Made by a program: the position numbers and the translations under genes. The notes under the pieces are model-generated. The model made no database searches and was not told the DNA's origin. It worked only from the letters and a program-made list of their open reading frames with translations. DNA of 64,000 bases from a virus (Duplodnaviria; Caudoviricetes). This document shows, piece after piece, positions 1 through 64,000 of the stretch. The stretch lies in the IMG/VR virus record IMGVR_UViG_3300042507_004106; one strand, written 5' to 3'. How positions within the stretch are numbered: the first letter of the stretch is position 1; every line of letters begins with the position of its first letter.

Positions 1-646
1 ATACCGTCATAAAATCAATAATACCATTACGTTCATTTGTTTTCTGCAAATCTGACTGAGATGCGTCACCGCAGAAACAAATTCTAGTGTTCTCACCAAC
101 ACGAGTGATAATTGAATCTAATTCGTGGAAATTTAGATTCTGGAATTCATCAACAATAATGATTGCGTTATCAAGAGTTGTTCCGCGAAGGAACGAAGTA
201 GACCAGAACTTGATTGTTTCTTGTGATTTAAGATTTCCATAGAGCATCTCAAACTCCGAATCACTAGACATTTGGAACATATACTTCACCATATTCTTAT
301 AAGGAATCTGGTAAATATCTGCCTTATCGTCGTGAGTTCCAGGAAGGAAACCAATTTCTCTTGTAGCAACTAGAGAACGAACCAAGTAGATTTTTTCGTA
401 GGGAGTTCTTTCATCAAGGACATCTTTTAAAGCATTATATAATGTAATAAAAGTTTTGCCTGTTCCAGCGCAACCGTAAGCAATCAAATGTTTTTGTTCT
501 TTATAAGAATTGAATAACTTTTTTTGATTCTCTGTAAGTGGTTCAATATCGATGAGATATTCAGAACTCAGTGGTTTTTTACGCTTCATTTGACGAGTTG
601 TAAGACCAACCCCGATTGGTTGTTCTGCTCTTTTTCTTCTTGCCAT
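1..646 (-). CDS. phoH: PhoH-family ATPase (3' end runs off the window)
   Basis: Manual translation from ATG at 646: MARRKRAEQPIGVG...GCAGTGKT (Walker A)...RSLV...IGFLPG...IIVDEFQN...GDASQSD, the PhoH signature motifs. Not in the ORF track because it is incomplete. Confidence 0.93.
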   Translation of the reverse strand, partial: MARRKRAEQPIGVGLTTRQMKRKKPLSSEYLIDIEPLTENQKKLFNSYKEQKHLIAYGCAGTGKTFITLYNALKDVLDERTPYEKIYLVRSLVATREIGFLPGTHDDKADIYQIPYKNMVKYMFQMSSDSEFEMLYGNLKSQETIKFWSTSFLRGTTLDNAIIIVDEFQNLNFHELDSIITRVGENTRICFCGDASQSDLQKTNERNGIIDFMTV

Positions 647-652
647 AAGTGG

Positions 653-901
653 TTATAGTTTTTTTACAGTTGATCCAGGTGCTTTGCTTGCTTTAGAAAG
701 TACTTCATTCCACGAAGGGTGCTTAGAGGTTAATTTGTTCCTCCAATCTCCGACTTCTTGAGCGGCAGCACACCCTTTACTCCAATCTTTATCCCAGTCC
801 GGATTATCTTTTCTCCACTGGTCGTAATCGGCAATAGTCATGCTCAATTCTTTTTCTTCACCCGTTTTAAGGTTTTTAACTGGATATAAAGGCATTTTCA
901 A
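653..901 (-). CDS. Conserved cyanophage hypothetical protein upstream of phoH
   Basis: 82 aa ORF with a late-promoter-like ATAAATA motif just upstream (forward tatttat near 920). Confidence 0.7.
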   Translation of the reverse strand: MKMPLYPVKNLKTGEEKELSMTIADYDQWRKDNPDWDKDWSKGCAAAQEVGDWRNKLTSKHPSWNEVLSKASKAPGSTVKKL

Positions 902-918
902 AAGTTTTGTATAAAAAA

Positions 919-1566
919 TTATTTATTGGTATTTCTAGCAAAGGTTCTTCCTCTTCGCCATCCTTCAGGAACTTTAAAGTCTTTAAAAACATATTTACTT
1001 TGAATACCATCAGTAATCCACATCATAACACTTTTTCCACTATTCCAAGATTTTTTACCATACATATGATTTTTTTCTCCAAGTTGCCTCTCACTCATTT
1101 TTTTCTTCGCTTCCTCAGTATGCCTTTTTCCATACATATGGTTTTTTTCTCCACATCTACCATACATATGATTTTTTTCTCCTTTTTGACGGTTACTGAA
1201 CATTTCTAAAACTTCCTTTGTGTGCTTATACCCATAGGCAGGATGCTGTACGCCAATTTTACCATACATTGGATTATTTTTACCATATGAAGAATGATAA
1301 AACTTTTTAGAAGTTTGTTTTGCTCTATTCGCAAAATGAGGATTTTTATCTACTTCATAAAAATGGTGAAGAATACATTCTGTTTCCAACGCTTCTTCTA
1401 GGTTATCAAAAGTTTCTAAAATAATCTTTTGAGTTGGACTAAAAGATTTATCTTTAAAACTTCCAAAGTAATTTACATCTTCTTCTGGAAGGCATTTGCA
1501 TTCTCTTTTTCCAATATAACCCCTCCCGTATTCCTCGTAGGAATAATACACATAAAAGTGTTTCAT
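919..1566 (-). mobile_element. Free-standing GIY-YIG (Seg-like) homing endonuclease with NUMOD3-type repeats
   Basis: N-terminal YVYYSY-x5-GYIG motif, conserved E and N (EALETE...HFAN), then about five G-x-x-N/H-P/H-M/A-Y-G repeats. Confidence 0.82.
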
Positions 1567-1572
1567 ACTACT

Positions 1573-1655
1573 CTTGACTTGGTGACACTGTTATTTATGT
1601 TAAAAGGAGACATTGCTGCCTCCTCATTTTACCTGAAATGTGTCACCAAGTCAAG
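1573..1655 (-). promoter_or_regulatory. 15-bp perfect inverted repeat enclosing a T4-type late promoter, upstream of the GIY-YIG gene
   Basis: cttgacttggtgaca (1573-1587) and tgtcaccaagtcaag (1641-1655); ATAAATA on the minus strand at 1592-1598. Confidence 0.7.
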
Positions 1656-1665
1656 GCAATATTAT

Positions 1666-2316
1666 TTAGATAACCCATTCTGCTTCACCACCAAGTGCTT
1701 CATAACAAATAGGGAACTGTTCAGCAAAAACTGCTTTACACGCCTTTGCAATATCCATATGCTCTCGCTGAGTTCCTGACTTTTCGCGGAGAGCAATATA
1801 GGTTATCCATGACCTGCAAGAGCCACTCATATAGATACGTGTGGGCGTCGCTAAGGGCAATACAAACCTTGCACACTCCTTTGCTACCCCCGCCTCTAGA
1901 AGACGCTTGTAGAGGGCGTTAGCGGCGGCAAAATGCTCAGAGATTTCTCCCTGGAGTTTCAGTTTGACGTAATCGGGAATATCATCAATTGAGTTCTGAC
2001 GATTCTTAGTATCTTGACGACGAAGATCTGGAATGGGAATGTATTCAGTCAGAAGATTTGTATCGGCATAGCGTTGCGAAAATTCTTGATATGTAAAGCT
2101 CCTATGACGAAGAATTTGTGCCGCAATACCACGGTTTGTTTCAATCTCAAGAGTCATAAATGCCTGCTCAAATACAGACCAATGATTATGCTTGATGCAA
2201 TAACGAAGCAACCCCGCATAGTTTTCATTATCTTGGTTACTAGGATTAGAGACTCTAGCAACATACGCCATTGTCTTTTCTGCATCGGGAGTAACACTAA
2301 TGAGTTTTACAGTCAT
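1666..2316 (-). CDS. thyX: Flavin-dependent thymidylate synthase ThyX
   Basis: RHRSFTYQEFSQRY ThyX motif, HWSVFE, ARFVLP; uninterrupted. Confidence 0.96.
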   Translation of the reverse strand: MTVKLISVTPDAEKTMAYVARVSNPSNQDNENYAGLLRYCIKHNHWSVFEQAFMTLEIETNRGIAAQILRHRSFTYQEFSQRYADTNLLTEYIPIPDLRRQDTKNRQNSIDDIPDYVKLKLQGEISEHFAAANALYKRLLEAGVAKECARFVLPLATPTRIYMSGSCRSWITYIALREKSGTQREHMDIAKACKAVFAEQFPICYEALGGEAEWVI

Positions 2317-2486
2317 TTTTTTCCAAATCCTTTTGATGTTTGTGCTTCTAGTTCTTTTATTTGCTCCTTTACCGCACGGAGTTGTGCCTTCATTTCTTGA
2401 ATTTTATCATCATTATAAAGATGATCTTGCTTGATCAGTCTCTCAAGAAGTTTTACAAGTTTCTTTGCTCTTGATGTATCAGTCAT
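2313..2486 (-). CDS. Small hypothetical protein (57 aa, MTDTSRAKKLVKLLERLIKQDHLY...)
   Basis: Manual translation; its stop overlaps the thyX start (ATGA). Confidence 0.65.
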   Translation of the reverse strand: MTDTSRAKKLVKLLERLIKQDHLYNDDKIQEMKAQLRAVKEQIKELEAQTSKGFGKK

Positions 2487-2652
2487 CTAAATCCGAATCC
2501 TCAAAAATTTCATCGTAATCTAAAAGTGGTCTTTTTCTCACATCTGGTTCTGTATGTTTGTAAGCAGAAATATCAGAATAAACTTCTGCTTTCAGAGAAT
2601 CAACCAATAGTTCAAGATTACGAACGATGAGTTTTAGTTTGTCTTTGTCCAT
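2479..2652 (-). CDS. Small hypothetical protein (57 aa, MDKDKLKLIVRNLELLVDSLKAEVYSD...)
   Basis: Manual translation; overlaps the next gene and lies downstream of a sigma70-like promoter. Confidence 0.65.
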   Translation of the reverse strand: MDKDKLKLIVRNLELLVDSLKAEVYSDISAYKHTEPDVRKRPLLDYDEIFEDSDLDD

Positions 2653-2673
2653 AAGATACCATTCTCTCTCAGG

Positions 2674-2712
2674 ATTTTAGCATAAAAAAAGGAGGGGATC
2701 AACCCTCCTTTT
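2674..2712 (-). terminator. Intrinsic terminator with an overlapping sigma70-like promoter
   Basis: Hairpin aaaaggaggg-gatcaa-ccctcctttt plus U-tract on the minus strand; TTGATC (2697-2702) lies 17 bp from TAAAAT (2674-2679). Confidence 0.75.
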
Positions 2713-2715
2713 GAT

Positions 2716-2799
2716 TTACTTATAAATCCACTGGATATACAGTGATAATAAAGTAATAAAAGTAGCAGACGCAACTGTAATTTGTGCGATGATTAACAT
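2716..2799 (-). CDS. 27 aa hydrophobic micropeptide MLIIAQITVASATFITLLSLYIQWIYK
   Basis: Manual translation; start overlaps the previous stop (TGATG); single-TM-like composition. Confidence 0.55.
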   Translation of the reverse strand: MLIIAQITVASATFITLLSLYIQWIYK

Positions 2800-2894
2800 C
2801 ACTTTGCCCCTGCGTTTACAAGCAGTGCTTGATGACGACGATTCTCTTTCTGCTTTTGCTCTTTGATGAGTTGAAGCACATTGAGTTTTTTCAT
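2799..2894 (-). CDS. 31 aa basic micropeptide MKKLNVLQLIKEQKQKENRRHQALLVNAGAK
   Basis: Manual translation; TGATG coupling to both neighbours. Confidence 0.55.
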   Translation of the reverse strand: MKKLNVLQLIKEQKQKENRRHQALLVNAGAK

Positions 2895-3031
2895 CACTTA
2901 TGACCCTCCTTTACAAACTTAACACCACGATAGGTTTCGTTGTATTGTTGGGGTTGTTGCATCATTTGCTGTTGATACTCAAGACGCTTTTGAGTATCAT
3001 ACTCTACGCCTCTGTATACGACTTTAGACAT
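2894..3031 (-). CDS. DUF4278-like small protein (45 aa)
   Basis: MSKVVYRGVEYDTQKRLEYQQQMMQQPQQYNETYRGVKFVKEGHK with two YRGV motifs; AAGGAG Shine-Dalgarno upstream. Confidence 0.75.
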   Translation of the reverse strand: MSKVVYRGVEYDTQKRLEYQQQMMQQPQQYNETYRGVKFVKEGHK

Positions 3032-3064
3032 TAGGTTTTCTCCTTAGTTTTTTAAGTTAAAGAG

Positions 3065-3163
3065 CGTTCCTTCAGTCGGCGTTTGCGTTCGCTATTTGCG
3101 AATAGCGAATGAACGATCCGTTCCGCGTCGGCTTACTTCCGTCAGAGTTTTCTCTGATGAACG
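3065..3163 (-). ncRNA. Tandem glutamine-riboswitch-like aptamers (glnA / Downstream-peptide classes)
   Basis: Aptamer 1 (3163-3119): CGUUCA-UCAGAG-AAAA-CUCUGA-CGGAAGUAAG...GGAACG. Aptamer 2 (3115-3065): CGUUCA-UUCGCUAUU-CGCA-AAUAGCGAA-CGCAAACGCCGACUGAAGGAACG. Both have the CGUUC/GGAACG P1 and sit in the 5' leader of a DUF4278 gene. Confidence 0.78.
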
Positions 3164-3170
3164 TAAGGTC

Positions 3171-3199
3171 ATTATAGACCTTTTCAAGGTATATATCAA
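3171..3199 (-). promoter_or_regulatory. Sigma70-type promoter for the riboswitch operon
   Basis: TTGATA (3194-3199) - 17 bp - TATAAT (3171-3176) on the minus strand, about 7 nt before aptamer 1. Confidence 0.75.
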
Positions 3200-3200
3200 T

Positions 3201-3230
3201 ATAAAATTGTATAATCTGTTACAATTTTAT
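3201..3230. promoter_or_regulatory. NtcA-type box GTA-N8-TAC inside an 11-bp perfect palindrome
   Basis: ataaaattGTA-taatctgt-TACaattttat; core at 3209-3222, immediately upstream of the -35 box. Confidence 0.6.
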
Positions 3231-3283
3231 AAAATCTTAAGAGTCAAAAAAATTGCCGGGATTTTTTCCCAGCAATTTGTAAA

Positions 3284-3652
3284 CTATTTTCTCTTTTTCT
3301 TTTCGGGAGATTTATAACCCCAGAGTTTTGGATTGACTCTCCCATAACCAAAGTCAATACTCTTTAGATTCCCACGAAACTTATCCCAATACATATCAAA
3401 CAGTTTGATTCTTCCGCCACGAGTAAGGTCAAAACAAATCTTATCATCAATCATATACTTAATAATATAGGCATCATTGGGTGCATCTTTCGTGCAGACT
3501 TCAGCATAGGTCCCACCTTCAATCAGAATCTCACAACCGTAGCGTGACTTACAAGTTTCCTTTTCTGCGGGTGTCCAAGAATCCATATGCTTTTCTTTAT
3601 TTTGTGCTTTTTCAATTACATCACCAAGTTGACTCACGAACGACCTCCCCAC
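3284..3652 (-). CDS. Conserved cyanophage hypothetical protein
   Basis: 122 aa ORF in a co-oriented, overlapping gene run; the true start may be a downstream Met. Confidence 0.65.
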   Translation of the reverse strand: MGRSFVSQLGDVIEKAQNKEKHMDSWTPAEKETCKSRYGCEILIEGGTYAEVCTKDAPNDAYIIKYMIDDKICFDLTRGGRIKLFDMYWDKFRGNLKSIDFGYGRVNPKLWGYKSPEKKKRK

Positions 3653-4278
3653 TGAATATCGGGATACGCCTCCGAAACAATCTCCTTCGTAATCTTATAC
3701 TTTGTTTGAAGTTGCTTATCTTTTACAAGACAAATAATTTCTGCTTCAAGGGGATGAAGACCTTCAAGAATGGAAATAAACATCGATTCTCTACGAATAT
3801 TATTTAATCCATCATTTCCACCCTTGATGAAGTGATAGAAATTTTTATACTCTTTACGAATCGTAGTATGCCCTTGCTTATCACTTGCTCCCATAGAAAA
3901 AGATCCCGTTTCGTGCATTTTACGCACTTCTTCAGTAATCTTAGTAGTTAGAGTACCACTATAAGAAGTTTGATTTTCATAACCAGAATATGGAACAGGT
4001 CCATCTGGAAGCATGGAAATTACTGACTCATCAAAATTCCAAATGAAAAGAGCTTTTAATGAAGGATGCTCGTACTTCTTAAGTAATTCTACCTTTTTAG
4101 CATTTGATCTCTGCCTAGACACAAGATCAAGTACTTCAAAAGAAAAGGGATTGGAAGGTAGATTATCAACTACTGGGGCAGCAGTTTTTTTAGTAGTAGC
4201 AACTTTTGGTTTAGTTGCCGCTGTTGTCGTCTTCTTCTGTATCTTCGTAGTCATAATAGTTCTCAAAGTTAAATGCAA
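3634..4278 (-). CDS. Conserved T4-like cyanophage hypothetical protein
   Basis: 214 aa ORF with WNFDESV...LPDGPVPY and RRESMFISILEGLHPLEAE blocks typical of cyanomyovirus core hypotheticals. Confidence 0.7.
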   Translation of the reverse strand: MHLTLRTIMTTKIQKKTTTAATKPKVATTKKTAAPVVDNLPSNPFSFEVLDLVSRQRSNAKKVELLKKYEHPSLKALFIWNFDESVISMLPDGPVPYSGYENQTSYSGTLTTKITEEVRKMHETGSFSMGASDKQGHTTIRKEYKNFYHFIKGGNDGLNNIRRESMFISILEGLHPLEAEIICLVKDKQLQTKYKITKEIVSEAYPDIQWGGRS

Positions 4279-4447
4279 TCACCTCATCTGGAATCAGGTT
4301 TCCCTGCGAATCAAACATTTCGGGGTGAGGTCTTGGAATTTCCCGATAGTTCATCATGTATTCTCTTGCTACCCAACCAGTTACAAGTCCCACTATAAGA
4401 AACAAGACGGTTAAAAATGAACCGAAAACTAAGCTAACTGCGAGCAT
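4211..4447 (-). CDS. Small membrane protein
   Basis: N-terminal hydrophobic helix, then RPHPEMFD...PDE and an acidic tail. Confidence 0.65.
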   Translation of the reverse strand: MLAVSLVFGSFLTVLFLIVGLVTGWVAREYMMNYREIPRPHPEMFDSQGNLIPDEVIAFNFENYYDYEDTEEDDNSGN

Positions 4448-4649
4448 TTGTCTTTCTCCGGGAAACTACTTTTTTCTTCCTAGATTTAAAGGAAAATTCA
4501 AAATAGATAGTTACTTCCCGATTCAGAAAGCAAACTATCTTTTCAAAGATGATGTGAAATGGTTGAGTTTGCTTTCTTCTACCTCCAGTTAGGAGAATTT
4601 CAACACCACGGTTTCTGTGGTCTGATTTATTTATGTTCGTATCAGACAA
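4434..4649 (-). CDS. Hypothetical protein
   Basis: 71 aa ORF overlapping its neighbours. Confidence 0.55.
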   Translation of the reverse strand: MSDTNINKSDHRNRGVEILLTGGRRKQTQPFHIIFEKIVCFLNREVTIYFEFSFKSRKKKVVSRRKTNARS

Positions 4650-4878
4650 TTTGTTTTTCTTTTAAAAATTTAACGGTATCAGTACATCCACCAAGTTTTT
4701 TATCATCACAGATGACCTGAGGAAATGTAGATCCTTCACCAAACTCGGCATAAAACTCATTTTTGGTAAAGTGTTCATCAAGATTATACACTACAAAGTT
4801 GCTTCCAGTCAACTCTAATACTTGTTTGACTTTATAGCAATATGGGCAATTTTCTTTTGAATATACAGTAAAGTTCAT
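4642..4878 (-). CDS. nrdC: Glutaredoxin
   Basis: CPYC active site, TFPQV cis-Pro motif, GG-C-D. Confidence 0.92.
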   Translation of the reverse strand: MNFTVYSKENCPYCYKVKQVLELTGSNFVVYNLDEHFTKNEFYAEFGEGSTFPQVICDDKKLGGCTDTVKFLKEKQIV

Positions 4879-4918
4879 AATTGTTCGATATATTTTAATA
4901 ATTTATAAAGTTTTACAA

Positions 4919-7882
4919 TTAGTTAACCCAAGAGGGAGTATCATCAGTGTCGAAAAAGAAAATGTGGAAAAGTCTAGAAGTTTCTTTTGTAAATCCAAAA
5001 TACTTTGAAGCGGCATGAGGGCAGTGACCGTCCCAAATAATCAATCTATTAAAAACATTTCCAACCTTGTCAATCTCATCCCAAGGAGTTCCATCCAGAT
5101 ACAAACCTGTCGGTGCAGTATCTTTCCAGGCATTCCAGATATTAGGATGACTACAATGACGAATTCCAGTTTTTTTATGGATTAATAAAGAAGTTCCAGT
5201 TTCATATGGTGCATCCGGAGTTAAGTATACCACAGCAGCCCACTGTTGAGCATCACCATGATAAACAATTGCATCCTCTGCAGTACAATATTGAAATCTA
5301 CCACACATACCATAAGTTTCCGTCCAGCGTGTGATTTTCTTTCCTAAAAGTTGTTCGAACTTTTCCTTTATTCCAGGAAATACATGTTGTTGTGGGGTTC
5401 TTCTTCCTCTATGATAGTCACTTTCTTCATACTCTAAACTAAGAGCATAGTCCCTTACAGAGTATGGATCTTCATAAAAATTTTCACAAACAATAATTGA
5501 AGTCTTTGGTTCTTTTGAAACTGAAAGTTTATAACCTGGAGTTTCTGGTAAGAAAAATTCCTTCATTCTTGGAGTTTCAATCATTATTTGAGGAAGATTT
5601 TTAATAGGATATTCCTTCAAAACATAATTCACATTTCCACAAGGAGGCGTAGATCCTGCAGTATAAATCTTTGATAGGTTTTCATTTTCATATCTAGAAT
5701 TAGATAAGAATGGAAGATTATCATTATAATGAGCAAAAGATTTTGCCTTAATAGATCTCCTTTTAGTATCACCCATCCAAGAGAAGTGCCATCCCATTTC
5801 ATCAATTGCTTTTCCATCGGAATTAATCATATAAAGAAGATAAAATTCAGAAGGAACTTCTTTATCAGACCTCATACGAATTGGTGTTGTCTTTTTAAAA
5901 ACTGACCTATTCGTGGCAAACATAGCCCAATGAACTGGATGACCAGTGTTCTTATCATATACTCTCAAATCTGCTCGACCTTCATGATAAGATAGTGGTA
6001 TTTTAACATATCCATTTGGATGATTCAAGAGAGTATTTTTAATATCCTTAATGTAAATTGGATCGATTATTTCATCATTATCACCATGAATGATCATACA
6101 ATCATCATCGTAATCATCTAATACCTCAAGAAGTGCATCTTTTTGCATTCTTTCTCTAACTCTTGCTCTCAAAGAGTTAATATCATCAACATTACCATCA
6201 TAACAATTTAAACGATCTATTTCTTCCACAACAAGATGTTCTTCATCGGGAATGTTAAGATCAATAATACGAATTTTTTCTTCTGGTAAGTTGTAATATC
6301 TTATTGCATCTCTAAGTCCTGGTTTAGTTGGAATTCCGCTATGAGTTTTATTTGATTCACAAATAATAAATTGATCAACATGATCTTTCAATAGATTAAC
6401 TCTCAAGTCTAAAAGTTCTCTACCAGTTTCATCAAAGTATGGGAAGTAATCAATAATTTTAATCATGGTTGTTAAATCTTTAATTGATTTCTTGCATCCC
6501 TTTTCTTTCCACCAATTAAGAGCAATTCCGTAAGACTCAAAGTGCCCTGGTTTTTGTTCTTCTTTATAAAAATCTGGATTGTTTAGAAAGAATGTAGCAG
6601 GAAAATTTACATCCTCCGCTAAGATAGGAAGAGTATAAACAGTTCCTAGTCCTCTCAGAAGCAAACTTTCTGCATAAGGATATTTGTGGAAGTCTGGGAA
6701 AAATTCATATCCTTTATAGTAATATGGTTCTGGATCTTGGATTCTCATGATAATTCTATCATGACGATAATAAGTATCTAAAAGTTTTTTAGCGTACTCT
6801 CTCTTCACTAAAAATGCTTGAATTCCCCAGAAGTACCATCTTCTTTTCTGAAGACGAATCAATTCCTCATGGAAAGTATCTCCAGTGTATGTTAACTGAA
6901 CACACTCCCAATCGCTTGGGAGATGCTCCATTAGATCTTCCCAAGTAAAGTTCCAATACTTTACTGGGTGTAGAGATAAATCATCTTCACAGAACAAAGC
7001 ATACTCTTCAGTGGTGTTATCATACCAATTTTTAATGTTCTTGAGATGGGCAACAAAAATAGATTTGTTTCCATCACAAGACTTATCCTCAAATCCTTCT
7101 TCAAATTCTAAAGTTTCTTTTACATCTCCAAATCTTTCAGAGATATGAAAACTGATTTTATCTTCTACACCATATTTTTTGAACTGGTTAACAAAGAACT
7201 CTCTTCTTTCTTTAGATTCTTCTAGACTTATGCAATGGATACTGGGAATACCTTGTAACTTATTCTCATCACTTAAATCGGATGGAAGTTGGAAGCACCA
7301 ATCATATTCGTGCAATGAATTTCTTTCAATGTATCCCATTTCAAGAAACATCTTTCGAATCTGATCTTTATGTTTTCCTAGATGCAAGTGTTCAAATTCA
7401 ACTCTTTTGATTTTATATTTTTTCCAATCAAAAGAAAGGAGTAGTTCAGCATCAATACCCTCAACATCTAATAGTAACCAATCAAGTTCTTCAATTTGAT
7501 ATTTTTCAAATAAATCTTCCATTGTAATACAAGGAACAGTGAAAGATTTAATTTCACCATCCTTAAGATATGGAACAAACTCCATATGCTTATAAATGTG
7601 TTCTATATTACAGGAAGCAATTCCATATTGGGGGGCATCATTAGTATGATAATAGATTGTTAATTCTTTATCAGAATTGTCTGGAACTTTTACTGCAATG
7701 TTTTCTATAATAGCGTTCTGATAATTTTTATAACACTCCTTTAGTTTTGGAATATGAATTGAATTTGCTTCAACAAATAAAGCAAACTCTAGATCTGGAC
7801 AGTTTTTCTTAAGATACCATGAAAGATCATCGTCTCCATAGTTAGCGCCTATCTGAACTACAGAACGAATTTTATTTTTCAT
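4919..7882 (-). CDS. Four-domain enzyme: FkbM-type methyltransferase + GT25-like + GT17-like glycosyltransferase + 2OG-Fe(II) oxygenase-like domain
   Basis: QIGANYG...DVEGID (FkbM); IHCISL...RR...EDD (GT25); FPYFDE...LRVN...VDQFIICES...DNDEI...GWHFSW (GT17); YHGD...VVYL...NRLIIWDG...H (oxygenase). Confidence 0.72.
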   Translation of the reverse strand: MKNKIRSVVQIGANYGDDDLSWYLKKNCPDLEFALFVEANSIHIPKLKECYKNYQNAIIENIAVKVPDNSDKELTIYYHTNDAPQYGIASCNIEHIYKHMEFVPYLKDGEIKSFTVPCITMEDLFEKYQIEELDWLLLDVEGIDAELLLSFDWKKYKIKRVEFEHLHLGKHKDQIRKMFLEMGYIERNSLHEYDWCFQLPSDLSDENKLQGIPSIHCISLEESKERREFFVNQFKKYGVEDKISFHISERFGDVKETLEFEEGFEDKSCDGNKSIFVAHLKNIKNWYDNTTEEYALFCEDDLSLHPVKYWNFTWEDLMEHLPSDWECVQLTYTGDTFHEELIRLQKRRWYFWGIQAFLVKREYAKKLLDTYYRHDRIIMRIQDPEPYYYKGYEFFPDFHKYPYAESLLLRGLGTVYTLPILAEDVNFPATFFLNNPDFYKEEQKPGHFESYGIALNWWKEKGCKKSIKDLTTMIKIIDYFPYFDETGRELLDLRVNLLKDHVDQFIICESNKTHSGIPTKPGLRDAIRYYNLPEEKIRIIDLNIPDEEHLVVEEIDRLNCYDGNVDDINSLRARVRERMQKDALLEVLDDYDDDCMIIHGDNDEIIDPIYIKDIKNTLLNHPNGYVKIPLSYHEGRADLRVYDKNTGHPVHWAMFATNRSVFKKTTPIRMRSDKEVPSEFYLLYMINSDGKAIDEMGWHFSWMGDTKRRSIKAKSFAHYNDNLPFLSNSRYENENLSKIYTAGSTPPCGNVNYVLKEYPIKNLPQIMIETPRMKEFFLPETPGYKLSVSKEPKTSIIVCENFYEDPYSVRDYALSLEYEESDYHRGRRTPQQHVFPGIKEKFEQLLGKKITRWTETYGMCGRFQYCTAEDAIVYHGDAQQWAAVVYLTPDAPYETGTSLLIHKKTGIRHCSHPNIWNAWKDTAPTGLYLDGTPWDEIDKVGNVFNRLIIWDGHCPHAASKYFGFTKETSRLFHIFFFDTDDTPSWVN

Positions 7883-10002
7883 ACAGGTTTTACTCCATTT
7901 TCACAGAAGCGACACATATCAAAACATGATTGTGGTTTTGGTGCTATCTCTTCATAAGATTGTTCAAAAAGATTTCCAATAATAAATTTCAAACTATAGT
8001 CCATACAGCACAGAGAAACATCTCCATTAGGTAGCATAATGTTATGATACAGATGCTCATCACATCCACAAGTTCTTGGTTCTTCACCGTGATATATTGA
8101 TTTGTATTCTTGTTGAAGGTTGAGAAGTTCTGGTTTTAACATTGCTTCCCCAACCAAATTACCTGCCCTAGACCAGAATGCTGGGACAACTGCTTCTGGG
8201 AACAGATGTTTGACCTCATCATGAACAGTACCCATCGCCATAGTATAGAATCCTTGAATTTCATGATGAACTTCTTTAAATGCTTCAATGACTTCAATAT
8301 AGTTTTTGGTGATAGGATGCTTTGCTCGTCTTTCATTATCTGGAAGATGAAGAACAAATCTACCATTAGGGCCTAGATCGTAAGGAATGTTTTTAATTTG
8401 ATATACATCTTCCACTTTCATTCCAATACCAGTAGTAAACACTGCAATTGGATGTCCCTTCTCATGAGCGTACAGAAGCATGTCTGTACAATCTTTATTC
8501 AACCATGGTTCTGTAAATCCAGCAAAAGTTACTCTTACATTTTGTGGAAGTTTATCTACCGCTCTCTTAAAATTGTCTAAGGTAAGATACCTTTCCTCAT
8601 CAACATAAGATCTCTCAAGAATTCTTTGGGGGCAGTATACACAATCAACTACACACCCTTTCTTTGGAATTGATGTAGTAAACTCCATAGTTGGCCAAGG
8701 AGTCATGTCCCAAAATTTTTCTTTTTCAGGAACAATCTCCCCACAAAGCATATATTTACCAGCATTCTTTACAGAATCATCTGTTGCTTTCATAACATCA
8801 ACGATATATCCATCAACAAGATCTGGATGAACCCACCAGTCTTCAAAGGCAGACTCATCATCTTCAGCAACATTTGTTACCACAAGTTGATATCCCATCT
8901 TAGTAAGATACTCTCTTGACTTATCTTTATAAGACTCCGATACATCAACATAATGATCATGCTCATAAGTGATTACTCTAAACTTATACTCATCAAAAGG
9001 AATTGAAAGTAATGCCTCATAAGTATTTGCCGATGGTTCAATATCAAGTTGCAAGTAATCAATAATTGTTTCAGATCCAAAATATTCTTTAATTAGTCTT
9101 GAATAATTGATCAATAAAGCATTCGCATGTAAGACATTTGTGTTAGGTCTATGTTGCTTATAATCATTCGCACAAATTTCATTAAACTCAATTGATACAC
9201 CTTTCCAACCAAAATCACTTTCCAACAATGCGGTATTGTTTTTATGGTATGGGAATCCTCCACCAATCTCAATAAAAGTTCCCTCTCTCTTTCCATTTAA
9301 GATTGAGAGAATAAACATATCTTGAAACACCTGAGAGTGATTATTCTTGATGTTTTCAGATCCATTAAATTTAAATCTCAAATCTTTATGATCAGTAGAG
9401 ACATAAGTTCTAAACTTATAGTTTGAACCATGAGCACCTAAAGAACTTAGTTTTTCTTGTAAATAATTTCTATGGTCTTCAGTCATGAGAGAAGAATACT
9501 CCTTTTTAAGTTTGAAAAACAATTTACGGGATTCGTCACACAATCCACAAGGATACGCCGCTTCTGCCTTTCCCATCACAAGAGAATAAAATCCAGGATA
9601 CTCAACATCTATATCCAAAGGTTCTTGATTGCCTTTACAAATACCTTCTCCAATAGAAAAGAGTAAGTATGCTTCATGATGGTTTGATTCTTTTAAGTAA
9701 AAATTACCTAGCAGATAATATGCTTCTGGTCTTTCTGGATAAGTTGTAAGAGCATTTTGCAGAAGACTTTTTACTGTAAAGTTTCTAGTCCCCTGAGACT
9801 TAAAACAATTTGCAGCAGATAATAAACACTGATATTGCATTCTTTTATCATCACTTCTTTCAGCGGTTCTAAGATAATAAGAAAGTGCTGATGCTGTTTG
9901 ACCTATGGAATGGTAATGAACAGCAAGATTAAAATTATTGATTGGATCCTCTGGATCATCTATAAACTTATACAATAACTCATTCAAAGAATAATCAGTC
10001 AT
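7879..10002 (-). CDS. TPR + SAM methyltransferase + radical SAM/SPASM fusion
   Basis: N-terminal TPR-like helices, FIEIGGG...LQLDIE methyltransferase motifs, CVVDCVYC (CxxxCxxC), C-terminal CGC/CCMD/CFDMCRFC. Confidence 0.75.
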   Translation of the reverse strand: MTDYSLNELLYKFIDDPEDPINNFNLAVHYHSIGQTASALSYYLRTAERSDDKRMQYQCLLSAANCFKSQGTRNFTVKSLLQNALTTYPERPEAYYLLGNFYLKESNHHEAYLLFSIGEGICKGNQEPLDIDVEYPGFYSLVMGKAEAAYPCGLCDESRKLFFKLKKEYSSLMTEDHRNYLQEKLSSLGAHGSNYKFRTYVSTDHKDLRFKFNGSENIKNNHSQVFQDMFILSILNGKREGTFIEIGGGFPYHKNNTALLESDFGWKGVSIEFNEICANDYKQHRPNTNVLHANALLINYSRLIKEYFGSETIIDYLQLDIEPSANTYEALLSIPFDEYKFRVITYEHDHYVDVSESYKDKSREYLTKMGYQLVVTNVAEDDESAFEDWWVHPDLVDGYIVDVMKATDDSVKNAGKYMLCGEIVPEKEKFWDMTPWPTMEFTTSIPKKGCVVDCVYCPQRILERSYVDEERYLTLDNFKRAVDKLPQNVRVTFAGFTEPWLNKDCTDMLLYAHEKGHPIAVFTTGIGMKVEDVYQIKNIPYDLGPNGRFVLHLPDNERRAKHPITKNYIEVIEAFKEVHHEIQGFYTMAMGTVHDEVKHLFPEAVVPAFWSRAGNLVGEAMLKPELLNLQQEYKSIYHGEEPRTCGCDEHLYHNIMLPNGDVSLCCMDYSLKFIIGNLFEQSYEEIAPKPQSCFDMCRFCENGVKPV

Positions 10003-10966
10003 TCAGAAACTCCTCAATTAAACTCTCAGGAAACTTAAGTAAATATGCAGCATTATCTTGAAATCCAAAGGTCATCAAAAAATCATTTCCTTTCTGTGCA
10101 AGTCCAATACAAAACTCTACGTGCCCAGACATTAAAGAAAATTCGTTTGACCAAGTTATCATATTCCAATTTTTATCCCAAATAATAATTCTATGATAAT
10201 AAACAGCATCCTTCCTTCCTACTTCACTATTAAAAAGATCTACCTCATGAGTTATTGCTAAGTAATGATCTCTCCAAGGAATAACCTGAGAACCTCCTCT
10301 TAGATCTCTAGGAAGTTCGTTCCACTGACCTAAAGAAATAGTTTTAGATTGCCCTGTTTCTGGATTTATTTCTACAACTTCCGTAGGATTACTCCATTTC
10401 ACATAAACATTTGGTCTGTCTAGGACAGGCATCCAGTTCTTTTCACAATAAGAATTTGGATCGTTTGGTGGTTGAATTCTGACTCTAGAAACTTCAGTAA
10501 CAGTATCTTCATCAACTACAATCTCACACAATTCCATTCTTCCAGTTCCAATCGTATCAAGATCTCTACGAACACCAGAAGTATATAGTTTACCATTCCA
10601 CCTGAAGATTCTAGCATCTTCAAGTCCAACAAATTCCCAGAGTTCTTTATCCGGGAATCTAGATGTATCAATTTTATTATACCTTACAATATTATAATTA
10701 TCATCAAGTTCACAATAATAGTTGTGAGTTCTTAGATGCATATCATTTTCGGGGTGAACATAAGTCAATGGTCCCCACTGATGCTGAAATAATTTTTTCT
10801 CAGAATGATAAAAAGTATAATTTACATGACGAATAATTACCATAGTCTTATCCCCATCCGTAAAAATAGATGGATTCATAATTCCAGTTCCATTCGTATG
10901 TTCCGATGGAATTATCAATGGGTGAATTGATCCACCCATTTCAATCGCTCTTTTTACAAAATTCAT
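9995..10966 (-). CDS. Beta-propeller glycosidase/phosphorylase-like protein (GH130/GH43-like)
   Basis: MNPSI, GLEDARIF, EKNWMP, RGGSQ, VEFCIG, FGFQD motifs. Confidence 0.6.
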   Translation of the reverse strand: MNFVKRAIEMGGSIHPLIIPSEHTNGTGIMNPSIFTDGDKTMVIIRHVNYTFYHSEKKLFQHQWGPLTYVHPENDMHLRTHNYYCELDDNYNIVRYNKIDTSRFPDKELWEFVGLEDARIFRWNGKLYTSGVRRDLDTIGTGRMELCEIVVDEDTVTEVSRVRIQPPNDPNSYCEKNWMPVLDRPNVYVKWSNPTEVVEINPETGQSKTISLGQWNELPRDLRGGSQVIPWRDHYLAITHEVDLFNSEVGRKDAVYYHRIIIWDKNWNMITWSNEFSLMSGHVEFCIGLAQKGNDFLMTFGFQDNAAYLLKFPESLIEEFLND

Positions 10967-11012
10967 ATTTTTTAGAATATTGGTTCAATTATAATAAATT
11001 TATACCCAAAAG

Positions 11013-11381
11013 TCAATGGTATATTTTTTCTTCTCTATATTCAGAATTACACAACTCATTTATCTCTCTTTTGATTCTTGCTCTCTCATCATTTGTTTTG
11101 TAAACACTTCTCGCAAGTTCAATAAATTCATCATCAAACTCTTGCAACTTCTCTTTCTCTCTGAGTCTATCTTCTACTTTCCAAAGTTTTTCATTCACTT
11201 CTCTGAGTTTAACTTCATGTTCCAAAGTATATTGAGTCAGAGTGCTTTTAATTAGATTTAGTTCTTCTAACTCTTTGGTAACATATTCACTATTAGTAAA
11301 TAAAGATTTAATTTGGAGAATTGTAATTTTATCAATCAATTCTCCTACCGATACTGGTGTCGTAATTTTCATTTTGGACAA
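11013..11381 (-). CDS. DUF6165-like helical protein
   Basis: PVSVGELIDKITILQIK...LWKVED...FIELARSVYKTNDERARIKREIN. Confidence 0.65.
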   Translation of the reverse strand: MSKMKITTPVSVGELIDKITILQIKSLFTNSEYVTKELEELNLIKSTLTQYTLEHEVKLREVNEKLWKVEDRLREKEKLQEFDDEFIELARSVYKTNDERARIKREINELCNSEYREEKIYH

Positions 11382-12901
11382 TTGGTTTGAATATAATTCA
11401 GCAAAACTTCATTCTTACAAATAACTCCCAAACCAAAAGAGTGATCAATGTTAAACTTAGGAAGATCAATTTCTTCAAAGAACTTCTTCACCCCATACAC
11501 TTTACCATCATGAGTTTCAACAGAAGTATCATGAAGAAGGACAACGCCATCATCACTTAGAAACTTACTCCAGGTTTCAAAATCTTTTTTCACATCTTCA
11601 TAATGGTGACTACCATCAATGTGAAGAATATCAATTTTCTTATCCCAAGTTTTTGCTACTTCATCAAAGGTTCCTTCAATAAAAGTTATATTATCTTGAA
11701 GATGCAGTTTCTCTCTCTTCATTGTTACAAATGTGTATTTTGTTTTATCTTTATCAAGTCCAATAAAGTCATCACCGACAAAGTTATCTACACCGTACAC
11801 ATGCCCGATTCTTGGAAGGGAAAATGAGAAGGTAGAGTAACCATAATCAACGCCAAGATCAACAACAATCTGTGGGTTAACAAACCTTACCAACCACTCA
11901 GCAAAGTTTCTATGGCCTCTCCAAGCAGTTGCTGGAGTGTCGTCAAGGTTGGTTAAGAAAAGTTTATCAATAGCATCTGTCCTTTCTTTAATTCCCAGAG
12001 TTTCTTGAGCAAATCCAGAAGCAAAGACAATAATGTTTGGATTTCTTACCAGTTTACCAATTTCAAGTAGATGAGTAAATGCTTTACCCATACTATCACC
12101 ACCCATGTTCATTGCTTCACTTACAGCATGGAAAGCATAGTTTGATGCTTGTTGAACATTTCTAAGTTGAACTAAAGCAATACTACTCATAATAAACACA
12201 TCAACTCTAGTAGGATCAAAATATGCCCTAGAAGAATTCAAATACTCTTGTCCGAGTTCCAGTGCCTTTTCAAGATTCTTAACTTCAAAATAATGCTTAA
12301 AGATAAACCAGAGATAATAAGTATTTGACTTATCCTTTTCATATTCCCTTTCGCAAATTGAAAGATAGAACAGTTGCTTGTCTACACTTGGTTGAATACT
12401 TTTTGTAATTTTAATTGTAGTATCAACCACAACTTCGTTCAGATGTTCCTCTGTTGGAATAAACATTGGAGTTTCATGAACTGCATTTACCCAAGTATAG
12501 TTTTTAGTTCTATGAAAACGAACATGAGCAGTCTGCCCCAAAGTTGGTTCTTGATCTCCTACCTTATCATATCGTTCATGTCTAAATGCAGTGAACTCCC
12601 CAGCAATTACATCAAGACCCTCTGGAAAAAATTCATCGAGATCTTCATTAAAATCAAGAGAGAATGCCCAATCAGTTTTTACATAAGAAAGTGCTTGATT
12701 TCTTGCTTTAGAGAAATCAAATTCCTCTCTAGTTTGTGGATGTTCATAAACTTCAACACCCGCTGCTTTAAGTAATTCTACTGTCTTGTCTGTACTTCCA
12801 GTATCAATTACTACTGTATTTGTAAACTTCTTAGAGATTTCAATAAATCTCTCAACATTTTTTTCTTCGTTTTTGGCGATTGCGTATAGTGTAATGTTCA
12901 T
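11369..12901 (-). CDS. GT2 glycosyltransferase + TPR + class I methyltransferase (Methyltransf_24-like)
   Basis: IAKNEE...DTGSTD...DFSKARN (GT2); VDLGVDYGYS...ILHIDGSHHYEDVKKD...LHD (methyltransferase). Confidence 0.75.
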   Translation of the reverse strand: MNITLYAIAKNEEKNVERFIEISKKFTNTVVIDTGSTDKTVELLKAAGVEVYEHPQTREEFDFSKARNQALSYVKTDWAFSLDFNEDLDEFFPEGLDVIAGEFTAFRHERYDKVGDQEPTLGQTAHVRFHRTKNYTWVNAVHETPMFIPTEEHLNEVVVDTTIKITKSIQPSVDKQLFYLSICEREYEKDKSNTYYLWFIFKHYFEVKNLEKALELGQEYLNSSRAYFDPTRVDVFIMSSIALVQLRNVQQASNYAFHAVSEAMNMGGDSMGKAFTHLLEIGKLVRNPNIIVFASGFAQETLGIKERTDAIDKLFLTNLDDTPATAWRGHRNFAEWLVRFVNPQIVVDLGVDYGYSTFSFSLPRIGHVYGVDNFVGDDFIGLDKDKTKYTFVTMKREKLHLQDNITFIEGTFDEVAKTWDKKIDILHIDGSHHYEDVKKDFETWSKFLSDDGVVLLHDTSVETHDGKVYGVKKFFEEIDLPKFNIDHSFGLGVICKNEVLLNYIQTNCPK

Positions 12902-12914
12902 AATTTTAATTATT

Positions 12915-13598
12915 TTAATTTAGATGTTTTGATTTTATAGAAGGACCCCAATCATTATAAGGATTTATATAAGTTTGATAAAAGTCATAACCACCACGAA
13001 TAAAATTCAATGAAGATATTGATAATGCAATCAAAATTAGTTTTTGAATAATACTTATTTGTTTTTTGACTTCATTATCAGTTTTAATTCTATCTATGAT
13101 ACTTTTTTGATGGAGTTTGGGCAACTCAATATTAGTATCTTTTTTTTCGGTATAAGTCCAGGTGCTAGTTTCAAAATCATATTCTGCAAGATTTGTATGC
13201 TCAAAATCATTCATAATAGGAGCACAAATATATGAAACTTCTTTATCAATATGAGAAATACTTAAATCAATAAGAATTGGAATTTCTGTTTCAGTGACGC
13301 ACACAATATGAGTTTGCATCATTTTTTCAGGACTATAATTATTTTGATTAAATCCAGGATATCCCATCAAATACATTCCTGGAGGTTTTTTAAGTGTAAC
13401 CATTAAACTACACTCAACCAATTTTGATTTAATTCCTTCTTTATGTAAGAGTTTAAGTACTATATCACTCATACTTAAACAATATCCAGAACCTGCTTCA
13501 ACCATTCCAGATTGATATAAATTATCTACTACTGATTTAATTTTAATATAATAATCAGTTGTTATGATTGGATAATTTTTCATAATTATTTTTCCCAA
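12915..13598 (-). CDS. Hypothetical protein with a possible Cys-His-Asp triad and C-terminal TM helix
   Basis: GYCLSMS...THIVC...LIDLS spacing; hydrophobic ILIALSISSLNFI near the C-terminus. Confidence 0.5.
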   Translation of the reverse strand: MGKIIMKNYPIITTDYYIKIKSVVDNLYQSGMVEAGSGYCLSMSDIVLKLLHKEGIKSKLVECSLMVTLKKPPGMYLMGYPGFNQNNYSPEKMMQTHIVCVTETEIPILIDLSISHIDKEVSYICAPIMNDFEHTNLAEYDFETSTWTYTEKKDTNIELPKLHQKSIIDRIKTDNEVKKQISIIQKLILIALSISSLNFIRGGYDFYQTYINPYNDWGPSIKSKHLN

Positions 13599-14155
13599 GC
13601 AACATCGTATTTTTGATCTAAAGATTTAACTCGATTATATCCAAGTTGTTTAAATAAGTTTTGAATTTCTTCTTCGTGCTGACCTAAATGCAACCTCTCA
13701 TATTCTATTTTTTTGATACTGTATTTAGACCAATCTGTAGTTAGCAATATCTCAGCGTCTATTCCCTCAATATCAAGAAGTAACCAATCCAATGATTTAA
13801 TTTCATACTTATCGAATAATTGTTCAATGGTCACACAAGGAATATCAAAATTACACAAACCCTCTAAAGGATAATAAACCAATACATGTTCTTTAACTAA
13901 AGATGCTACATGATACATTGGTCCATCATTCTCATGATAGTATATTTTTACACTATCATGAGTATAAGATGGTAGTTTTATAGCAATGTTTTCTACTACA
14001 GCATTTTTATAGCAAGAATAACAATGTTTTAAGTTACCAATATGAAGAGGATTTGCTTCTACAAATAAACCAAAATCTAATTCTTTATGATTGTCTTTAA
14101 GATATTTTGAGAGATGATCATTTCCTTTGTTAGATCCTATTTGAACTACCCTCAT
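13586..14155 (-). CDS. FkbM-family methyltransferase
   Basis: QIGSNKG...VEANP...LDIEGID; paralogous to the N-terminal domain of 4919..7882. Confidence 0.78.
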   Translation of the reverse strand: MRVVQIGSNKGNDHLSKYLKDNHKELDFGLFVEANPLHIGNLKHCYSCYKNAVVENIAIKLPSYTHDSVKIYYHENDGPMYHVASLVKEHVLVYYPLEGLCNFDIPCVTIEQLFDKYEIKSLDWLLLDIEGIDAEILLTTDWSKYSIKKIEYERLHLGQHEEEIQNLFKQLGYNRVKSLDQKYDVAWEK

Positions 14156-14850
14156 AGGTATTTTTCCCAGTCAATACAAGGCGATAAGAATTCAACATGA
14201 GAGTGAGTAGAATATCCAGGAATACAAGAAATCAAATTCCTTCCTTTGTTACCGTTCAATTCCAAAAACTTCCCATGATCAAAACTTGGTTCATAACCAG
14301 TTGAATACTTTACATGAATATCCTTATCTTCTTTAAGAGTTTTAAACTTAGTTGCGAAGGTATTTGTTGTAGATGGTGTAGGCATCCAATGTGATAGTTT
14401 TGTATGAAGAACTTTGGTCATAAAGTCTTTATACATTTCTTGATACTTATCCCCATGATCATAAAGAGTTAAGTATTCTACAGGGAGTGTAAATCCATCA
14501 ACTAAAATTTGATCCCAATGTGGACGGTGAACATAATCATCTTCTAGAAAATAGATAATGGTATCGTCTGAAAAATTCTGAGAAAGAATATATTCTACAG
14601 TTTCAACAAAACTCCTTGACTCCATTCCACAATCAATTTCATAAACATTTTCTTCATTTTTCAGAAAAGTATCTTTCCTCTCACCATAATGCTTATCATA
14701 GATGATTGTAAAATTTGTAGTTTCTGGATTCAAAGTTCTTTTAAAATTTTCAAAAACTTTTTCTTTATCCCACCAATCTGGACGATTTTGTGTGGAATAT
14801 TTTAAGTTTGAATAATAACAGTGCCTCAAAAATACTTCAATTTTTTTCAT
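14152..14850 (-). CDS. GT-A fold glycosyltransferase-like protein
   Basis: IYFLEDDYVH DXD-type motif. Confidence 0.6.
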   Translation of the reverse strand: MKKIEVFLRHCYYSNLKYSTQNRPDWWDKEKVFENFKRTLNPETTNFTIIYDKHYGERKDTFLKNEENVYEIDCGMESRSFVETVEYILSQNFSDDTIIYFLEDDYVHRPHWDQILVDGFTLPVEYLTLYDHGDKYQEMYKDFMTKVLHTKLSHWMPTPSTTNTFATKFKTLKEDKDIHVKYSTGYEPSFDHGKFLELNGNKGRNLISCIPGYSTHSHVEFLSPCIDWEKYL

Positions 14851-15640
14851 TCAATTTCTCCAAATCGTATTCATTCCACCAAGATTCCCAATCAATAAAA
14901 AAGTCTTTGTCCCAATCTGTTTGCATATGAAGTGCTAATGAAGGAATAGGAGTAAAGCAATAGTATCCTCTTTCATAATAAATTCGATCAATACTTTCCA
15001 TTTCCATTGTTGGAGATACTTCACTGGTTCCCATCTTGCAAAATAAATCCCAATTTCTTTTGATGATAGAACTATGAGTCATCAAAGTCACTGCTGGATG
15101 AATATTAGTTCTCCAATAGCGATCTTTTCCAACAACAATATTACAGAGAACAGCAGTATTTTCTGGGTCATGATACTCTGCTGGTTTGTTAAAAGGAAAG
15201 ATACTTGCTGGGGCACCTAAATTACAACTGAATTGATTGATAGCATGTATCATTAACTCAACTGAATTTTGTTGATGTAAAAAATCATCTTGAATAAAAT
15301 ACACCCAGTCCTTTCCATAATCTCTTCCGTGCTCATAACAACGAAGTATAGAAGGCATTATACCATAGGTCTCAAGATGGGTCAAATTAACTTTGAATTT
15401 TGCTGTATCAATAAGTCTCTGAAGAATATCCAGAAACTCTTGATCAGAATGATCGTCAAAGATTTGTAGTTCTATTTCATAATCAGGATATTGTTCTTGA
15501 GCATAATTAAGACTATCAATCACAGAAAATATACATCTTGATGCTACTTCAATCTTTGGTGCATTACAATATCTGGTTTGACTATCATCACGATTTCCTT
15601 TTGAATGAGATTGAAGAACAACTAACAAATGAGTTTTCAT
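14837..15640 (-). CDS. GT-A fold glycosyltransferase-like protein
   Basis: IFDDHS...YFIQDDFLH motifs. Confidence 0.6.
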   Translation of the reverse strand: MKTHLLVVLQSHSKGNRDDSQTRYCNAPKIEVASRCIFSVIDSLNYAQEQYPDYEIELQIFDDHSDQEFLDILQRLIDTAKFKVNLTHLETYGIMPSILRCYEHGRDYGKDWVYFIQDDFLHQQNSVELMIHAINQFSCNLGAPASIFPFNKPAEYHDPENTAVLCNIVVGKDRYWRTNIHPAVTLMTHSSIIKRNWDLFCKMGTSEVSPTMEMESIDRIYYERGYYCFTPIPSLALHMQTDWDKDFFIDWESWWNEYDLEKLNEKN

Positions 15641-16419
15641 AGATCAAACTTGGAATAAAGTTTTACATTTTCTTCTCCTATCACATCAATAGGATTTTGT
15701 GAAATTTTAGATAACTTTGGACGAATATCGTGAAGACCTCTTAAACCCCACGCTTCATCTTTTTGCTCCCCACAAGCATTATCAATATTATCAAAAGTAT
15801 TTGTGTGAGAAGGAACCTCTAGGAATTCATAGATTTTATTCAGTTCTGTTTCTGGATTTTCTACAAGACTATTATACTCCACCAAATGAACTAAGTCAGG
15901 ATACTTCGTGAGACCATACACCATACTTTCATAAGATGGAGCAACATAATATCTCCAAATATGTTCAGCACGATTGTTATTTGTGATTGGTAGATTGTCC
16001 TGTCTTAAATGATTATCAATAAAATTATCTTCGTGCTTTGATCTTTCGATAAGAGAAATATAAGATGTAAGAACTTCTGGAATAGAACGATAAGTTGCTA
16101 CAATCTTTGGTTTGTTAGAAAGAAACATCTGAACTGTATCTAAGTTCTTTCCCCAAAACCGATGCTTATCTAGAATTGTTGACTTTGGTATGTGATTATA
16201 AAAGTTAGCAAGAACTGCTTTATAGACATTATAAGATACTGTTTTGCGATCAAAGGTATATTGTTGATCTACTTTATTAAATGCTTGTTCAATATCAGTT
16301 ACAATATCACCCAATGGAGATGTTGGTGATACATAAATGTCTGGATGTTGATTGAGAAGTGACCCTAATAATGTAGAACCACTTCTTGGAAGTCCTCCAA
16401 GAAAATACAAAGTCTTCAT
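15637..16419 (-). CDS. Sulfotransferase
   Basis: GLPRSGSTLL 5'-PSB motif, R-x7-S (YRSIPEVLTS), VEYNSLVENP. Confidence 0.85.
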   Translation of the reverse strand: MKTLYFLGGLPRSGSTLLGSLLNQHPDIYVSPTSPLGDIVTDIEQAFNKVDQQYTFDRKTVSYNVYKAVLANFYNHIPKSTILDKHRFWGKNLDTVQMFLSNKPKIVATYRSIPEVLTSYISLIERSKHEDNFIDNHLRQDNLPITNNNRAEHIWRYYVAPSYESMVYGLTKYPDLVHLVEYNSLVENPETELNKIYEFLEVPSHTNTFDNIDNACGEQKDEAWGLRGLHDIRPKLSKISQNPIDVIGEENVKLYSKFDL

Positions 16420-16444
16420 AGTGTTGTTCAGTTGTTATGAGTAT

Positions 16445-17641
16445 TTAGATTACTGGGTCAATATAGGTGAGTGCTGTTGTGTGACTGTCTCCAGAACTTA
16501 CTTGTTTCCAGTTAGTTCCTCCAGAGAATGTGGTGACTGGAGTGGATCTATCAGTTGTAGCATTATTTCCAAGTCGTCCGTTACCACCAAGTCCCCAAGT
16601 CCATAAGGTTCCATCAGTTTTGATTGCTGCTGTATGATCTGCAAAACTTCCCCCAGATCCACAACTTACTTGTTTCCAGTTAGTTCCTCCTAAGAATGTA
16701 GTGACTGGAGTACTTCTATTACCTGTGGTTATTCCATTTCCAAGTCTTCCAGTTAAACCATTGCCCCAGATCCATAAGGTTCCATCAGTCTTAATTGCTG
16801 CTGTATGAACATATCCACAACTTACTTGTTTCCAGTTGGTTCCTCCTAAGAATGTGGTGACTGGAGTACTTCTATTACCTGTTGTTACTGCATTTCCAAG
16901 TCGCCCGCTAGATACGGCACCCCAAGTCCATAAAGTTCCATCGGTCTTGATTGCCGACATATGAGCATCACCAGCACTTACTTGTTTCCAGTTAGTTCCC
17001 CCTAAGAATGTGGTGACCGGAGTGGATCTAAGATCTGTATTAGCGTTTCCAAGTTGTCCAGCGGCACTAGGTCCCCAAGTCCATAAGGTTCCATCAGTCT
17101 TGATTGATGCTAAATTATTACCACCAACACTTACTTGTTTCCAGTTGGTTCCTCCAGCGAATGTGGTGACTGGAGTGCTTACGATACCTGTTGTTACTGA
17201 GTTTCCAAGCGCCCCATTACTTGCATTACCCCAAGTCCATAAGGTTCCATCAGTTTTGATTGCTGCAATCTGTAACTTACCAGCACTGACTTGTTTCCAG
17301 TTGTTTCCTCCAGCAAATGTAGTGACTGGAGTAGATACATTAGTTGTAACGGCATTTCCAAGTCTTCCATTAGCACCATTACCCCAAGTCCATAAGGTTC
17401 CATCAGTCTTGATTGCTACAGTAAAGCGATATCCAGCACTCAATTGTTTCCAGTTAATTCCTCCAGAAAATGTTGTAATTGGAGTTAATATATTAAGATT
17501 TAATGTTGAATCTCCAAGTTGTCCAGAATTTCCATAACCCCAAGTCCACAAACCCCCATCACGAAACCAATCAGCAGGGACAAAAATATCATCAAAACTA
17601 TAATCAAGTCCATTCTCTCTGAAGTTGTAAAATGTAGGCAT
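16445..17641 (-). CDS. RCC1-like repeat (7-blade propeller) protein, paralog 1
   Basis: Seven WxWG...G.LG...STPVTTF.GG.NWKQVS...H..AIKTDG repeats. Confidence 0.82.
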   Translation of the reverse strand: MPTFYNFRENGLDYSFDDIFVPADWFRDGGLWTWGYGNSGQLGDSTLNLNILTPITTFSGGINWKQLSAGYRFTVAIKTDGTLWTWGNGANGRLGNAVTTNVSTPVTTFAGGNNWKQVSAGKLQIAAIKTDGTLWTWGNASNGALGNSVTTGIVSTPVTTFAGGTNWKQVSVGGNNLASIKTDGTLWTWGPSAAGQLGNANTDLRSTPVTTFLGGTNWKQVSAGDAHMSAIKTDGTLWTWGAVSSGRLGNAVTTGNRSTPVTTFLGGTNWKQVSCGYVHTAAIKTDGTLWIWGNGLTGRLGNGITTGNRSTPVTTFLGGTNWKQVSCGSGGSFADHTAAIKTDGTLWTWGLGGNGRLGNNATTDRSTPVTTFSGGTNWKQVSSGDSHTTALTYIDPVI

Positions 17642-17662
17642 CTGAAATTTTTGAAAAGGACT

Positions 17663-18016
17663 TTAATCTATAAAAATAACAGGAGTGTTCATTTTTTCAC
17701 TCCAATCTTGAAGATATTTTCTAACTTCACTTGGTATTTCTTTATTATTTATTTTCAATACTTTCAGATATTGTCCATTCATATTTTGCTCCACAGAGAC
17801 TAGTGTATCACATTTATCAGGTCTCATTTCTTCTGGAAGCAAATATTGCGTCCAGGCGCATTGATAATTTCTACAAGATTCTGGTCGTGCCTTATGAATA
17901 CCACAACCATCACATTCCAAAAATTTACAAGACTTTCCCCGACCAAACTTCCAGGCAAAAGCATCACCAATCAACCAAGAACAACAGGCAGTGCATTCTC
18001 CACATTCACGAAACAT
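17663..18016 (-). CDS. YkgJ/CxxCxxCC-family metal-binding protein
   Basis: CGECTACC, CKFL...CGIH..RPESCRNYQC. Confidence 0.75.
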   Translation of the reverse strand: MFRECGECTACCSWLIGDAFAWKFGRGKSCKFLECDGCGIHKARPESCRNYQCAWTQYLLPEEMRPDKCDTLVSVEQNMNGQYLKVLKINNKEIPSEVRKYLQDWSEKMNTPVIFID

Positions 18017-18662
18017 AATCTTCCTCCTTATAATAATGAGTATATGAATCGAAGATTCCAGGTTGATAAATTGATTTTGGATTTGAATTAGGATTACTTC
18101 CTATCCATAACTCTCTATCTATTCGATAATTACTGTAAAGAAAATTATGATCCAATGTTTGAATATGTTTCGAATTTGCCCACCAAAAGTTTCCTGTGAA
18201 ATTATAAGTTCCTTCTACAGGTTTTGTAGTTGTCCCATCATTCCACAAAGTTTCACCAACTGGATTTAAATTTGCACCAACACAATCATATTCATCCAAA
18301 CATCTTACACATTCTTCCCATTTATCAATTACAAAATATTCCATCATCAATCTCCAAGCATTAGCAATTAATGTTGCTTTGCTTGCACCTTTCATATGAA
18401 AATATAAAATTTTATAATCTGGATTCTCATATGCAAAGTCTTTCAGAGCAATCATTGTTTCTGTTTCTTCTTTCCAATTTCGATTGTAAACAATCTTTGC
18501 CTTGGATGGAATATGAAACATTTCTTGGTTTCCATTCACACCAATATGAACATAATCAGCAGCATTCAAAAGTCCAGTTACATAAAGACGATTGATTTGC
18601 TGCTGATAAATGAAAGCAGAAATATCATTCTGGAATGTATGATAAAAGACTGCGATTTTCAT
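18006..18662 (-). CDS. Glycosyltransferase-like hypothetical protein
   Basis: YFHMKG...WR..M...D.VG...FTGNFWW...R...E.WIG pattern seen in phage glycan loci. Confidence 0.5.
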   Translation of the reverse strand: MKIAVFYHTFQNDISAFIYQQQINRLYVTGLLNAADYVHIGVNGNQEMFHIPSKAKIVYNRNWKEETETMIALKDFAYENPDYKILYFHMKGASKATLIANAWRLMMEYFVIDKWEECVRCLDEYDCVGANLNPVGETLWNDGTTTKPVEGTYNFTGNFWWANSKHIQTLDHNFLYSNYRIDRELWIGSNPNSNPKSIYQPGIFDSYTHYYKEEDYVS

Positions 18663-19471
18663 GCTTGATAAACTCCACCATTTTCACCACTCATTCCTTT
18701 GACCATTGTGATACCAAGATTTGGAATACTAATAATATTTTTTTTATTAATAAATCTGTATAATGAATGTTCAACATCAGTTCCGGCAGTATATTGAATC
18801 ATTTTTTCCATATAAACAAATGCTTTCTCAAGTGCCTCAACTGCCTCATTAAATAACATTCTATCAAAAGACCACATTCCAGTAATCATCATACCCTTTG
18901 CACCATAGAGGTAGGCATAAACATTTTCAAGTTCTTTCTCATCAAAACTTTCTGATTCTTGAGGAAGATATTCATATCTTTTAACTACATACTTACCTTC
19001 AAGAAATTTACTTTGATAGTCTTGAATATCAAAATCATCATTAAGTAAATATCTTCCAGTCAATTTAAAAACTCTTTGACTATCACCGAATAAATTATGA
19101 TTTCTTATTGTATAAAGAGTGTTCAGTAATCCTCTGGTTTCTAGTAATGATTTACCATAAGTAATCAGTTCTGGTCTTTTTTCAAGATTCTCATAAAGTT
19201 GTTTGATCACTGGTTCATCATAAAAATCTAAAAATAAATCTGCCTTTTCTTTAAGAGTTTCTTTTTGCTTTTCATTGATAGATTTACAAGAAGATTCAAA
19301 TACAACAACATAAGACTCAGTAACTTTTTTACGAATACATTCAATCGTCTCTAGTGTCTGATTAAATCTTTGCTCTTCATCATAAGCACTAAACTTATCT
19401 TCTTGAAAATGCTTGAGTGCTGATCCAACTAAAAATAAAAATTTCATAGTAACCCTCTCTTCCATGCCCAT
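18659..19471 (-). CDS. Hypothetical protein, probably glycosyltransferase-like
   Basis: VFKLTGRYLL motif; located in the glycan island. Confidence 0.5.
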   Translation of the reverse strand: MGMEERVTMKFLFLVGSALKHFQEDKFSAYDEEQRFNQTLETIECIRKKVTESYVVVFESSCKSINEKQKETLKEKADLFLDFYDEPVIKQLYENLEKRPELITYGKSLLETRGLLNTLYTIRNHNLFGDSQRVFKLTGRYLLNDDFDIQDYQSKFLEGKYVVKRYEYLPQESESFDEKELENVYAYLYGAKGMMITGMWSFDRMLFNEAVEALEKAFVYMEKMIQYTAGTDVEHSLYRFINKKNIISIPNLGITMVKGMSGENGGVYQA

Positions 19472-20232
19472 AGTTGCTCTTCAATTTGATTTTCTTCTTT
19501 ATAAGAACCCTTCTCAATCTTATCCGTCCACATTTCTAATAGTCTAACTTTATCATCATCACTTACACAGAACTCGTGGTTAAACCAATAGTTCATTTTA
19601 CCATCTGCTGGAATCAACTTATGAAAACTTTCAACCTTCAAACCATACTTAGCAATATTGCGACTGACTAAGTAATCATCAAGAATGTGATGTGGTTCAT
19701 ACCCAAAGTTCTTTTCTAAATCCATTGGATTGATTTGGTCAACAAACTGCTCTGGATTATCGTGTGGTTTCCAGGCATGTCTTGTCCAATCACTAAAGAT
19801 ACAAACCCAAGTTGTAGCAGCAATGTTTCTACCATCTCGTCTTACATAGTTATTATGTTTGAAACGAAATGGATAATAATCGTGACGATTGAAGATTACA
19901 TATTCTTTTGGAAAAATCTCTGTTAAGTCTGGGCAGTTTGGATGAACCAAAGCATCGGCATCCAGAAAGATTGTCCAGTCATAATTTTCAGAAATCTCAT
20001 ACAACTGAAACTTCTCCATATTGCAGGTAAGATGTGGAAACTTTCTTTCATTAATGATAATAAAATCAGCACCAATCTTTTCAGCATACTTCCTCATATA
20101 AGGATATGTAAACTTAGTGATTTCTTGGTTATAATTAATGTCCAATGTAACGAGTGCTTTCTTCATAATCTGTGTTAAAACTAATAATAATCCTTTCTTC
20201 AGTTTCTTCTTCTGTATAATGAACCAAATCAC
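19444..20232 (-). CDS. GT8/GT-A-like glycosyltransferase
   Basis: EKFQLY...IFLDADALV DXD motif. Confidence 0.65.
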   Translation of the reverse strand: MIWFIIQKKKLKKGLLLVLTQIMKKALVTLDINYNQEITKFTYPYMRKYAEKIGADFIIINERKFPHLTCNMEKFQLYEISENYDWTIFLDADALVHPNCPDLTEIFPKEYVIFNRHDYYPFRFKHNNYVRRDGRNIAATTWVCIFSDWTRHAWKPHDNPEQFVDQINPMDLEKNFGYEPHHILDDYLVSRNIAKYGLKVESFHKLIPADGKMNYWFNHEFCVSDDDKVRLLEMWTDKIEKGSYKEENQIEEQLWAWKRGLL

Positions 20233-20617
20233 TTGAAAAAATAACTAAAAGACCAGGATAAGGATTGATTGAATCGTCTGGAAATATCAATGGAGTTTTT
20301 CCAGAAATATAAAATGCTCCACTTACAATACTTTCTCCATGGTTATGTGCTTTGAGTTTATTTCCTGGTTGTGAAATATTAAACCAACTGTTGATAAATT
20401 TGAGTCTTGGAATATTATACTTACTGCAGTATATTCTAACATATTGTTTGAGAATATTCCTCAATCCAGTGAGTTCTGGATACATTAAAACAGGCATTCC
20501 GTGATTATAAGTAGAAACACCTTTGCTTACAAGTCCATGAGGACTGGTTTCTATTTCAATAAGTTTGTTCTTGATAATATTTAGATTGAGAAAGGAAAGG
20601 TTATATTCCTCTATCAT
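20135..20617 (-). CDS. 2OG-Fe(II) oxygenase-like protein
   Basis: SWFNI...AHNH...SGAFY...LVIFSSDLVH...ERIIISFN. Confidence 0.75.
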   Translation of the reverse strand: MIEEYNLSFLNLNIIKNKLIEIETSPHGLVSKGVSTYNHGMPVLMYPELTGLRNILKQYVRIYCSKYNIPRLKFINSWFNISQPGNKLKAHNHGESIVSGAFYISGKTPLIFPDDSINPYPGLLVIFSSDLVHYTEEETEERIIISFNTDYEESTRYIGH

Positions 20618-21941
20618 TTAAAAACTCTCCCAATTGCTTCAAAGGTTCATCCCAAGTTCTTGGTTTCTTTTGACGGAAGAGATGAACATTATCTCCATAC
20701 CACCAGGTTTTCCCTGTCGAACTTGTCCAAACATAGTATTCCATAATCGGTACAAACACACAGACTTCTTTACCTTGTGCTGCTGCTACATGAGCAATTG
20801 AAGTGCAAGAAGTAATCACCAAATCCATTTGAGACACAAGTGAAAATGTATCAGTAAAATTGCGATTTGGAATATCAAAAGTCTTTACATCATAACCTTC
20901 TGGTGGAGTTTCATCTGGTAGTTGAAGTGAGTATAAAGATGCTGAAGTTTGTGAAAGAACATCAAAAAGTGGTTCTGATTGAATAGAACGAAAATGTGCT
21001 TGTTCAAATCCAGAACCAGAGTTCCAGAATACTCCAATTTTATATTTTTGATCTTCCTGAAGATATGAATATTGTTTTTCTTTTTCTGGTAGTGGTTTAA
21101 GATATGGAGTTTGCCCTAAATCTTCCACCTTAAGATTGAGATAATAAGGAAGAGAAAGAGCATAAACCCATTTAGAATCTTTTGGAAACTCTGGTTTATC
21201 CCAAACACAAACAGAATTGAAACCATTATAATTGAAGAGTTCCACTAGTTCTTTTCTGGTAGAAGTCCAGATTGGACTCATTCCAAGGTCTTTCAGATGC
21301 TTCATAAAGCGAACATGAATGACTTCATCACCTGCTCCACATTGACTATCAATCACAATTGTTTGTCCTGGAGTAACTTTTCCATCCCATTTTGGAATTG
21401 GTGGGAGTTCTCTATTCTTATATGCTTCTACTTCTCCTGCTTTAAGAAAATGTTGAAGTCCTGTATACAAATCATCTTTACGAAAATAATGTCCAGATAA
21501 GTTATGATATGTTTTTCTCTCAATCTCTTCTGGTAATTTTCTTTGAAGTAGATTGAATAAAAGTTTTTCTGATTTTTCTTTTTGATTAAGAGCAGAATAA
21601 GAAAAAGTTTCCTCTAGAAGAAGTTCAGTATCTTGAGGATTTTGAGATTTAATTTTTGAAATCTGAGTAATTGCTTTTTCTGGATAGTTGTTTTGATTAT
21701 AAGCGTTAATCAGATTTTTTGTTGTTGTATAGTTTTCTTCTTTGGTCTTTGTGAGTTTGAGTGCTTTTTCACCATAGAGTATCGCATTTGTGAAATCTTT
21801 TATCTCAAAGAATATCTTTGCGACATCATTATATTGTTGGAAGTTTTCTGCTCTTTTTCCAAAAGCAAGTAGAAGTTGTATTGTGAGTTCTTTTTCTTGG
21901 AAATTATATAAGGTCTTTGCGACCAACTCAAGTGGGTTCAT
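20601..21941 (-). CDS. TPR + GT-B (GT9-like) glycosyltransferase
   Basis: N-terminal TPRs; W.G...GAGD...RF...; DLVITSCTSIAHVAAAQG...W.WYGDNVHLFRQ. Confidence 0.72.
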   Translation of the reverse strand: MNPLELVAKTLYNFQEKELTIQLLLAFGKRAENFQQYNDVAKIFFEIKDFTNAILYGEKALKLTKTKEENYTTTKNLINAYNQNNYPEKAITQISKIKSQNPQDTELLLEETFSYSALNQKEKSEKLLFNLLQRKLPEEIERKTYHNLSGHYFRKDDLYTGLQHFLKAGEVEAYKNRELPPIPKWDGKVTPGQTIVIDSQCGAGDEVIHVRFMKHLKDLGMSPIWTSTRKELVELFNYNGFNSVCVWDKPEFPKDSKWVYALSLPYYLNLKVEDLGQTPYLKPLPEKEKQYSYLQEDQKYKIGVFWNSGSGFEQAHFRSIQSEPLFDVLSQTSASLYSLQLPDETPPEGYDVKTFDIPNRNFTDTFSLVSQMDLVITSCTSIAHVAAAQGKEVCVFVPIMEYYVWTSSTGKTWWYGDNVHLFRQKKPRTWDEPLKQLGEFLNDRGI

Positions 21942-21971
21942 TGTGTGATTATAATGTATTTGAAGTATTTA

Positions 21972-23198
21972 TTAGAATAGTGAGAAGTCTACAGATTTGA
22001 TTGCTGATGTATGAGAAAATCCAGCACTCACTTGTTTCCAATCGGTTCCTCCAGCAAATGTTGTAACTGGAGTGGATCTAGTGATTGTATCATTAGTTCC
22101 AAGTTTTCCATCACCGCCAGGACCCCAAACCCATAAGGTTCCATCAGTTTTGATTGCTGCTATGTGATAACCTCCAGAACTTACTTGTTTCCAGTTGGTT
22201 CCTCCAGCAAATGTTGTGACTGGAGTGGATACCCTGGTTGTAGCATTAGTTCCAAGTCTTCCAGAACCTCCATCACCCCAAGTCCATAAGGTTCCATCAG
22301 TTTTGATTGCTACTGTAGAAAAATCTCCACCACTTACTTGTTTCCAGTTAGTTCCTCCGGCAAAGGTGGTGACTGGAGTGGATCTAGTGATTGTATCATT
22401 AGTTCCAAGTTGTCCAAAACCTCCATTACCCCAAGCCCATAGAGTTCCATCAGTCTTGATTGCTGTCATATAGTCTCTATGACCATTCACTTGTTTCCAG
22501 TTGGTTCCTCCAGCAAATGTTGTGACTGGAGTGGATACACTGGTTGTAGCATTAGTTCCAAGTCTTCCAGAACTTCCATTACCCCAAGTCCATAAGGTTC
22601 CATCGGTCTTGATTGCTGCTGTACAATTACCTCCACAACTCACTTGTTTCCAGTTGGTTCCTCCAGCAAATGTGGTGACTGGAGTTAATTTAACAGTTGA
22701 ATCATTAGTTCCAAGTGGTCCAAAACCTCCATCACCCCAAATCCATAAAGTTCCATCGGTCTTGACTGCTGCTGTATGAGAAGATCTACTAACACTCCCT
22801 TGTTTCCAGTTGGTTCCTCCTGCAAATGTTGTGACTGGAGTACTACAACTAAATACTGTAGTGTTAATTCCAAGTTTTCCAGCACTTGTGTTAGACCCCC
22901 AAGTCCATAGAGTTCCATCAGTTTTAATTGCTGCTGTACTGTCACCTCCAGCACTCACTTGTTTCCAGTTGGTTCCTCCAGCAAATGTGTTGACTGGAGT
23001 GGGTCTATCCACTGTACCTCCACCTATTCCAAGTTTTCCAGAACCTCCATCACCCCAAATCCACAATTCAGGAGGAATACCAATCTGCTGTCCAATCCCA
23101 GGATAAACACTAATCAAATAATCTTTGGTGACTAACTTATCACCCAAGTCAGTACCATTATTATCTCTAAAGTTCGTGGTAACTCTTACGGAACTCAT
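21972..23198 (-). CDS. RCC1-like repeat protein, paralog 2
   Basis: Seven WxWG repeats; ATAAATA late motif at its 3' boundary. Confidence 0.82.
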   Translation of the reverse strand: MSSVRVTTNFRDNNGTDLGDKLVTKDYLISVYPGIGQQIGIPPELWIWGDGGSGKLGIGGGTVDRPTPVNTFAGGTNWKQVSAGGDSTAAIKTDGTLWTWGSNTSAGKLGINTTVFSCSTPVTTFAGGTNWKQGSVSRSSHTAAVKTDGTLWIWGDGGFGPLGTNDSTVKLTPVTTFAGGTNWKQVSCGGNCTAAIKTDGTLWTWGNGSSGRLGTNATTSVSTPVTTFAGGTNWKQVNGHRDYMTAIKTDGTLWAWGNGGFGQLGTNDTITRSTPVTTFAGGTNWKQVSGGDFSTVAIKTDGTLWTWGDGGSGRLGTNATTRVSTPVTTFAGGTNWKQVSSGGYHIAAIKTDGTLWVWGPGGDGKLGTNDTITRSTPVTTFAGGTDWKQVSAGFSHTSAIKSVDFSLF

Positions 23199-23199
23199 T

Positions 23200-23880
23200 T
23201 TATTCCTCTACTGATAGTTCTGGTCTTTCTATTTCTTCAGGTTGTTCACGAACCACAACATCATAAACAGCATCAATCGTTTCACAAGCATCAATCTCTT
23301 GAAGTTTTACTAACTCCCAATCAAACGCTTCTTGAACTTTTGCATCAATTTGATTCAGAACATACTGGAGATCTTCTGTAGTAATTTCTAACCAAGTATT
23401 TTTAAATTTGTAATTATGAGTGCCTGGAGATGATGAAAGTTTAGATGCTAAAAGAACTCTTTCTTCTCTTGAGGTTGCTACTTGTACTTCAGTACCATTT
23501 ATTGTTATGGTGATTATAGTATTTTCTTTTTCTCTTCTATAAGGAGCAACTTCTTGTTTACGAAATTCTTTAACTTCTTCTAAAGTCTTATCAGTAATTG
23601 GATGAGTTAATAATACTTTTACTGGAACACCATTCTCTTCAATAATTTCCCAAGTAAAGTTTCCTACATTATGATACTTTGGATCATTTTGAAGAATACT
23701 TTTTTCAACTTCAACAAGATGTGTAAGACCATCACTAAAATGAATAGGAAGTGAAGAAAAACTTTGAGGGGAAATTCTCTCTTCTACTTCGAGTTCTTCT
23801 AACTCTTGGTTAATATAACGAACATTCATTCCAAATGGTCCAAGTTCTAATGAATTGTTATGAATGAGTGCTATTTCCAT
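23200..23880 (-). CDS. DUF4376-like tail-associated protein
   Basis: LEEVK...R...E...I...V.T...VQEAFDWE...I C-terminal pattern typical of tail-fibre-adjacent proteins. Confidence 0.6.
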   Translation of the reverse strand: MEIALIHNNSLELGPFGMNVRYINQELEELEVEERISPQSFSSLPIHFSDGLTHLVEVEKSILQNDPKYHNVGNFTWEIIEENGVPVKVLLTHPITDKTLEEVKEFRKQEVAPYRREKENTIITITINGTEVQVATSREERVLLASKLSSSPGTHNYKFKNTWLEITTEDLQYVLNQIDAKVQEAFDWELVKLQEIDACETIDAVYDVVVREQPEEIERPELSVEE

Positions 23881-23897
23881 TATCGTTTTTTAAGTAT

Positions 23898-25109
23898 TTA
23901 TGAGAGGGGGTATTCAGCGTTGATTCCAGATTCAATTGCTACAGTATGAGTCTCCCCAGCATCCACTTGTTTCCAGTTAGTTCCTCCAGAAAATAAAGTG
24001 ACTGGAGTACTTATAGTACCTGTGGTTATTCCAATTCCAAGTCTTCCGTTAGTTCCAAGTCCCCAAATCCAGAAGGTTCCATCAGTCTTAATTGCTGCTG
24101 TATGAGAACCTCCAGAACTCACTTGTTTCCAATTAGTTCCTCCAGAGAATGTAGTGACTGGAGTGGATACACTGGTTGTTGATGCATTTCCAAGTCGTCC
24201 AGAAGTTCCAATACCCCAAGTCCATAAAGTTCCATCAGTTTTGATTGCTGCTGTATGTTGAGTTCCACAAGAAACTTGTTTCCAGTTGGTTCCTCCAGCG
24301 AATGTAGTGACTGGAGTACTTATAGTACCTGTTATTATTCCATTTCCAAGTCTTCCATTACCTCCAGTACCCCATATCCATAAAGTCCCATCAGTCTTAA
24401 TTGCTGCTGTATTAAGACTGGTGACACCGGGTGAGGAACAACTTACTTGTTTCCAGTTGGTTCCTCCAGCGAATGTAGTGACTGGAGTACTTATATTACC
24501 TGTGGTTATTCCATTTCCAAGTCGTCCATTACCTCCAGTACCCCAAGTCCATAAGGTTCCATCGGTTTTGATTGCTGCTGTATGACTGAATCCAGAACTC
24601 ACTTGTTTCCAGTTGGTTCCTCCAGCGAATGTAGTGACTGGAGTACTTATATTACCTGTTGTTACTGCGTTTCCAAGTCTTCCGTTAGTTCCATTACCCC
24701 AAGTCCATAAGGTTCCATCAGTCTTGATTGCTGCTGTATGAGAATCTCCAGAACTCACTTGTTTCCAGTTGGTTCCTCCAGCAAATGTGGTTACTGGTCT
24801 GGATTTAGAACCTGTTCCGCTTGCGTCTCCAAGCGCACCAGAAGTTCCAAAACCCCAAGTCCATAAGGTTCCATCAGTTTTGATTGCTGTGGTATTCTCC
24901 CCTCCAGCACTTACTTGTTTCCAGTTGGTTCCTCCAGAGAATGTAGTGACTGGAGTGGATCTATCAGTTGTTGATGAATTTCCAAGTTTTCCATCAAGTC
25001 CTCCTCCCCAAGTCCATAATTGATCACCAATATATTGATCAATTAACCAATATTCAGTTACAAAATAATTTTCTATATCTCCTTCTGGGGAAAAGAATTC
25101 ATTAGACAT
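23898..25109 (-). CDS. RCC1-like repeat protein, paralog 3
   Basis: Seven WxWG repeats; overlaps the tail fibre stop codon. Confidence 0.82.
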   Translation of the reverse strand: MSNEFFSPEGDIENYFVTEYWLIDQYIGDQLWTWGGGLDGKLGNSSTTDRSTPVTTFSGGTNWKQVSAGGENTTAIKTDGTLWTWGFGTSGALGDASGTGSKSRPVTTFAGGTNWKQVSSGDSHTAAIKTDGTLWTWGNGTNGRLGNAVTTGNISTPVTTFAGGTNWKQVSSGFSHTAAIKTDGTLWTWGTGGNGRLGNGITTGNISTPVTTFAGGTNWKQVSCSSPGVTSLNTAAIKTDGTLWIWGTGGNGRLGNGIITGTISTPVTTFAGGTNWKQVSCGTQHTAAIKTDGTLWTWGIGTSGRLGNASTTSVSTPVTTFSGGTNWKQVSSGGSHTAAIKTDGTFWIWGLGTNGRLGIGITTGTISTPVTLFSGGTNWKQVDAGETHTVAIESGINAEYPLS

Positions 25110-28100
25110 CTAACTTTCTCTCCAACTCTTCTATACGAACTTGCTGTTCCTTAATTGCTTCAATGAGTAATCCAACAATATTTCCATAAGAAACTGTCTT
25201 CAATCCTTGATCATTTGTATTTACAACTTCAGGAAGTACCTTTTCAATCTCTTGTGCGATTACACCGATTGATGGTTGACTATGATCATCTACCCACTTA
25301 TATTTAACACCTTGAATTTGTTTTACAGTCTCTATAGCATTTGTAATTGGAGTAATATCAGTTTTTTGAGTTCTATCGGATAGTGATGTAAATACCGTTG
25401 CTGATAGAGTACCAGTAGATGGATTGAATGTTAGTTTTGATGATGATACATTTACTGTAGATACAGAACCTGATGTTGCATCATCAAATAAAATATATCT
25501 GGTTGCGTTTGTTGAAGTATCATCAGAAACTGTGATACCACCAGATACGCCAGTCAATTGAGATCCATCACCAAAATATCTAAACGCAGTAACAATACCA
25601 GCAGCGAGAACTGAAGTATTTGCTGATGTGACTACTGCTGTTGGATTTGTGGTTCCTATACCAACACCACTAGAATTAATTCTCATTCTTTCGTTTGAGA
25701 TTAATGTTCCACCAGTAAAGAATGAAATATATTTTGCTACAGATGCATTAATCGCACCGATACTTAAGTTACCATCAGAAGTATATAAGTATCCATCATT
25801 CGCACCATTAATAGTCCAGGATCCTACAGAGTATCCACTATTATTAATACCAAGGTCAATAAAGTTTGAAGAATCGTTTCCATTATCTGAAGTAATAATT
25901 ATGTCTGCAGATGCATTTGTTCCCGAACTTGTGTTTCTTAAGTTAACTTGCCCATAACTGTTTGCATTTGTAGTGTAATCAGCAAGACAATTTGTAAGAC
26001 CTATTGTTGCAGGAGTTCCAGTATCAGTGACTGTGAAAATATACTGTGCGTTTGTAGTTCCAACACCAACATTAGAAAGTGTATGAATTCCAACCGTTGT
26101 TTTTGCCCAGTAACTATCACCCACAACACCTTGAACACCTTGGATTCCTTGAGTTCCTGTAGTACCTTGAACACCTTGGGTTCCTTGAGTACCTTGAATA
26201 CCTTGAGTTCCTTGAGTACCAGTGGTTCCTTGAGTTCCTGTAGTACCTTGAACACCTTGGGTTCCTGTAGTACCTTGAGTACCAGTAGTTCCTTGAGTAC
26301 CAGTGGTTCCTTGAGTTCCTGTAGTACCTTGAACACCTTGGGTTCCTTGAGTACCTTGAATACCTTGAGTTCCTTGAGTACCAGTAGTTCCTTGAATACC
26401 TTGGATACCTTGGCGACCTTGGATGCCTTGGATACCTTGGATACCTTGAGTTCCTGTAGTTCCTTGAGTACCAGTAGTTCCTTGAGTACCAGTAGTTCCT
26501 TGAGTACCAGTAGTTCCTTGAATACCTTGGATACCTTGAGTACCTGTAGTTCCTTGAGTTCCTGTAGTACCTTGAGTACCAGTAGTTCCTTGAGTACCAG
26601 TGGTTCCTTGAGTACCAGTGGTTCCTTGAATACCTTGGCGACCTTGGATGCCTTGGATACCTTGGATACCTTGAGTTCCTGTAGTTCCTTGAGTACCAGT
26701 AGTTCCTTGAGTACCAGTAGTTCCTTGAATACCTTGGATACCTTGAGTTCCTGTAGTTCCTTGAGTACCTTGAGTACCTTGAACACCTTGGATTCCCTGA
26801 GTACCCTGCGTTCCTTGAACACCTTGGGTTCCTGTAGTACCTTGGATTCCTTGGATACCTGCAGCAAAAGGAGAAGTCCAAGAAACACCAGCACCTGTAG
26901 AAATTAAAACACTACCAGCAACACCTACATTTCCATAGAAATCTCTTAAGGAGGAATCAAGTTCTACAAGTCCACCAAAAGTAGAAGCACCAGAAACTCT
27001 CACATCACCAACAACATGAAGTTTTGATGTTGGATTTGTGGTTCCAATACCAACTTTTTCAGTCGTTCCATAAGGTGCTAGTGCAATTGTTCCATCAGCA
27101 TTCACATCAATACTTGGAATACCAGAAACATCATTAACTGAGAAGATAGATCCGGAGGTTAGATTATTTGTAATGCTGAATAATTGACCTGCAGAACCTT
27201 CAAATGAAAGTGTTCCAGAATTTAAAGTATCATAAGGAATAATATCAATAATAGTACCGATTCCCACTGTTCCAGCGATGTTAACATTGTTTCCGAAAGT
27301 GGAAACACCAGAAACATTCAGTTGTGGAGTGCTTACTGTTGTATCAGTAACTTTCATTCCACCAGCAGCAAGTCTAGTTCCACTAGGAAGATCAAAAGTA
27401 CCAACACCAACAGCATAATTGGTTATCCAGGCATCAGTATTAAGTCCAGTAAAGGTGCCTGATTTAATCCACATAATTTGCTTATATGTGGATGGAATAT
27501 CATCAGTACCAACACCTGCACTGATATCTAATAATGGACTTCCTTCAGTCGATGCAACTGCAATACCACCATGATTTGCTGTAATATCGTTTGAAATAAC
27601 GACACCACCTGCAGTAGTTGCTAAACCGACAATAATATCTTTATCTCTTACAGTTAATGTTGAGGAAGCAATAAGAACACTGGTTCCACCAATTGTTACG
27701 TTACCGCCAACATAAAGATTAGTACCATCAAAAGTTAAATTACCAGATCCAGTTGGATTATTTGAACCATCCTTATAAACAACTTGATTTGCAGAACCTG
27801 CTACAGGTCCGGTTGTTCCTTGGACACCTTGAATACCTTGAGTACCAGTAGTTCCTTGAGTACCTTGAATACCTTGAGTTCCTTGAGTACCAGTGGTTCC
27901 TTGAGTACCAGTGGTTCCTTGAATACCTTGGCGACCTTGGATGCCTTGAACACCTTGGGTTCCTGTAGTTCCTTGAGTACCAGTGGTTCCTTGAGTACCA
28001 GTGGTTCCTTGAATACCTTGGCGACCTTGGATGCCTTGAACACCTTGAGTACCTTGAGTACCAGTGGTTCCCTGAGTACCCTGAATACCTTGAGTTCCTT

Positions 28101-31100
28101 GAGTACCTTGTGTTCCTTGGATGCCTTGAACACCTTGAGTACCAGTAGTTCCTTGAGTACCAGTAGTTCCTTGAGTACCAGTAGTTCCCTGAGTACCCTG
28201 AATACCTTGGATTCCCTGAGTACCTTGAGTACCTGTGGTTCCTTGAGTACCTGTGGTTCCTTGAGTACCTTGAGTACCTTGAGTACCTTGAGTACCTTGA
28301 GTACCTTGAGTACCCTGAATACCTTGGATTCCCTGAGTACCTTGAGTACCTTGAGTACCTTGAGTACCCTGAATACCTTGGATTCCCTGAGTACCTTGAA
28401 TACCTTGGATACCTTGAGTGCCGGTAGTACCCTGAATTCCCTGAGTTCCCTGAGTACCTTGAACACCTTGGATACCTTGTGTTCCCTGAGTACCTTGAGT
28501 ACCTTGAGTACCAGTGGTTCCCTGAGTACCCTGAATACCTTGAGTACCTTGAGTACCCTGCGTTCCTTGGATGCCTTGAACACCTTGAGTACCTTGAGTA
28601 CCTTGAGTACCCTGCGTTCCTTGGATGCCTTGAACACCTTGAGTACCTTGAGTACCTTGAACACCTTGGATTCCCTGAGTACCTTGAGTACCTTGAGTAC
28701 CCTGAATACCTTGAGCACCAGTAATTCCTTGAGTACCTTGTCTTCCTTGAATACCCTGAATACCTTGAATACCTTGAGTACCCTGCGTTCCTTGGATGCC
28801 TTGAGTACCCTGGGTTCCTTGAGTTCCTTGAGTACCTTGGACACCTTGAGTACCAGCAGCAAAAGGAGCAGTCCAAGAAACTCCAGCACCAGTTGATACT
28901 AAAATTGATCCAGCAACACCAACATTATTATAGATATCTTTTAATGTTGAATTAAGTTCAATTTGTTGATCAAATGTTGCAATTCCTGAAACTACTAAAG
29001 AATTAAAAGTTGGAGTATCAGAAACTGTAATTGTTGCAATTGCACCGCCAACTGTTGATGTTGCAATAATGTTATTTCCTCTAAAATCAAGGTTTGTAAC
29101 GCTACCTGCAGTGCCTACTATTACACCTTCATCGCGAACAATAATACCATCAAGAGTACCAGCACCCGCTTGAGTGATTGGCTGCCAACTCCATCCACCA
29201 GTCCCATCCGCTACTGGAACATAAGTATTTTGACCAAAAGTAACTCCATCAGGAGATAACTGATTAACATCTAATTTATCAAATGTTCCTATACCAGAAG
29301 CATTAATATTTCTAACAACTGCTAAATCTCTTTCCGTAAATTGAACCGAACCAGCGGCAAGTCTTGTACCATTCGGGAATTGTGTTGAACCAATACCAAC
29401 AGCATAGTTAATTAACCAAGCATCGGTTCCAAGTCCAGAGAATGCTCCAGATCTGAACCACATAATTTTCTTATATGTGGCGGGTGCAGTTTCAATACCA
29501 GCAATGAATAAAGGTACTAATGGAGATCCTTCAGTTGATGCAACTGCAATACCGCCGTGATTTGCGGTTGTATCCGTAGAAGCATCTTGATTCTGAGCAT
29601 TAGTAGTAACGCCAAGAATAATATCAGCATCAAGAACTCTTAAATCTTGAGCGGTGATAACTGTTGTTGTTCCACCAATACTTAAGTTATTAGTAACATT
29701 AAGGTCATATACACTTAACTGTGTTCCATCAAAAGTTAAGTTTGAAGAACCAGTGGGATTATTAGAAGCATCTTTATAAACAACTTGGTTTGCAGATCCC
29801 GCTACTGGTCCGGTTGTACCTTGAACACCTTGAGTACCTTGAGTACCCTGAGTTCCTTGAACACCCTGAACACCTTGAGTTCCTTGAGTACCCTGAGTTC
29901 CTTGAGTACCCTGAATACCTTGGATTCCCTGAGTACCTTGAGTACCTTGAGTACCTTGAGTACCTTGAGTACCTTGAACACCTTGGATTCCCTGAGTACC
30001 TTGAGTACCTTGTGTTCCTTGAACACCTTGAGTTCCTTGAGTACCTTGTGTTCCTTGAACACCTTGAGTTCCTTGAGTTCCTTGAGTTCCTTGGATGCCT
30101 TGAACACCTTGAGTACCTTGAGTACCTTGAACACCTTGAGTTCCTTGAGTTCCTTGAGTTCCTTGGATGCCTTGAACACCTTGAGTACCTTGAGTACCTT
30201 GAACACCTTGGATTCCCTGAGTACCTTGAGTACCTTGAACACCTTGGATTCCCTGAGTACCTTGAGTACCTTGTGTTCCTTGGATGCCTTGAACACCTTG
30301 AGTTCCTTGAACACCCTGAACACCTTGAGTTCCTTGAGTACCCTGAGTTCCTTGAACACCCTGAACACCTTGAGTTCCTTGAGTACCCTGAGTTCCTTGA
30401 ACACCCTGAACACCTTGAGTTCCTTGAGTACCCTGAGTTCCTTGAGTACCCTGAATACCTTGGATTCCCTGAGTACCTTGAGTACCTTGAGTACCTTGAA
30501 TACCTTGGATTCCCTGAGTACCTTGAGTACCTTGAGTACCTTGAGTACCTTGAGTACCTTGCGTTCCTTGAACACCTTGGGTTCCTTGGGTTCCTTGAAC
30601 TCCTTGAATACCTTGAGTTCCTTGAACGCCTTGAATTCCTTGAGTACCTTGTGTTCCTTGAACACCCTGAACACCTTGAGTGCCTTGAGTACCTTGGATT
30701 CCTTGTACACCCTGAGTACCTTGAGTACCTTGAGTACCTTGAGTTCCTTGGATGCCCTGAACACCTTGAGTGCCTTGAGTACCTTGGATTCCTTGTACAC
30801 CCTGAGTACCTTGAGTACCTTGAGTACCTTGAGTTCCCTGAGTTCCCTGAGTACCTTGGATTCCTTGAGTACCCTGTGTTCCTTGGATGCCTTGAACACC
30901 TTGGGTTCCTTGAGTACCTTGAGTACCCTGAACACCTTGAGTACCTTGGACACCTTGAGTTCCTTGAACACCCTGGGTTCCTTGAGTTCCCTGTACCCCT
31001 TGAATACCTGCCGCAAAAGGAGCAGTCCAAGAAACTCCAGCACCCGTAGAAATAAGAATAGATCCAGCAACACCTACATTATTATAAATGTCCTTAAGAC

Positions 31101-32724
31101 CCGCATCTAATTCTAGAGTATTAGAAAATGTAGAAACTCCAGAAACACTTAAATTAGTTACGTTAGCACTATCAACATTTACAATCACTACGTCTGCTTG
31201 TGAAGATGTTATAATTCCAGAAGCATTAATATTTCTTACAACTACTAAATCCTGCTCAGTAAACTGAACAGAACCAGCAGCAAGTCTTGTTCCAGTTGGG
31301 AATTGTGTTGAACCAATACCGACTGCATAATTGATTAACCAAGCATCAGTTCCAAGTCCAGCAAAAGTGCCTTCCTTGAACCACATAATTTTCTTATATG
31401 TGGAAGGTGCTGTCTCAATTCCAGTAACAAATAAATTAACTAATGGAGTTCCTTCTGTAGAGGCAAGAGCAACACCACCGTGATTCGCAGTATTATCGTT
31501 AGAAACATCATTACCAAACGCATCTGTTCTATATCCAAGAATAATATCAGGGTCAGTAACAGTTAATTCCTGAACATTAATAAATGCTGTTGTTCCACCA
31601 ATCGTAATATTTCCAGTTACATTTAAATTACGATTAACTTGAAGATCTCTGCTAACTGTTAAGTCTTGTGGAACTACAAGATTTGTTGGAAGACTTAATG
31701 TTGGTGTAGACCCTTCACCAGTTCCACCAGTAACCGTGATTTGATTTGAGGTTCCAGAAATATCCTTTACATAATCACCAAAAGTATCTGTACCTAATCC
31801 AACACTATTAGGTTGAATTGTTGCTGCTAAAGATACATTACCTGTACCATCAAAACTAATTGCAGAAGCAACTACATCACCAGTAATTTCAAACGTTCTT
31901 GGAGTTTCAAGTTTAGTTGCTGTAGTCGCAGTACCAGTTAAATCTCCTACAAAACCACCAACAGAAGTAGTGACTCCTAGGATATAAGCATTTTGACCAA
32001 TTCGTGCATCATTCTCAAAAGTAATATCAGTTCCAGCAAATCCAATGACTTTAAAACCAGATGCATTATTGACTTGACTTGCACCAATGGTTCCCTGGAA
32101 CGCTACATTTCCAGTTCCATCATAAACATAAAATGAGTTTGTTCCGTTTGCAGATTGATAATATCCACTACTTGGTCTGAAAGAAGATCCAGTTACAATA
32201 CCAGAAGAATTTACACTTTGCGCCGTTAAGTTTGTAACAGATGCAACACCAAGAGTACTTACACCAGTAACTTGCAGTTGAGAAGAAGAAACACTAGTAG
32301 ATGATATTCTTTCAATAGTAGCAGCAGTTCCAACAAGAGTAGTGATCGATGCAACGCCAGTTACGTTAGCATTACGGGCAGTAAATTCATCAAATACTAA
32401 ATCATCGGCAACATATAAATCTCCACCAACATAAAGATCTCCACCAGTTGTTGTAATACCACCATTAGCGGCAAGAGTGGTTATTCCAGAAACATAAAGT
32501 TGTGTGAAAGATCCACCGGTACCAACTAAATCATTTCCAACATAAAAATTGGAAGATGTTACAACGCCAGTAAAATATCCATCACCAACAACATAAAGTT
32601 TAGAAGTTGCATTTGTTGTTGCAATACCAACATTTCCGATAACTTCAAGTGAAGTTAAATTCTCACTATAAGATGAAATACCAACTTTTAAATTTTTCTG
32701 TCTGCCGCTAGTATATTTTGCCAT
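25102..32724 (-). CDS. Giant tail fibre with three collagen-like blocks and a C-terminal peptidase S74 chaperone
   Basis: 2540 aa; uninterrupted Gly-X-Y runs; C-terminal SDRTQK...GVIAQE...VSYGNIVGLLIEAIKEQQ coiled coil. Confidence 0.88.
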   Translation of the reverse strand: MAKYTSGRQKNLKVGISSYSENLTSLEVIGNVGIATTNATSKLYVVGDGYFTGVVTSSNFYVGNDLVGTGGSFTQLYVSGITTLAANGGITTTGGDLYVGGDLYVADDLVFDEFTARNANVTGVASITTLVGTAATIERISSTSVSSSQLQVTGVSTLGVASVTNLTAQSVNSSGIVTGSSFRPSSGYYQSANGTNSFYVYDGTGNVAFQGTIGASQVNNASGFKVIGFAGTDITFENDARIGQNAYILGVTTSVGGFVGDLTGTATTATKLETPRTFEITGDVVASAISFDGTGNVSLAATIQPNSVGLGTDTFGDYVKDISGTSNQITVTGGTGEGSTPTLSLPTNLVVPQDLTVSRDLQVNRNLNVTGNITIGGTTAFINVQELTVTDPDIILGYRTDAFGNDVSNDNTANHGGVALASTEGTPLVNLFVTGIETAPSTYKKIMWFKEGTFAGLGTDAWLINYAVGIGSTQFPTGTRLAAGSVQFTEQDLVVVRNINASGIITSSQADVVIVNVDSANVTNLSVSGVSTFSNTLELDAGLKDIYNNVGVAGSILISTGAGVSWTAPFAAGIQGVQGTQGTQGVQGTQGVQGTQGVQGTQGTQGTQGVQGIQGTQGTQGIQGTQGTQGTQGTQGTQGTQGVQGIQGTQGTQGVQGIQGTQGTQGTQGTQGVQGIQGTQGTQGVQGVQGTQGTQGIQGVQGTQGIQGVQGTQGTQGVQGTQGTQGTQGTQGTQGTQGIQGIQGTQGTQGTQGIQGIQGTQGTQGTQGTQGVQGVQGTQGTQGTQGVQGVQGTQGTQGTQGVQGVQGTQGVQGIQGTQGTQGTQGIQGVQGTQGTQGIQGVQGTQGTQGVQGIQGTQGTQGTQGVQGTQGTQGVQGIQGTQGTQGTQGVQGTQGTQGTQGVQGTQGTQGTQGIQGVQGTQGTQGTQGTQGTQGIQGIQGTQGTQGTQGTQGVQGVQGTQGTQGTQGVQGTTGPVAGSANQVVYKDASNNPTGSSNLTFDGTQLSVYDLNVTNNLSIGGTTTVITAQDLRVLDADIILGVTTNAQNQDASTDTTANHGGIAVASTEGSPLVPLFIAGIETAPATYKKIMWFRSGAFSGLGTDAWLINYAVGIGSTQFPNGTRLAAGSVQFTERDLAVVRNINASGIGTFDKLDVNQLSPDGVTFGQNTYVPVADGTGGWSWQPITQAGAGTLDGIIVRDEGVIVGTAGSVTNLDFRGNNIIATSTVGGAIATITVSDTPTFNSLVVSGIATFDQQIELNSTLKDIYNNVGVAGSILVSTGAGVSWTAPFAAGTQGVQGTQGTQGTQGTQGIQGTQGTQGIQGIQGIQGRQGTQGITGAQGIQGTQGTQGTQGIQGVQGTQGTQGVQGIQGTQGTQGTQGTQGVQGIQGTQGTQGTQGIQGTQGTTGTQGTQGTQGTQGIQGVQGTQGTQGIQGTTGTQGIQGIQGTQGIQGIQGTQGTQGTQGTQGIQGIQGTQGTQGTQGTQGTQGTQGTTGTQGTTGTQGTQGIQGIQGTQGTTGTQGTTGTQGTTGTQGVQGIQGTQGTQGTQGIQGTQGTTGTQGTQGVQGIQGRQGIQGTTGTQGTTGTQGTTGTQGVQGIQGRQGIQGTTGTQGTTGTQGTQGIQGTQGTTGTQGIQGVQGTTGPVAGSANQVVYKDGSNNPTGSGNLTFDGTNLYVGGNVTIGGTSVLIASSTLTVRDKDIIVGLATTAGGVVISNDITANHGGIAVASTEGSPLLDISAGVGTDDIPSTYKQIMWIKSGTFTGLNTDAWITNYAVGVGTFDLPSGTRLAAGGMKVTDTTVSTPQLNVSGVSTFGNNVNIAGTVGIGTIIDIIPYDTLNSGTLSFEGSAGQLFSITNNLTSGSIFSVNDVSGIPSIDVNADGTIALAPYGTTEKVGIGTTNPTSKLHVVGDVRVSGASTFGGLVELDSSLRDFYGNVGVAGSVLISTGAGVSWTSPFAAGIQGIQGTTGTQGVQGTQGTQGIQGVQGTQGTQGTTGTQGIQGIQGTTGTQGTTGTQGTTGTQGIQGIQGIQGRQGIQGTTGTQGTTGTQGTTGTQGTTGTQGTTGTQGIQGIQGTTGTQGTTGTQGTTGTQGTTGTQGIQGIQGIQGRQGIQGIQGTTGTQGTQGIQGTQGTQGVQGTTGTQGTTGTQGTTGTQGTTGTQGVQGTTGTQGTTGTQGTQGIQGTQGTQGVQGTTGTQGIQGVQGVVGDSYWAKTTVGIHTLSNVGVGTTNAQYIFTVTDTGTPATIGLTNCLADYTTNANSYGQVNLRNTSSGTNASADIIITSDNGNDSSNFIDLGINNSGYSVGSWTINGANDGYLYTSDGNLSIGAINASVAKYISFFTGGTLISNERMRINSSGVGIGTTNPTAVVTSANTSVLAAGIVTAFRYFGDGSQLTGVSGGITVSDDTSTNATRYILFDDATSGSVSTVNVSSSKLTFNPSTGTLSATVFTSLSDRTQKTDITPITNAIETVKQIQGVKYKWVDDHSQPSIGVIAQEIEKVLPEVVNTNDQGLKTVSYGNIVGLLIEAIKEQQVRIEELERKLDV
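26119..26859 (-). repeat. Collagen block 3 (about 80 Gly-X-Y triplets; GTT/GTQ/GIQ)
   Basis: Degenerate 9-nt repeats such as ggtactcaa and ggaactact. Confidence 0.9.
27809..28854 (-). repeat. Collagen block 2 (about 115 triplets)
   Basis: GTQ/GIQ/GVQ/GTT repeats. Confidence 0.9.
29809..31008 (-). repeat. Collagen block 1 (about 130 triplets, almost purely G-[TVI]-Q)
   Basis: Degenerate 9-nt repeats. Confidence 0.9.
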
Positions 32725-32725
32725 G

Positions 32726-33067
32726 TTAGTTGAGTGTCTCCAGAATGCTTCCTAAAAATTTAATATCACTATTACTACTTGCAGATAATACAAGAACATC
32801 ACCAGATTCAAGAACTAATTTTCCCGCCAAAAGATTTGCAGTATCACTCGAAGAAACTGGAAAGTCTTTTAAAATTTCAGTTGTAACTGCGATCCCAGCA
32901 GTTGTTCTTTGATGAGAAAAAGAAACGGTTTGAGTATTGTTTCCAACATTCGCCGCCTGTGCTAAAAGCACTACACCAGTATAACCAACTGGTGCAGTAT
33001 AAATTCCAACCGCTTGAGTGCTTGCAATTTTAGTAACAGTCTTAAAGACATTAAGTGCTAATGCCAT
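32726..33067 (-). CDS. Small virion structural protein, likely tail-associated
   Basis: IYTAP...AN...KLVLESGDVL...SILE pattern common in cyanomyovirus tail regions. Confidence 0.6.
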   Translation of the reverse strand: MALALNVFKTVTKIASTQAVGIYTAPVGYTGVVLLAQAANVGNNTQTVSFSHQRTTAGIAVTTEILKDFPVSSSDTANLLAGKLVLESGDVLVLSASSNSDIKFLGSILETLN

Positions 33068-33070
33068 TTT

Positions 33071-35218
33071 TTAATCTCCTCCCAGTGCTAGAATAAATGG
33101 AGTCATTGTTGAAAACAAACTCTTAGAATAGAATGTGCCAGAAATACTCCCTTCAATTTGATTAATAATTACACCCTCACCTATTCTAAAATTGCCCGAT
33201 TGATCTGTACTCGTGTAAACAACAAGACCACCATTTCTCATATCAATTTCATTATCTTGAATTGGAACTCCACCTTGAGTAGGAAGAGCGGTATTAATAT
33301 TTGTTCCAGATCCAATGTATTCAAAAGAATGTCCAGATGCTAATACTCTACTTTGTTTAAAGAATGGAACTGTAGATCCAACACCAACTACATATGGAAC
33401 ATTATCATTAACTGTAATTGTACAAATTCCGGAAGAAACTGGAGTAGAACTCGAAATTGAATAGTAAGTAGGAATAGTCCTAAGTGTTGCTATAGCAGTA
33501 TTTATCCCAACATCAGGACTCGAAATTGTAATCGTTGGTGTTGTTGTGTATCCTCTACCACTGGAAATAACTTCAATTGAGGTTATAGACCCATTTTTAA
33601 CTTCAGCAACTGCTGTTGCTTGAATACCCCAATCAGTTGATGGTGCAGAAATCGTAACCGTTGGTGTATTGTTGTATCCTGTCCCACCAGATCCAACAAT
33701 AATCTTATTGACTGTATAATATAAGTTATCAAAATAAACGACTTGACCATCAAAAGGTCTTACAACATTTATCTTTGCAGATCCACCAGCAATATAATCG
33801 TGAGCAAGTGTTGAAGTCCCAGTATAAACTGTAAAGGAAGTAGGACTAATAACTGACTGAACTTCAAATACGTTTCCATAATTTCCACTCGGGAATACAT
33901 ATCCCATAAATGTTGCAGTACCACCAGAAACATAAGTATGTGGTAGAGTTGATGTTCCTACATTTACAGTGAATTGATTCGATGCGGGAATACTTTCAAC
34001 TTCAAAAACATATCCTTCCTTACCGCTAGGATAAGTTAAAGTTCCTGGACCGGATGGGCAAGTAAATCCGAGTCCAGCAAGACTTACACCCATACCAACA
34101 CTAAATCTATGATTTGAAACTACAGTAGTAATTGTAGCAATTCCACTTACATTATCATAGACAGCGTTACTAATTGCTCTTACAGGTATATCTGGTGGAT
34201 CTCCCGTTGATGGGCAAAGAAATGCTAAATTCTTAATCGTCACTCCCATCCCAACATCAAAACCATGGGGTGCTGATGTTGTAATTGTCGTTAAACCAGT
34301 TGTATTAGAATAAGATGCTGTTGAAATTGATACGGGTTGAACGGAAAGATCCAAAACAAATGTATCACTATTTGCTTCTGCAGTTTGTGTTACAATACCA
34401 GTATACTTTCTTGGTCCAATACCATCAGAAACAAGACCATAATTACCAAATGATGCGTTTGAGTTTGTAAGATCACAAGCGCCACCAGTTCCACAAAAAA
34501 CTGCAGTGTCTGGACAAATTGTAAAGAGTGAAACTAACTGAGCATATCCCTCATTCGTAATTGAAACTCCAATACCACCTTGATTATATTGGGTATAAGA
34601 GTCAAGAACCATTGACTTAGTTGGTCCGATTGAATAACGACCATCGATTTTCATTCCAATACTATCTGGAATAAAATTAGTGCAATTTTGAATATAAGGT
34701 GATTGATTATTAAAGACTGGTTTGTTAGGATTGAATGCAAAAATGGCACCTGTATTTGCAGATCCTACAAATGCCATTTCTGCAATATAGTTTCCATTCC
34801 CAACATAAAAAAGGTCTCCTTGATTTTGTGGAGTAACTGAGACTTCTCTTAAACTATCACCAACAATACTGACTTGATCTGGTAGTGCGATTGGATTGTT
34901 CTCTACATAAGATCCAGCACTAACTCTAATAACGGAACCTGCTGTTGAGATTGCAACTGCTCCTGCGATGGTTCCTTTTGCGTCTCCGAGTTTAAGTCCT
35001 GTGTTTGTGTCGCTTCCGTCTTTTGTGACATAGATAACATTTGTAACTGTTGCACCTGCACCGATACGAACAATATCTGTTCCAATTCCAGGACGCTCTC
35101 TTTTAGCAGTTAACTCACCATCATACGTGTTGTAAGCTAATTCTGCACTTAATAATTGGTCTGCAGTTGGTCTTTTACCAGGAACAGCAGATCGTTTAAT
35201 CCTGATCGGAGTGGACAT
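33071..35218 (-). CDS. Tail fibre/spike-like structural protein
   Basis: N-terminal IRIKRSAVPGKRP...ELAYN..DG anchor motif, YVTKDGSD beta-helix start, two internal ~90 aa repeats, GGTGY/SGRGY motifs. Confidence 0.72.
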   Translation of the reverse strand: MSTPIRIKRSAVPGKRPTADQLLSAELAYNTYDGELTAKRERPGIGTDIVRIGAGATVTNVIYVTKDGSDTNTGLKLGDAKGTIAGAVAISTAGSVIRVSAGSYVENNPIALPDQVSIVGDSLREVSVTPQNQGDLFYVGNGNYIAEMAFVGSANTGAIFAFNPNKPVFNNQSPYIQNCTNFIPDSIGMKIDGRYSIGPTKSMVLDSYTQYNQGGIGVSITNEGYAQLVSLFTICPDTAVFCGTGGACDLTNSNASFGNYGLVSDGIGPRKYTGIVTQTAEANSDTFVLDLSVQPVSISTASYSNTTGLTTITTSAPHGFDVGMGVTIKNLAFLCPSTGDPPDIPVRAISNAVYDNVSGIATITTVVSNHRFSVGMGVSLAGLGFTCPSGPGTLTYPSGKEGYVFEVESIPASNQFTVNVGTSTLPHTYVSGGTATFMGYVFPSGNYGNVFEVQSVISPTSFTVYTGTSTLAHDYIAGGSAKINVVRPFDGQVVYFDNLYYTVNKIIVGSGGTGYNNTPTVTISAPSTDWGIQATAVAEVKNGSITSIEVISSGRGYTTTPTITISSPDVGINTAIATLRTIPTYYSISSSTPVSSGICTITVNDNVPYVVGVGSTVPFFKQSRVLASGHSFEYIGSGTNINTALPTQGGVPIQDNEIDMRNGGLVVYTSTDQSGNFRIGEGVIINQIEGSISGTFYSKSLFSTMTPFILALGGD

Positions 35219-35274
35219 TTATCGCATTCGGTATTTACCAGAAAAAGCAGTATCTACCACTTTCATTTATTTAT

Positions 35275-35646
35275 TCAAGTACAATTATTCCTTCTTGGAC
35301 GATAAGAGAATAAGTTAGTTGGTGGTTCTGGTTTCATCCATTCTTCAATCTTATCAAATCTTTCTTCACTATAAAAATCTTGCTGAACATACCACAGTTT
35401 CCAGTGCTCATGCCCCTTAGACTGATTACAATCATGACAGCAGCATACTACGTTTTTTGTAACGTCTGCACCACCTTTTGACTGAGGAAGAATGTGATCA
35501 ATTGTGAGTCTCTCCTCCGACCCACAATAAGCACATTGATGATTCCATTGTTCTTTTATATGTTGCCTCCACAATCGTTTCGCCTCCCCAGAACTTGTTG
35601 CTTGTAACTGAAACAAGTATTCTTTTGGAGAGTGTAGAGGTCCCAT
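35275..35646 (-). CDS. HNH endonuclease
   Basis: CAYCG...TIDHILPQSKGG...NVVCCCHDCNQSKG. Confidence 0.9.
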   Translation of the reverse strand: MGPLHSPKEYLFQLQATSSGEAKRLWRQHIKEQWNHQCAYCGSEERLTIDHILPQSKGGADVTKNVVCCCHDCNQSKGHEHWKLWYVQQDFYSEERFDKIEEWMKPEPPTNLFSYRPRRNNCT

Positions 35647-35649
35647 AAG

Positions 35650-35847
35650 TTACTGCGACTTAGGATTATTTATCTTCTTACAAGCACTTCTTGCCCAAGC
35701 ACGACTTAAACTATTCACATAAGAACAAGCCTTACCTTTCTGACCACAATGGGGGCACACTACATCAGGGGGATCTTTGATGTATCCTTCTGGCGTGTAC
35801 ACTTTTTTCTTCAGATTTTCTGCTTGTTTATGTTTACGGTGATTCAT
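35650..35847 (-). CDS. Small Cys-containing hypothetical protein
   Basis: CPHCG...C...C; 65 aa. Confidence 0.5.
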   Translation of the reverse strand: MNHRKHKQAENLKKKVYTPEGYIKDPPDVVCPHCGQKGKACSYVNSLSRAWARSACKKINNPKSQ

Positions 35848-36116
35848 ACAATTACCGGTTGCCCTTGACCCTCATTGAGACGAATTACTTCTGGATTAAT
35901 TTGATTTACTTTTCCAGCAGGTAATCCAATCTGACCAGGAAGTTGCTTATCAGTTGTTGAAGTAATATCAATCACTTGATCCATAATAAAACGATGCCTA
36001 CTGTAAGATCGGTTATGGGGGTCAAATCCTACCATCATAATCGCATCGTTAATATCACCACAGTGTGCGATGACTCTTCCAGTTTTATTTTCGGTTACAA
36101 TCCAGTATTCGTTCAT
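35844..36116 (-). CDS. Hypothetical protein
   Basis: 90 aa ORF overlapping the next gene. Confidence 0.6.
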   Translation of the reverse strand: MNEYWIVTENKTGRVIAHCGDINDAIMMVGFDPHNRSYSRHRFIMDQVIDITSTTDKQLPGQIGLPAGKVNQINPEVIRLNEGQGQPVIV

Positions 36117-36221
36117 TATCTAAAGTCTTTTGATTATTATAAGATACTTGTGGTTTTCTGTAAAGGTTTGGAAAGGTATCCCTGATAATTTCTGCGAGTT
36201 TATGTGGAGTTTCAGAACTAA

Positions 36222-36935
36222 TCATTTATATTTTTCAAGTGAGTAAATTCCATTTTTTTCCACAATCGCAGAGCAAGTATCCACAAAGTCTCCACAACAC
36301 ATATAAGTGATTTTACCAAAGTTGCGAATATTTGCAGAATGTATATGCCCACAAATCACACCAGAATACTTCTTATCTCTTTGAGCACAGTAAGAAGCAA
36401 TATCAGTCTCATATTGATTGATATAATTTTTTCCTCTTACACTATTCTTCAAGGCATAGACTAATGAGAATTTGAAAACTCTTTCCAACCACAAACTCAA
36501 TGGTGTGATAATTTCATAACCCTTGTTGAATACTAATTGTTTCCAAGACCCAGAAGAATATTCGGAATACTTATCTCCATGAACACAGAGAAACTTATTT
36601 CCATTTGTGTCTTCGTGAATATACTCATCAACCATTCGAAAGTTCTTATGTTTGAAATCACAATACCGACGAATCTGTCCTTCGTGATTTCCAAGAATGT
36701 AAACAACTTCTGTGCCTTTCTTAGCGAGATTTAGAAGTTGATGGACACACTCCGTATGTTCTTTTGTCCAACGAGTATTATATTTTTCCATACAGTAGAT
36801 GTCTATAATATCACCTACCATTACTAACTTTTTAGTTTTTAGATTTTTGATGAAATTATAGAATCTTTCTGTATCACATCGTGGTGTTCCTAGATGAACA
36901 TCAGAAATAAAAACTGTATCGTAAGTCATAATCAA
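36222..36935 (-). CDS. Metallophosphoesterase, UDP-2,3-diacylglucosamine diphosphatase (LpxH-like) family
   Basis: SDVHLG, GDIID, GNHE, HGD, GHIH, GDFVD motifs. Confidence 0.8.
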   Translation of the reverse strand: MIMTYDTVFISDVHLGTPRCDTERFYNFIKNLKTKKLVMVGDIIDIYCMEKYNTRWTKEHTECVHQLLNLAKKGTEVVYILGNHEGQIRRYCDFKHKNFRMVDEYIHEDTNGNKFLCVHGDKYSEYSSGSWKQLVFNKGYEIITPLSLWLERVFKFSLVYALKNSVRGKNYINQYETDIASYCAQRDKKYSGVICGHIHSANIRNFGKITYMCCGDFVDTCSAIVEKNGIYSLEKYK

Positions 36936-37093
36936 TATCTTGATGGCGTATACTCAAGATCTCCAAGAATGTCTTCTAACATTTCTCCATATTCTTTAAA
37001 TCTTTTGTCACCAGCAATAAAACATCTTTGACGCATCCATACAGCATCGGCAAGAAGTTTTACTTGGTCTTCTGTAAGTGTTATGGTTTTCAT
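36932..37093 (-). CDS. Small hypothetical protein (53 aa, MKTITLTEDQVKLLADAVWMRQRCF...)
   Basis: Manual translation; its stop overlaps the next start. Confidence 0.55.
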   Translation of the reverse strand: MKTITLTEDQVKLLADAVWMRQRCFIAGDKRFKEYGEMLEDILGDLEYTPSRY

Positions 37094-37220
37094 TAGTAAG
37101 AAGTAACTGTTGTATGTATTATAGCAAAGACATTATGAAAAGGAACACTCCGAATGCTATGAATGCTGCGAGGATTGTTAACATAAAAAAGGAGTCCTTT
37201 TAGAACTCCTCTATTTATTT

Positions 37221-37355
37221 TTAACTTTGTCCTCGTGAATAGACAGGTTGTAAAATACCCCCATCTTGATCATCGTCATTATCGTGATCCTCATTGAGAA
37301 TCACAATCAGAGCAAATACAAAGAGAACCAAGTATAGAATATACTGTATGGTCAT
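37221..37355 (-). CDS. Small membrane protein (44 aa, TM helix + DHDNDDDQDGG)
   Basis: Manual translation; ATGA overlap with the endonuclease stop. Confidence 0.55.
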   Translation of the reverse strand: MTIQYILYLVLFVFALIVILNEDHDNDDDQDGGILQPVYSRGQS

Positions 37356-37936
37356 AATGGGTTTCCTTTTTGTGAATAAGATTTAAGATTTTCTACTAGT
37401 ATTTGAAGTTCTTGTAGGGAAGCGTCTGATTTAATCCAGTTTGCTCTTGAAGATATAACCCAAATATTGTCTGGGGTATATCCTTTTCCTGGTTCTTTTT
37501 GGTCTAAACTTGGATTTCTTGGATCTCTTTTATTATTAGTTGATACAAGAGGTATTCCCAATAGAGGACAGGTTTCTGGAATAATAATATCATCTATAGT
37601 TATATTGAAAGGAATACCCTTTCTCTTTGCTCTGTGTTGAGCATTATGAAACATATTGTATCTTCTGTCATCCTCTTTTTTTGAACCAGGTGGTTTTATT
37701 TTAGTTTTATTGAAAGCAATAGTAGTTTCTCTTCTAACGCAACCACAACTTGTAGTAGACCCAGATACAAGTCCGTATCTTTCACACACTTTATTACCCC
37801 CACACTCACATTCACAAGTTGCATATACTCTACTTTTACCACTTTTAAAAATAACTTCTTCTTTTAAGACAGTAAGTTTACCAAACTTCTGTCCAACTAA
37901 AGCACCGCAAGGTTTTGATTTACTATTTAATCCCAT
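37352..37936 (-). mobile_element. Free-standing HNH/His-Me-type homing endonuclease downstream of psbD
   Basis: LVGQKFGKLTV...CECECG...SCGC N-terminal domain; CPLLG...PSLDQ...GY...NIWVIS..AN..K catalytic-like domain; TATAAATA late promoter at 37962-37969. Confidence 0.75.
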
Positions 37937-37998
37937 TACCCCAAGTTTGAATATCTATTATTATTTATATCATATCATATTTTGGGTCCTATGTAAAT

Positions 37999-38023
37999 AA
38001 AAAGACCCCAAATATGAGGTCTT
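37999..38023 (-). terminator. psbD intrinsic terminator
   Basis: Minus strand AAAGACC-UCAUAUUUGG-GGUCUUUUU. Confidence 0.65.
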
Positions 38024-38028
38024 TACAA

Positions 38029-39093
38029 TCAAAGAGCATTTCCGCGAGGCAATACCTCTTCTGGAAAGACAAACGACTCGTGTGGTTGATCAACTGTAGC
38101 CATCCAAGCACGAATACCGTCATTTAATAACACATTCTTCGTTGTGAATGTTTCATATTCAGGGTCTTCAGCAGCACGGATTTCTTGAGATACAAACTCA
38201 TATGCTCTCAAGTTCAATCCCAAACCAATAATACCGATTGAACTCACCCAGAGACCCATAACAGGAACAAACAACATGAAAAAATGAAGCCAACGCTTGT
38301 TACTAAAAGCAATGCCAAATATCTGTGACCAGAAGCGGTTTGCAGTAACCATTGAATAGGTCTCTTCCTCCTGGGTTGGTTCAAATGCCTTGAATGTATT
38401 TGATTGGTCACTATCTTCGAAGAGGGTGTTTTCAACTGTTGCTCCATGAATCGCACAGAGTAATGCTCCACCCAGTATACCAGCAACTCCCATCATATGG
38501 AAGGGGTTGAGGGTCCAGTTGTGGAAACCTTGAAGAAACAGAAGGAACCTGAAGATTGCTGCGACACCAAATGAAGGTGCGAAGAACCAACTGGATTGCC
38601 CCAGTGGATACATCAGGAATACAGAAACGAATACTGCGATAGGACCAGAGAATGCGATTGCGTTATAAGGACGAATACCTACAAGACGGGCAATCTCAAA
38701 CTGACGAAGCATAAATCCGATTAAGCTGAAAGCCCCGTGGAGCGCCACAAAAGTCCAGAGTCCCCCAAGTTGGAACCACCTGACGATATCCCCTTGAGCC
38801 TCAGGACCCCAGAGCAGAAGAAGAGAATGACCCATAGCGTCTGCTGGAGTACTAACTGCCGCAGTAAGAAAGTTTGCACCCTCAAGATAGGAACTTGCCA
38901 ACCCGTGAGTATACCAACTCGTAACGAAAGTCGTCCCAGTAAGCCAACCACCAAGAGCAAGGTAAGCAGTTGGGAATAGTAGTAATCCACTCCATCCAAC
39001 AAACACAAATCTGTCCCTTTTCAACCAATCATCTAATAAATCAAACCAACCTTTTTGTTGAATAGGTTTTGTAAGCGTAGATGATACCATCAA
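38029..39093 (-). CDS. psbD: Photosystem II D2 protein
   Basis: [20 protein letters not shown]...[12 protein letters not shown]; uninterrupted. Confidence 0.98.
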
Positions 39094-39113
39094 TCCTCCT
39101 TAACGATTTGTAA

Positions 39114-39147
39114 TATTTATTATAAGGCTCCATAATAAAGAAGTCAA
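39114..39147 (-). promoter_or_regulatory. Overlapping sigma70 and T4-late promoters of psbD
   Basis: TTGACT (39142-39147) - 17 bp - TATAAT (39119-39124), followed by ATAAATA. Confidence 0.65.
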
Positions 39148-39243
39148 TAGAGATTTTTACTTATTATATCTCGGGTCAATTGGTTTGTCTGGGTCCATTC
39201 CTTTTGATATTCTATAAAGAGACCTTCACAGGTCTCTCAAAAA

Positions 39244-39552
39244 CTATTTCTTTTCACCCCTATCTCTATTTTCAAGTTCTCTAAATCTACTATCAACAGG
39301 GTCGTGAGTTCTCATTTTAGTTTTCATTTTCTTTATCTGTGGTGATATTTTTTCAATTTTTCTTTTTACCATATTTTTCAATCTTTCACCACTCTCTCCT
39401 TTATGAGAAGGTTGATTTTCTCTCCTAAAATCCATAGCATCTTGTGCTGCTCTGGATTTCTTTTTTATCTTCCTCAACATCTTTTCTCTTGGAAGTGGTT
39501 GGAGACCTTCAACCAACTCACACTCTAGTACAAACTCTCTAAAAGTTTTCAT
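39244..39552 (-). CDS. Basic 102 aa protein with a T4 capsid-targeting-like N-terminus
   Basis: Starts MKTFREFVLE; TATAAATA late promoter at 39573-39580. Confidence 0.6.
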   Translation of the reverse strand: MKTFREFVLECELVEGLQPLPREKMLRKIKKKSRAAQDAMDFRRENQPSHKGESGERLKNMVKRKIEKISPQIKKMKTKMRTHDPVDSRFRELENRDRGEKK

Positions 39553-39645
39553 TTGTATTGATACTTTTTATGTATTTATACTTTTACCTATCGTCAGTTT
39601 GTTCTCTGTATCTCTGTAAATCTCTAAACAATCCATTCACATTAT

Positions 39646-39674
39646 AAAAAAAGGAAACTCGTGAGAGTTTCCTT
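39646..39674 (-). terminator. psbA intrinsic terminator
   Basis: AAGGAAACUC-UCAC-GAGUUUCC-UUUUUUU. Confidence 0.8.
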
Positions 39675-39702
39675 AACATTATACCATTATTTGGTTTTTA
39701 TA

Positions 39703-41248
39703 TCAACCGATTGACGGTGCCGTTAAAGCAACTTCTTGAGTAGAAGCAGCAGCAAGGTCAAGTGGGAAGTTGTGCTTCCATTTTGGACTATATCTTCACC
39801 ATACTCTTTATGAGGTTAGGTGTCGGACGCTAATGGTGTATTACATAGGGCGCTCCCTAAACCACCTAGTCTCTGAACCTTCCCTAGAAGCGTCTAGGGC
39901 TTGGATGCTGATTGCCCGTTAGGGTTTCCAGCAGTTCATCCGAAGTTTACCTTGTCTTTTCAGGCAAGGGCGCCCACAAATCGAGCGTTGCGTTCATGCC
40001 GTTTTTGTTACCGTAAGAACTCTTTATTTCTTACTTCTTACTGTCGCCAGTAAGACCAGACTATCTCTTCATCCGTTCTGGATGCTGGGCATTCGTGGGT
40101 AGATTATTGTTGGAACTCACTACCTAGTCGTTAGACCTGCCGAAGAACCTATGTCCTCTTCGGATTGGTACGGGATTGTCTACTTGAGAGTTTCCCCGTT
40201 TAACCCAGTTTCGTCAAGGAATATTCCTATTCCAGGGTGACTACATTTAAGAAATCACTTCCATTCCCAGTCCTGCACGGTTAAGTACATCAGCCCAAGT
40301 GTTGATTACCTTGCCCTGACTATCAACGATACTTTGATTAAAGTTGAAGCCATTCAAATTGAAGGCCATCGTGGAAACACCAAGAGCGGTGAACCAAATA
40401 CCCACGACGGGCCAGGCTGCTAAGAAGAAGTGAAGTGAACGGGAGTTATTGAATGAAGCGTATTGGAAGATTAGACGACCAAAGTAACCGTGAGCAGCAA
40501 TTATATTGTATGTTTCCTCCTCCTGACCGAACTTGTAACCATAGTTCTGTGACTCATTCTCAGTGGTTTCACGAACCAGCGAGGAAGTAACCAGAGAACC
40601 GTGCATAGCACTGAACAGAGAACCACCGAAGACACCAGCAACTCCAAGCATGTGGAAGGGGTGCATCAGGATGTTGTGCTCTGCCTGGAACACAAGCATG
40701 TAGTTAAAAGTACCAGAGATACCCAGAGGCATTGCATCAGAGAAAGAACCTTGACCGAAAGGATAGACCAGGAACACTGCAGAAGCAGCAGCAACAGGTG
40801 CAGAGTATGCAACACAGATCCAAGGACGCATACCCAGGCGGTAGGAAAGTTCCCACTCACGACCCATGTAGGCGTAGATACCAATCAGGAAGTGGAACAC
40901 AACCAGTTGGAAAGGACCACCGTTGTAAAGCCACTCATCTAGGGAAGCAGCTTCCCAGATAGGATAGAAGTGAAGACCAATGGCGTTGCTTGAAGGAATC
41001 ACAGCACCAGAGATGATGTTGTTTCCGTACATGAGTGAACCAGCAACGGGTTCACGGATACCATCAATGTCCACAGGAGGTGCGGCAATGAAGGCAACGA
41101 TGAAACAAATGGTAGCAGCAAGCAGGCAGGGGATCATCAGAACGCCAAACCAACCCACATAGAGGCGATTGTCAGTCGAAGTAACCCAGTTGCAGAACTG
41201 TTCCCAAGTATTTGATTGTGATTTTTGACGTGAAATTGTAGCAGTCAT
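39703..41248 (-). CDS. psbA: Photosystem II D1 protein in three exons: join(40254..41248, 39984..39999, 39703..39774), 360 aa after splicing
   Basis: 995+16+72 = 1083 nt, reading ...[35 protein letters not shown], which restores the canonical D1 C-terminus. Confidence 0.95.
39775..39983 (-). mobile_element. Group I intron 2 of psbA (209 nt, no ORF)
   Basis: Exon ends in U and intron ends in G. P1 exon CGCU pairs with GGCG (U.G); P10 exon CACAA pairs with UUGUG. Core elements GAACUGCUGGAA (P), AAUCAGCAUCC (Q), CAGAGACUA (R), GAAGAUAUAGUCC (S). Confidence 0.93.
39984..39999 (-). other. psbA: 16-nt psbA micro-exon (G CAT GAA CGC AAC GCT)
   Basis: Supplies the last base of the Met codon plus H-E-R-N-A, which is missing between exons 1 and 3. 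Confidence 0.92.
40000..40253 (-). mobile_element. Group I intron 1 of psbA (254 nt, no ORF)
   Basis: P1 exon GUGAU pairs with GUCAC (U.G); P10 exon GCAU pairs with AUGU. AAACGGGGAAAC (P), AAUCCCGUACC (Q), UAACGACUAG (R), GAAGAGAUAGUCU (S); P9 CUUACUG-GCGA-CAGUAAG; terminal G. Confidence 0.9.
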
Positions 41249-41267
41249 TTTTTCGTAAAAGGGTAAG

Positions 41268-41362
41268 TAAAAGTCCAGGGGGAACTGGATAATACGTTAT
41301 TCCCACAGCACCCTCCACTGTGGGTATGAGAGACGTAATTTATACTCCCCATAGGTCTCGGT
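41268..41362 (-). ncRNA. Structured psbA 5' leader, PhotoRC-II-like motif
   Basis: Three hairpins: GAGAC...GUCUC, CCCACAG-UGGAGGGUG-CUGUGGG, UCCAG-UUCCCC-CUGGA. Family name from recall, not from a search. Confidence 0.55.
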
Positions 41363-41416
41363 TAGTGAGAGTTTACAATGTTACGAATTATTAGGAATCC
41401 GTAACATTTGTTTACC

Positions 41417-41450
41417 TATTTAGTATAGCACCGACCTTCTGACCCGTCAA
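41417..41450 (-). promoter_or_regulatory. Overlapping sigma70 and late promoters of psbA
   Basis: TTGACG (41445-41450) - 17 bp - TATACT (41422-41427), running into CTAAATA. Confidence 0.7.
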
Positions 41451-41611
41451 GCCCTGTATTCTTCGATTTTGTCCAGGACTTTGTTCAGGTACTGATGCGC
41501 TAACCATTTTGGGTCAGTATCGTATCGATTCATCCACTCGTTATCCAATTCATTTTTTATCTTAAGGACTTCACATTTTATGATATCCTTCGTCAAGTGT
41601 CCCCTGGGCAT
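41447..41611 (-). CDS. Small conserved hypothetical protein (54 aa, MPRGHLTKDIIKCEVLKIK...)
   Basis: Manual translation; late motif CTAAATA upstream. Confidence 0.6.
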   Translation of the reverse strand: MPRGHLTKDIIKCEVLKIKNELDNEWMNRYDTDPKWLAHQYLNKVLDKIEEYRA

Positions 41612-41659
41612 AATACTAAAAAACTCTGCCCAGTATTTAGGGCAGAGTTTGATATTATT

Positions 41660-42229
41660 TCAGACCTGTGCGGTTTCCCTCACAGTTGTCTTCACATACT
41701 CAAAAACCACTTCTGGAGTAGTCGCTGCGTAAGGGTCGGTGTCTGCATTGTCCCGTTGCCCCACTTCAACGAATAGTTTTTCGACGATTCCGTTATCCAC
41801 GACTGCAGCATAACGCCAAGAGCGAAGACCGAAACCAAGGTTAGACTTATTGACGAGCATACCCATAGAACGTGTGAAATATGCATTTCCGTCAGGGATA
41901 AGAGTGACCTTTTCGATATTCTGGTCTTGTGCCCAGGCGTTCATCACAAACCCATCATTAACAGAGATGCAGTAAATATTATCGATGCCGAGACCCAAAA
42001 AGTCGTCATATTTCTCTTCGAATCCAGGTAACTGATAGGCACTGCAAGTAGGAGTGAAAGCACCAGGCAGACTAAAAATGACCACACGCTTTCCATTGAA
42101 GAGTTCTGAAGTTGTACGAGTTACAAACTCACCATTCTCACGAAACTGAAATTGAACTTCAGGAACTTGATATTGTTCTTTACGCATAGTAACCTCCACA
42201 GTCTTTTTCTTCTTAAAAATATTGAACAT
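41660..42229 (-). CDS. Peroxiredoxin (Prx5/type II)
   Basis: FSLPGAFTPTCS, SVNDGFVMNAW, RSWRY. Start moved to 42229 (or the Met near 42187) because the longer ORF overlaps hli. Confidence 0.9.
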   Translation of the reverse strand: MFNIFKKKKTVEVTMRKEQYQVPEVQFQFRENGEFVTRTTSELFNGKRVVIFSLPGAFTPTCSAYQLPGFEEKYDDFLGLGIDNIYCISVNDGFVMNAWAQDQNIEKVTLIPDGNAYFTRSMGMLVNKSNLGFGLRSWRYAAVVDNGIVEKLFVEVGQRDNADTDPYAATTPEVVFEYVKTTVRETAQV

Positions 42230-42348
42230 CAGAATACACCAGGCACAATTTGCCCGGTAGCGAGATAAGATCCCATAGCGGCAACAATACCAATCATTGC
42301 AGCCCAACCATTAATACGCTCAGCGCGTTCAGTAAAAAGATTTTTCAT
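42229..42348 (-). CDS. hli: High-light-inducible protein (39 aa)
   Basis: [20 protein letters not shown]...TGQIVPGVF with the AExxNGxxAMxG motif. Confidence 0.9.
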   Translation of the reverse strand: MKNLFTERAERINGWAAMIGIVAAMGSYLATGQIVPGVF

Positions 42349-42557
42349 TTGTTTTCTCCTTGATAAGAATGTTGTTGTTTAAGTTCTGGATTTGGATTAC
42401 AAACCAATTTTTCTTTGATAGGTTTAATCACAATAAACTTATCACTTTTGAGTGTGCCTGCGATCTTGACTTCTAGTTCTACATCTCTATCCCAAGCACC
42501 AGACTCTACAAGTTCTTGAACGGCAAGATTGAATTGCCCAAGCATTCCAGCACTCAC
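42345..42557 (-). CDS. Hypothetical protein
   Basis: 70 aa ORF overlapping petF and hli. Confidence 0.6.
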
Positions 42558-42841
42558 AGATTTTCTTCCTGTTCAGTAAGGATCACGCAATCAGACTTAG
42601 GATAAGCAACACAGAGAAGTGCAAATCCTTCTGCCATTTGATCATCATCAAGGAACGATTGTTCTTCATTATCAATCTCACCAGAGATTACCTTACCAGC
42701 ACAAGAAGAACAAGCACCTGCCTTACAAGAGAAGGGAAGGTCAACTCCTGCCTCTTCTGCTGCTTCAAGAATATATTGATCTTCGGCACACTGAATAGTG
42801 GTTTCGCCGTCAGGGGATTGAAGTGTAACGTTGAATGTCAT
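42554..42841 (-). CDS. petF: Plant-type [2Fe-2S] ferredoxin
   Basis: [15 protein letters not shown]...LLCVAYP. Confidence 0.95.
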
Positions 42842-42842
42842 T

Positions 42843-42929
42843 TCAATAAGTTTCTGAAAGTTGATCTACAGCATAACCCAAAATCACGAAAAAAGCAATA
42901 GTCGTGATTGTCCAGAATGCTTCAGTCAT
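42843..42929 (-). CDS. 28 aa membrane micropeptide [28 protein letters not shown]
   Basis: Manual translation; tightly packed between hli and petF. Confidence 0.5.
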
Positions 42930-43138
42930 CAGAAGATGCCGAAGAAGAGTTTACCAGTGCTAGCATAAGAAACGATAGCAGCAATAAAACCGAGCATTGC
43001 CCAGCGTCCATTCATTTTCTCCGCTTTCTCAGCATAGGGTTCAATACCATAACGCTCAAGATCCTCTTTGGTCATATACATTGAGGGTTCTTTAGCAAAC
43101 ATATTCATTTGCCCGAACTCATTTTTTGTAACCGTCAT
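42929..43138 (-). CDS. hli: High-light-inducible protein
   Basis: NMFAKEP...AEKMNGRWAMLG...TGKLFFGIF; start set at the MTVTK Met. Confidence 0.92.
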   Translation of the reverse strand: MTVTKNEFGQMNMFAKEPSMYMTKEDLERYGIEPYAEKAEKMNGRWAMLGFIAAIVSYASTGKLFFGIF

Positions 43139-43164
43139 TATCTTTTGTAAAGATTTACAACACA

Positions 43165-43200
43165 ATTATATAGCAAAAATAAAGGGGCGTCAAGCCCCCT
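43165..43200 (-). terminator. Terminator hairpin containing a -35 box, with the -10 box downstream
   Basis: aggggc-gtcaa-gccccct; TTGACG (43188-43193) - 17 bp - TATAAT (43165-43170). Confidence 0.7.
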
Positions 43201-43230
43201 AGTGAGTATTTGTGCTTATTTTGTTAAGAT

Positions 43231-44025
43231 TCACTGACTTTGATTAACCGATGATTCGGTTATCCTCCCAAGATAAGGATCATAATTCATCAAATCGTCA
43301 ATGCCCATATCATGACCCTGCTTCTCCCAGAACTGAAGCAATCCATCATGACTGCTACGATGAAAGATATCAATATGCTCTGGGTGAATAGAAGATCCCA
43401 GTTCAATTCGATAGAGAAATAATGGAATAGAAAAAGTGTTACCTGAGTTATAAATTAAATCATCAGCAACAGCTCTTGGTCTTACTCCCTGATCCAGTTT
43501 ATATTTTCCATCACGAACATGGAATTTTAAAAGTTTTTCAGCATGATGACGAGTTATTATATAAGCAGCGGTAGAAAAATCATTTACAAATCTCTTATGG
43601 AGTTTTACATGTAAGTTACCAGTGCAAATAATCGCAAGTTGAACTACATCCCAATCATAAGGAATTTTAGAAACAAAATCTGCCCATGTAAAATTCCAAA
43701 ACCTTGCAATCTGTAGATCTACATCATCTTCCATAATAATTGCATATGGAGAATCAGATGTATCGTACCAATGCTTAATTGCTTTTAAGTGAGAGGTAGT
43801 ACAACCTATCTCACCAGAAGTCATGTTTTCTGGATAACGACCCTTAATAATATCGCTAAGATCATCAGTTCTACCATCAAACGCGGATATCCTTTCGTAA
43901 TTCTCAATCTCCCAATATTTAAATTGAGATTCCATATATTCTTTTCTTTCCGGTTGTCCATCTAGATTAAGATAATAAATTGGACCAATATTTTTAAGTT
44001 TGTAAGCAGATTTGTTTTTATCCAT
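43231..44025 (-). CDS. GT25-family glycosyltransferase
   Basis: YYLNLD...ERK...SAFDG...GEIGCTTSH...IIMEDD. Confidence 0.85.
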   Translation of the reverse strand: MDKNKSAYKLKNIGPIYYLNLDGQPERKEYMESQFKYWEIENYERISAFDGRTDDLSDIIKGRYPENMTSGEIGCTTSHLKAIKHWYDTSDSPYAIIMEDDVDLQIARFWNFTWADFVSKIPYDWDVVQLAIICTGNLHVKLHKRFVNDFSTAAYIITRHHAEKLLKFHVRDGKYKLDQGVRPRAVADDLIYNSGNTFSIPLFLYRIELGSSIHPEHIDIFHRSSHDGLLQFWEKQGHDMGIDDLMNYDPYLGRITESSVNQSQ

Positions 44026-44033
44026 TTTTCAAT

Positions 44034-44873
44034 TCAAATATTACTATTATAACATGAGTATTTTTTTAGATATTTCTGATTACTATAATAATTCTTAAGT
44101 TTTCTTTTATCCAATTTTTCAAGATAACTCCAAAGTTCAAAATTCTTTTGTAAATATGGATTATTAAAACTTGAGTTATGTCCTCTAGAATGTTCTAAAT
44201 GATAAACATAATCACATATTCTACCAACTTTATATCCTAGTTTATTAAACCTAAAAAATCTTTCCTTATCTTCTGGAGACCAAGATATAAAATTTTCATT
44301 TTCCATTCCACCATCAATATAAACCTGTCTATTGAAAAACTGAACGTGACCATATTGTGCGTCATATTCTTTGGAATTATTTTCCAAAAAAGCGAAGTCA
44401 AAATCGTTAACTAAAAAGTTTGTAACAATCTCATCATCTGCAAATACTTGTTTTTGATAATTTCCAAACCCGTAAGGATATACCAAATCATATTTTTGAT
44501 TTAGTATCATTTCACAAGATTTCTGATAAGTCTCAGGTTTAAGTAAAACATCACAATCATAATTAACTACAATTTCAGTAGTTGATTTACAAATCATTTC
44601 ATTTAATATTCTCATCCTATAAAAAATAGGATCTTCAGACTGTTCAAATAAGTATGTTAAATTTTTTACATCTTCACCTAAAAACTCTTCAATTTGAGGC
44701 AGAGCATACTTTTCAAATAATTTTTCAGAATCTACTTCTTTAATAAGAACACTCGTATCAAATGTTTTCAATAAAAAGCATACAACAGTAATTATATTTC
44801 TTATCCTATCATCAGAATCAAGTCTGATAGGAATCATAAATGTAGAATTAGATAAATTAATTTTTGAATTCAT
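44034..44873 (-). CDS. GT2/GT7-like glycosyltransferase
   Basis: NYDCDV, GGMENENF.SWSPEDKE, YHLEH. Confidence 0.75.
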   Translation of the reverse strand: MNSKINLSNSTFMIPIRLDSDDRIRNIITVVCFLLKTFDTSVLIKEVDSEKLFEKYALPQIEEFLGEDVKNLTYLFEQSEDPIFYRMRILNEMICKSTTEIVVNYDCDVLLKPETYQKSCEMILNQKYDLVYPYGFGNYQKQVFADDEIVTNFLVNDFDFAFLENNSKEYDAQYGHVQFFNRQVYIDGGMENENFISWSPEDKERFFRFNKLGYKVGRICDYVYHLEHSRGHNSSFNNPYLQKNFELWSYLEKLDKRKLKNYYSNQKYLKKYSCYNSNI

Positions 44874-45652
44874 ATTTTAGTCCATCCATTGAGATATAAA
44901 TCATCTGTTTGATTTTTTGATGTGTTTCCATCAGTACCAAACCATTGTAATGGGGCGATCACTTTCTGCGATTTGGCCAACCAAGCGCCCCACCAACTAA
45001 AAGAACTATTAGCAATAATATGATACTTACACATTGACATCAAACACAAATCAACGTAAGTATTATATGATTCGGAAACTAAAAATCTATCTGATGAAAA
45101 TATCTTCTGAGATTTGCACCAATCCACGTCGTCAGAAAAAATCATTACTGGTATCTGATCATTGAAGTGCTTAAGAGCTCGTTCATAATATTCTAGACTA
45201 CATGGCGGATGATTTATAGAATTAGACACATAATCAGTTCTCCTTACATGAAGTGAAATAATTTCATCAAAATCAAAATTTTTAGAACATGGTTCTAAGA
45301 TATACTCTTTAAATGTAAAGTCTTTTCTAATTTGATCTTCTATATGCTTAAAGTATTTTTCAGATTGAAAATATCCATGAATACTTACATTATCTGGGCA
45401 GTTTAGTACATAGTTTTCATCATAATGAAATTGTTTTTCTTCATAAAATTTGTTTGGCGAGTATCCAATATGCTGCAAACCAGATAGTTCAAATACATCA
45501 AATAATTTATTGTCTTTCCATTTATCCCCATAGTTAGTTTGAGGAATACAGAACTCATAATTTTTAAATGCAGCAATGCCTCTTAGTGCCGCATATTGAA
45601 ACATTTGGTTGGCAAGTCTACCATATTGCCCAAGATAATTAAATCCGATCAT
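44870..45652 (-). CDS. GT11 alpha-1,2-fucosyltransferase
   Basis: GRLANQMFQYA, GYFQSEKYF, SLHVRRTDY, FSDD..WC, ANSSFSWWGAWL. Confidence 0.92.
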   Translation of the reverse strand: MIGFNYLGQYGRLANQMFQYAALRGIAAFKNYEFCIPQTNYGDKWKDNKLFDVFELSGLQHIGYSPNKFYEEKQFHYDENYVLNCPDNVSIHGYFQSEKYFKHIEDQIRKDFTFKEYILEPCSKNFDFDEIISLHVRRTDYVSNSINHPPCSLEYYERALKHFNDQIPVMIFSDDVDWCKSQKIFSSDRFLVSESYNTYVDLCLMSMCKYHIIANSSFSWWGAWLAKSQKVIAPLQWFGTDGNTSKNQTDDLYLNGWTKI

Positions 45653-45657
45653 TATTA

Positions 45658-47394
45658 TTACGAAATAAGAATTTGTCTTTTATCAGATGGTGAGTGAATC
45701 ATTTTAGCAGAAAAATTAAACTCATCATCAGAGTAATCTCCAGGTTTTGCGAATGCAGAATTTAAAATATGAAACTTATCATAGTTTTCAATTCTATATC
45801 TATTTAAATGACTTTCATCATGAGCTGCTGCCATAACATTATTCTGCAAGTCTTTTTTAATTCTAGAATCTAATTCATCAATCAAAGAAAAAATTTCAGG
45901 AATTTTACCTCCCCAAATACAACCCTGAAGATAAACATCATCTATTTCTTCATCAGGATTCACGCAAGATAATGATTTTGAATTTCTTTCAAAAGGAAGA
46001 TATCCATTAAATCCTCTCCAATTAGAACTATATGTTGGATGTTGGACACCAAAGAATGGTTTATCATTATTAAAGAAGTCTTGATATGATATAACTTCCG
46101 AACAACAATACATATCAGCATCAAAGTAAATGTACCAATCATATTCTTGAAGTTGAGATTGAATTTTTTTAATTTCACCAAATCTACGCAACCCACCAAC
46201 ACTATTATACATTAGGTTATACCAATTATTGGAAGAATAATCAGATGTTTCTACTTCAAATTCCTCAATTGTTGGAATGATTTTTATATTATCTGGAATA
46301 TCATCACCGAGTTCCCCATCAGTAAAAACAAAAAAATCTTTTTCACATTCTGGAACAAAGTATTCCATTATTGTTTCATAATATTTTGGAAAAAATTTAA
46401 GATAACTTCCAGTTCCTATAAAGTTAATGGCAATTTTTTTCTTCGTATCATTGTGATTAGCAATTACTTTTTCTACCATTGGAATAAAATAAGTTGATAA
46501 AATGTACTCCCAAGAAAATTGTTTAGAATATTCTAAAATTTCTTGTCTATGTTTAACTGAATAATTTCTATTTTTATTAATTTGTTCTTCAATATATTTT
46601 ACATCATCAATCTTATCTTCAGGAATAACTGTAATAAATTCTTTGCTTTGATCTAAATTTGCGGTTGCATACTCACTTATAACTACACCCAAACCAGCAG
46701 CAAATGCCTCCATACAAACTAAAGGGTGCGCCTCTCCATCAGACAAAAGAATTAGATTCCCATATTGAGTAAGGTTTTTATGTAGTACTTCTTTACTCCA
46801 CTCACCAAGATAATTTTTAGATGTATCAAACCTAGAATCTGCAATATTACCAGCATACCATATTGTATCAATATCTTGAAATTTATATTGACGTTTGCGA
46901 TAATCTATTTTTGCCAGATAAATGCTACGATCAGGATACTCTGGATTTAAAGTAAATTCAAACGCATCTGTATTTACACCATTTGGAGTTACAAATAATC
47001 TATGACTCGGAATATCTGCTTTAGTTTTATAAACTTCTTTAATTGATTCGGATAAACAAAAAACATTGGGTTTAATATTTTCAAAGAGATTAAAGATATT
47101 AATATATCCACCCATCATTTCCGGTCTTTCTAGATAAGCAAAATGAGTAGTGCAAGCACAAGGATAATTAATGTATGGATATAGACCAACCCAATCATCA
47201 TAATTAATATGAACAAAATCGGGATTAAATCTATTGATTGTTTCTATAATTTTTATGGGATCATTAATATTGACGATTTGAATCTCATGACCCATTTTTT
47301 CTAAAAATATTTTATAGTCCCATATCAAACTTTCGACTGCACCCCATCCTACTGGAGGTATTTGAGTATTTGGTCCAATGATACTTATTTTCAT
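45658..47394 (-). CDS. Fusion of a GT4-like domain and a GT6 domain
   Basis: PPVGWGAVE...PLVCMEA (GT-B); IGTGSYLKFF...FFVFTD...YFDADM...HP...YLQGCIWGG...HDESHLN (GT6). Confidence 0.8.
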   Translation of the reverse strand: MKISIIGPNTQIPPVGWGAVESLIWDYKIFLEKMGHEIQIVNINDPIKIIETINRFNPDFVHINYDDWVGLYPYINYPCACTTHFAYLERPEMMGGYINIFNLFENIKPNVFCLSESIKEVYKTKADIPSHRLFVTPNGVNTDAFEFTLNPEYPDRSIYLAKIDYRKRQYKFQDIDTIWYAGNIADSRFDTSKNYLGEWSKEVLHKNLTQYGNLILLSDGEAHPLVCMEAFAAGLGVVISEYATANLDQSKEFITVIPEDKIDDVKYIEEQINKNRNYSVKHRQEILEYSKQFSWEYILSTYFIPMVEKVIANHNDTKKKIAINFIGTGSYLKFFPKYYETIMEYFVPECEKDFFVFTDGELGDDIPDNIKIIPTIEEFEVETSDYSSNNWYNLMYNSVGGLRRFGEIKKIQSQLQEYDWYIYFDADMYCCSEVISYQDFFNNDKPFFGVQHPTYSSNWRGFNGYLPFERNSKSLSCVNPDEEIDDVYLQGCIWGGKIPEIFSLIDELDSRIKKDLQNNVMAAAHDESHLNRYRIENYDKFHILNSAFAKPGDYSDDEFNFSAKMIHSPSDKRQILIS

Positions 47395-47395
47395 A

Positions 47396-48358
47396 TTAAC
47401 TTATTAATGATTGTAATTTTGAAATATATTCAATCTCAATAATTTTTTCTAAACTAAATTTTTCAATACCATACTTTCTAATTTGATCTCGGTGTTTTAC
47501 AGAATATTTTTTATTTCTTGATATTACTTCAATAATGTAATCAATATCTTCAATTTTATTTTCAGGAATTACATCAATAAATTCTTCAGACAAATCAAGT
47601 TCCAGAGAAACAGACTCCGAAACTACAACACCCAAACCACAAATCAATGCCTCTTTAACTACAAGAGGCGTTGTATTTTCTGTAGAACTCAATAAAATAA
47701 AGTTTGAATATTTTGTAATTTCTTGGTTAAGTTTTTCTCTATCATACTCTCCTTTATAATTTTTAAGATTTGTAAATCTCCCATTTTCTCTCCTACCAAC
47801 AAAATCAATATCTTCAATATTTTCAATTAGGTATTGGCGCTTACGATCACAAATTTGAGAAAAACATAAAGTCTTATTATAAACCGGTGTTTCTTCATAT
47901 GTATAAGATTCAACAGCAACACCAAGACGATTTAACCAACAATTAGATTCAACTGCACCATTCTCAACAAAAACATCAATATCATTTTGACTAGATGCAA
48001 AAATGTTAAACTCTTTATTTTTAGTATAAGATTCTACAATTGAATTATATCTATCATATTTCCACATAGACTGATTGCCAATATACGGGTAATGACTAGA
48101 TACGATTAATTTTCCATTATTTAATTCTAAAATTTGAGGAATAATATCATGAAAAACATCATAATGTAGATGAATAACATCAAACTTATCTTGTTTTAGT
48201 TCTTCAATAATTTGATTTCTATCTGGTGTATTAATAATTACACCAGTATGCCCAAGTTCTCCTAGTATATTTGCATAATCCCAGATTAACATTTCAACTG
48301 CACCCCATCCAACTGGAGGGATAGACATAATTCCAGGTCCAATAAAAGCGATGTTCAT
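47396..48358 (-). CDS. GT4-like glycosyltransferase
   Basis: IPPVGWGAVE...PLVVKEALICG; paralog of the N-terminal half of the previous gene. Confidence 0.72.
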   Translation of the reverse strand: MNIAFIGPGIMSIPPVGWGAVEMLIWDYANILGELGHTGVIINTPDRNQIIEELKQDKFDVIHLHYDVFHDIIPQILELNNGKLIVSSHYPYIGNQSMWKYDRYNSIVESYTKNKEFNIFASSQNDIDVFVENGAVESNCWLNRLGVAVESYTYEETPVYNKTLCFSQICDRKRQYLIENIEDIDFVGRRENGRFTNLKNYKGEYDREKLNQEITKYSNFILLSSTENTTPLVVKEALICGLGVVVSESVSLELDLSEEFIDVIPENKIEDIDYIIEVISRNKKYSVKHRDQIRKYGIEKFSLEKIIEIEYISKLQSLIS

Positions 48359-49251
48359 TTACAATTACCTATCCATTCTTCAACTTTAATTTTTGGTTCC
48401 CATCCAAAAGTGTTTTTAAGTTTTTGATTGTCTGCAAGAGTCACCCTTGATTCGCCAGGACGTTCTGGAAGGTGAACAGTATGATCAGAAATCATTGCAG
48501 CAATCTCATTAACTGAGTGATTTCTTCCAGTTCCAACATTAAAAACTTGACCAAAAACTTCTGGATTTGGATTTGAAATTGCTGCTAAAATATTTGCGTT
48601 AACCACGTCAGAAACGTGAGTAAAATCTCTGCGTTGATTACCATCCCCAACAATTGTGAGAGATTCCCCAGCATCCCTTTGACGCATAAAAATACCAATT
48701 ACAGGAGCATACTGCCCTTTAAGAGGTTGCCTTTCACCATAAACATTAAAATATCTAAAGCAAATTGTAGGGAGATTAAAAAGATCTGTATACATTTTAC
48801 ACAGTTTTTCACCATTCACTTTAGATACTGAATATGGGTTCAAACAATCATCTGGTTGTGTCTCAACGTTTGGATGCGAATTCAATCCATAAGCAGATGA
48901 TGTTGAAGAATACATTACACGCTTCACACCTGCCTCACGAGCACATTGAAGAACAGTCACAGTGCCTACTGAGTTAATACTAACTGCTTCTATAGGATTT
49001 TTAATTGCTGGTTGAATACGCGCTTCAGCAGCAAGATGAAACACATAATCTACACCATCATAAAGAGGGCGAGTATTTCCATAGTCACGAATATCATACT
49101 TATAGTTTTGCGCTTTATCATTCCAATAAAACTGATCGTGGACATCAGAAAATTCATTATCAATTACAACTACTTCGTGTCCCATTTCTAGAAGACGATC
49201 AACTAGGTTAGAACCAATAAATCCCGCACCGCCAGTAACTAATGATTTCAT
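48355..49251 (-). CDS. NAD-dependent nucleotide-sugar epimerase/dehydratase
   Basis: TGGAGFIGS, YSVSK, RYFNVYG, RDFTHV. Confidence 0.92.
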   Translation of the reverse strand: MKSLVTGGAGFIGSNLVDRLLEMGHEVVVIDNEFSDVHDQFYWNDKAQNYKYDIRDYGNTRPLYDGVDYVFHLAAEARIQPAIKNPIEAVSINSVGTVTVLQCAREAGVKRVMYSSTSSAYGLNSHPNVETQPDDCLNPYSVSKVNGEKLCKMYTDLFNLPTICFRYFNVYGERQPLKGQYAPVIGIFMRQRDAGESLTIVGDGNQRRDFTHVSDVVNANILAAISNPNPEVFGQVFNVGTGRNHSVNEIAAMISDHTVHLPERPGESRVTLADNQKLKNTFGWEPKIKVEEWIGNCK

Positions 49252-49259
49252 ATTAATTA

Positions 49260-49991
49260 TTACCCATTTGAATACATAAAAGACCTTTCATTTTTTGTAG
49301 ATACATAAGATTCGTCATTATCCCCCAAAGTTTTAGCAACTGGAATTTGATTATGGTAAACATGAAATCCCAGAAGAACCTCTGGGTTAAATTCTACACC
49401 CATCCCATAGTATTTGTCAAGATGGTGAATAACATCAGAATACATATTCATATTATCACTATTTGATAATGCAATATGATCGTTGATTGCATATTCCGTA
49501 TGCTTACAATCATTTTTTGTATTCAAATATTTTAAATTAAAATTTTTAACATCATATTTTTTATTAAAAATATAATCAAATCTACACTTCAAAACGGCAT
49601 CATATTTGAAGTTATTTTTTATTTCATATTCAACTTTTAAATTATTACATTGATTTAAAGAGTAAAACATTGATTGAATATTTTGAGATGGATTTCTATT
49701 AAATCTAGGATGATAGCAACCCCAATGAGCGGAATCTGGATATTGTTTTTCAAACTGTATTGGATTTTCAATTTTGTAGTGAACTGGATTTAGAGTAGTG
49801 ATGATATAGTCAAACAAATCATCAGTATAAACATCAGATGGTGCATCATCTCTAAATGGAACTCCTTCTACACCCCACCAACTATGAAAAAAGAAATCAA
49901 CATCCTGATCGTATGACCAGGATTCTTTAATATTCTTTAAACTATTTTTTACATCTCTTGGTTGACCAGACAAACAGATAGCTAATTTCAT
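49260..49991 (-). CDS. Glycan-locus hypothetical protein (AxCxSGQPR family), paralog 1
   Basis: LAICLSGQPR...YDAVLKCRFD...NDHI. Confidence 0.6.
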   Translation of the reverse strand: MKLAICLSGQPRDVKNSLKNIKESWSYDQDVDFFFHSWWGVEGVPFRDDAPSDVYTDDLFDYIITTLNPVHYKIENPIQFEKQYPDSAHWGCYHPRFNRNPSQNIQSMFYSLNQCNNLKVEYEIKNNFKYDAVLKCRFDYIFNKKYDVKNFNLKYLNTKNDCKHTEYAINDHIALSNSDNMNMYSDVIHHLDKYYGMGVEFNPEVLLGFHVYHNQIPVAKTLGDNDESYVSTKNERSFMYSNG

Positions 49992-50953
49992 AATACCTTT
50001 AAAAGACTTTGGGCTCGATTGACATAAGTATGATATTCTTTAATGTAGTTAACACTTTGCTTAATAAACTCATAATCATCCTTTCTTTCCATCGCGGCAT
50101 AAAATAACTCCGTTGGAGATTCTTTATATAAGCAATATTCGTCAAGTTCTTTATATGCCTCATAGCAGTTAGTCATTCCAAGATGACCATAACTCATATT
50201 TTTATATAATCTGCAAGAAATTCTTCCCCATTCTACATCAGCTTGGCATCTAATATCAAATCCTAGTAATGATTCCTTTGATAATCGAATGTAATCCTCT
50301 TCAGATAATTGATTGTTTGAAAAGTTATTTAAAATAAATTCAATACCATTTTTTCTACATTCATTTGCAAACTCTTCAATTAAATGAATATTGGAATATC
50401 TTCCATCATTTGATATTGAACCGAGAAAATAAACATTGTTACTTCTAGGATAATAAACATCATTTTCATCTATTTCATTTGGCATTAAATTTGTCGCCCA
50501 ACCAATATAAACTTTATCAAAATCATCAATTCTATAATTTACTCTACCATTTTTAAAATCAATGACTTGATTAGTAGATGGTTCATAATAACATCCCTTG
50601 TCCATTTTTGTTTTTTCCCTATCAAGTTCATAAACATAATTGGGATGATCAATCTTTTTGAGATTGTATCTCATATCAACAAACTTACGAACATTGCCAA
50701 CATATTTCGCTGGGTTATAAGCACAATGAACAAAATAAGTAGAAGTCTTATCTAAAGGAATTTCTGAATCATCATATCCCTCTGCAATAAAAATACAATT
50801 AGAAAAATCAAAATTTTCTATTTTTTCATTTGGAAACCAGTAAACATCATGACCCAAATACTTAAATGCATTATAAAAAGAATTCCAAACGTAACTGATT
50901 GTATTTTTCAAAACTCCATTTTCAGGATAAAAACCCCAGATAATAATTTTCAT
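49988..50953 (-). CDS. Hypothetical protein, possibly a GT-B fold glycosyltransferase
   Basis: 321 aa in the glycan operon; ISCRLYKNMSYG...HTYVNR resembles CgeB-like transferases. Confidence 0.5.
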   Translation of the reverse strand: MKIIIWGFYPENGVLKNTISYVWNSFYNAFKYLGHDVYWFPNEKIENFDFSNCIFIAEGYDDSEIPLDKTSTYFVHCAYNPAKYVGNVRKFVDMRYNLKKIDHPNYVYELDREKTKMDKGCYYEPSTNQVIDFKNGRVNYRIDDFDKVYIGWATNLMPNEIDENDVYYPRSNNVYFLGSISNDGRYSNIHLIEEFANECRKNGIEFILNNFSNNQLSEEDYIRLSKESLLGFDIRCQADVEWGRISCRLYKNMSYGHLGMTNCYEAYKELDEYCLYKESPTELFYAAMERKDDYEFIKQSVNYIKEYHTYVNRAQSLLKVL

Positions 50954-51687
50954 CTTTTAATCTCCAAAAAATTTTTAGTATTTTTATAACTACAAATTGA
51001 TGTAGTGGTTATATTAAATTGATAATGTTGAATATTATATGGTTTTCCAACATTTTCTATAAGTTTATGCATATGTATAATTCCATCTTTATAATGTTCT
51101 TCCACATTTGCTAAGTCATAAAAGAAATTAACTTGACTAGTTGGAACAATAAAAAACCAATCAGCATAATGTCTATCCCAACCAGCTTCATATCCATCTT
51201 GACAAAGAATATGATCCGATTCTAACTGACTGAAATTTAATTCAGTACCAAAAATATTATCAGTTCTAATTCTTACAATAAACTCGTATTCATTAGGATC
51301 AACTAATTTAACACAATCCAAAATTCCTTGATACTGACATTTAGATCTATAAAATTGACTTCTACTTTTCTCAATTGTTTCAAAAACCATATCTGGTTCA
51401 GCAGATAATTTATTGTAAAATGAAGTGTCAAAATTATATGGTTGAATTACTTTTACATCTTTAAGATTTAATGGAGAATATAATTCAATGAATTCACTCA
51501 ATTCATTTTTTTCGTACTTGTCTGTAAATTCATGATGTATTAAAGTATTCTGCCAATCATCATTCCATTGAAAATTAGCATAAACATCATATTCACCCAA
51601 CCCATCTAAAAAATTTTTTTTAATACTATCCAAACACTCTCTCACGAATCTTGGATATCCCGAAAAACAAACTGCGAATTTTTTCAT
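50950..51687 (-). CDS. AxCxSGxPR family protein, paralog 2
   Basis: FAVCFSGYPR...IVRIRTD...DWFF. Confidence 0.6.
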   Translation of the reverse strand: MKKFAVCFSGYPRFVRECLDSIKKNFLDGLGEYDVYANFQWNDDWQNTLIHHEFTDKYEKNELSEFIELYSPLNLKDVKVIQPYNFDTSFYNKLSAEPDMVFETIEKSRSQFYRSKCQYQGILDCVKLVDPNEYEFIVRIRTDNIFGTELNFSQLESDHILCQDGYEAGWDRHYADWFFIVPTSQVNFFYDLANVEEHYKDGIIHMHKLIENVGKPYNIQHYQFNITTTSICSYKNTKNFLEIKR

Positions 51688-52604
51688 ATTTTAAACTCAC
51701 TATTCCACCACTCTTGAAACTGTTGCGGATTTAAGGGTATTCTCTCCTCAATATTTAATATAGTTTTATTTGACTTCATATATTCTACTATATTATTATC
51801 AATTAATGTTTTCCTACCTCCACGAATAATACCATCTTGACCTTTAATTTTTTCCATTCTGATAACTCTATCACCAAAAGTATATTTGGGAAATTCTGGA
51901 ATTATCTTTCCATCAAAAATATACTTATAAACTAACGCATTTAATACATCTTGATCTCCACAATAGTTTTTCGCATAAACGTCTCTATTATCATCTGGTG
52001 TTTTTTGAATTAATTTTTTATCTAAACACAAATTTAGATAATCTTGAATAAACTGCTTAGATGAATTAGTATTTCTAACTAAAATTCTAGCCGCATTTAT
52101 GAGTCTAGAATTAGAAGCTAAGCGGCATTCATTTTCATTAGATATAACTTGAGAAAGAGTATATTGTTTAACATGCTCTTTCACTAAAGTTGGATCTCTT
52201 TCTATCTGAACCCAAAAGTCAGATTGGTTTTCCTCCAATAGATTTTCACAAATAGAAGAAATGTTTTTCCAGTCTGTATCAAAGTAATGTGGATTCTTTT
52301 TAAAATTACCATCATGATATAAAACAAGACTTCCCTCTGGAACTTTTGTTAAAACATGTTGAATTAAAAATGGTTTAAAGTCAAAATATCCGATATGATT
52401 TGCATTTGGATTATTATCAAGAGGTTCTAGAAAAGAATTGCAAACTTCTTCACTACCAGGAATTTGTTTTAAAGTTCTTTTTGTAAAAATAAATACCTCT
52501 TCAAAAAAATCCGAAAGTTTCTCTTTAATTTTATTTCCAGTTTCTGTTAAATCGAAACCTCCATCATACGGGTATCCTTCAGTAATAAAAGTAATAAAAT
52601 ACAT
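51684..52604 (-). CDS. Hypothetical glycosyltransferase-like protein
   Basis: FKPFLI...LYHDG...DQDVLN. Confidence 0.5.
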   Translation of the reverse strand: MYFITFITEGYPYDGGFDLTETGNKIKEKLSDFFEEVFIFTKRTLKQIPGSEEVCNSFLEPLDNNPNANHIGYFDFKPFLIQHVLTKVPEGSLVLYHDGNFKKNPHYFDTDWKNISSICENLLEENQSDFWVQIERDPTLVKEHVKQYTLSQVISNENECRLASNSRLINAARILVRNTNSSKQFIQDYLNLCLDKKLIQKTPDDNRDVYAKNYCGDQDVLNALVYKYIFDGKIIPEFPKYTFGDRVIRMEKIKGQDGIIRGGRKTLIDNNIVEYMKSNKTILNIEERIPLNPQQFQEWWNSEFKI

Positions 52605-53345
52605 TTAAAATCTTGGTAACGTTATATGAATTGGGTGTGGTTGAATATTAATATTAAAACAATCAATCATCTTTCTATGTAGCAACTCCGGACAAAATGC
52701 CATATCATTTTCTTTCAAACATTTATCCATAACAAGATCAAAAACAGGAAACAAACTCATAAAGGCATCCATAACCTTAGACCCACCAAAATCAAACCAG
52801 TCATTAATCATACCATCTGGTTGATTTGACAAACCAGAGAAATTAATGACATTTTGATCATAGTTTTCATAATTTATTTTAGTGTGTAAAATTGTGTCTG
52901 TTCTACATCTAACAACCCAGTCATATTTAAATCCATTTGCATATTCATGTACCTTTTTCAAGTTATTAACTTGATTCAATCCATAAAAGTAAGAAAGAGT
53001 ATTGTTAATAATTCTATTCCTAAACTCTATTCCAGGTTCACCCCAAGTCCAATATCTTTTGAAAGAAGTTTCAAAATGAATTTGATTATCAATAAATTTT
53101 TTACTAGGTTCAACAATATAAGAAACTGGTTTGTATATTTGTAATAAATCTTCAACAGCACTAGGTTTAAGTCTTTGACTAGACCAATTACCCTCATGCT
53201 TATAAGGATTATTCAAAAGTTCTTCATCAAACCATATATGAGCAAATACATCAACTTGATATCCCTGACAAACATTAGCAATAATATAAGGTGCAACCTC
53301 GTCAATAAATCTTGGTTGACCAGATAAACATAAAGCAATTCTCAT
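52605..53345 (-). CDS. AxCxSGQPR family protein, paralog 3
   Basis: IALCLSGQPR...YDWVVRCRTD...NDWF. Confidence 0.6.
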   Translation of the reverse strand: MRIALCLSGQPRFIDEVAPYIIANVCQGYQVDVFAHIWFDEELLNNPYKHEGNWSSQRLKPSAVEDLLQIYKPVSYIVEPSKKFIDNQIHFETSFKRYWTWGEPGIEFRNRIINNTLSYFYGLNQVNNLKKVHEYANGFKYDWVVRCRTDTILHTKINYENYDQNVINFSGLSNQPDGMINDWFDFGGSKVMDAFMSLFPVFDLVMDKCLKENDMAFCPELLHRKMIDCFNINIQPHPIHITLPRF

Positions 53346-54334
53346 ATTACAATCTCCTTGGACACTTTTTTTACAAGACTTTCAATATTCAAATTAGGTT
53401 CCCATCCCAATAAATCTTTTGCTTTTTGATAAGATCCTTTAGAAGGTCTAGTAGTCTCTGTAGAAACCACTTCTTTATTCAATGGATAACTACCATCAAA
53501 CAATTGTGGGTATCTACTCCATAGTTCTTGTGGTGGTTTATATGATAATCCAATATGTTCGCAGCCCAAAGCTTCTGCAACCCACTGACCCATTTGATTT
53601 ATACTGATGACTTGTCCAGTGCAAACATTGAATGTATCATTTGGTTTTTTATCTAGACAGATATCGAGCATAGAAACAACATCATTTACCCATATAAAAT
53701 CTCTAGTTTGTGTTCCATCTCCACTCAATTGTGGAGAAACTCCTTTTTTAAATTCACGAACTAAGAAATTAATTAGAGGTGGATGGAGGCGAGTATGATC
53801 TCCATCTGGACCAAAAACATTAAAGAATCTTAATGTCGTAACTTTAAGATTATAATTTTCCCTATATGAATTTACCAAATCTTCAGCCATCTTTTTTGAT
53901 AGGCAATAGTAAAGAGTTGGATTAATTTCCAAATCTTCAGTAAAAATTTCGGCATTTGAATTTTCGTAAACAGCACTAGTGCTAGCAAAAATTACATGCG
54001 GAACATTATTTTTTCTTGCAAATTCCAAAACGTTACTTGTTCCACCAACATTAATAGATATAGTTTCGTATGGGTTTGTTTCACAGTCTGGAAGAGATGT
54101 AATAGCAGCCAAATGAATGATAGAATCGTATTTTCCTTCACACTTACTAAAAAACTCTGGTGAAGTAATATCTACTTCTACAAATGGGGCAATAAATTCA
54201 TTATTATTTAATAGATTACTTTTATGACCATTTCTTAAATTATCAACTAACAACAACTCATGATTTTTTTCTAAAAGTAACTTTGCTAGTCCAGATCCAA
54301 TTTGCCCTGCAGCGCCAGTAATTAATATTTTCAT
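53342..54334 (-). CDS. NAD-dependent epimerase/dehydratase
   Basis: TGAAGQIGS, YCLSK, RFFNVFG, RDFIWV. Confidence 0.9.
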   Translation of the reverse strand: MKILITGAAGQIGSGLAKLLLEKNHELLLVDNLRNGHKSNLLNNNEFIAPFVEVDITSPEFFSKCEGKYDSIIHLAAITSLPDCETNPYETISINVGGTSNVLEFARKNNVPHVIFASTSAVYENSNAEIFTEDLEINPTLYYCLSKKMAEDLVNSYRENYNLKVTTLRFFNVFGPDGDHTRLHPPLINFLVREFKKGVSPQLSGDGTQTRDFIWVNDVVSMLDICLDKKPNDTFNVCTGQVISINQMGQWVAEALGCEHIGLSYKPPQELWSRYPQLFDGSYPLNKEVVSTETTRPSKGSYQKAKDLLGWEPNLNIESLVKKVSKEIVI

Positions 54335-55389
54335 TTAAAATACTCTCTCAGTTGGTTTGAATTTCTCGTAATGTTAATTGCAGAACAAGATGGATAAGGA
54401 TTACTTTTGGCAAAATCATTAATTAAAACTCTTTGACAATGTGGCAATCCCATTACCAAATGGTCGTATGGGATACCCTTATCTTTCATTTCCAAAATAG
54501 TAACGTCCTTAAGATATTCTGGTCTACTTGTAGTAAGAATGATTTTAACTTTCCCAGACTTATACATTTCTCTCAAAAAAGAAATATTTTCCTCAATGGG
54601 AATTCCTGACCCAACATAAGGTGGAAAATGAATTGAGGAATTAGTAACAAGTGTCCCATCAATATCGACAAATAAACATTTGTATTGACTTTTATATAGA
54701 TTCCAAGAATCTATAGTTCCCCAGTCTTTAAAGTTTTTTGTTTTTATACCATAAAAAAGAGACCCTGATAAAATCATATCAAAAATAATATGACTAATAT
54801 AACACTCCTCTTCAACATTTTTAAATTTCTCATACGTTTTACAAAACTCTACTGCTGATGAAAACCCATATCCACCAACAGAAAATGTAGAACTAATAAC
54901 CTTTTTCTCTACAATATTTGTAATAATATCATTAATATCAAATTCAATATAACTTTTAGTTCTAGCATTAATATTGTCCATATCATTTAAATCAAAAAAT
55001 GCAACTTGATTATTTTCATTCTCAAGGTTGCACTCATAATATCCATCAGAGTCTTTAATGAAAATAAAACCTTCGATATTACTTTGAACTAAAAAATTAT
55101 AAACTGTTTCTGACTGAGAACTTGTTTGGTTTTTTAAAAAAAAGATTTCTGACTTATTTTGCAAATTTAAAGATTCAAGTTCTGTTTGAAATCCATGAGA
55201 AAAAGAATATTGTTCTTCGTGCTCTTCTAGGCAAATAAAATATATTTTATCAAAAAAATCTAGGTTTAATCCAAGAATAGACTCCGTTGCCATAAAACGA
55301 TTTGACATGGGATGTGTTAACATCCATTTTGGTCTCATGTTTGGAAATCTACTCGATTTCCCTGCCATTGGTATAATCAAACTTCTCAT
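54331..55389 (-). CDS. Sugar nucleotidyltransferase-like domain + HAD-like phosphatase domain
   Basis: IPMAGKSSRF...PK at the N-terminus; FVDIDGTL...TSRP...INDFA at the C-terminus. Confidence 0.78.
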   Translation of the reverse strand: MRSLIIPMAGKSSRFPNMRPKWMLTHPMSNRFMATESILGLNLDFFDKIYFICLEEHEEQYSFSHGFQTELESLNLQNKSEIFFLKNQTSSQSETVYNFLVQSNIEGFIFIKDSDGYYECNLENENNQVAFFDLNDMDNINARTKSYIEFDINDIITNIVEKKVISSTFSVGGYGFSSAVEFCKTYEKFKNVEEECYISHIIFDMILSGSLFYGIKTKNFKDWGTIDSWNLYKSQYKCLFVDIDGTLVTNSSIHFPPYVGSGIPIEENISFLREMYKSGKVKIILTTSRPEYLKDVTILEMKDKGIPYDHLVMGLPHCQRVLINDFAKSNPYPSCSAINITRNSNQLREYFK

Positions 55390-56185
55390 ATAATTTCGTA
55401 TTTTTTATTATTTTATTCAGTATACTTCTTTGGTGTTGATTAGTCAAGTATGGTTCTAATCTTAAAAGATTAATCGCGTCAATAATGTCAAAATTTATAT
55501 GATTGGTGTATTCACAATATCTGTTTTCAACTTTTTTCCAAATATAAGAATATATCTGATAAACTCTAGTAGATTTTTTATTTTCTATTGTAAGGCTCCA
55601 AAGATAAAATAAATCTTGCTTTAACTTTATTAAATCACATAAAAAACTATCAATATAGGAGTCTAAAAAGTCTATAAAAAATAGTCTTTTCTTATGAAAA
55701 ATAATATTATTAAAAGTCAAATCTCCGTGGCAAAAAGTTTTTGGAATAATAATTTTTTGATTATTTACATAATTTTCTAAATAAGACAAATAACTATTAT
55801 AATTTGTATTATCTTTTAATAAACTAATTTTTTTTAATATATTAGACTGAACATTAGCAGTTTTATGATTATCGATTAAACTATCAAAATACTCAAATAA
55901 GGTTTCTAAAACAAATTTAACATCTAAATTACTAGCAACTGAAAAATACTCATAAAAAGATTTTCCAGGTATATACTCCATATCAAAATAATGCAACTCC
56001 TCTTGTTTTGCATTTAAAATTTTTGGAGTATCAATATTTTTAAAAACTAAATTTGAAAAAAAATTTTGCTTATCAATTTGCAGATGCAACCTAGAATTAT
56101 AGGTTGCATCCGAAGAATATTTTCTAACGATTTTATTGTCTAAAAGTTCTATTTTACATCCAGACAATCCAGAAGAAAATTTCAT
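55349..56185 (-). CDS. APH/choline-kinase-like phosphotransferase
   Basis: GLSG, MEYIPG, CHGDLTFNN, FIDF. Confidence 0.8.
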   Translation of the reverse strand: MKFSSGLSGCKIELLDNKIVRKYSSDATYNSRLHLQIDKQNFFSNLVFKNIDTPKILNAKQEELHYFDMEYIPGKSFYEYFSVASNLDVKFVLETLFEYFDSLIDNHKTANVQSNILKKISLLKDNTNYNSYLSYLENYVNNQKIIIPKTFCHGDLTFNNIIFHKKRLFFIDFLDSYIDSFLCDLIKLKQDLFYLWSLTIENKKSTRVYQIYSYIWKKVENRYCEYTNHINFDIIDAINLLRLEPYLTNQHQRSILNKIIKNTKLYEKFDYTNGREIE

Positions 56186-57120
56186 TACTTTGAAGAATCA
56201 TAGCGGGTGTTTTCTATAAACCACTGATAGGTTTTTTTCAATCCATCACATAAAGTATACTTTGGTTTCCATCCAAGTTTGGTGATTTTTGAATAATCCA
56301 ATGGACGATTTGGAGTTCCATTTGGACGAGAAGTATCCCATTCAATGTCTCCAGTATATCCCACTACATTCCCAACAATTTTTGCCAAATCCTTAATACT
56401 TACATTTTCTCCAGAACCAACATTAATAAGTTCTCCATTTTCAAAATGATCCATTGCAAATAGACATGCATCTGCAAGATCATCTGAATATAAAAATTCT
56501 CTCATTGGTGTTCCATCACCCCAAAACGTAACAGTCTTACCATTAGAGTTGCTAAACTTGGTCATCATTGCTGGAATAACATGACCATTATCGGGATGAA
56601 AGTTGTCACCAATACCGTAAAGATTGGACGGCATCAGTGATACACCTTTAAAACCATATTGCTTATTGTATGCTTGAAGCATTTTAATTCCAGAAATTTT
56701 TGCAACAGCATAAGCATCATTAGTTGGTTCAAGATATCCAGTAAGAAGAGATTCTTCTTTTACAGGAACTTCAGCATACTTAGGATAAATGCAAACCGAA
56801 CCAAGAAACAAAAACTTTTCTACCCCATATTTCCATGCGTAATGAATTAAGTTAGATTGAATTTGAATGTTCTGATATATAAACTCAGCGGAATAAGTAT
56901 CATTGGCATGAATGCCACCAACTCTTGCAGCGGCATCAAAAACATAATCAATTTGTTCAGTTTTAAAAAATTCTTCAACCTGCGATTGATTAATTAAATC
57001 AATTTCATTTCTAGTTTTAGTAACAATATTAGTGTAACCTCTATCTTGAAGAGTTCTAACAATAGCAGATCCAACAAGACCACGATGCCCAGCAACAAAA
57101 ATTTTAGAGTTTATGTTCAT
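56185..57120 (-). CDS. fcl: GDP-L-fucose synthase
   Basis: AGHRGLVGSA, AAARVGGI.AN, LGSVCIYPK, EPTNDAYAVAK, REFLYSDD. Confidence 0.95.
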   Translation of the reverse strand: MNINSKIFVAGHRGLVGSAIVRTLQDRGYTNIVTKTRNEIDLINQSQVEEFFKTEQIDYVFDAAARVGGIHANDTYSAEFIYQNIQIQSNLIHYAWKYGVEKFLFLGSVCIYPKYAEVPVKEESLLTGYLEPTNDAYAVAKISGIKMLQAYNKQYGFKGVSLMPSNLYGIGDNFHPDNGHVIPAMMTKFSNSNGKTVTFWGDGTPMREFLYSDDLADACLFAMDHFENGELINVGSGENVSIKDLAKIVGNVVGYTGDIEWDTSRPNGTPNRPLDYSKITKLGWKPKYTLCDGLKKTYQWFIENTRYDSSK

Positions 57121-58379
57121 GATACAGTAATTAATTCAGGATTTGGAAGTGGAAACAATAATTTTTTACCTTTAAACTTTTCATTATTAATAAAAAAGTT
57201 TCTAAAATGCCAAGGAAGAATTACAAAAACATCATAATCATTTAAAACTTCATCTTCATCCTTAATGGGGATCCAAGTTCCTGGAGTATAAGCTCCATGT
57301 TTATCAGGATTAACATCTCCAATAACTTCAATATCATTTAATTTCCAGGTCTGAAGAGTTACATTACCTTTTGTACTTGCACCAAGAGCAGCTACTTTTA
57401 AACCTTCTTTTTTAAGGTCGGAAATTATATCTAAAAATTTAATTCTACATTCATTAATCCTACTTTCAAATTCTCTCCAAGGTTTTAATGTATCTAATTC
57501 TAGATCAAGTTCTTCTTGAAGTAAAGCATTAAGTTTATCACTACATTCTTCATAAACACTATTTTTATTCGCCACAATAACTGAAATACTTCCACCATTC
57601 ACATCATTAAATTCAAAGTCAATTATTTTAAATTCAGATTGATCCATAATGTATTTCAGCTGCCTCATACCATAATATGAGAGATGCTCATGACATACTG
57701 TATCAAAAGAGTTAACTCTCAACATTTCTGGCATATAACTTTGCTCTAAAACCCAAATACCAGTATCCGGATTCAAAATATTATTAACTTCTCTTGCAAA
57801 CTGACATGGATCCTCAAGGTCATAGAACATTGAGAATGAGGTAACTAATTTTGCCTTCTCATCACCAAAATAATTTTTATATTTTTTTTCAGAGAAAAAA
57901 TCTGGAATATAATTTACATTAGATGCAAAGTATTTTGAGAACTTCTTTGATGTTGGATCGATACTTACCAATCTCAAATTTTTCGGAAAAAATCCAAGAA
58001 ATGTTCCATCATTTCCTGCAATATCGATAACAATATCATTGTCATCGAACGTCAAAAACTCACAAATTTTTTCACACTTTCTTTTTAAGTGTTTAACCAT
58101 ACTACCATTAAGACCAGAGCGATACCCATAATCATCTCCATACATTGTAGGTAGGTCAAAGGTGTGCTCTAATTGAACGTGCCCACATCCACCAACTGTT
58201 TCATCACATTTTATTAGTGTAAGAGGACCTTTATAGCACTCAATATCAATTTTTTTGGGGAAAAATCCAGAAAGATATTGATTTCCTAGATCCAAAACAA
58301 CATCAAATTTTTCATTACCACAAACTCTACATTTGTTAATTTGATTAATTTTATTGTCCATAAATGCACATGTCCTCAA
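57117..58379 (-). CDS. NDP-sugar C-methyltransferase
   Basis: CRVC...C zinc site, [33 protein letters not shown]. Confidence 0.85.
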
Positions 58380-59352
58380 CTAATTGTTTAAATGAAATCT
58401 TAGGTTCCCAACCTAATTTTTCCTTTGCCTTAGTGGCATCACCTAATAAGGTCTCTACTTCAGCAGGTCGGAAATATTTAGGACTAACTTTTATGACCTC
58501 TCTTTTAGTAAGTATATCAATACCAACTTCATCAAGTCCTTCACCTTGCCAATCAATTTTCATTCCAAAATATGGTGCTGCTTCTTCTACAAACTCACGC
58601 ACAGAATGCTGAACTCCGGTAGAAATCACAAAATCATCAGGTTTGTCCTGCTGTAACATCAACCACATTGCTTCAACATAATCTTTAGCGTGTCCCCAAT
58701 CACGCTTTGCATTCAGATTGCCGAGATATAGTATATCTTGTTGGCCAACTGAAATGCGTGATAGTCCGCGAGTGATTTTTCTTGTGACAAAAGTTTCTCC
58801 TCTTCTAGGGGATTCGTGATTGAAAAGAATTCCAGAACTTGCATGTAGTCCATAAGATTCTCTGTAGTTTTTGACAATCCAGTATCCATAAACTTTTGCA
58901 ACTCCATAGGGTGAACGAGGATAAAATGGTGTGGTTTCTTTTTGAGGAATCTCCTGAACTTTACCAAACATTTCAGATGTAGATGCTTGATAGATTCTGG
59001 TCTTCTTTTCCATTCCCAATAAACGAACTGCTTCAAGGATACGAAGAGTTCCAAGACCATCAACCATACCAGTGTACTCAGGCATCTCAAAAGAAACTTT
59101 TACGTGACTTTGGGCACCTAGATTATATATTTCATCTGGTTGAACTTGCTGAATAACTCTAACAAGATTAGTAGAATCAGTTAGATCACCGTAATGAAGT
59201 TTAATTTGATCGTAAATATGATCAATACGATCAGTATTAATTAAAGAAGATCTTCGAATAATACCATGCACATTATACCCCTTTTCTAAAAGCAGTTCGG
59301 CAAGATAAGACCCATCTTGCCCTGTAATACCAGTTATTAAAGCAACCTTCAT
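58351..59352 (-). CDS. gmd: GDP-mannose 4,6-dehydratase
   Basis: [54 protein letters not shown]. Confidence 0.97.
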
Positions 59353-59372
59353 AAGAGACTGAGTTTTTAATC

Positions 59373-59409
59373 ATTATAGCAAAAAAGGAGAGTTTATGCA
59401 ACTCTCCTT
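59373..59409 (-). terminator. Terminator with an embedded promoter for gmd
   Basis: AAGGAGAGUU-GCAUA-AACUCUCCUUUUUU; TTGCAT (59396-59401) - 17 bp - TATAAT (59373-59378). Confidence 0.7.
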
Positions 59410-59413
59410 ATAA

Positions 59414-59546
59414 GGTCTTTACATGCACGCCAAGTTATTTTTTTTAACTAGGTAATAACTAAATCCTAGGCGGGGTAACCCCATCCGCACCACCAATCCT
59501 TTGAAGAGAGATTGGAAACTCAATGGGTCTTTTGACTCCACCACCT
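59414..59546 (-). ncRNA. Structured RNA, wcaG-RNA-like
   Basis: Hairpins CCAAUC/GAUUGG, GCGG-AU-GGGG-UUA-CCCCGC, AGUUAUU/AAUAACU; GGUGGUG repeated; ends GGCGUGCAUG; lies directly upstream of gmd. Family name from recall. Confidence 0.55.
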
Positions 59547-59802
59547 AATTTACAAACAAATTAGGAAAGGATAATTGGATTAGTTTTGGAACTTCAATCG
59601 CACCATAAAAAGCACATAATATAAGAATGTCCCAAAACTTATACTTGAGTGCAAAAGGAATTACAAAAAGATTTCCAATACACTTTACAAGTAATCCAGT
59701 TTTTGGATCTCCCCATAACAGAACAAAATATCCTGATAGAAGAAGAATATTACCAATGTATCTTAGAACATCAGTATTTTTGAAAAAGGGGGATTTCATC
59801 AC
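59545..59802 (-). CDS. Small membrane protein
   Basis: 85 aa with several hydrophobic segments. Confidence 0.6.
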   Translation of the reverse strand: MMKSPFFKNTDVLRYIGNILLLSGYFVLLWGDPKTGLLVKCIGNLFVIPFALKYKFWDILILCAFYGAIEVPKLIQLSFPNLFVN

Positions 59803-59814
59803 CGACCAGGGTTT

Positions 59815-60081
59815 TTAGAGACTCTCCATGTCTTCATCATCGTCTTTCACATAAGCAGGGACTCTATCAGGATCTAACCAGCAGGTGTAGTCATGATCCT
59901 CCATAGCAGTCATAAGTTGCATTTCATTATCTAGAAGATACATGTCCCTATATCGACCAGTGTAGGAATCTACTTTTTGGATGCGATAGTCAGGTTTTCC
60001 ATTAATTTCAAGAATACCAACTTGAACGTATCGGTAAGGAAAACGCTCAAGAAGCACAGTGGGTTTCCTGATAACTTTCAT
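59815..60081 (-). CDS. Conserved cyanophage hypothetical protein
   Basis: 88 aa, ERFPYRYV...YRIQK...WLDP. Confidence 0.65.
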   Translation of the reverse strand: MKVIRKPTVLLERFPYRYVQVGILEINGKPDYRIQKVDSYTGRYRDMYLLDNEMQLMTAMEDHDYTCWLDPDRVPAYVKDDDEDMESL

Positions 60082-60296
60082 CAGGCGACCTCAACGGTTT
60101 CAAGATCTTGTGCGATATAATCAATCAACATTTCATAATCGTCAAGGGGGTCACCAGAAAATACGACACCTTCATTTTCATAAAAGCGACGAACCTTTTT
60201 ATAAAGTTTCGGATTCTTTACATCAAGGTAGATTTCCCCGTTAGCAGCAAGACGAAGAGTGCTAACATCTTTCTTGAATTTTGTAATCAGAGACAT
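60081..60296 (-). CDS. Conserved cyanophage hypothetical protein
   Basis: 71 aa; sigma70 promoter TTGACT-17-TATAAT at 60320-60348. Confidence 0.65.
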   Translation of the reverse strand: MSLITKFKKDVSTLRLAANGEIYLDVKNPKLYKKVRRFYENEGVVFSGDPLDDYEMLIDYIAQDLETVEVA

Positions 60297-60372
60297 TTGT
60301 TTGTTTTGTTTACTCAGATATTATAGAATGCTTGAGGTTTTAAGTCAAGTGGTCCAGATTGAAAACTGGACA

Positions 60373-60448
60373 TCGGGGTATTCAGATTTGAACTGAAATT
60401 ATTCCTGCTCCCAAAGCAGGTGCCATGACCAAGTTAGGCGATACCCCG
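60373..60448 (-). tRNA. tRNA-Pro(UGG)
   Basis: CGGGGTA/TACCCCG acceptor; CCTGC-TTTGGGA-GCAGG anticodon arm; TTCAAAT T-loop. Confidence 0.88.
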
Positions 60449-60569
60449 TTTCACCGTTATTTAGTTCGGTGTATAAGCATTATACCTATAATCGGCGGAA
60501 TAATCAAGCCCCCTCCACAAATACCAATCCAGACTGGGCTTGCCGCAAGTGTCTCTACAATGTGAAAAA

Positions 60570-60767
60570 TCATCTTCCTCTCCAATTTTTATATTCAAAG
60601 TAAAAGTATTGGTCTACCTCATCTAAACCCGTTACAGGGGCATTTACACCCCACTCAGACCATTCTATGCAGAACTGTTTGATATCGTGGTTATGTGTAA
60701 TAGAGTGTCCATGCATTCTCACAAAGGCAGACATTGCGAATTGATATTTCTTATTGTGGGTAGGCAT
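60570..60767 (-). CDS. Hypothetical protein
   Basis: 65 aa ORF. Confidence 0.55.
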   Translation of the reverse strand: MPTHNKKYQFAMSAFVRMHGHSITHNHDIKQFCIEWSEWGVNAPVTGLDEVDQYFYFEYKNWRGR

Positions 60768-60945
60768 TGTGAAGTCCCCAATTTAAGAAAACCGCTATGA
60801 GACCAAAAATAATGACTGCGTTGATAATTGTATTACTCATCTTCTTCGTCCTCATATGTAGATGGTTCTTCAAATAACTCATCTATCTTTTGTTGAAAAA
60901 CTCTTTGTTGCAATTCTTGAAAATCTTCTTCTGTAATCATCCCCA

Positions 60946-61152
60946 TCAGTTTAATGTAATTTTAAGAAACGGAAGTAAGGGCGGAATAACTCCTATCAAC
61001 CTCAAAAGTCCCTCAGCAAATAAAGCAAGAACCACCCAACCGACGCACATACTAATGATAGAAGCATTACGGTTGTGTCGTCGTATTGCAGCATCGATCA
61101 TCTCCTGCACTTCTGTACGAGTCACATAATCATCATCAAAAGGTTCCATCAT
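60946..61152 (-). CDS. Small membrane protein
   Basis: 68 aa; AIRRHNRNASIIS followed by a TM helix. Confidence 0.62.
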   Translation of the reverse strand: MMEPFDDDYVTRTEVQEMIDAAIRRHNRNASIISMCVGWVVLALFAEGLLRLIGVIPPLLPFLKITLN

Positions 61153-61298
61153 TTTTCATCACCAAGAAACTTTGCAAGAGGATCTCTACGGGTTTTGACA
61201 ATTTCAACTGCTCTCTTGTAGAACATATTATTGGTGTTCCCAGAGGCTTCAAATGTTGCCTTGATCTTCACCCAATTATCGTAGGTGTGCTGATCCAT
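61149..61298 (-). CDS. Small hypothetical protein (49 aa, MDQHTYDNWVKIKATFEASGNTNNMFY...)
   Basis: Manual translation; ATGA overlap with the next gene. Confidence 0.6.
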   Translation of the reverse strand: MDQHTYDNWVKIKATFEASGNTNNMFYKRAVEIVKTRRDPLAKFLGDEK

Positions 61299-61410
61299 AA
61301 GGTTTAGGTTGAATACTACTAGTTATACTAGTGAGTATTTCTACTATGTCAAGTTTGTGTTGATACAAAAATATAGATTAAGAAAATCTAAAACTTTGTA
61401 ATATTTGTAA

Positions 61411-61496
61411 CAGAGAGAGAGGGATTCGAACCCCCGGAGGCTATTAACCTCAAACGCTTTCAAGGCGTCCACTTTAAACCACTCAGTCATCTCTCC
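61411..61496 (-). tRNA. tRNA-Ser(UGA)
   Basis: GGAGAGA acceptor, CT-TGA-AA anticodon loop, long variable arm GAGG...CCTC, GTTCGAATC. Confidence 0.9.
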
Positions 61497-61506
61497 AAAT
61501 AAGTCC

Positions 61507-61764
61507 TCAACGGACTTCAAAATCTAGGCGTCTTACTTTACGTTGGCGTCTTGCTTCCTGGAAGGCAAGGTCTTCGTTAGTAAGAACACCAGATTTTGTT
61601 TTATTATGATAAGAGTTTAGCATAACAATCTGAGATAAGTCAACTGCTGAAATCTTATCTCCGCGAATTGTCGCCATATTTGAACAACCGCAAGTCACAG
61701 TTTTCGTAGGATGCCCTTCTATCTCCTTACCACAGGAGCGGCATCTGATTCTTAAATTTTCCAT
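61507..61764 (-). CDS. Zn-ribbon hypothetical protein
   Basis: CRSC...CGC.N. Confidence 0.6.
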   Translation of the reverse strand: MENLRIRCRSCGKEIEGHPTKTVTCGCSNMATIRGDKISAVDLSQIVMLNSYHNKTKSGVLTNEDLAFQEARRQRKVRRLDFEVR

Positions 61765-61770
61765 TGTAAT

Positions 61771-62205
61771 TCATTCAGTAAAAGATCTTAACATCCAAAT
61801 AAACTTTCCATGAGACTCATTTAAATCATCAACAAGATTTGTAGTGCCTCTAGATTTTTGTACTTCTGCTTCTTCGGCAACTTGACCTAGAAGAGATACA
61901 ATTTGTTGATTACATTTAATCAAATCATTAACCATACCCATTGCATCTAAAGAACTATTTGCTTCTTCAACTTGAGAAACTTCAGTAATTCTTGTAAGAG
62001 TGCTAACTGGTTTAATCTTCAAATACCTCATATGTTCGGTGAGGCGGTCAATTTCTTCAAACATTGTTTCATATTGTTCGCCAAAAACTTTATGAAATTG
62101 ATAAAACTCAGAACCAACTACATTCCAATGATAAACCCAAGTCTTTTGAAAGAGAACAAAAAGACTTGCCTGAGTATCAGAGAGTAACTTATATAATTTT
62201 TCCAT
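61771..62205 (-). CDS. dps: Dps/ferritin-like protein
   Basis: KTWVYHWNVVG.EF..FH..F.EQY...D...E ferroxidase motif; W.L.S end; TATAAATA upstream. Confidence 0.88.
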   Translation of the reverse strand: MEKLYKLLSDTQASLFVLFQKTWVYHWNVVGSEFYQFHKVFGEQYETMFEEIDRLTEHMRYLKIKPVSTLTRITEVSQVEEANSSLDAMGMVNDLIKCNQQIVSLLGQVAEEAEVQKSRGTTNLVDDLNESHGKFIWMLRSFTE

Positions 62206-62233
62206 TATACCAGTTTTTTAGGTATTTATAAAG

Positions 62234-62306
62234 TGGGCGAAGAGGGATTCGAACCCCCGGCATCCTCCGTGTAAAAGAGACGCTACTACCGCTGAGCTAT
62301 TCGCCC
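62234..62306 (-). tRNA. tRNA-Val(UAC)
   Basis: GGGCGAA/TTCGCCC acceptor; TT-TAC-AC loop; GTTCGAATC. Confidence 0.9.
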
Positions 62307-62313
62307 TAAAAAG

Positions 62314-62478
62314 TCAATATTGACTTAGAAGGTATTCTACAGTATTTGCTACATCATTCATAGCATCACGAAGATTTTCTCTTTGTCCAGATTCTTGTCT
62401 GATGATTGGTCGGTGGTCATCGGTCAAAGTCCAACGCCACTGATTCATATCCTTACAAAACCACAAATTAATTTTCAT
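62314..62478 (-). CDS. Small hypothetical protein (54 aa, MKINLWFCKDMNQWRWTLT...)
   Basis: Manual translation. Confidence 0.55.
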   Translation of the reverse strand: MKINLWFCKDMNQWRWTLTDDHRPIIRQESGQRENLRDAMNDVANTVEYLLSQY

Positions 62479-62626
62479 TCTTAAAATATTCTAGTTCTAT
62501 CCAACGAAGAAGTGTATTATAAGCATATATAGATGCTTCTGTACAGTTGTCTTTTTTGAGTCGTTGAATATAATACTCAAGTGCCTCAATGACCATTTCG
62601 CGGTCTTTTTGGGAAATAAGAGACAT
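62468..62626 (-). CDS. Small hypothetical protein (MSLISQKDREMVIEALEYY...)
   Basis: Start moved to the internal Met downstream of the pstS terminator/promoter; start coordinate approximate. Confidence 0.55.
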   Translation of the reverse strand: MSLISQKDREMVIEALEYYIQRLKKDNCTEASIYAYNTLLRWIELEYFKNEN

Positions 62627-62647
62627 AAACCTCCTAACTCGTTTCTT

Positions 62648-62681
62648 ATTATAAGGCAAAAAGGGGGTTTCGTCAACCCCC
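62648..62681 (-). terminator. pstS terminator with an embedded promoter
   Basis: gggggtt-tcgtc-aaccccc plus U-tract; TTGACG (62671-62676) - 17 bp - TATAAT (62648-62653). Confidence 0.72.
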
Positions 62682-62690
62682 ATATCTATA

Positions 62691-63653
62691 TCAGTTTCCG
62701 ATACGCCCCACAGCAAGTCGTGCTCTATTAAGAATAGAACCACTCAGGGGAACATATCCAAGGTCATCGGCAATTGATTGTGCCTTAGAACTCAGAGCAT
62801 AATTGAGTGCTTTACGAATAGCATCAGCATTAGCACCATTACCAGTCTTATATGCAAGAACCCAAGTCAGAGTTGAAATTGGATATGCAGTTGCACCAAC
62901 AGGATTTGGATTTTCACCAGCAAGGTTTGCATCCAGTTTGATACCATTCAGAGCAGCAGAACCAGAAGCAGCAGTAGGAAGAACAAACTTACCTGCTTTA
63001 TTTTGAATTGCTGCTGCTTGGAGTTTGTTTGCTTTTACAAATCCAGTATTTACATAACCAATAGATCCAGAAGTTTGTCGGATACTACCAGAAACACCTT
63101 CATTACCTTTAGCACCAATACCAGTGGGCCACTTTACAGACTTACCTACACCTGCTTTCCATCCACCAAAAGCATCTAGAGAATTGGTAAATGCATAAGT
63201 AGTTCCAGAACCATCTGCACGATATACGGTGCGAATAGGTCCAGCAGCACATCCAAGTGCCTTCCAATCCTTAATGCGTCCAGCAAAAATATCTACAGTT
63301 TGCTTCTGGGTGAGTTTCAGAGTGCAACCAGGTTTGTTGTAAGCAACAGCAATCGTTCCACCCACCATAGGAATTTGAACGACACCACGCTTTACTTTGG
63401 CGGCGTCTGCTGCTGAGATTGGTTCATCACTTGCCCCGAAGTTAACTGTACCCGCAATGAATTGACGAACACCAGCACCAGAACCAACGGACTGATAATT
63501 AATCCTATTCCCAGTAGTTCGTGCATAATCTTGGAACCATCGTTGATAAATCGGAGCAGGGAAAGTAGCACCCGCACCATTAATAGTAGGTCCAGCAAGA
63601 GCAGCGACAGGAGCAGCAACTAGACCAACAGCAAAAATTTGTTTCAGTTTCAT
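62691..63653 (-). CDS. pstS: Periplasmic phosphate-binding protein
   Basis: Signal peptide; GAGATFPAPIY, YQSVGSGAG, FGASD, RADGSGTT, GAKGNEGV, YPISTLTW. Confidence 0.96.
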   Translation of the reverse strand: MKLKQIFAVGLVAAPVAALAGPTINGAGATFPAPIYQRWFQDYARTTGNRINYQSVGSGAGVRQFIAGTVNFGASDEPISAADAAKVKRGVVQIPMVGGTIAVAYNKPGCTLKLTQKQTVDIFAGRIKDWKALGCAAGPIRTVYRADGSGTTYAFTNSLDAFGGWKAGVGKSVKWPTGIGAKGNEGVSGSIRQTSGSIGYVNTGFVKANKLQAAAIQNKAGKFVLPTAASGSAALNGIKLDANLAGENPNPVGATAYPISTLTWVLAYKTGNGANADAIRKALNYALSSKAQSIADDLGYVPLSGSILNRARLAVGRIGN

Positions 63654-63700
63654 AAAAAGTTTTTAGAAGTGAATTGACTTCGTAAGTAATAATACTGGAA

Positions 63701-63739
63701 GGAAACCTTAAAGTCCACTAAGGTTTGGTTAAGGTTTCC
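63701..63739 (-). promoter_or_regulatory. Pho-box-like repeats upstream of pstS
   Basis: CTTAACC and CTTAGTG at 11-bp period, inside the inverted repeat ggaaaccttaa...ttaaggtttcc; a TATTAT -10 lies downstream. Confidence 0.62.
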
Positions 63740-63749
63740 ATTACCTAAT

Positions 63750-63778
63750 AAAAAAGCACCCCAAAATAGAGTGCTTTA
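63750..63778 (-). terminator. Terminator after the porin gene
   Basis: AAAGCACUC-UAUUUU-GGGGUGCUUUUU. Confidence 0.65.
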
Positions 63779-63799
63779 ACTCAAGTTATGAGTGTGTTA

Positions 63800-64000
63800 T
63801 CAGAACTTGAAGATAGTCTGAATCACGCCACCCCAGTTAGAGGAATCATCAGCAAGACGCTGGTTGTCGCTTGCATAGAAGATTGCAGGAGTGATGCTGA
63901 TGTTATCAGACACTTGGTACTTGTAGAAGAATTCAAGCATTGTTGCTTTCTCCAGATCTTCACCAGTAGGTGCCTGTCCGATAGCAACACCAGCAGAGTT
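63800..64000 (-). CDS. Cyanobacterial-type porin (Som/OprB-like), 3' fragment
   Basis: Manual translation: ...GVAIGQAP...EFFYKYQVSDNISITPAIFY...GGVIQTIFKF*, with the C-terminal Phe beta-signal. Confidence 0.82.
   Translation of the reverse strand, partial: NSAGVAIGQAPTGEDLEKATMLEFFYKYQVSDNISITPAIFYASDNQRLADDSSNWGGVIQTIFKF

Follow-up and report, generated by a model that had tools for sequence, protein, structure and literature searches.

A probable nested double-core glutamine riboswitch in the leader of a cyanophage DUF4278-family gene

Two short units of the form CGUUC...GGAACG, set 3 nt apart on the minus strand at 3163-3065, lie 5' of a 45-aa DUF4278-like ORF in the 64,000-nt stretch of viral DNA analyzed here (the window). 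They raise the question of whether a phage carries two glutamine aptamers one after the other or a single RNA built from both units. An earlier note, made from the sequence alone, had taken them for back-to-back aptamers of two classes, the first of the glnA type and the second closer to the Downstream-peptide type. The sequence details of that note were all found at the coordinates it had given, and its general view, that of a phage-borne RNA related to glutamine riboswitches in the leader of a DUF4278-family gene, was supported. We propose, with a probability of about 0.7, that the 99-nt leader forms one composite glutamine-sensing domain, a nested double core, and not two serial aptamers.

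The window has the content of an uncultured T4-like cyanophage, including PhotoRC-II, a wcaG RNA, psbA with group I introns, and tRNAs. At the DNA level, similarity was confined to Synechococcus phages and was distant there; the sequence of the window occurs in lake-water metagenomes. No second copy of the element was present in the 64-kb window. The two units and their parts are listed below, with the pairing partners that the comparison with relatives assigns to them.

3163-3119 (-): unit A; CGUUCA, P2a (6 bp, loop AAAA), and CGGAAGUA-AGCCGACG-C-GGAACG
3118-3116 (-): spacer GAU between units A and B
3115-3065 (-): unit B; CGUUCA, P2b (9 bp, loop CGCA), and CGCAAA-CGCCGACU-GAAG-GAACG
3159..3163 (-): 5' strand of the outer P1, the CGUUC of unit A; partner at 3069-3065, from compensatory changes in relatives
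3142..3157 (-): P2a hairpin, 6 bp with an AAAA loop; three basal pairs covary (100% paired, several pair types)
3139..3141 (-): C-G-G strand of the outer core, in which G3139 forms the outer linchpin with C3064
3134..3138 (-): AAGUA, the 5' half of loop E, from unit A only; invariant in alignments A1 and A3
3126..3133 (-): 5' strand of P3, AGCCGACG; pairs with 3081-3074 in a bridging, covarying helix
3119..3124 (-): 5' strand of the inner P1, contributed by the GGAACG of unit A; pairs with 3115-3111, with CAACG/CGUUG co-changes in relatives
3116..3118 (-): the GAU linker, which serves as the loop of the inner P1 hairpin and supplies G3118, the inner linchpin partner of C3085
3111..3115 (-): 3' strand of the inner P1, formed by the CGUUC of unit B; the inner hairpin is present in the minimum-free-energy (MFE) fold too
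3088..3109 (-): P2b hairpin, 9 bp with a CGCA loop; basal pairs covary
3082..3087 (-): C-G-C-AAA strand of the inner core, with C3085 as its linchpin base
3074..3081 (-): 3' strand of P3, CGCCGACU; pairs with 3133-3126
3070..3073 (-): GAAG, the 3' half of loop E, from unit B only
3065..3069 (-): 3' strand of the outer P1, the GAACG of unit B

In unit A, the AGUA strand of loop E is present and the GAA strand absent; the reverse holds in unit B, and neither unit has a P3 hairpin of its own. The tails of both units have GCCGAC in common and are complementary to each other. The supposed back-to-back aptamers are thus both incomplete, each carrying only one half of loop E. Some parts of the element vary among relatives: the first G of GAAG is an A in about one-quarter of them, and in more than half, the P2b loop is replaced by a 130-190-nt insert with a small ORF. 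The linker is at least 3 nt long in all but one of 185 elements.

Whether the units represent two classes was examined with Rfam models, both at gathering thresholds and in a permissive cmscan of 501 nt (2850-3350). No glutamine family matched at the element at gathering threshold. Below its cutoff of 35 bits, RF01739 (Glutamine-I) matched unit B (3061-3117) with 33.1 bits (E=2e-5) and unit A (3119-3163) with 21.4 bits (E=0.035), and RF01704 (Glutamine-II/Downstream-peptide) gave no match at E<=10 in 2850-3350. Consequently, the Downstream-peptide-like second unit fails the direct test; unit B is in fact the better RF01739 match of the two, and the assignment to one glnA and one Downstream-peptide aptamer had to be dropped. 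The notion of two unlike cores survives in part: one has loop E and the other lacks it, but they are not two riboswitch classes. In the Synechococcus phage S-PM2, a weak RF01704 match (24.6 bits; cutoff, 33) falls on unit A instead of unit B, because unit A carries CGC in place of CGG after P2.

Set against the anatomy of the known classes, the Glutamine-I arrangement of P1, P2, CGG strand, and loop E around P3 was found only in the composite of 3163-3134 and 3081-3065. The long-range linchpin pair of this class is present as G3139:C3064; its short local P3 hairpin is absent, and the P3 strands enclose 44 nt with a second core. The Glutamine-II helix, which joins the segment that follows CGCA to the tail beyond GGAACGG, is absent as well, with no complement within 3064-3032, and the segment after CGCAAA pairs with the tail of unit A instead. 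Two complete aptamers with closing helices of their own, as a serial tandem would have, were not found, the closing helices joining the 5' strand of unit A to the 3' strand of unit B (5'A:3'B) and the 3' strand of unit A to the 5' strand of unit B (3'A:5'B).

These pairing partners come from relatives gathered by junction patterns from IMG/VR contigs and isolates, which gave 185 distinct elements, 167 of them complete. The same arrangement recurs in the Synechococcus phages S-PM2, S-CREM1, and DSL-LC02. An alignment of 56 relatives with the window left out (A3) was used to build a covariance model with the nested structure (R1), and this model gave a single match in the 64-kb window, at 3165-3062 (-), with 105.3 bits and E=1.9e-25 over model positions 1-103. 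In A3, 93% of the cells are paired under the nested structure, and the covariation score of the whole structure is 0.285, compared with 0.086 for shuffles (0 of 500 reach the observed value) and no more than 0.069 when the partners are slid. The picture was the same in an alignment of 23 sequences with the window among them. It is important to consider that the elements are phylogenetically related, and counts therefore overstate the number of independent compensatory events. An extra scan for elements with a linker C brought one addition, L315, a chance match. In bacterial contigs, the junction pattern occurred at a minimum of 120 loci; all those listed were chance matches in unrelated bacteria and are uninformative on nested forms in cyanobacteria.

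The exchange of P1 strands is apparent in elements that depart from the consensus. Read in the order 5'A, 3'A, 5'B, 3'B, the four strands are CGUUC/CAACG/CGUUG/GAACG in 26 of the 185 elements, CGUUU/CAACG/CGUUG/AAACG in 2 (L469 and L484), and CGUUG/GAACG/CGUUC/CAACG in 1 (L415). In those 29 elements, perfect helices form only as 5'A:3'B and 3'A:5'B, and local pairing would give C.C and G.G mismatches. At least 28 elements have the CAACG of unit A matched by a CGUUG in unit B, with the 5' strand of unit A being CGUUC in 26 and CGUUU in 2. The P1 strands of the window itself are all consensus, so its nested fold follows from homology and from its own linchpin bases.

The complementary tails form the bridging helix P3. 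Its first pair, adjoining loop E, is A:U in 133 elements, G:C in 23, and C:G in 5, and its eighth pair, the furthest from loop E, is U:A in 50, G:C in 34 (window included), and A:U in 6. The end pairs of P3 are of three to four types. Short forms of P3 are perfect (AGUCG/CGACU, with an AGUCA/UGACU variant), and the 8-bp form has conserved C.A and A.C mismatches at positions 3 and 6. This tail-tail helix brings the AGUA of unit A opposite the GAA of unit B and completes loop E as in the crystallized glutamine-I RNA, which reads ...CGG-AAGUA-AGGCCC...GGGCCU-GAAG-CAACG-C, with loop E at 23-GAAGUAA-29 and 50-UGAAGC-55 (PMC5393176), and has the same CGG...AGUA-AG...CU-GAAG...ACG-C layout. The chain connections run without a spacer, from GAAG to GAACG in unit B, from CGG to AAGUA in unit A, and as CGUUC-A-P2a-CG. 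Given these direct connections and a bridging P3, the swapped P1 is the sole arrangement compatible with the type I three-dimensional core.

The linchpin pairs give a further view of the same exchange. In solved structures, the long-range linchpin is formed by the two bases that directly follow ACG and GAACG (C19:G41, PMC6698751). In the present set, the outer linchpin, between the unit A base and the base after the unit B GAACG, is Watson-Crick in 165 of 167 elements, with both C:G and G:C, and the inner linchpin, which joins the first base of the linker to the base after the unit B ACG, in 142 of 167; for the side-by-side partners, the figures are only 102/167 and 104/167. In A3, the outer linchpin is paired in 100% of the sequences (56/56) and the inner one in 78.6% (G:C in 21, C:G in 20, and A:U in 2), compared with 42.9% for each side-by-side alternative. 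The base combinations are CGCG in 94 elements, CCGG in 23, GGCC in 15, and GCGC in 6; as all four consistent combinations are populated, the outer and inner linchpins vary independently. The window belongs to the GGCC class, in which G3139:C3064 and C3085:G3118 pair and the local partners would be G.G and C.C. In 25 of the 167 elements, the linker begins with A or U opposite C, and the inner linchpin, as scored, is therefore not universal. On this comparative evidence, the partners of both P1 helices, of P3, and of both linchpins are those of the nested fold. Since covariation identifies the strands as swapped, the element is read as one nested double core and not as a mixed tandem.

These observations leave little room for two independent aptamers in series, a glnA-type one followed by a Downstream-peptide-type one, each with its own P1 and each binding glutamine. 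This arrangement can draw on the window's four P1 strands, which are mutually complementary so that local pairing is possible, on the separate alignment of the units by Rfam, on the CGCA of unit B, which is as in type II RNAs, and on published descriptions of "tandem" glnA RNAs (Weinberg et al. 2010, PMC2864571). However, it would mismatch (C.C, G.G) in both local P1 helices in at least 29 relatives, and its local linchpins would fail in the window and pair no more often than given above. Moreover, it is at odds with the lack of an RF01704 match and with units that each want half of loop E and a P3 of their own, and it leaves the covarying tail-tail helix unexplained. We therefore give this arrangement almost no credence.

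A sensor with a single site, in which the outer glutamine-I core alone binds and the inner module is a P3 cap and a relic of duplication, is unlikely on other grounds. The expression platform is touched by the outer linchpin only, the inner linchpin is kept less strictly, and the inner core lacks loop E, all of which would suit such a cap. On the contrary, the inner CGUUCA, ACG strand, and GGAACG are invariant in A3 and make up the whole conserved binding core, and glutamine is bound by type II riboswitches, which have no loop E (PMC6698751). The inner linchpin also covaries between G:C and C:G in nearly equal numbers, which a passive cap does not readily account for, as an ordinary stem would do just as well.

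Nearest-neighbor energies are -24.6 kcal/mol for the nested fold, -19.8 kcal/mol for the side-by-side fold, and -38.8 kcal/mol for the MFE fold; the latter uses nonconserved pairs, and nearest-neighbor folding does not select the nested fold. Single-sequence folding recovers P2a, P2b, the inner hairpin, and the Shine-Dalgarno (SD) hairpin and misses the outer P1 and P3. The closeness of the nested and side-by-side energies would be compatible with a strand-exchange toggle, in which, for consensus-type elements like that of the window, a side-by-side OFF state forms first during transcription and glutamine drives the exchange to a nested ON state. In addition, the GAACG of unit A is transcribed before its nested partner and, in the window, is fully complementary to the CGUUC of unit A. 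Nevertheless, CAACG/CGUUG is confined to the inner helix in at least 28 relatives, which abolishes local pairing, so the toggle is not a conserved requirement, and we regard it as very unlikely.

Under the nested double-core reading, the outer core would be of the glutamine-I (glnA) type, made up of P1 3163-3159/3069-3065, P2a, the CGG strand, the composite loop E, and G3139:C3064. Its P3 (3133-3126/3081-3074) would bridge the two units and enclose an additional, circularly permuted core, in which GGAACG (3124-3119) is closed by GAU onto CGUUC (3115-3111) and joined by P2b, the CGC strand, and C3085:G3118. Because neither core has lost any of the core nucleotides of the solved type I/II structures, each may bind L-glutamine. 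Folding of the inner core would stabilize P3 and, through it, the outer core, making the response to glutamine steeper. A sharpened response is thus possible, and it would arise from the nested anatomy, unlike in the earlier note, where it was attributed to a mixed tandem. A more far-reaching proposal is that of a two-ligand cooperative sensor of cyanophage origin in which the inner core must bind first and a near-digital reading of nitrogen times the micro-operon, with the DUF4278 product and two micropeptides acting on the host glutamine synthetase or another nitrogen-control target; we hold it as a tentative and rather doubtful possibility.

Two segments behind the element form the putative expression platform.

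3058..3064 (-): CUCUUUA, the anti-SD strand; its first base, C3064, is the outer linchpin partner
3040..3046 (-): UAAGGAG with the Shine-Dalgarno sequence (AAGGAG, 3045-3040), 8 nt before the AUG at 3031

They pair as a 7-bp hairpin in the MFE and centroid folds (-4.6 kcal/mol), and the MFE fold containing this SD hairpin has a z of -3.96. The anti-SD/SD pairing is invariant within the subclass of the window and consequently lends no covariation support to the hairpin. The other subclass, with tails starting GGGA, has a different 3' platform. As no U-tract follows the element, control is probably translational, and the element is likely a translational ON switch for glutamine because the outer linchpin base C3064 also begins the SD-sequestering hairpin. 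Both glutamine riboswitch types are ON switches ahead of DUF4278 genes, and an anti-RBS segment adjoining the linchpin has been proposed for gifB (PMC6212724). By analogy, the bound outer core would capture C3064, which would weaken the CUCUUUA/UAAGGAG hairpin and free the ribosome-binding site. High host glutamine would then lead to more translation of ORF1, with ORF2 and ORF3 coupled to it via overlapping stop and start codons.

The genes and signals around the element are as follows.

3278-3250: terminator of the upstream gene
3209..3222 (-): putative NtcA-type box, GTA-N8-TAC, with its center about 51.5 nt upstream of the predicted start
3171..3199 (-): sigma-70-type promoter, TTGATA at 3199-3194, 17-nt spacer, and TATAAT at 3176-3171, 11/12 consensus
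2894..3031 (-): ORF1, 45 aa, two YRG motifs, DUF4278 family (IF17-like)
2799..2894 (-): ORF2, 31 aa, MKKLNVLQLIKEQ..., its start overlapping the ORF1 stop (TGATG)
2716..2799 (-): ORF3, 27 aa, a hydrophobic micro-protein, its start overlapping the ORF2 stop (TGATG)
2687..2712 (-): intrinsic terminator closing the unit, a 10-bp stem and then a U run

Transcription is predicted to start at about 3164-3165, 1-2 nt before the aptamer. In relatives, a -10-like hexamer ends 7-8 nt before CGUUC in 83/133, and GTA-N8-TAC is present in 87 of 133 distinct upstream regions, where shuffles predict 5.6, in most cases 51-53 nt 5' of CGUUC. As predicted from these signals, the unit is self-contained, with its own sigma-70-type promoter, NtcA-type box, sensor, micro-ORFs, and terminator. 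Contigs 90-99% alike in four metatranscriptome runs cover 2809-3180 in pieces, including the riboswitch and ORF1; these contigs represent relatives in RNA libraries and carry no start, end, or strand, and the stretches left uncovered are uninformative.

ORF1 matches PF14105 (DUF4278) only weakly, with 19.1 bits and E=0.0017 (cutoff, 25.3 bits). Of the 28 aligned homologues that lie 3' of the same RNA, 24 match this model, with a best E value of 1.8e-13, and both YRG motifs are conserved. A search of the DUF4278-like protein profile against solved structures returned nothing below E=0.2. In relatives (L099, S-CREM1, and the MNTLNLIKKQI... group), one protein combines the LNxLQLIKEQ motif of ORF2 with the YRG domain, in either order, which argues that the products of ORF1 and ORF2 are functionally linked. 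An ORF similar to the hydrophobic ORF3 lies 3' of the DUF4278 gene in three relatives (L004, L010, and L042). With the cyanobacterial IF17 and IF17-like proteins (PMC6212724), ORF1 and its homologues share a YRG-repeat DUF4278 signature behind a glutamine riboswitch. In contrast to Synechocystis IF17, ORF1 is far shorter (45 aa), lacks the C-terminal part that binds glutamine synthetase, and is followed by two coupled micro-ORFs.

Among the known RNAs, Glutamine-I (RF01739; the Synechocystis gifB leader, PMC6212724; 5DDO/5DDP) has the same CGUUC/GAACG P1, with P2 directly after CGUUCA, the same CGG strand, an AGUA/GAA loop E beside a P3 starting A-U, G-C, and a G:C linchpin. It also has the same position upstream of a DUF4278 gene, with a ribosome-binding site close behind. 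The present element differs in that its P3 strands are 45 nt apart and enclose a permuted core, that the Rfam model stays subthreshold and splits it in two, and that it is carried by a phage, with its first aptamer strand at the predicted transcript start. Glutamine-II (RF01704; 6QN3, PMC6698751) is like the inner core, without loop E and with CGCA after the hairpin, and, as in its C19:G41 pair, the inner-core C pairs with the G after GGAACG. However, the inner core lacks the A33:G42 context and the helix between the post-CGCA segment and the 3' tail, and its GGAACG precedes CGUUC. Glutamine-II RNA has been crystallized as a strand-swapped dimer (PMC6698751), and the core thus tolerates strand exchange.

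Glutamine riboswitches of cyanophages have been published previously (PMC5473149, PMC9964418, PMC9004378). The homologous 99 nt of S-CREM1 are annotated as a glnA riboswitch (PMC9964418), and unit B of S-PM2 is a row of the original 2010 glnA alignment, with unit A left in the flank. These tandem glnA and cyanophage glnA annotations concern the same sequences but describe them as serial aptamers or as a single aptamer. In the literature searched, we found no description of a bridging P3, swapped P1 helices, or swapped linchpins; the nested layout appears to be undescribed, although an earlier mention may exist. The tandem glycine riboswitch likewise has two like amino acid-binding cores in one leader, with interdomain contacts thought to shape the response. 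Its aptamers, however, are complete and sequential and dock by tertiary contacts, whereas here the secondary-structure strands themselves are interleaved.

Tandem riboswitches are a textbook case of RNA sharpening or combining signals, and, to our knowledge, the well-studied ones are all serial. Interleaved like cores, if true, would be a new way of coupling two binding sites, with the closing helices exchanged. The nested fold would also explain the odd P3-less units of "tandem" glnA RNAs and the subthreshold scores under standard models. A survey of phage riboswitches reported two (PMC5473149), and the same fold would explain such low counts in surveys. On comparative grounds, the element represents a known riboswitch class in a new architecture and is widespread in cyanophages. 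Through this module, cyanophages probably couple their gene expression to the nitrogen status of the host, a subject of current interest in the ecology of marine and lake viruses.

Over half of the related elements have a small ORF on a 130-190-nt insert in the loop of the unit B hairpin (P2b), and in many of them the loop of the unit A hairpin (P2a) is insert-bearing too. The element of the window itself is of the form without the insert ORF. One example is the following, and others are the related elements L013, L048, L076 and L097:

L003:1538-1690 (DSL-LC02), insert with small ORF

The insert ORF starts at an AUG within the hairpin's 5' strand and ends at a UGA or UAA inside ACU(G/A)AAGG; its Shine-Dalgarno sequence is likely the GGAG made from GGAACG and a GAG linker. 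Translating the insert ORF must therefore compete with sensor folding.

The hairpin UUCGCUAUU-loop-AAUAGCGAA (window 3088-3109, minus strand) is near-identical across many phages, serving as P2b in the window, S-PM2 and S-CREM1 and as P2a in the related elements L099, L060 and L073; a few compensatory variants occur (UUUGC../..GCAAA and UUCUC../..GAGAA). The bridging helix P3 (window 3126-3133 with 3074-3081, minus strand) contains two non-Watson-Crick positions. Most 8-bp forms keep C.A or A.C there, and other elements have U-A, A-U or G-C instead.

In the promoter region, the inverted repeat AAGGTC TATAAT GACCTT encloses the -10 hexamer (window 3166-3183, minus strand). The arms around the -10 vary among phages yet remain complementary (GGGT/ACCC, GTGT/ACAC, GTGC/GCAC, GAGT/ACTC), the GGTC..GACC arms alone being found in 52 of the 133 distinct upstream regions. 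This repeat may serve as the operator of a dimeric protein with diverging specificity, or it may form a DNA hairpin. A candidate NtcA-type box (window 3209-3222, minus strand) is centered near -51.5, beside a full -35 box. The usual NtcA box is centered at -41.5, whereas the candidate lies one helical turn further upstream, a placement kept in relatives.

Downstream, the motif of the 31-aa ORF2, LNVLQLIKEQ...R, was located as follows:

Window 2799-2894, minus strand
L099:2553-2681
L001:1610-1753

It forms a stand-alone ORF in the window. L099 and S-CREM1 carry it fused to the C-terminal side of the YRG domain, and members of the MNTLNLIKKQI...YRG...YRG group carry it on the N-terminal side.

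Elsewhere, the window carries the following features:

41383-41289, minus strand, PhotoRC-II RNA upstream of psbA
59419-59523, minus strand, wcaG RNA (69.6 bits)
Within 60375-62306, minus strand, three tRNA genes, one with a long variable arm

The psbA reading frame (in the region 40247-41383, minus strand) ends in a stop at 40247. After it come two separate group I intron matches (40258-40037 and 39993-39763, minus strand); they lie only 43 nt apart, which implies two putative introns and a mini-exon close to the 3' end of psbA.

In S-PM2, the weak Glutamine-II match (24.6 bits, cut-off 33) comes from unit A (L002:1516-1565) and not from unit B. It shows the I/II difference at the CG(G/C) position to be, in this family, just the polarity of the long-range linchpin pair.

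Follow-up and report, generated by a model that had tools for sequence, protein, structure and literature searches.

A freshwater cyanophage psbA gene with two adjacent group I introns around a 16-nt micro-exon: one state of an intron hot spot in the D1 ligand segment

Organization of the psbA locus

The window, by which we mean the whole 64-kb stretch of DNA analysed here, is part of a freshwater T4-like cyanophage, and the stretch is present in lake-water metagenomes. It contains psbA, psbD, an hli-like ORF, a peroxiredoxin gene, PhotoRC-II and wcaG RNA motifs, and tRNAs. The psbA gene occupies positions 41248-39703 of the minus strand, on which all of its parts lie, and is made up of three exons separated by two group I introns. 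Exon 1 (41248-40254) is 995 nt long and ends with GAA GTG AT. It is followed by intron 1 (40253-40000, 254 nt), a micro-exon of 16 nt (39999-39984; GCATGAACGCAACGCT), intron 2 (39983-39775, 209 nt) and exon 3 (39774-39703, 72 nt), which encodes HNFPLDLA, a 15-residue C-terminal extension and the stop codon. Neither intron contains an ORF. Intron 1 interrupts the codon of Met331 (AT/G; a slash within a sequence marks the insertion point), and intron 2 is inserted between Ala336 and His337 (GCT/CAC). The micro-exon thus codes for the third base of Met331 and then for His-Glu-Arg-Asn-Ala, residues 332-336 in the canonical numbering.

The uninterrupted psbA ORF (41248..40247, minus strand) terminates after GLGMEVIS. 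When the three pieces were joined by script, a sequence of 1083 nt was obtained, which encodes a 360-aa D1 with the C-terminal ligand motif and the 15-residue extension. This spliced D1 is 92.2% identical to the spliced D1 of S-PM2 over the whole length, and the exon 3 product aligns with the S-PM2 C-terminus. The consequences of incomplete splicing were computed as well. Leaving the micro-exon out of the joined gene causes a frameshift, retention of intron 1 gives a D1 ending in MEVIS, retention of intron 2 alone gives a different end, and the half-spliced products are defined truncated forms of D1; whichever of the two splices fails, D1 ligand residues are lost. The first-pass annotation of this DNA had described the same anatomy. 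Its coordinates, insert lengths, 16-nt exon and 1083-nt, 360-aa product were reproduced exactly by minus-strand reading and scripted joining, and its claims that exon skipping would shift the frame and that unspliced psbA would yield a D1 without ligands agree with the computed joined sequence and translations. Its ligand numbering is right for the canonical scheme (H332/E333), but the present 360-aa protein is offset from it by one N-terminal residue, which gives the HERNA His the number 333.

The gene is flanked by putative expression elements, all on the minus strand. A candidate sigma-70-like promoter (41422..41450; TTGACG-17-TATACT, put forward on 10 of 12 consensus matches only) lies upstream of the psbA leader. 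The leader itself carries a PhotoRC-II RNA motif (41289..41383; Rfam RF01717, 82.1 bits against a gathering score of 39), which is also found ahead of psbA in the contigs L012, L018, L031 and L032. An intrinsic-terminator-like hairpin with a T-run (39651..39674; a 10-bp stem, then TTTTT) lies 29 nt past the psbA stop, and such a hairpin is likewise present downstream of psbA in S-PM2 and S-SRM01. The 102-aa ORF between psbA and psbD (39244-39552) matched nothing in Pfam or PHROG, and it is not similar to the ORF that L012 has in this position.

Group I identity of the two inserts

Family membership was tested with the Rfam covariance model RF00028, whose gathering score is 50. Intron 2 matched with 66.7 bits (E = 1e-14) and intron 1 with 56.2 bits (E = 1.4e-11), each over the full model (positions 1-253), and these two introns were the only RF00028 matches in the whole 64 kb. 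Relatives of each intron were then gathered from IMG/VR and from JGI/ENA metagenome contigs and aligned with 10-nt exon flanks, giving the alignments A1 (intron 1) and A2 (intron 2) with nine distinct sequences each. Compensatory changes were present in 17 of the 69 predicted pairs of A1 and in 13 of the 63 predicted pairs of A2, and they were distributed across P1, P2, P3, P5, P6, an extra helix after P7, P8, P9 and P9.1. The two strands of P7, GACUA and UAGUC, occur in both introns without any variation and so add no covariation information.

Both introns show a P1 with the expected terminal U.G pair. In intron 1, the end of exon 1 (GUGAU) pairs with the guide GUCAC, and in intron 2 the end of the micro-exon (CGCU) pairs with the guide GGCG, the terminal exon U being in the U.G pair in each case. 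These P1 pairings are conserved in all nine sequences of each alignment, with a compensatory change in L016. The terminal intron base is a G in both (40000 for intron 1, 39775 for intron 2). In the P10 of intron 1, the guide loop pairs with the first four bases of the micro-exon, and covariation is seen at micro-exon base 4: the guide AUGU occurs with GCAU or ACAU and the guide GUGU with GCAC (L029 and L030), L031 having a wobble intermediate. The P10 of intron 2 (UUGUG with CACAA) is present but invariant.

Intron 1 is laid out as P1, P2, P3-P8, an extra helix between P7 and P3', P9, P9.1 and the terminal G. Intron 2 has just 10 nt beyond P7' and lacks P9, and it may therefore need a protein cofactor or splice poorly. 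Both introns carry a co-varying hairpin of 27-35 nt between GACUA and the P3' strand, a position as in subgroup IA, and the layout of both may be subgroup-IA-like. In the minimum-energy fold of the 519-nt precursor the two introns form separate domains, and the micro-exon is engaged only in the P1 of intron 2. Judged from the model scores and the compensatory pairs, both inserts are group I introns, as the first-pass annotation had held. That annotation had also assigned the first four nucleotides of the micro-exon to the P10 of intron 1, for which the covariation between guide and exon now speaks directly, and the last four, CGCU, to the P1 of intron 2, which the alignment supports.

Natural alleles and placement of the junctions

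Alleles that carry only one of the two introns were found in other contigs. Intron 2 is present alone in L004/6/14/15, L005, L007, L008/11, L009/13 and L010, which are continuous across the first site (for example, GTC ATG CAT). Conversely, intron 1 is present alone in L017, L022/27 and L025, which are continuous across the second site (for example, GCC CAC AAC). Since each single-intron allele is uninterrupted at the other site, both junctions are fixed. Moreover, the exon bases required for P1 do not vary among carriers but do so among non-carriers: the Val330 codon is always GTG beside intron 1 and is GTC, GTA, GTT or GTG elsewhere, and the Ala336 codon is always GCT beside intron 2 and is GCC, GCA or GCG elsewhere.

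In L016, a relative of intron 1 is placed 3 nt upstream, within the Val330 codon (GT/T), and its guide is retuned, AGCUUC pairing with GAGGUU for P1 and GCAUA with UAUGC for P10. This relative falls below the Rfam gathering score, and its placement is supported by the alignment and the guide covariation only.

Recurrence of the twin introns and an insertion hot spot

The same twin introns around a 16-nt exon were found in seven other metagenome or virome contigs (L012, which equals L035; L028-L032; and L034) from several sequencing projects. The micro-exon variants among these loci are synonymous only (CAT or CAC; CGC, CGT or CGA). A further contig, L033, runs into unrelated sequence from a few bases into intron 2 and was excluded as a possible misassembly. 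An exact 26-mer across the micro-exon had zero matches in IMG/VR, and it was degenerate patterns that found the relatives; a megablast search of the phage collection returned matches to exon 1 only and no record with these introns. Twin, intron-1-only and intron-less psbA alleles co-occur within single samples.

When all insertion points were placed on the gene, at least six sites were found within about 33 nt of psbA. They are GT/T in Val330 (L016), AT/G in Met331 (intron 1), CGT/AAT between R334 and N335 (S-PM2 and S-SRM01), GCT/CAC between A336 and H337 (intron 2), CAT/AAC between H337 and N338 (S-CBWM1, L018 and L019/23/24) and T/TA in Leu341 (L020/21 and L034). The partner introns at the other sites were confirmed by covariance-model matches. 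Different combinations of these sites leave internal exons of 19 nt (L016 and L018/L019) or 29 nt (L020/21), and in the three-intron array of L034 a 16-nt exon and a 13-nt exon follow each other in succession. The psbA of L012 has four group I matches, and that of L018 has nine between the PhotoRC-II leader and the stop codon. Furthermore, phages that share only 79-84% identity in the adjoining exon 1 have introns with 96-98% identity, a sign of recent horizontal spread. The relatives include twin, single-intron and other combinations, and the twin of the window is one state of a widespread psbA intron hot spot.

Contigs from RNA libraries

Exon-exon junctions, including doubly spliced ones, were not seen in five metatranscriptome runs, for which assembled contigs only were searched and in which exon 1 is swamped by the psbA of other organisms. 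Since the contigs come without raw reads and exon 1 is swamped in this way, the missing junctions are uninformative. Contigs from the RNA libraries bridge both introns unspliced, which could be precursor RNA or DNA carry-over.

In the RNA run X19, a contig with a depth of 13.7 links 40000 backwards to 40211, so that at RNA level the terminal G of intron 1 is followed by intron nucleotide 43, which lies just past P2. The joint coincides exactly with the predicted 3' end of intron 1, and the UGAC that precedes it can pair with the guide GUCA. The same joint was not seen in three DNA runs, although contigs cannot prove its absence there. This back-joint is suggestive of a truncated excised circle of intron 1.

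A joint from 39711 to 39991 in run X16 was considered as spliced RNA and rejected, as it fits a diverged intron-1-only relative. Two joints in the DNA run X5, from 39775 to 40003 and from 39775 to 40032, are of low depth and have only 20 nt on one side, and they were left aside.

Interpretation of the twin introns

Taken as a whole, we consider it very probable that two independent ORF-less ribozymes splice around the 16-nt exon and that they were combined by homing or recombination. The two introns, which are of separate lineages and appear subgroup-IA-like in layout, sit 16 nt apart in psbA, and each would fold as its own ribozyme domain. For intron 1, the recognized exon sequences would be the GUGAU that ends exon 1 (P1) and the GCAU that opens the micro-exon (P10); for intron 2 they would be the CGCU that ends the micro-exon (P1) and the CACAA that opens exon 3 (P10). 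Two independent guanosine-initiated splicing reactions, presumably self-splicing, could then link the three exons, and the resulting mRNA would encode a normal D1 of 360 aa. From a transcript left unspliced or half-spliced, a D1 without the C-terminal ligands of the Mn4CaO5 cluster would be expected. As for the origin of the twin, it probably arose because mobile introns, and the homing endonucleases that partner them, target this stretch, the most conserved of psbA. The introns, each of which is found alone at the same site elsewhere, would have come together by homing or when co-infecting phages recombined.

How the introns move may be judged from S-PM2, in which the free-standing endonuclease F-CphI, encoded just after psbA, cuts intron-less psbA and the intron blocks the cleavage (PMC6083498). 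Orthologues of F-CphI are encoded about 70-90 nt downstream of psbA in L031 (84% identical), L032, L010 and L004. All four loci carry intron 2, and L031 and L032, in which the distance is about 70 nt, are twin loci. The window itself has no endonuclease gene adjoining psbA, and an F-CphI gene was not found in it; the nearest endonuclease gene lies 1.8 kb off, beyond psbD. Since no endonuclease gene stands beside psbA, the introns of the window may be immobile passengers. The gene beyond psbD (37352..37936, minus strand) encodes a free-standing Endo VII/HNH-like protein of 194 aa, which matches the endonuclease family phrog_3322 (E = 1.6e-31) and the endonuclease VII family phrog_1035 (E = 4e-18). 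A BLASTP comparison of this protein with F-CphI found no similarity. It is the sole candidate for a homing endonuclease near the introns of the window.

The main explanation can be extended, without being excluded, by supposing that the clustered introns are kept because each of them interrupts a homing-endonuclease site in the invariant psbA stretch, so that two or three introns would protect psbA against several endonucleases from co-infecting phages. What this idea builds on is the position of the S-PM2 insertion site, CGT/AAT, within the 16-nt micro-exon at a distance of 10 nt from site 1 and of 6 nt from site 2; we infer from this position that both flanking introns could disrupt a recognition site centred there. 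The protection of S-PM2 psbA by its own intron (PMC6083498), the F-CphI orthologues beside psbA in the four intron 2 loci, the crowding of at least six sites into about 33 nt, and the coexistence of intron-less and intron-1-only alleles with the twin allele in the same samples are all consistent with such protection. Against it, the phage of the window lacks the F-CphI gene, and the clustering could merely reflect a preference of mobile introns for conserved sequence. We hold that a protective benefit to the phage is a realistic possibility, somewhat short of an even chance. It appears rather doubtful that freshwater cyanophages keep two or three unrelated ribozymes, with exons of 13-29 nt between them, as stacked protection against several homing endonucleases aimed at this invariant sequence, which would make a battleground of the roughly 15 codons ahead of the D1 processing site, with the output of D1 possibly condition-sensitive. 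If this were true, functional phage D1 would depend on several ribozymes side by side in a short RNA segment.

It is improbable that the arrangement serves as a regulatory gate, a reading that goes back to the first-pass annotation, in which two splicing steps would set the output of D1 by following a fixed order or by responding to light or redox state. Light intensity is reported to influence the splicing of the one psbA intron of S-PM2 (PMC5931967), and the defined truncated forms of D1 encoded by the half-spliced products would suit such a gate. However, no order is imposed by the sequence: the P10 of intron 1 and the P1 of intron 2 draw on different ends of the micro-exon, and the fold of the precursor has a separate domain for each intron. 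Neither guide fits the exons of the other intron, so that skipping of the micro-exon is unguided and not favoured. The interchangeable combinations of one, two, three and up to nine introns look like selfish accumulation, and this resemblance, together with the exon-specific guides, is why we disfavour regulation and keep to independent splicing.

That the introns are dead relics in a non-functional psbA copy is very improbable: the lack of P9 in intron 2 and the failure to observe spliced RNA in the assembled RNA contigs would fit decay, but all exons are intact, the micro-exon changes synonymously only across loci, the helices are preserved by compensatory changes, and the PhotoRC-II leader and the terminator are intact. 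An assembly chimera of an intron-1-only and an intron-2-only allele, which the first-pass annotation had named as one finding that would overturn it, can be dismissed, for although both single-intron alleles exist and co-occur with the twin in the same metagenomes, they would share the 16-nt exon only, which is too short for assemblers to join them, the twin recurs in independent assemblies from several projects (L012/L035, L028-L032 and L034), and the twin region is entered from both sides of the micro-exon by a 1125-nt contig of the DNA run X5, which covers 39500-40194 with zero differences, and by a 369-nt contig of the RNA library X15, which runs from exon 3 through intron 2 and the micro-exon into intron 1, of which it holds 114 nt.

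Significance and comparison with known systems

The group I introns of cyanophage psbA are a textbook case of collaborative homing, and prior work on them has dealt with one intron at one site. In freshwater cyanophages, psbA is interrupted within the same short and invariant stretch at six or more sites, in many combinations, with exons down to 13-19 nt. A full-text literature search found no report of adjacent introns with a micro-exon in viral psbA, nor of the cluster of sites; the primary S-PM2 papers may list more. A hot spot at which mobile introns pile up in the Mn-ligand segment of psbA is thus apparently undescribed. The natural series of alleles (none, either, both and three introns) is suited to testing the independent splicing of adjacent ribozymes around a micro-exon, and it also bears on the competition of introns and endonucleases for one target and on the load of introns set against phage photosynthesis genes. 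For annotation, it matters that such psbA genes are now called as truncated or fragmented ORFs, S-SRM01 being an example.

The closest likeness is with the psbA intron of S-PM2 and S-RSM88, which lies in the same gene and the same conserved C-terminal segment, is free of an ORF, and shares the context of a PhotoRC-II leader and a terminator. S-PM2 differs in having one intron of 212 nt at CGT/AAT (R334 and N335), whereas the window has two introns at other sites. The core of intron 2 is 82% identical to that of the S-PM2 intron over 77 nt, and compared with S-PM2, intron 2 has lost P9 and intron 1 is of a different lineage. Unlike S-PM2, the window has no F-CphI gene beside psbA. The first-pass annotation had cited the single S-PM2 intron as the known case, which is correct but incomplete, since the psbA of S-CBWM1 is annotated with two group I introns and that of S-SRM01, which is annotated as fragments, contains at least three by our scan. 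Both of these Synechococcus phages, one estuarine and one from freshwater, have one intron near the same C-terminal codons, the second site of S-CBWM1 being CAT/AAC (H337 and N338) and the last site of S-SRM01 being that of S-PM2. However, the introns of these two phages are hundreds of bases apart and leave no micro-exon, and one intron in each carries an endonuclease ORF, whereas the introns of the window have none.

Outside the cyanophages, the Staphylococcus phage Twort has a gene with three group I introns, in which exon skipping occurs (Landthaler and Shub 1999, as described in PMC3073962). As far as that description goes, Twort resembles the window in having several group I introns, self-splicing ones in its case, in one phage protein gene, and here too one may ask whether neighbouring ribozymes interfere with each other. 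In Twort the introns resemble one another, so that skipping is possible there, whereas in the window the guides of the two introns are unrelated and neither fits the exons of the other. Very short exons between autocatalytic introns in conserved genes are also known from organelles, as the mini-exons of fungal, placozoan and algal mitochondria and chloroplasts. These differ from the present case in that they belong to organelle genomes, that none is viral or lies in the D1 ligand segment, and that the example consulted concerns group II introns. In Chlamydomonas, psbA itself is cited as having four group I introns (PMC5931967).

Ends of the two window introns

In intron 2 (39983-39775), just 10 nt lie 3' of P7' and P9 is lacking. 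As seen at window positions 39764-39784 on the minus strand, the final five bases of the intron, GGAAG, are able to pair with CUUCC of exon 3. This pairing would place the 3' splice site of intron 2 within a stem whose loop holds CACAA, the exon side of P10. The GGAAG/CUUCC pairing was retained in most relatives and was weaker in L004.

For intron 1 (40253-40000), a contig of the RNA-library run X19 joined window position 40000 back to 40211, that is, the terminal G of the intron to its nucleotide 43. No such back-joint was seen in the contigs of three DNA runs. The joint in X19 matches the expectation for a truncated circle of the excised intron 1, suggesting that such a circle may have formed.

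Intron arrays in related psbA genes

In the related contig L034 (JACCDW010583203.1; L034 positions 900-1420), three consecutive group I introns were found at the Met331 codon, between A336 and H337, and at the Leu341 codon, separated by internal exons of 16 nt and then 13 nt (CACAACTTCCCAT); the third intron is incomplete, since the contig stops within it. The psbA region of Synechococcus phage S-SRM01 (MW015081.1; positions 780-3190 of locus L002) was deposited as two partial D1 CDSs, and its 3' part carries no annotation. Beyond the annotated CDSs come two more group I introns, which score 91.9 and 81.5 bits against Rfam and contain no ORF. The last exon is also present, and this psbA looks complete after splicing.

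Matches to the group I intron model RF00028 above its gathering score numbered four in the psbA of L012, at least three in that of L016, and nine in the viral psbA of L018 (IMGVR_UViG_3300042987_001812; L018 positions 6500-11260), where all nine fall between the PhotoRC-II leader and the stop codon. The psbA of freshwater cyanophages can be extremely rich in introns.

Neighbouring genes and RNA elements

Downstream of psbA, the cyanophage contig L016 carries a glutamine riboswitch (RF01739, 3656-3746, 45.4 bits). The window has a wcaG RNA motif (59419-59523, 69.6 bits) and three tRNA genes (60375-62306), all on the minus strand and typical of a cyanomyovirus.

Immediately downstream of psbD is a free-standing Endo VII/HNH-like endonuclease gene of 194 aa (37352-37936, minus strand; phrog_3322, E 1.6e-31). 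The psbA-psbD interval holds a 102-aa ORF (39244-39552, minus strand), whose very basic, Lys/Arg/Glu-rich product had no match in Pfam or PHROG. This ORF occupies the position where relatives encode a 209-aa ORF or F-CphI, the free-standing homing endonuclease beside S-PM2 psbA.
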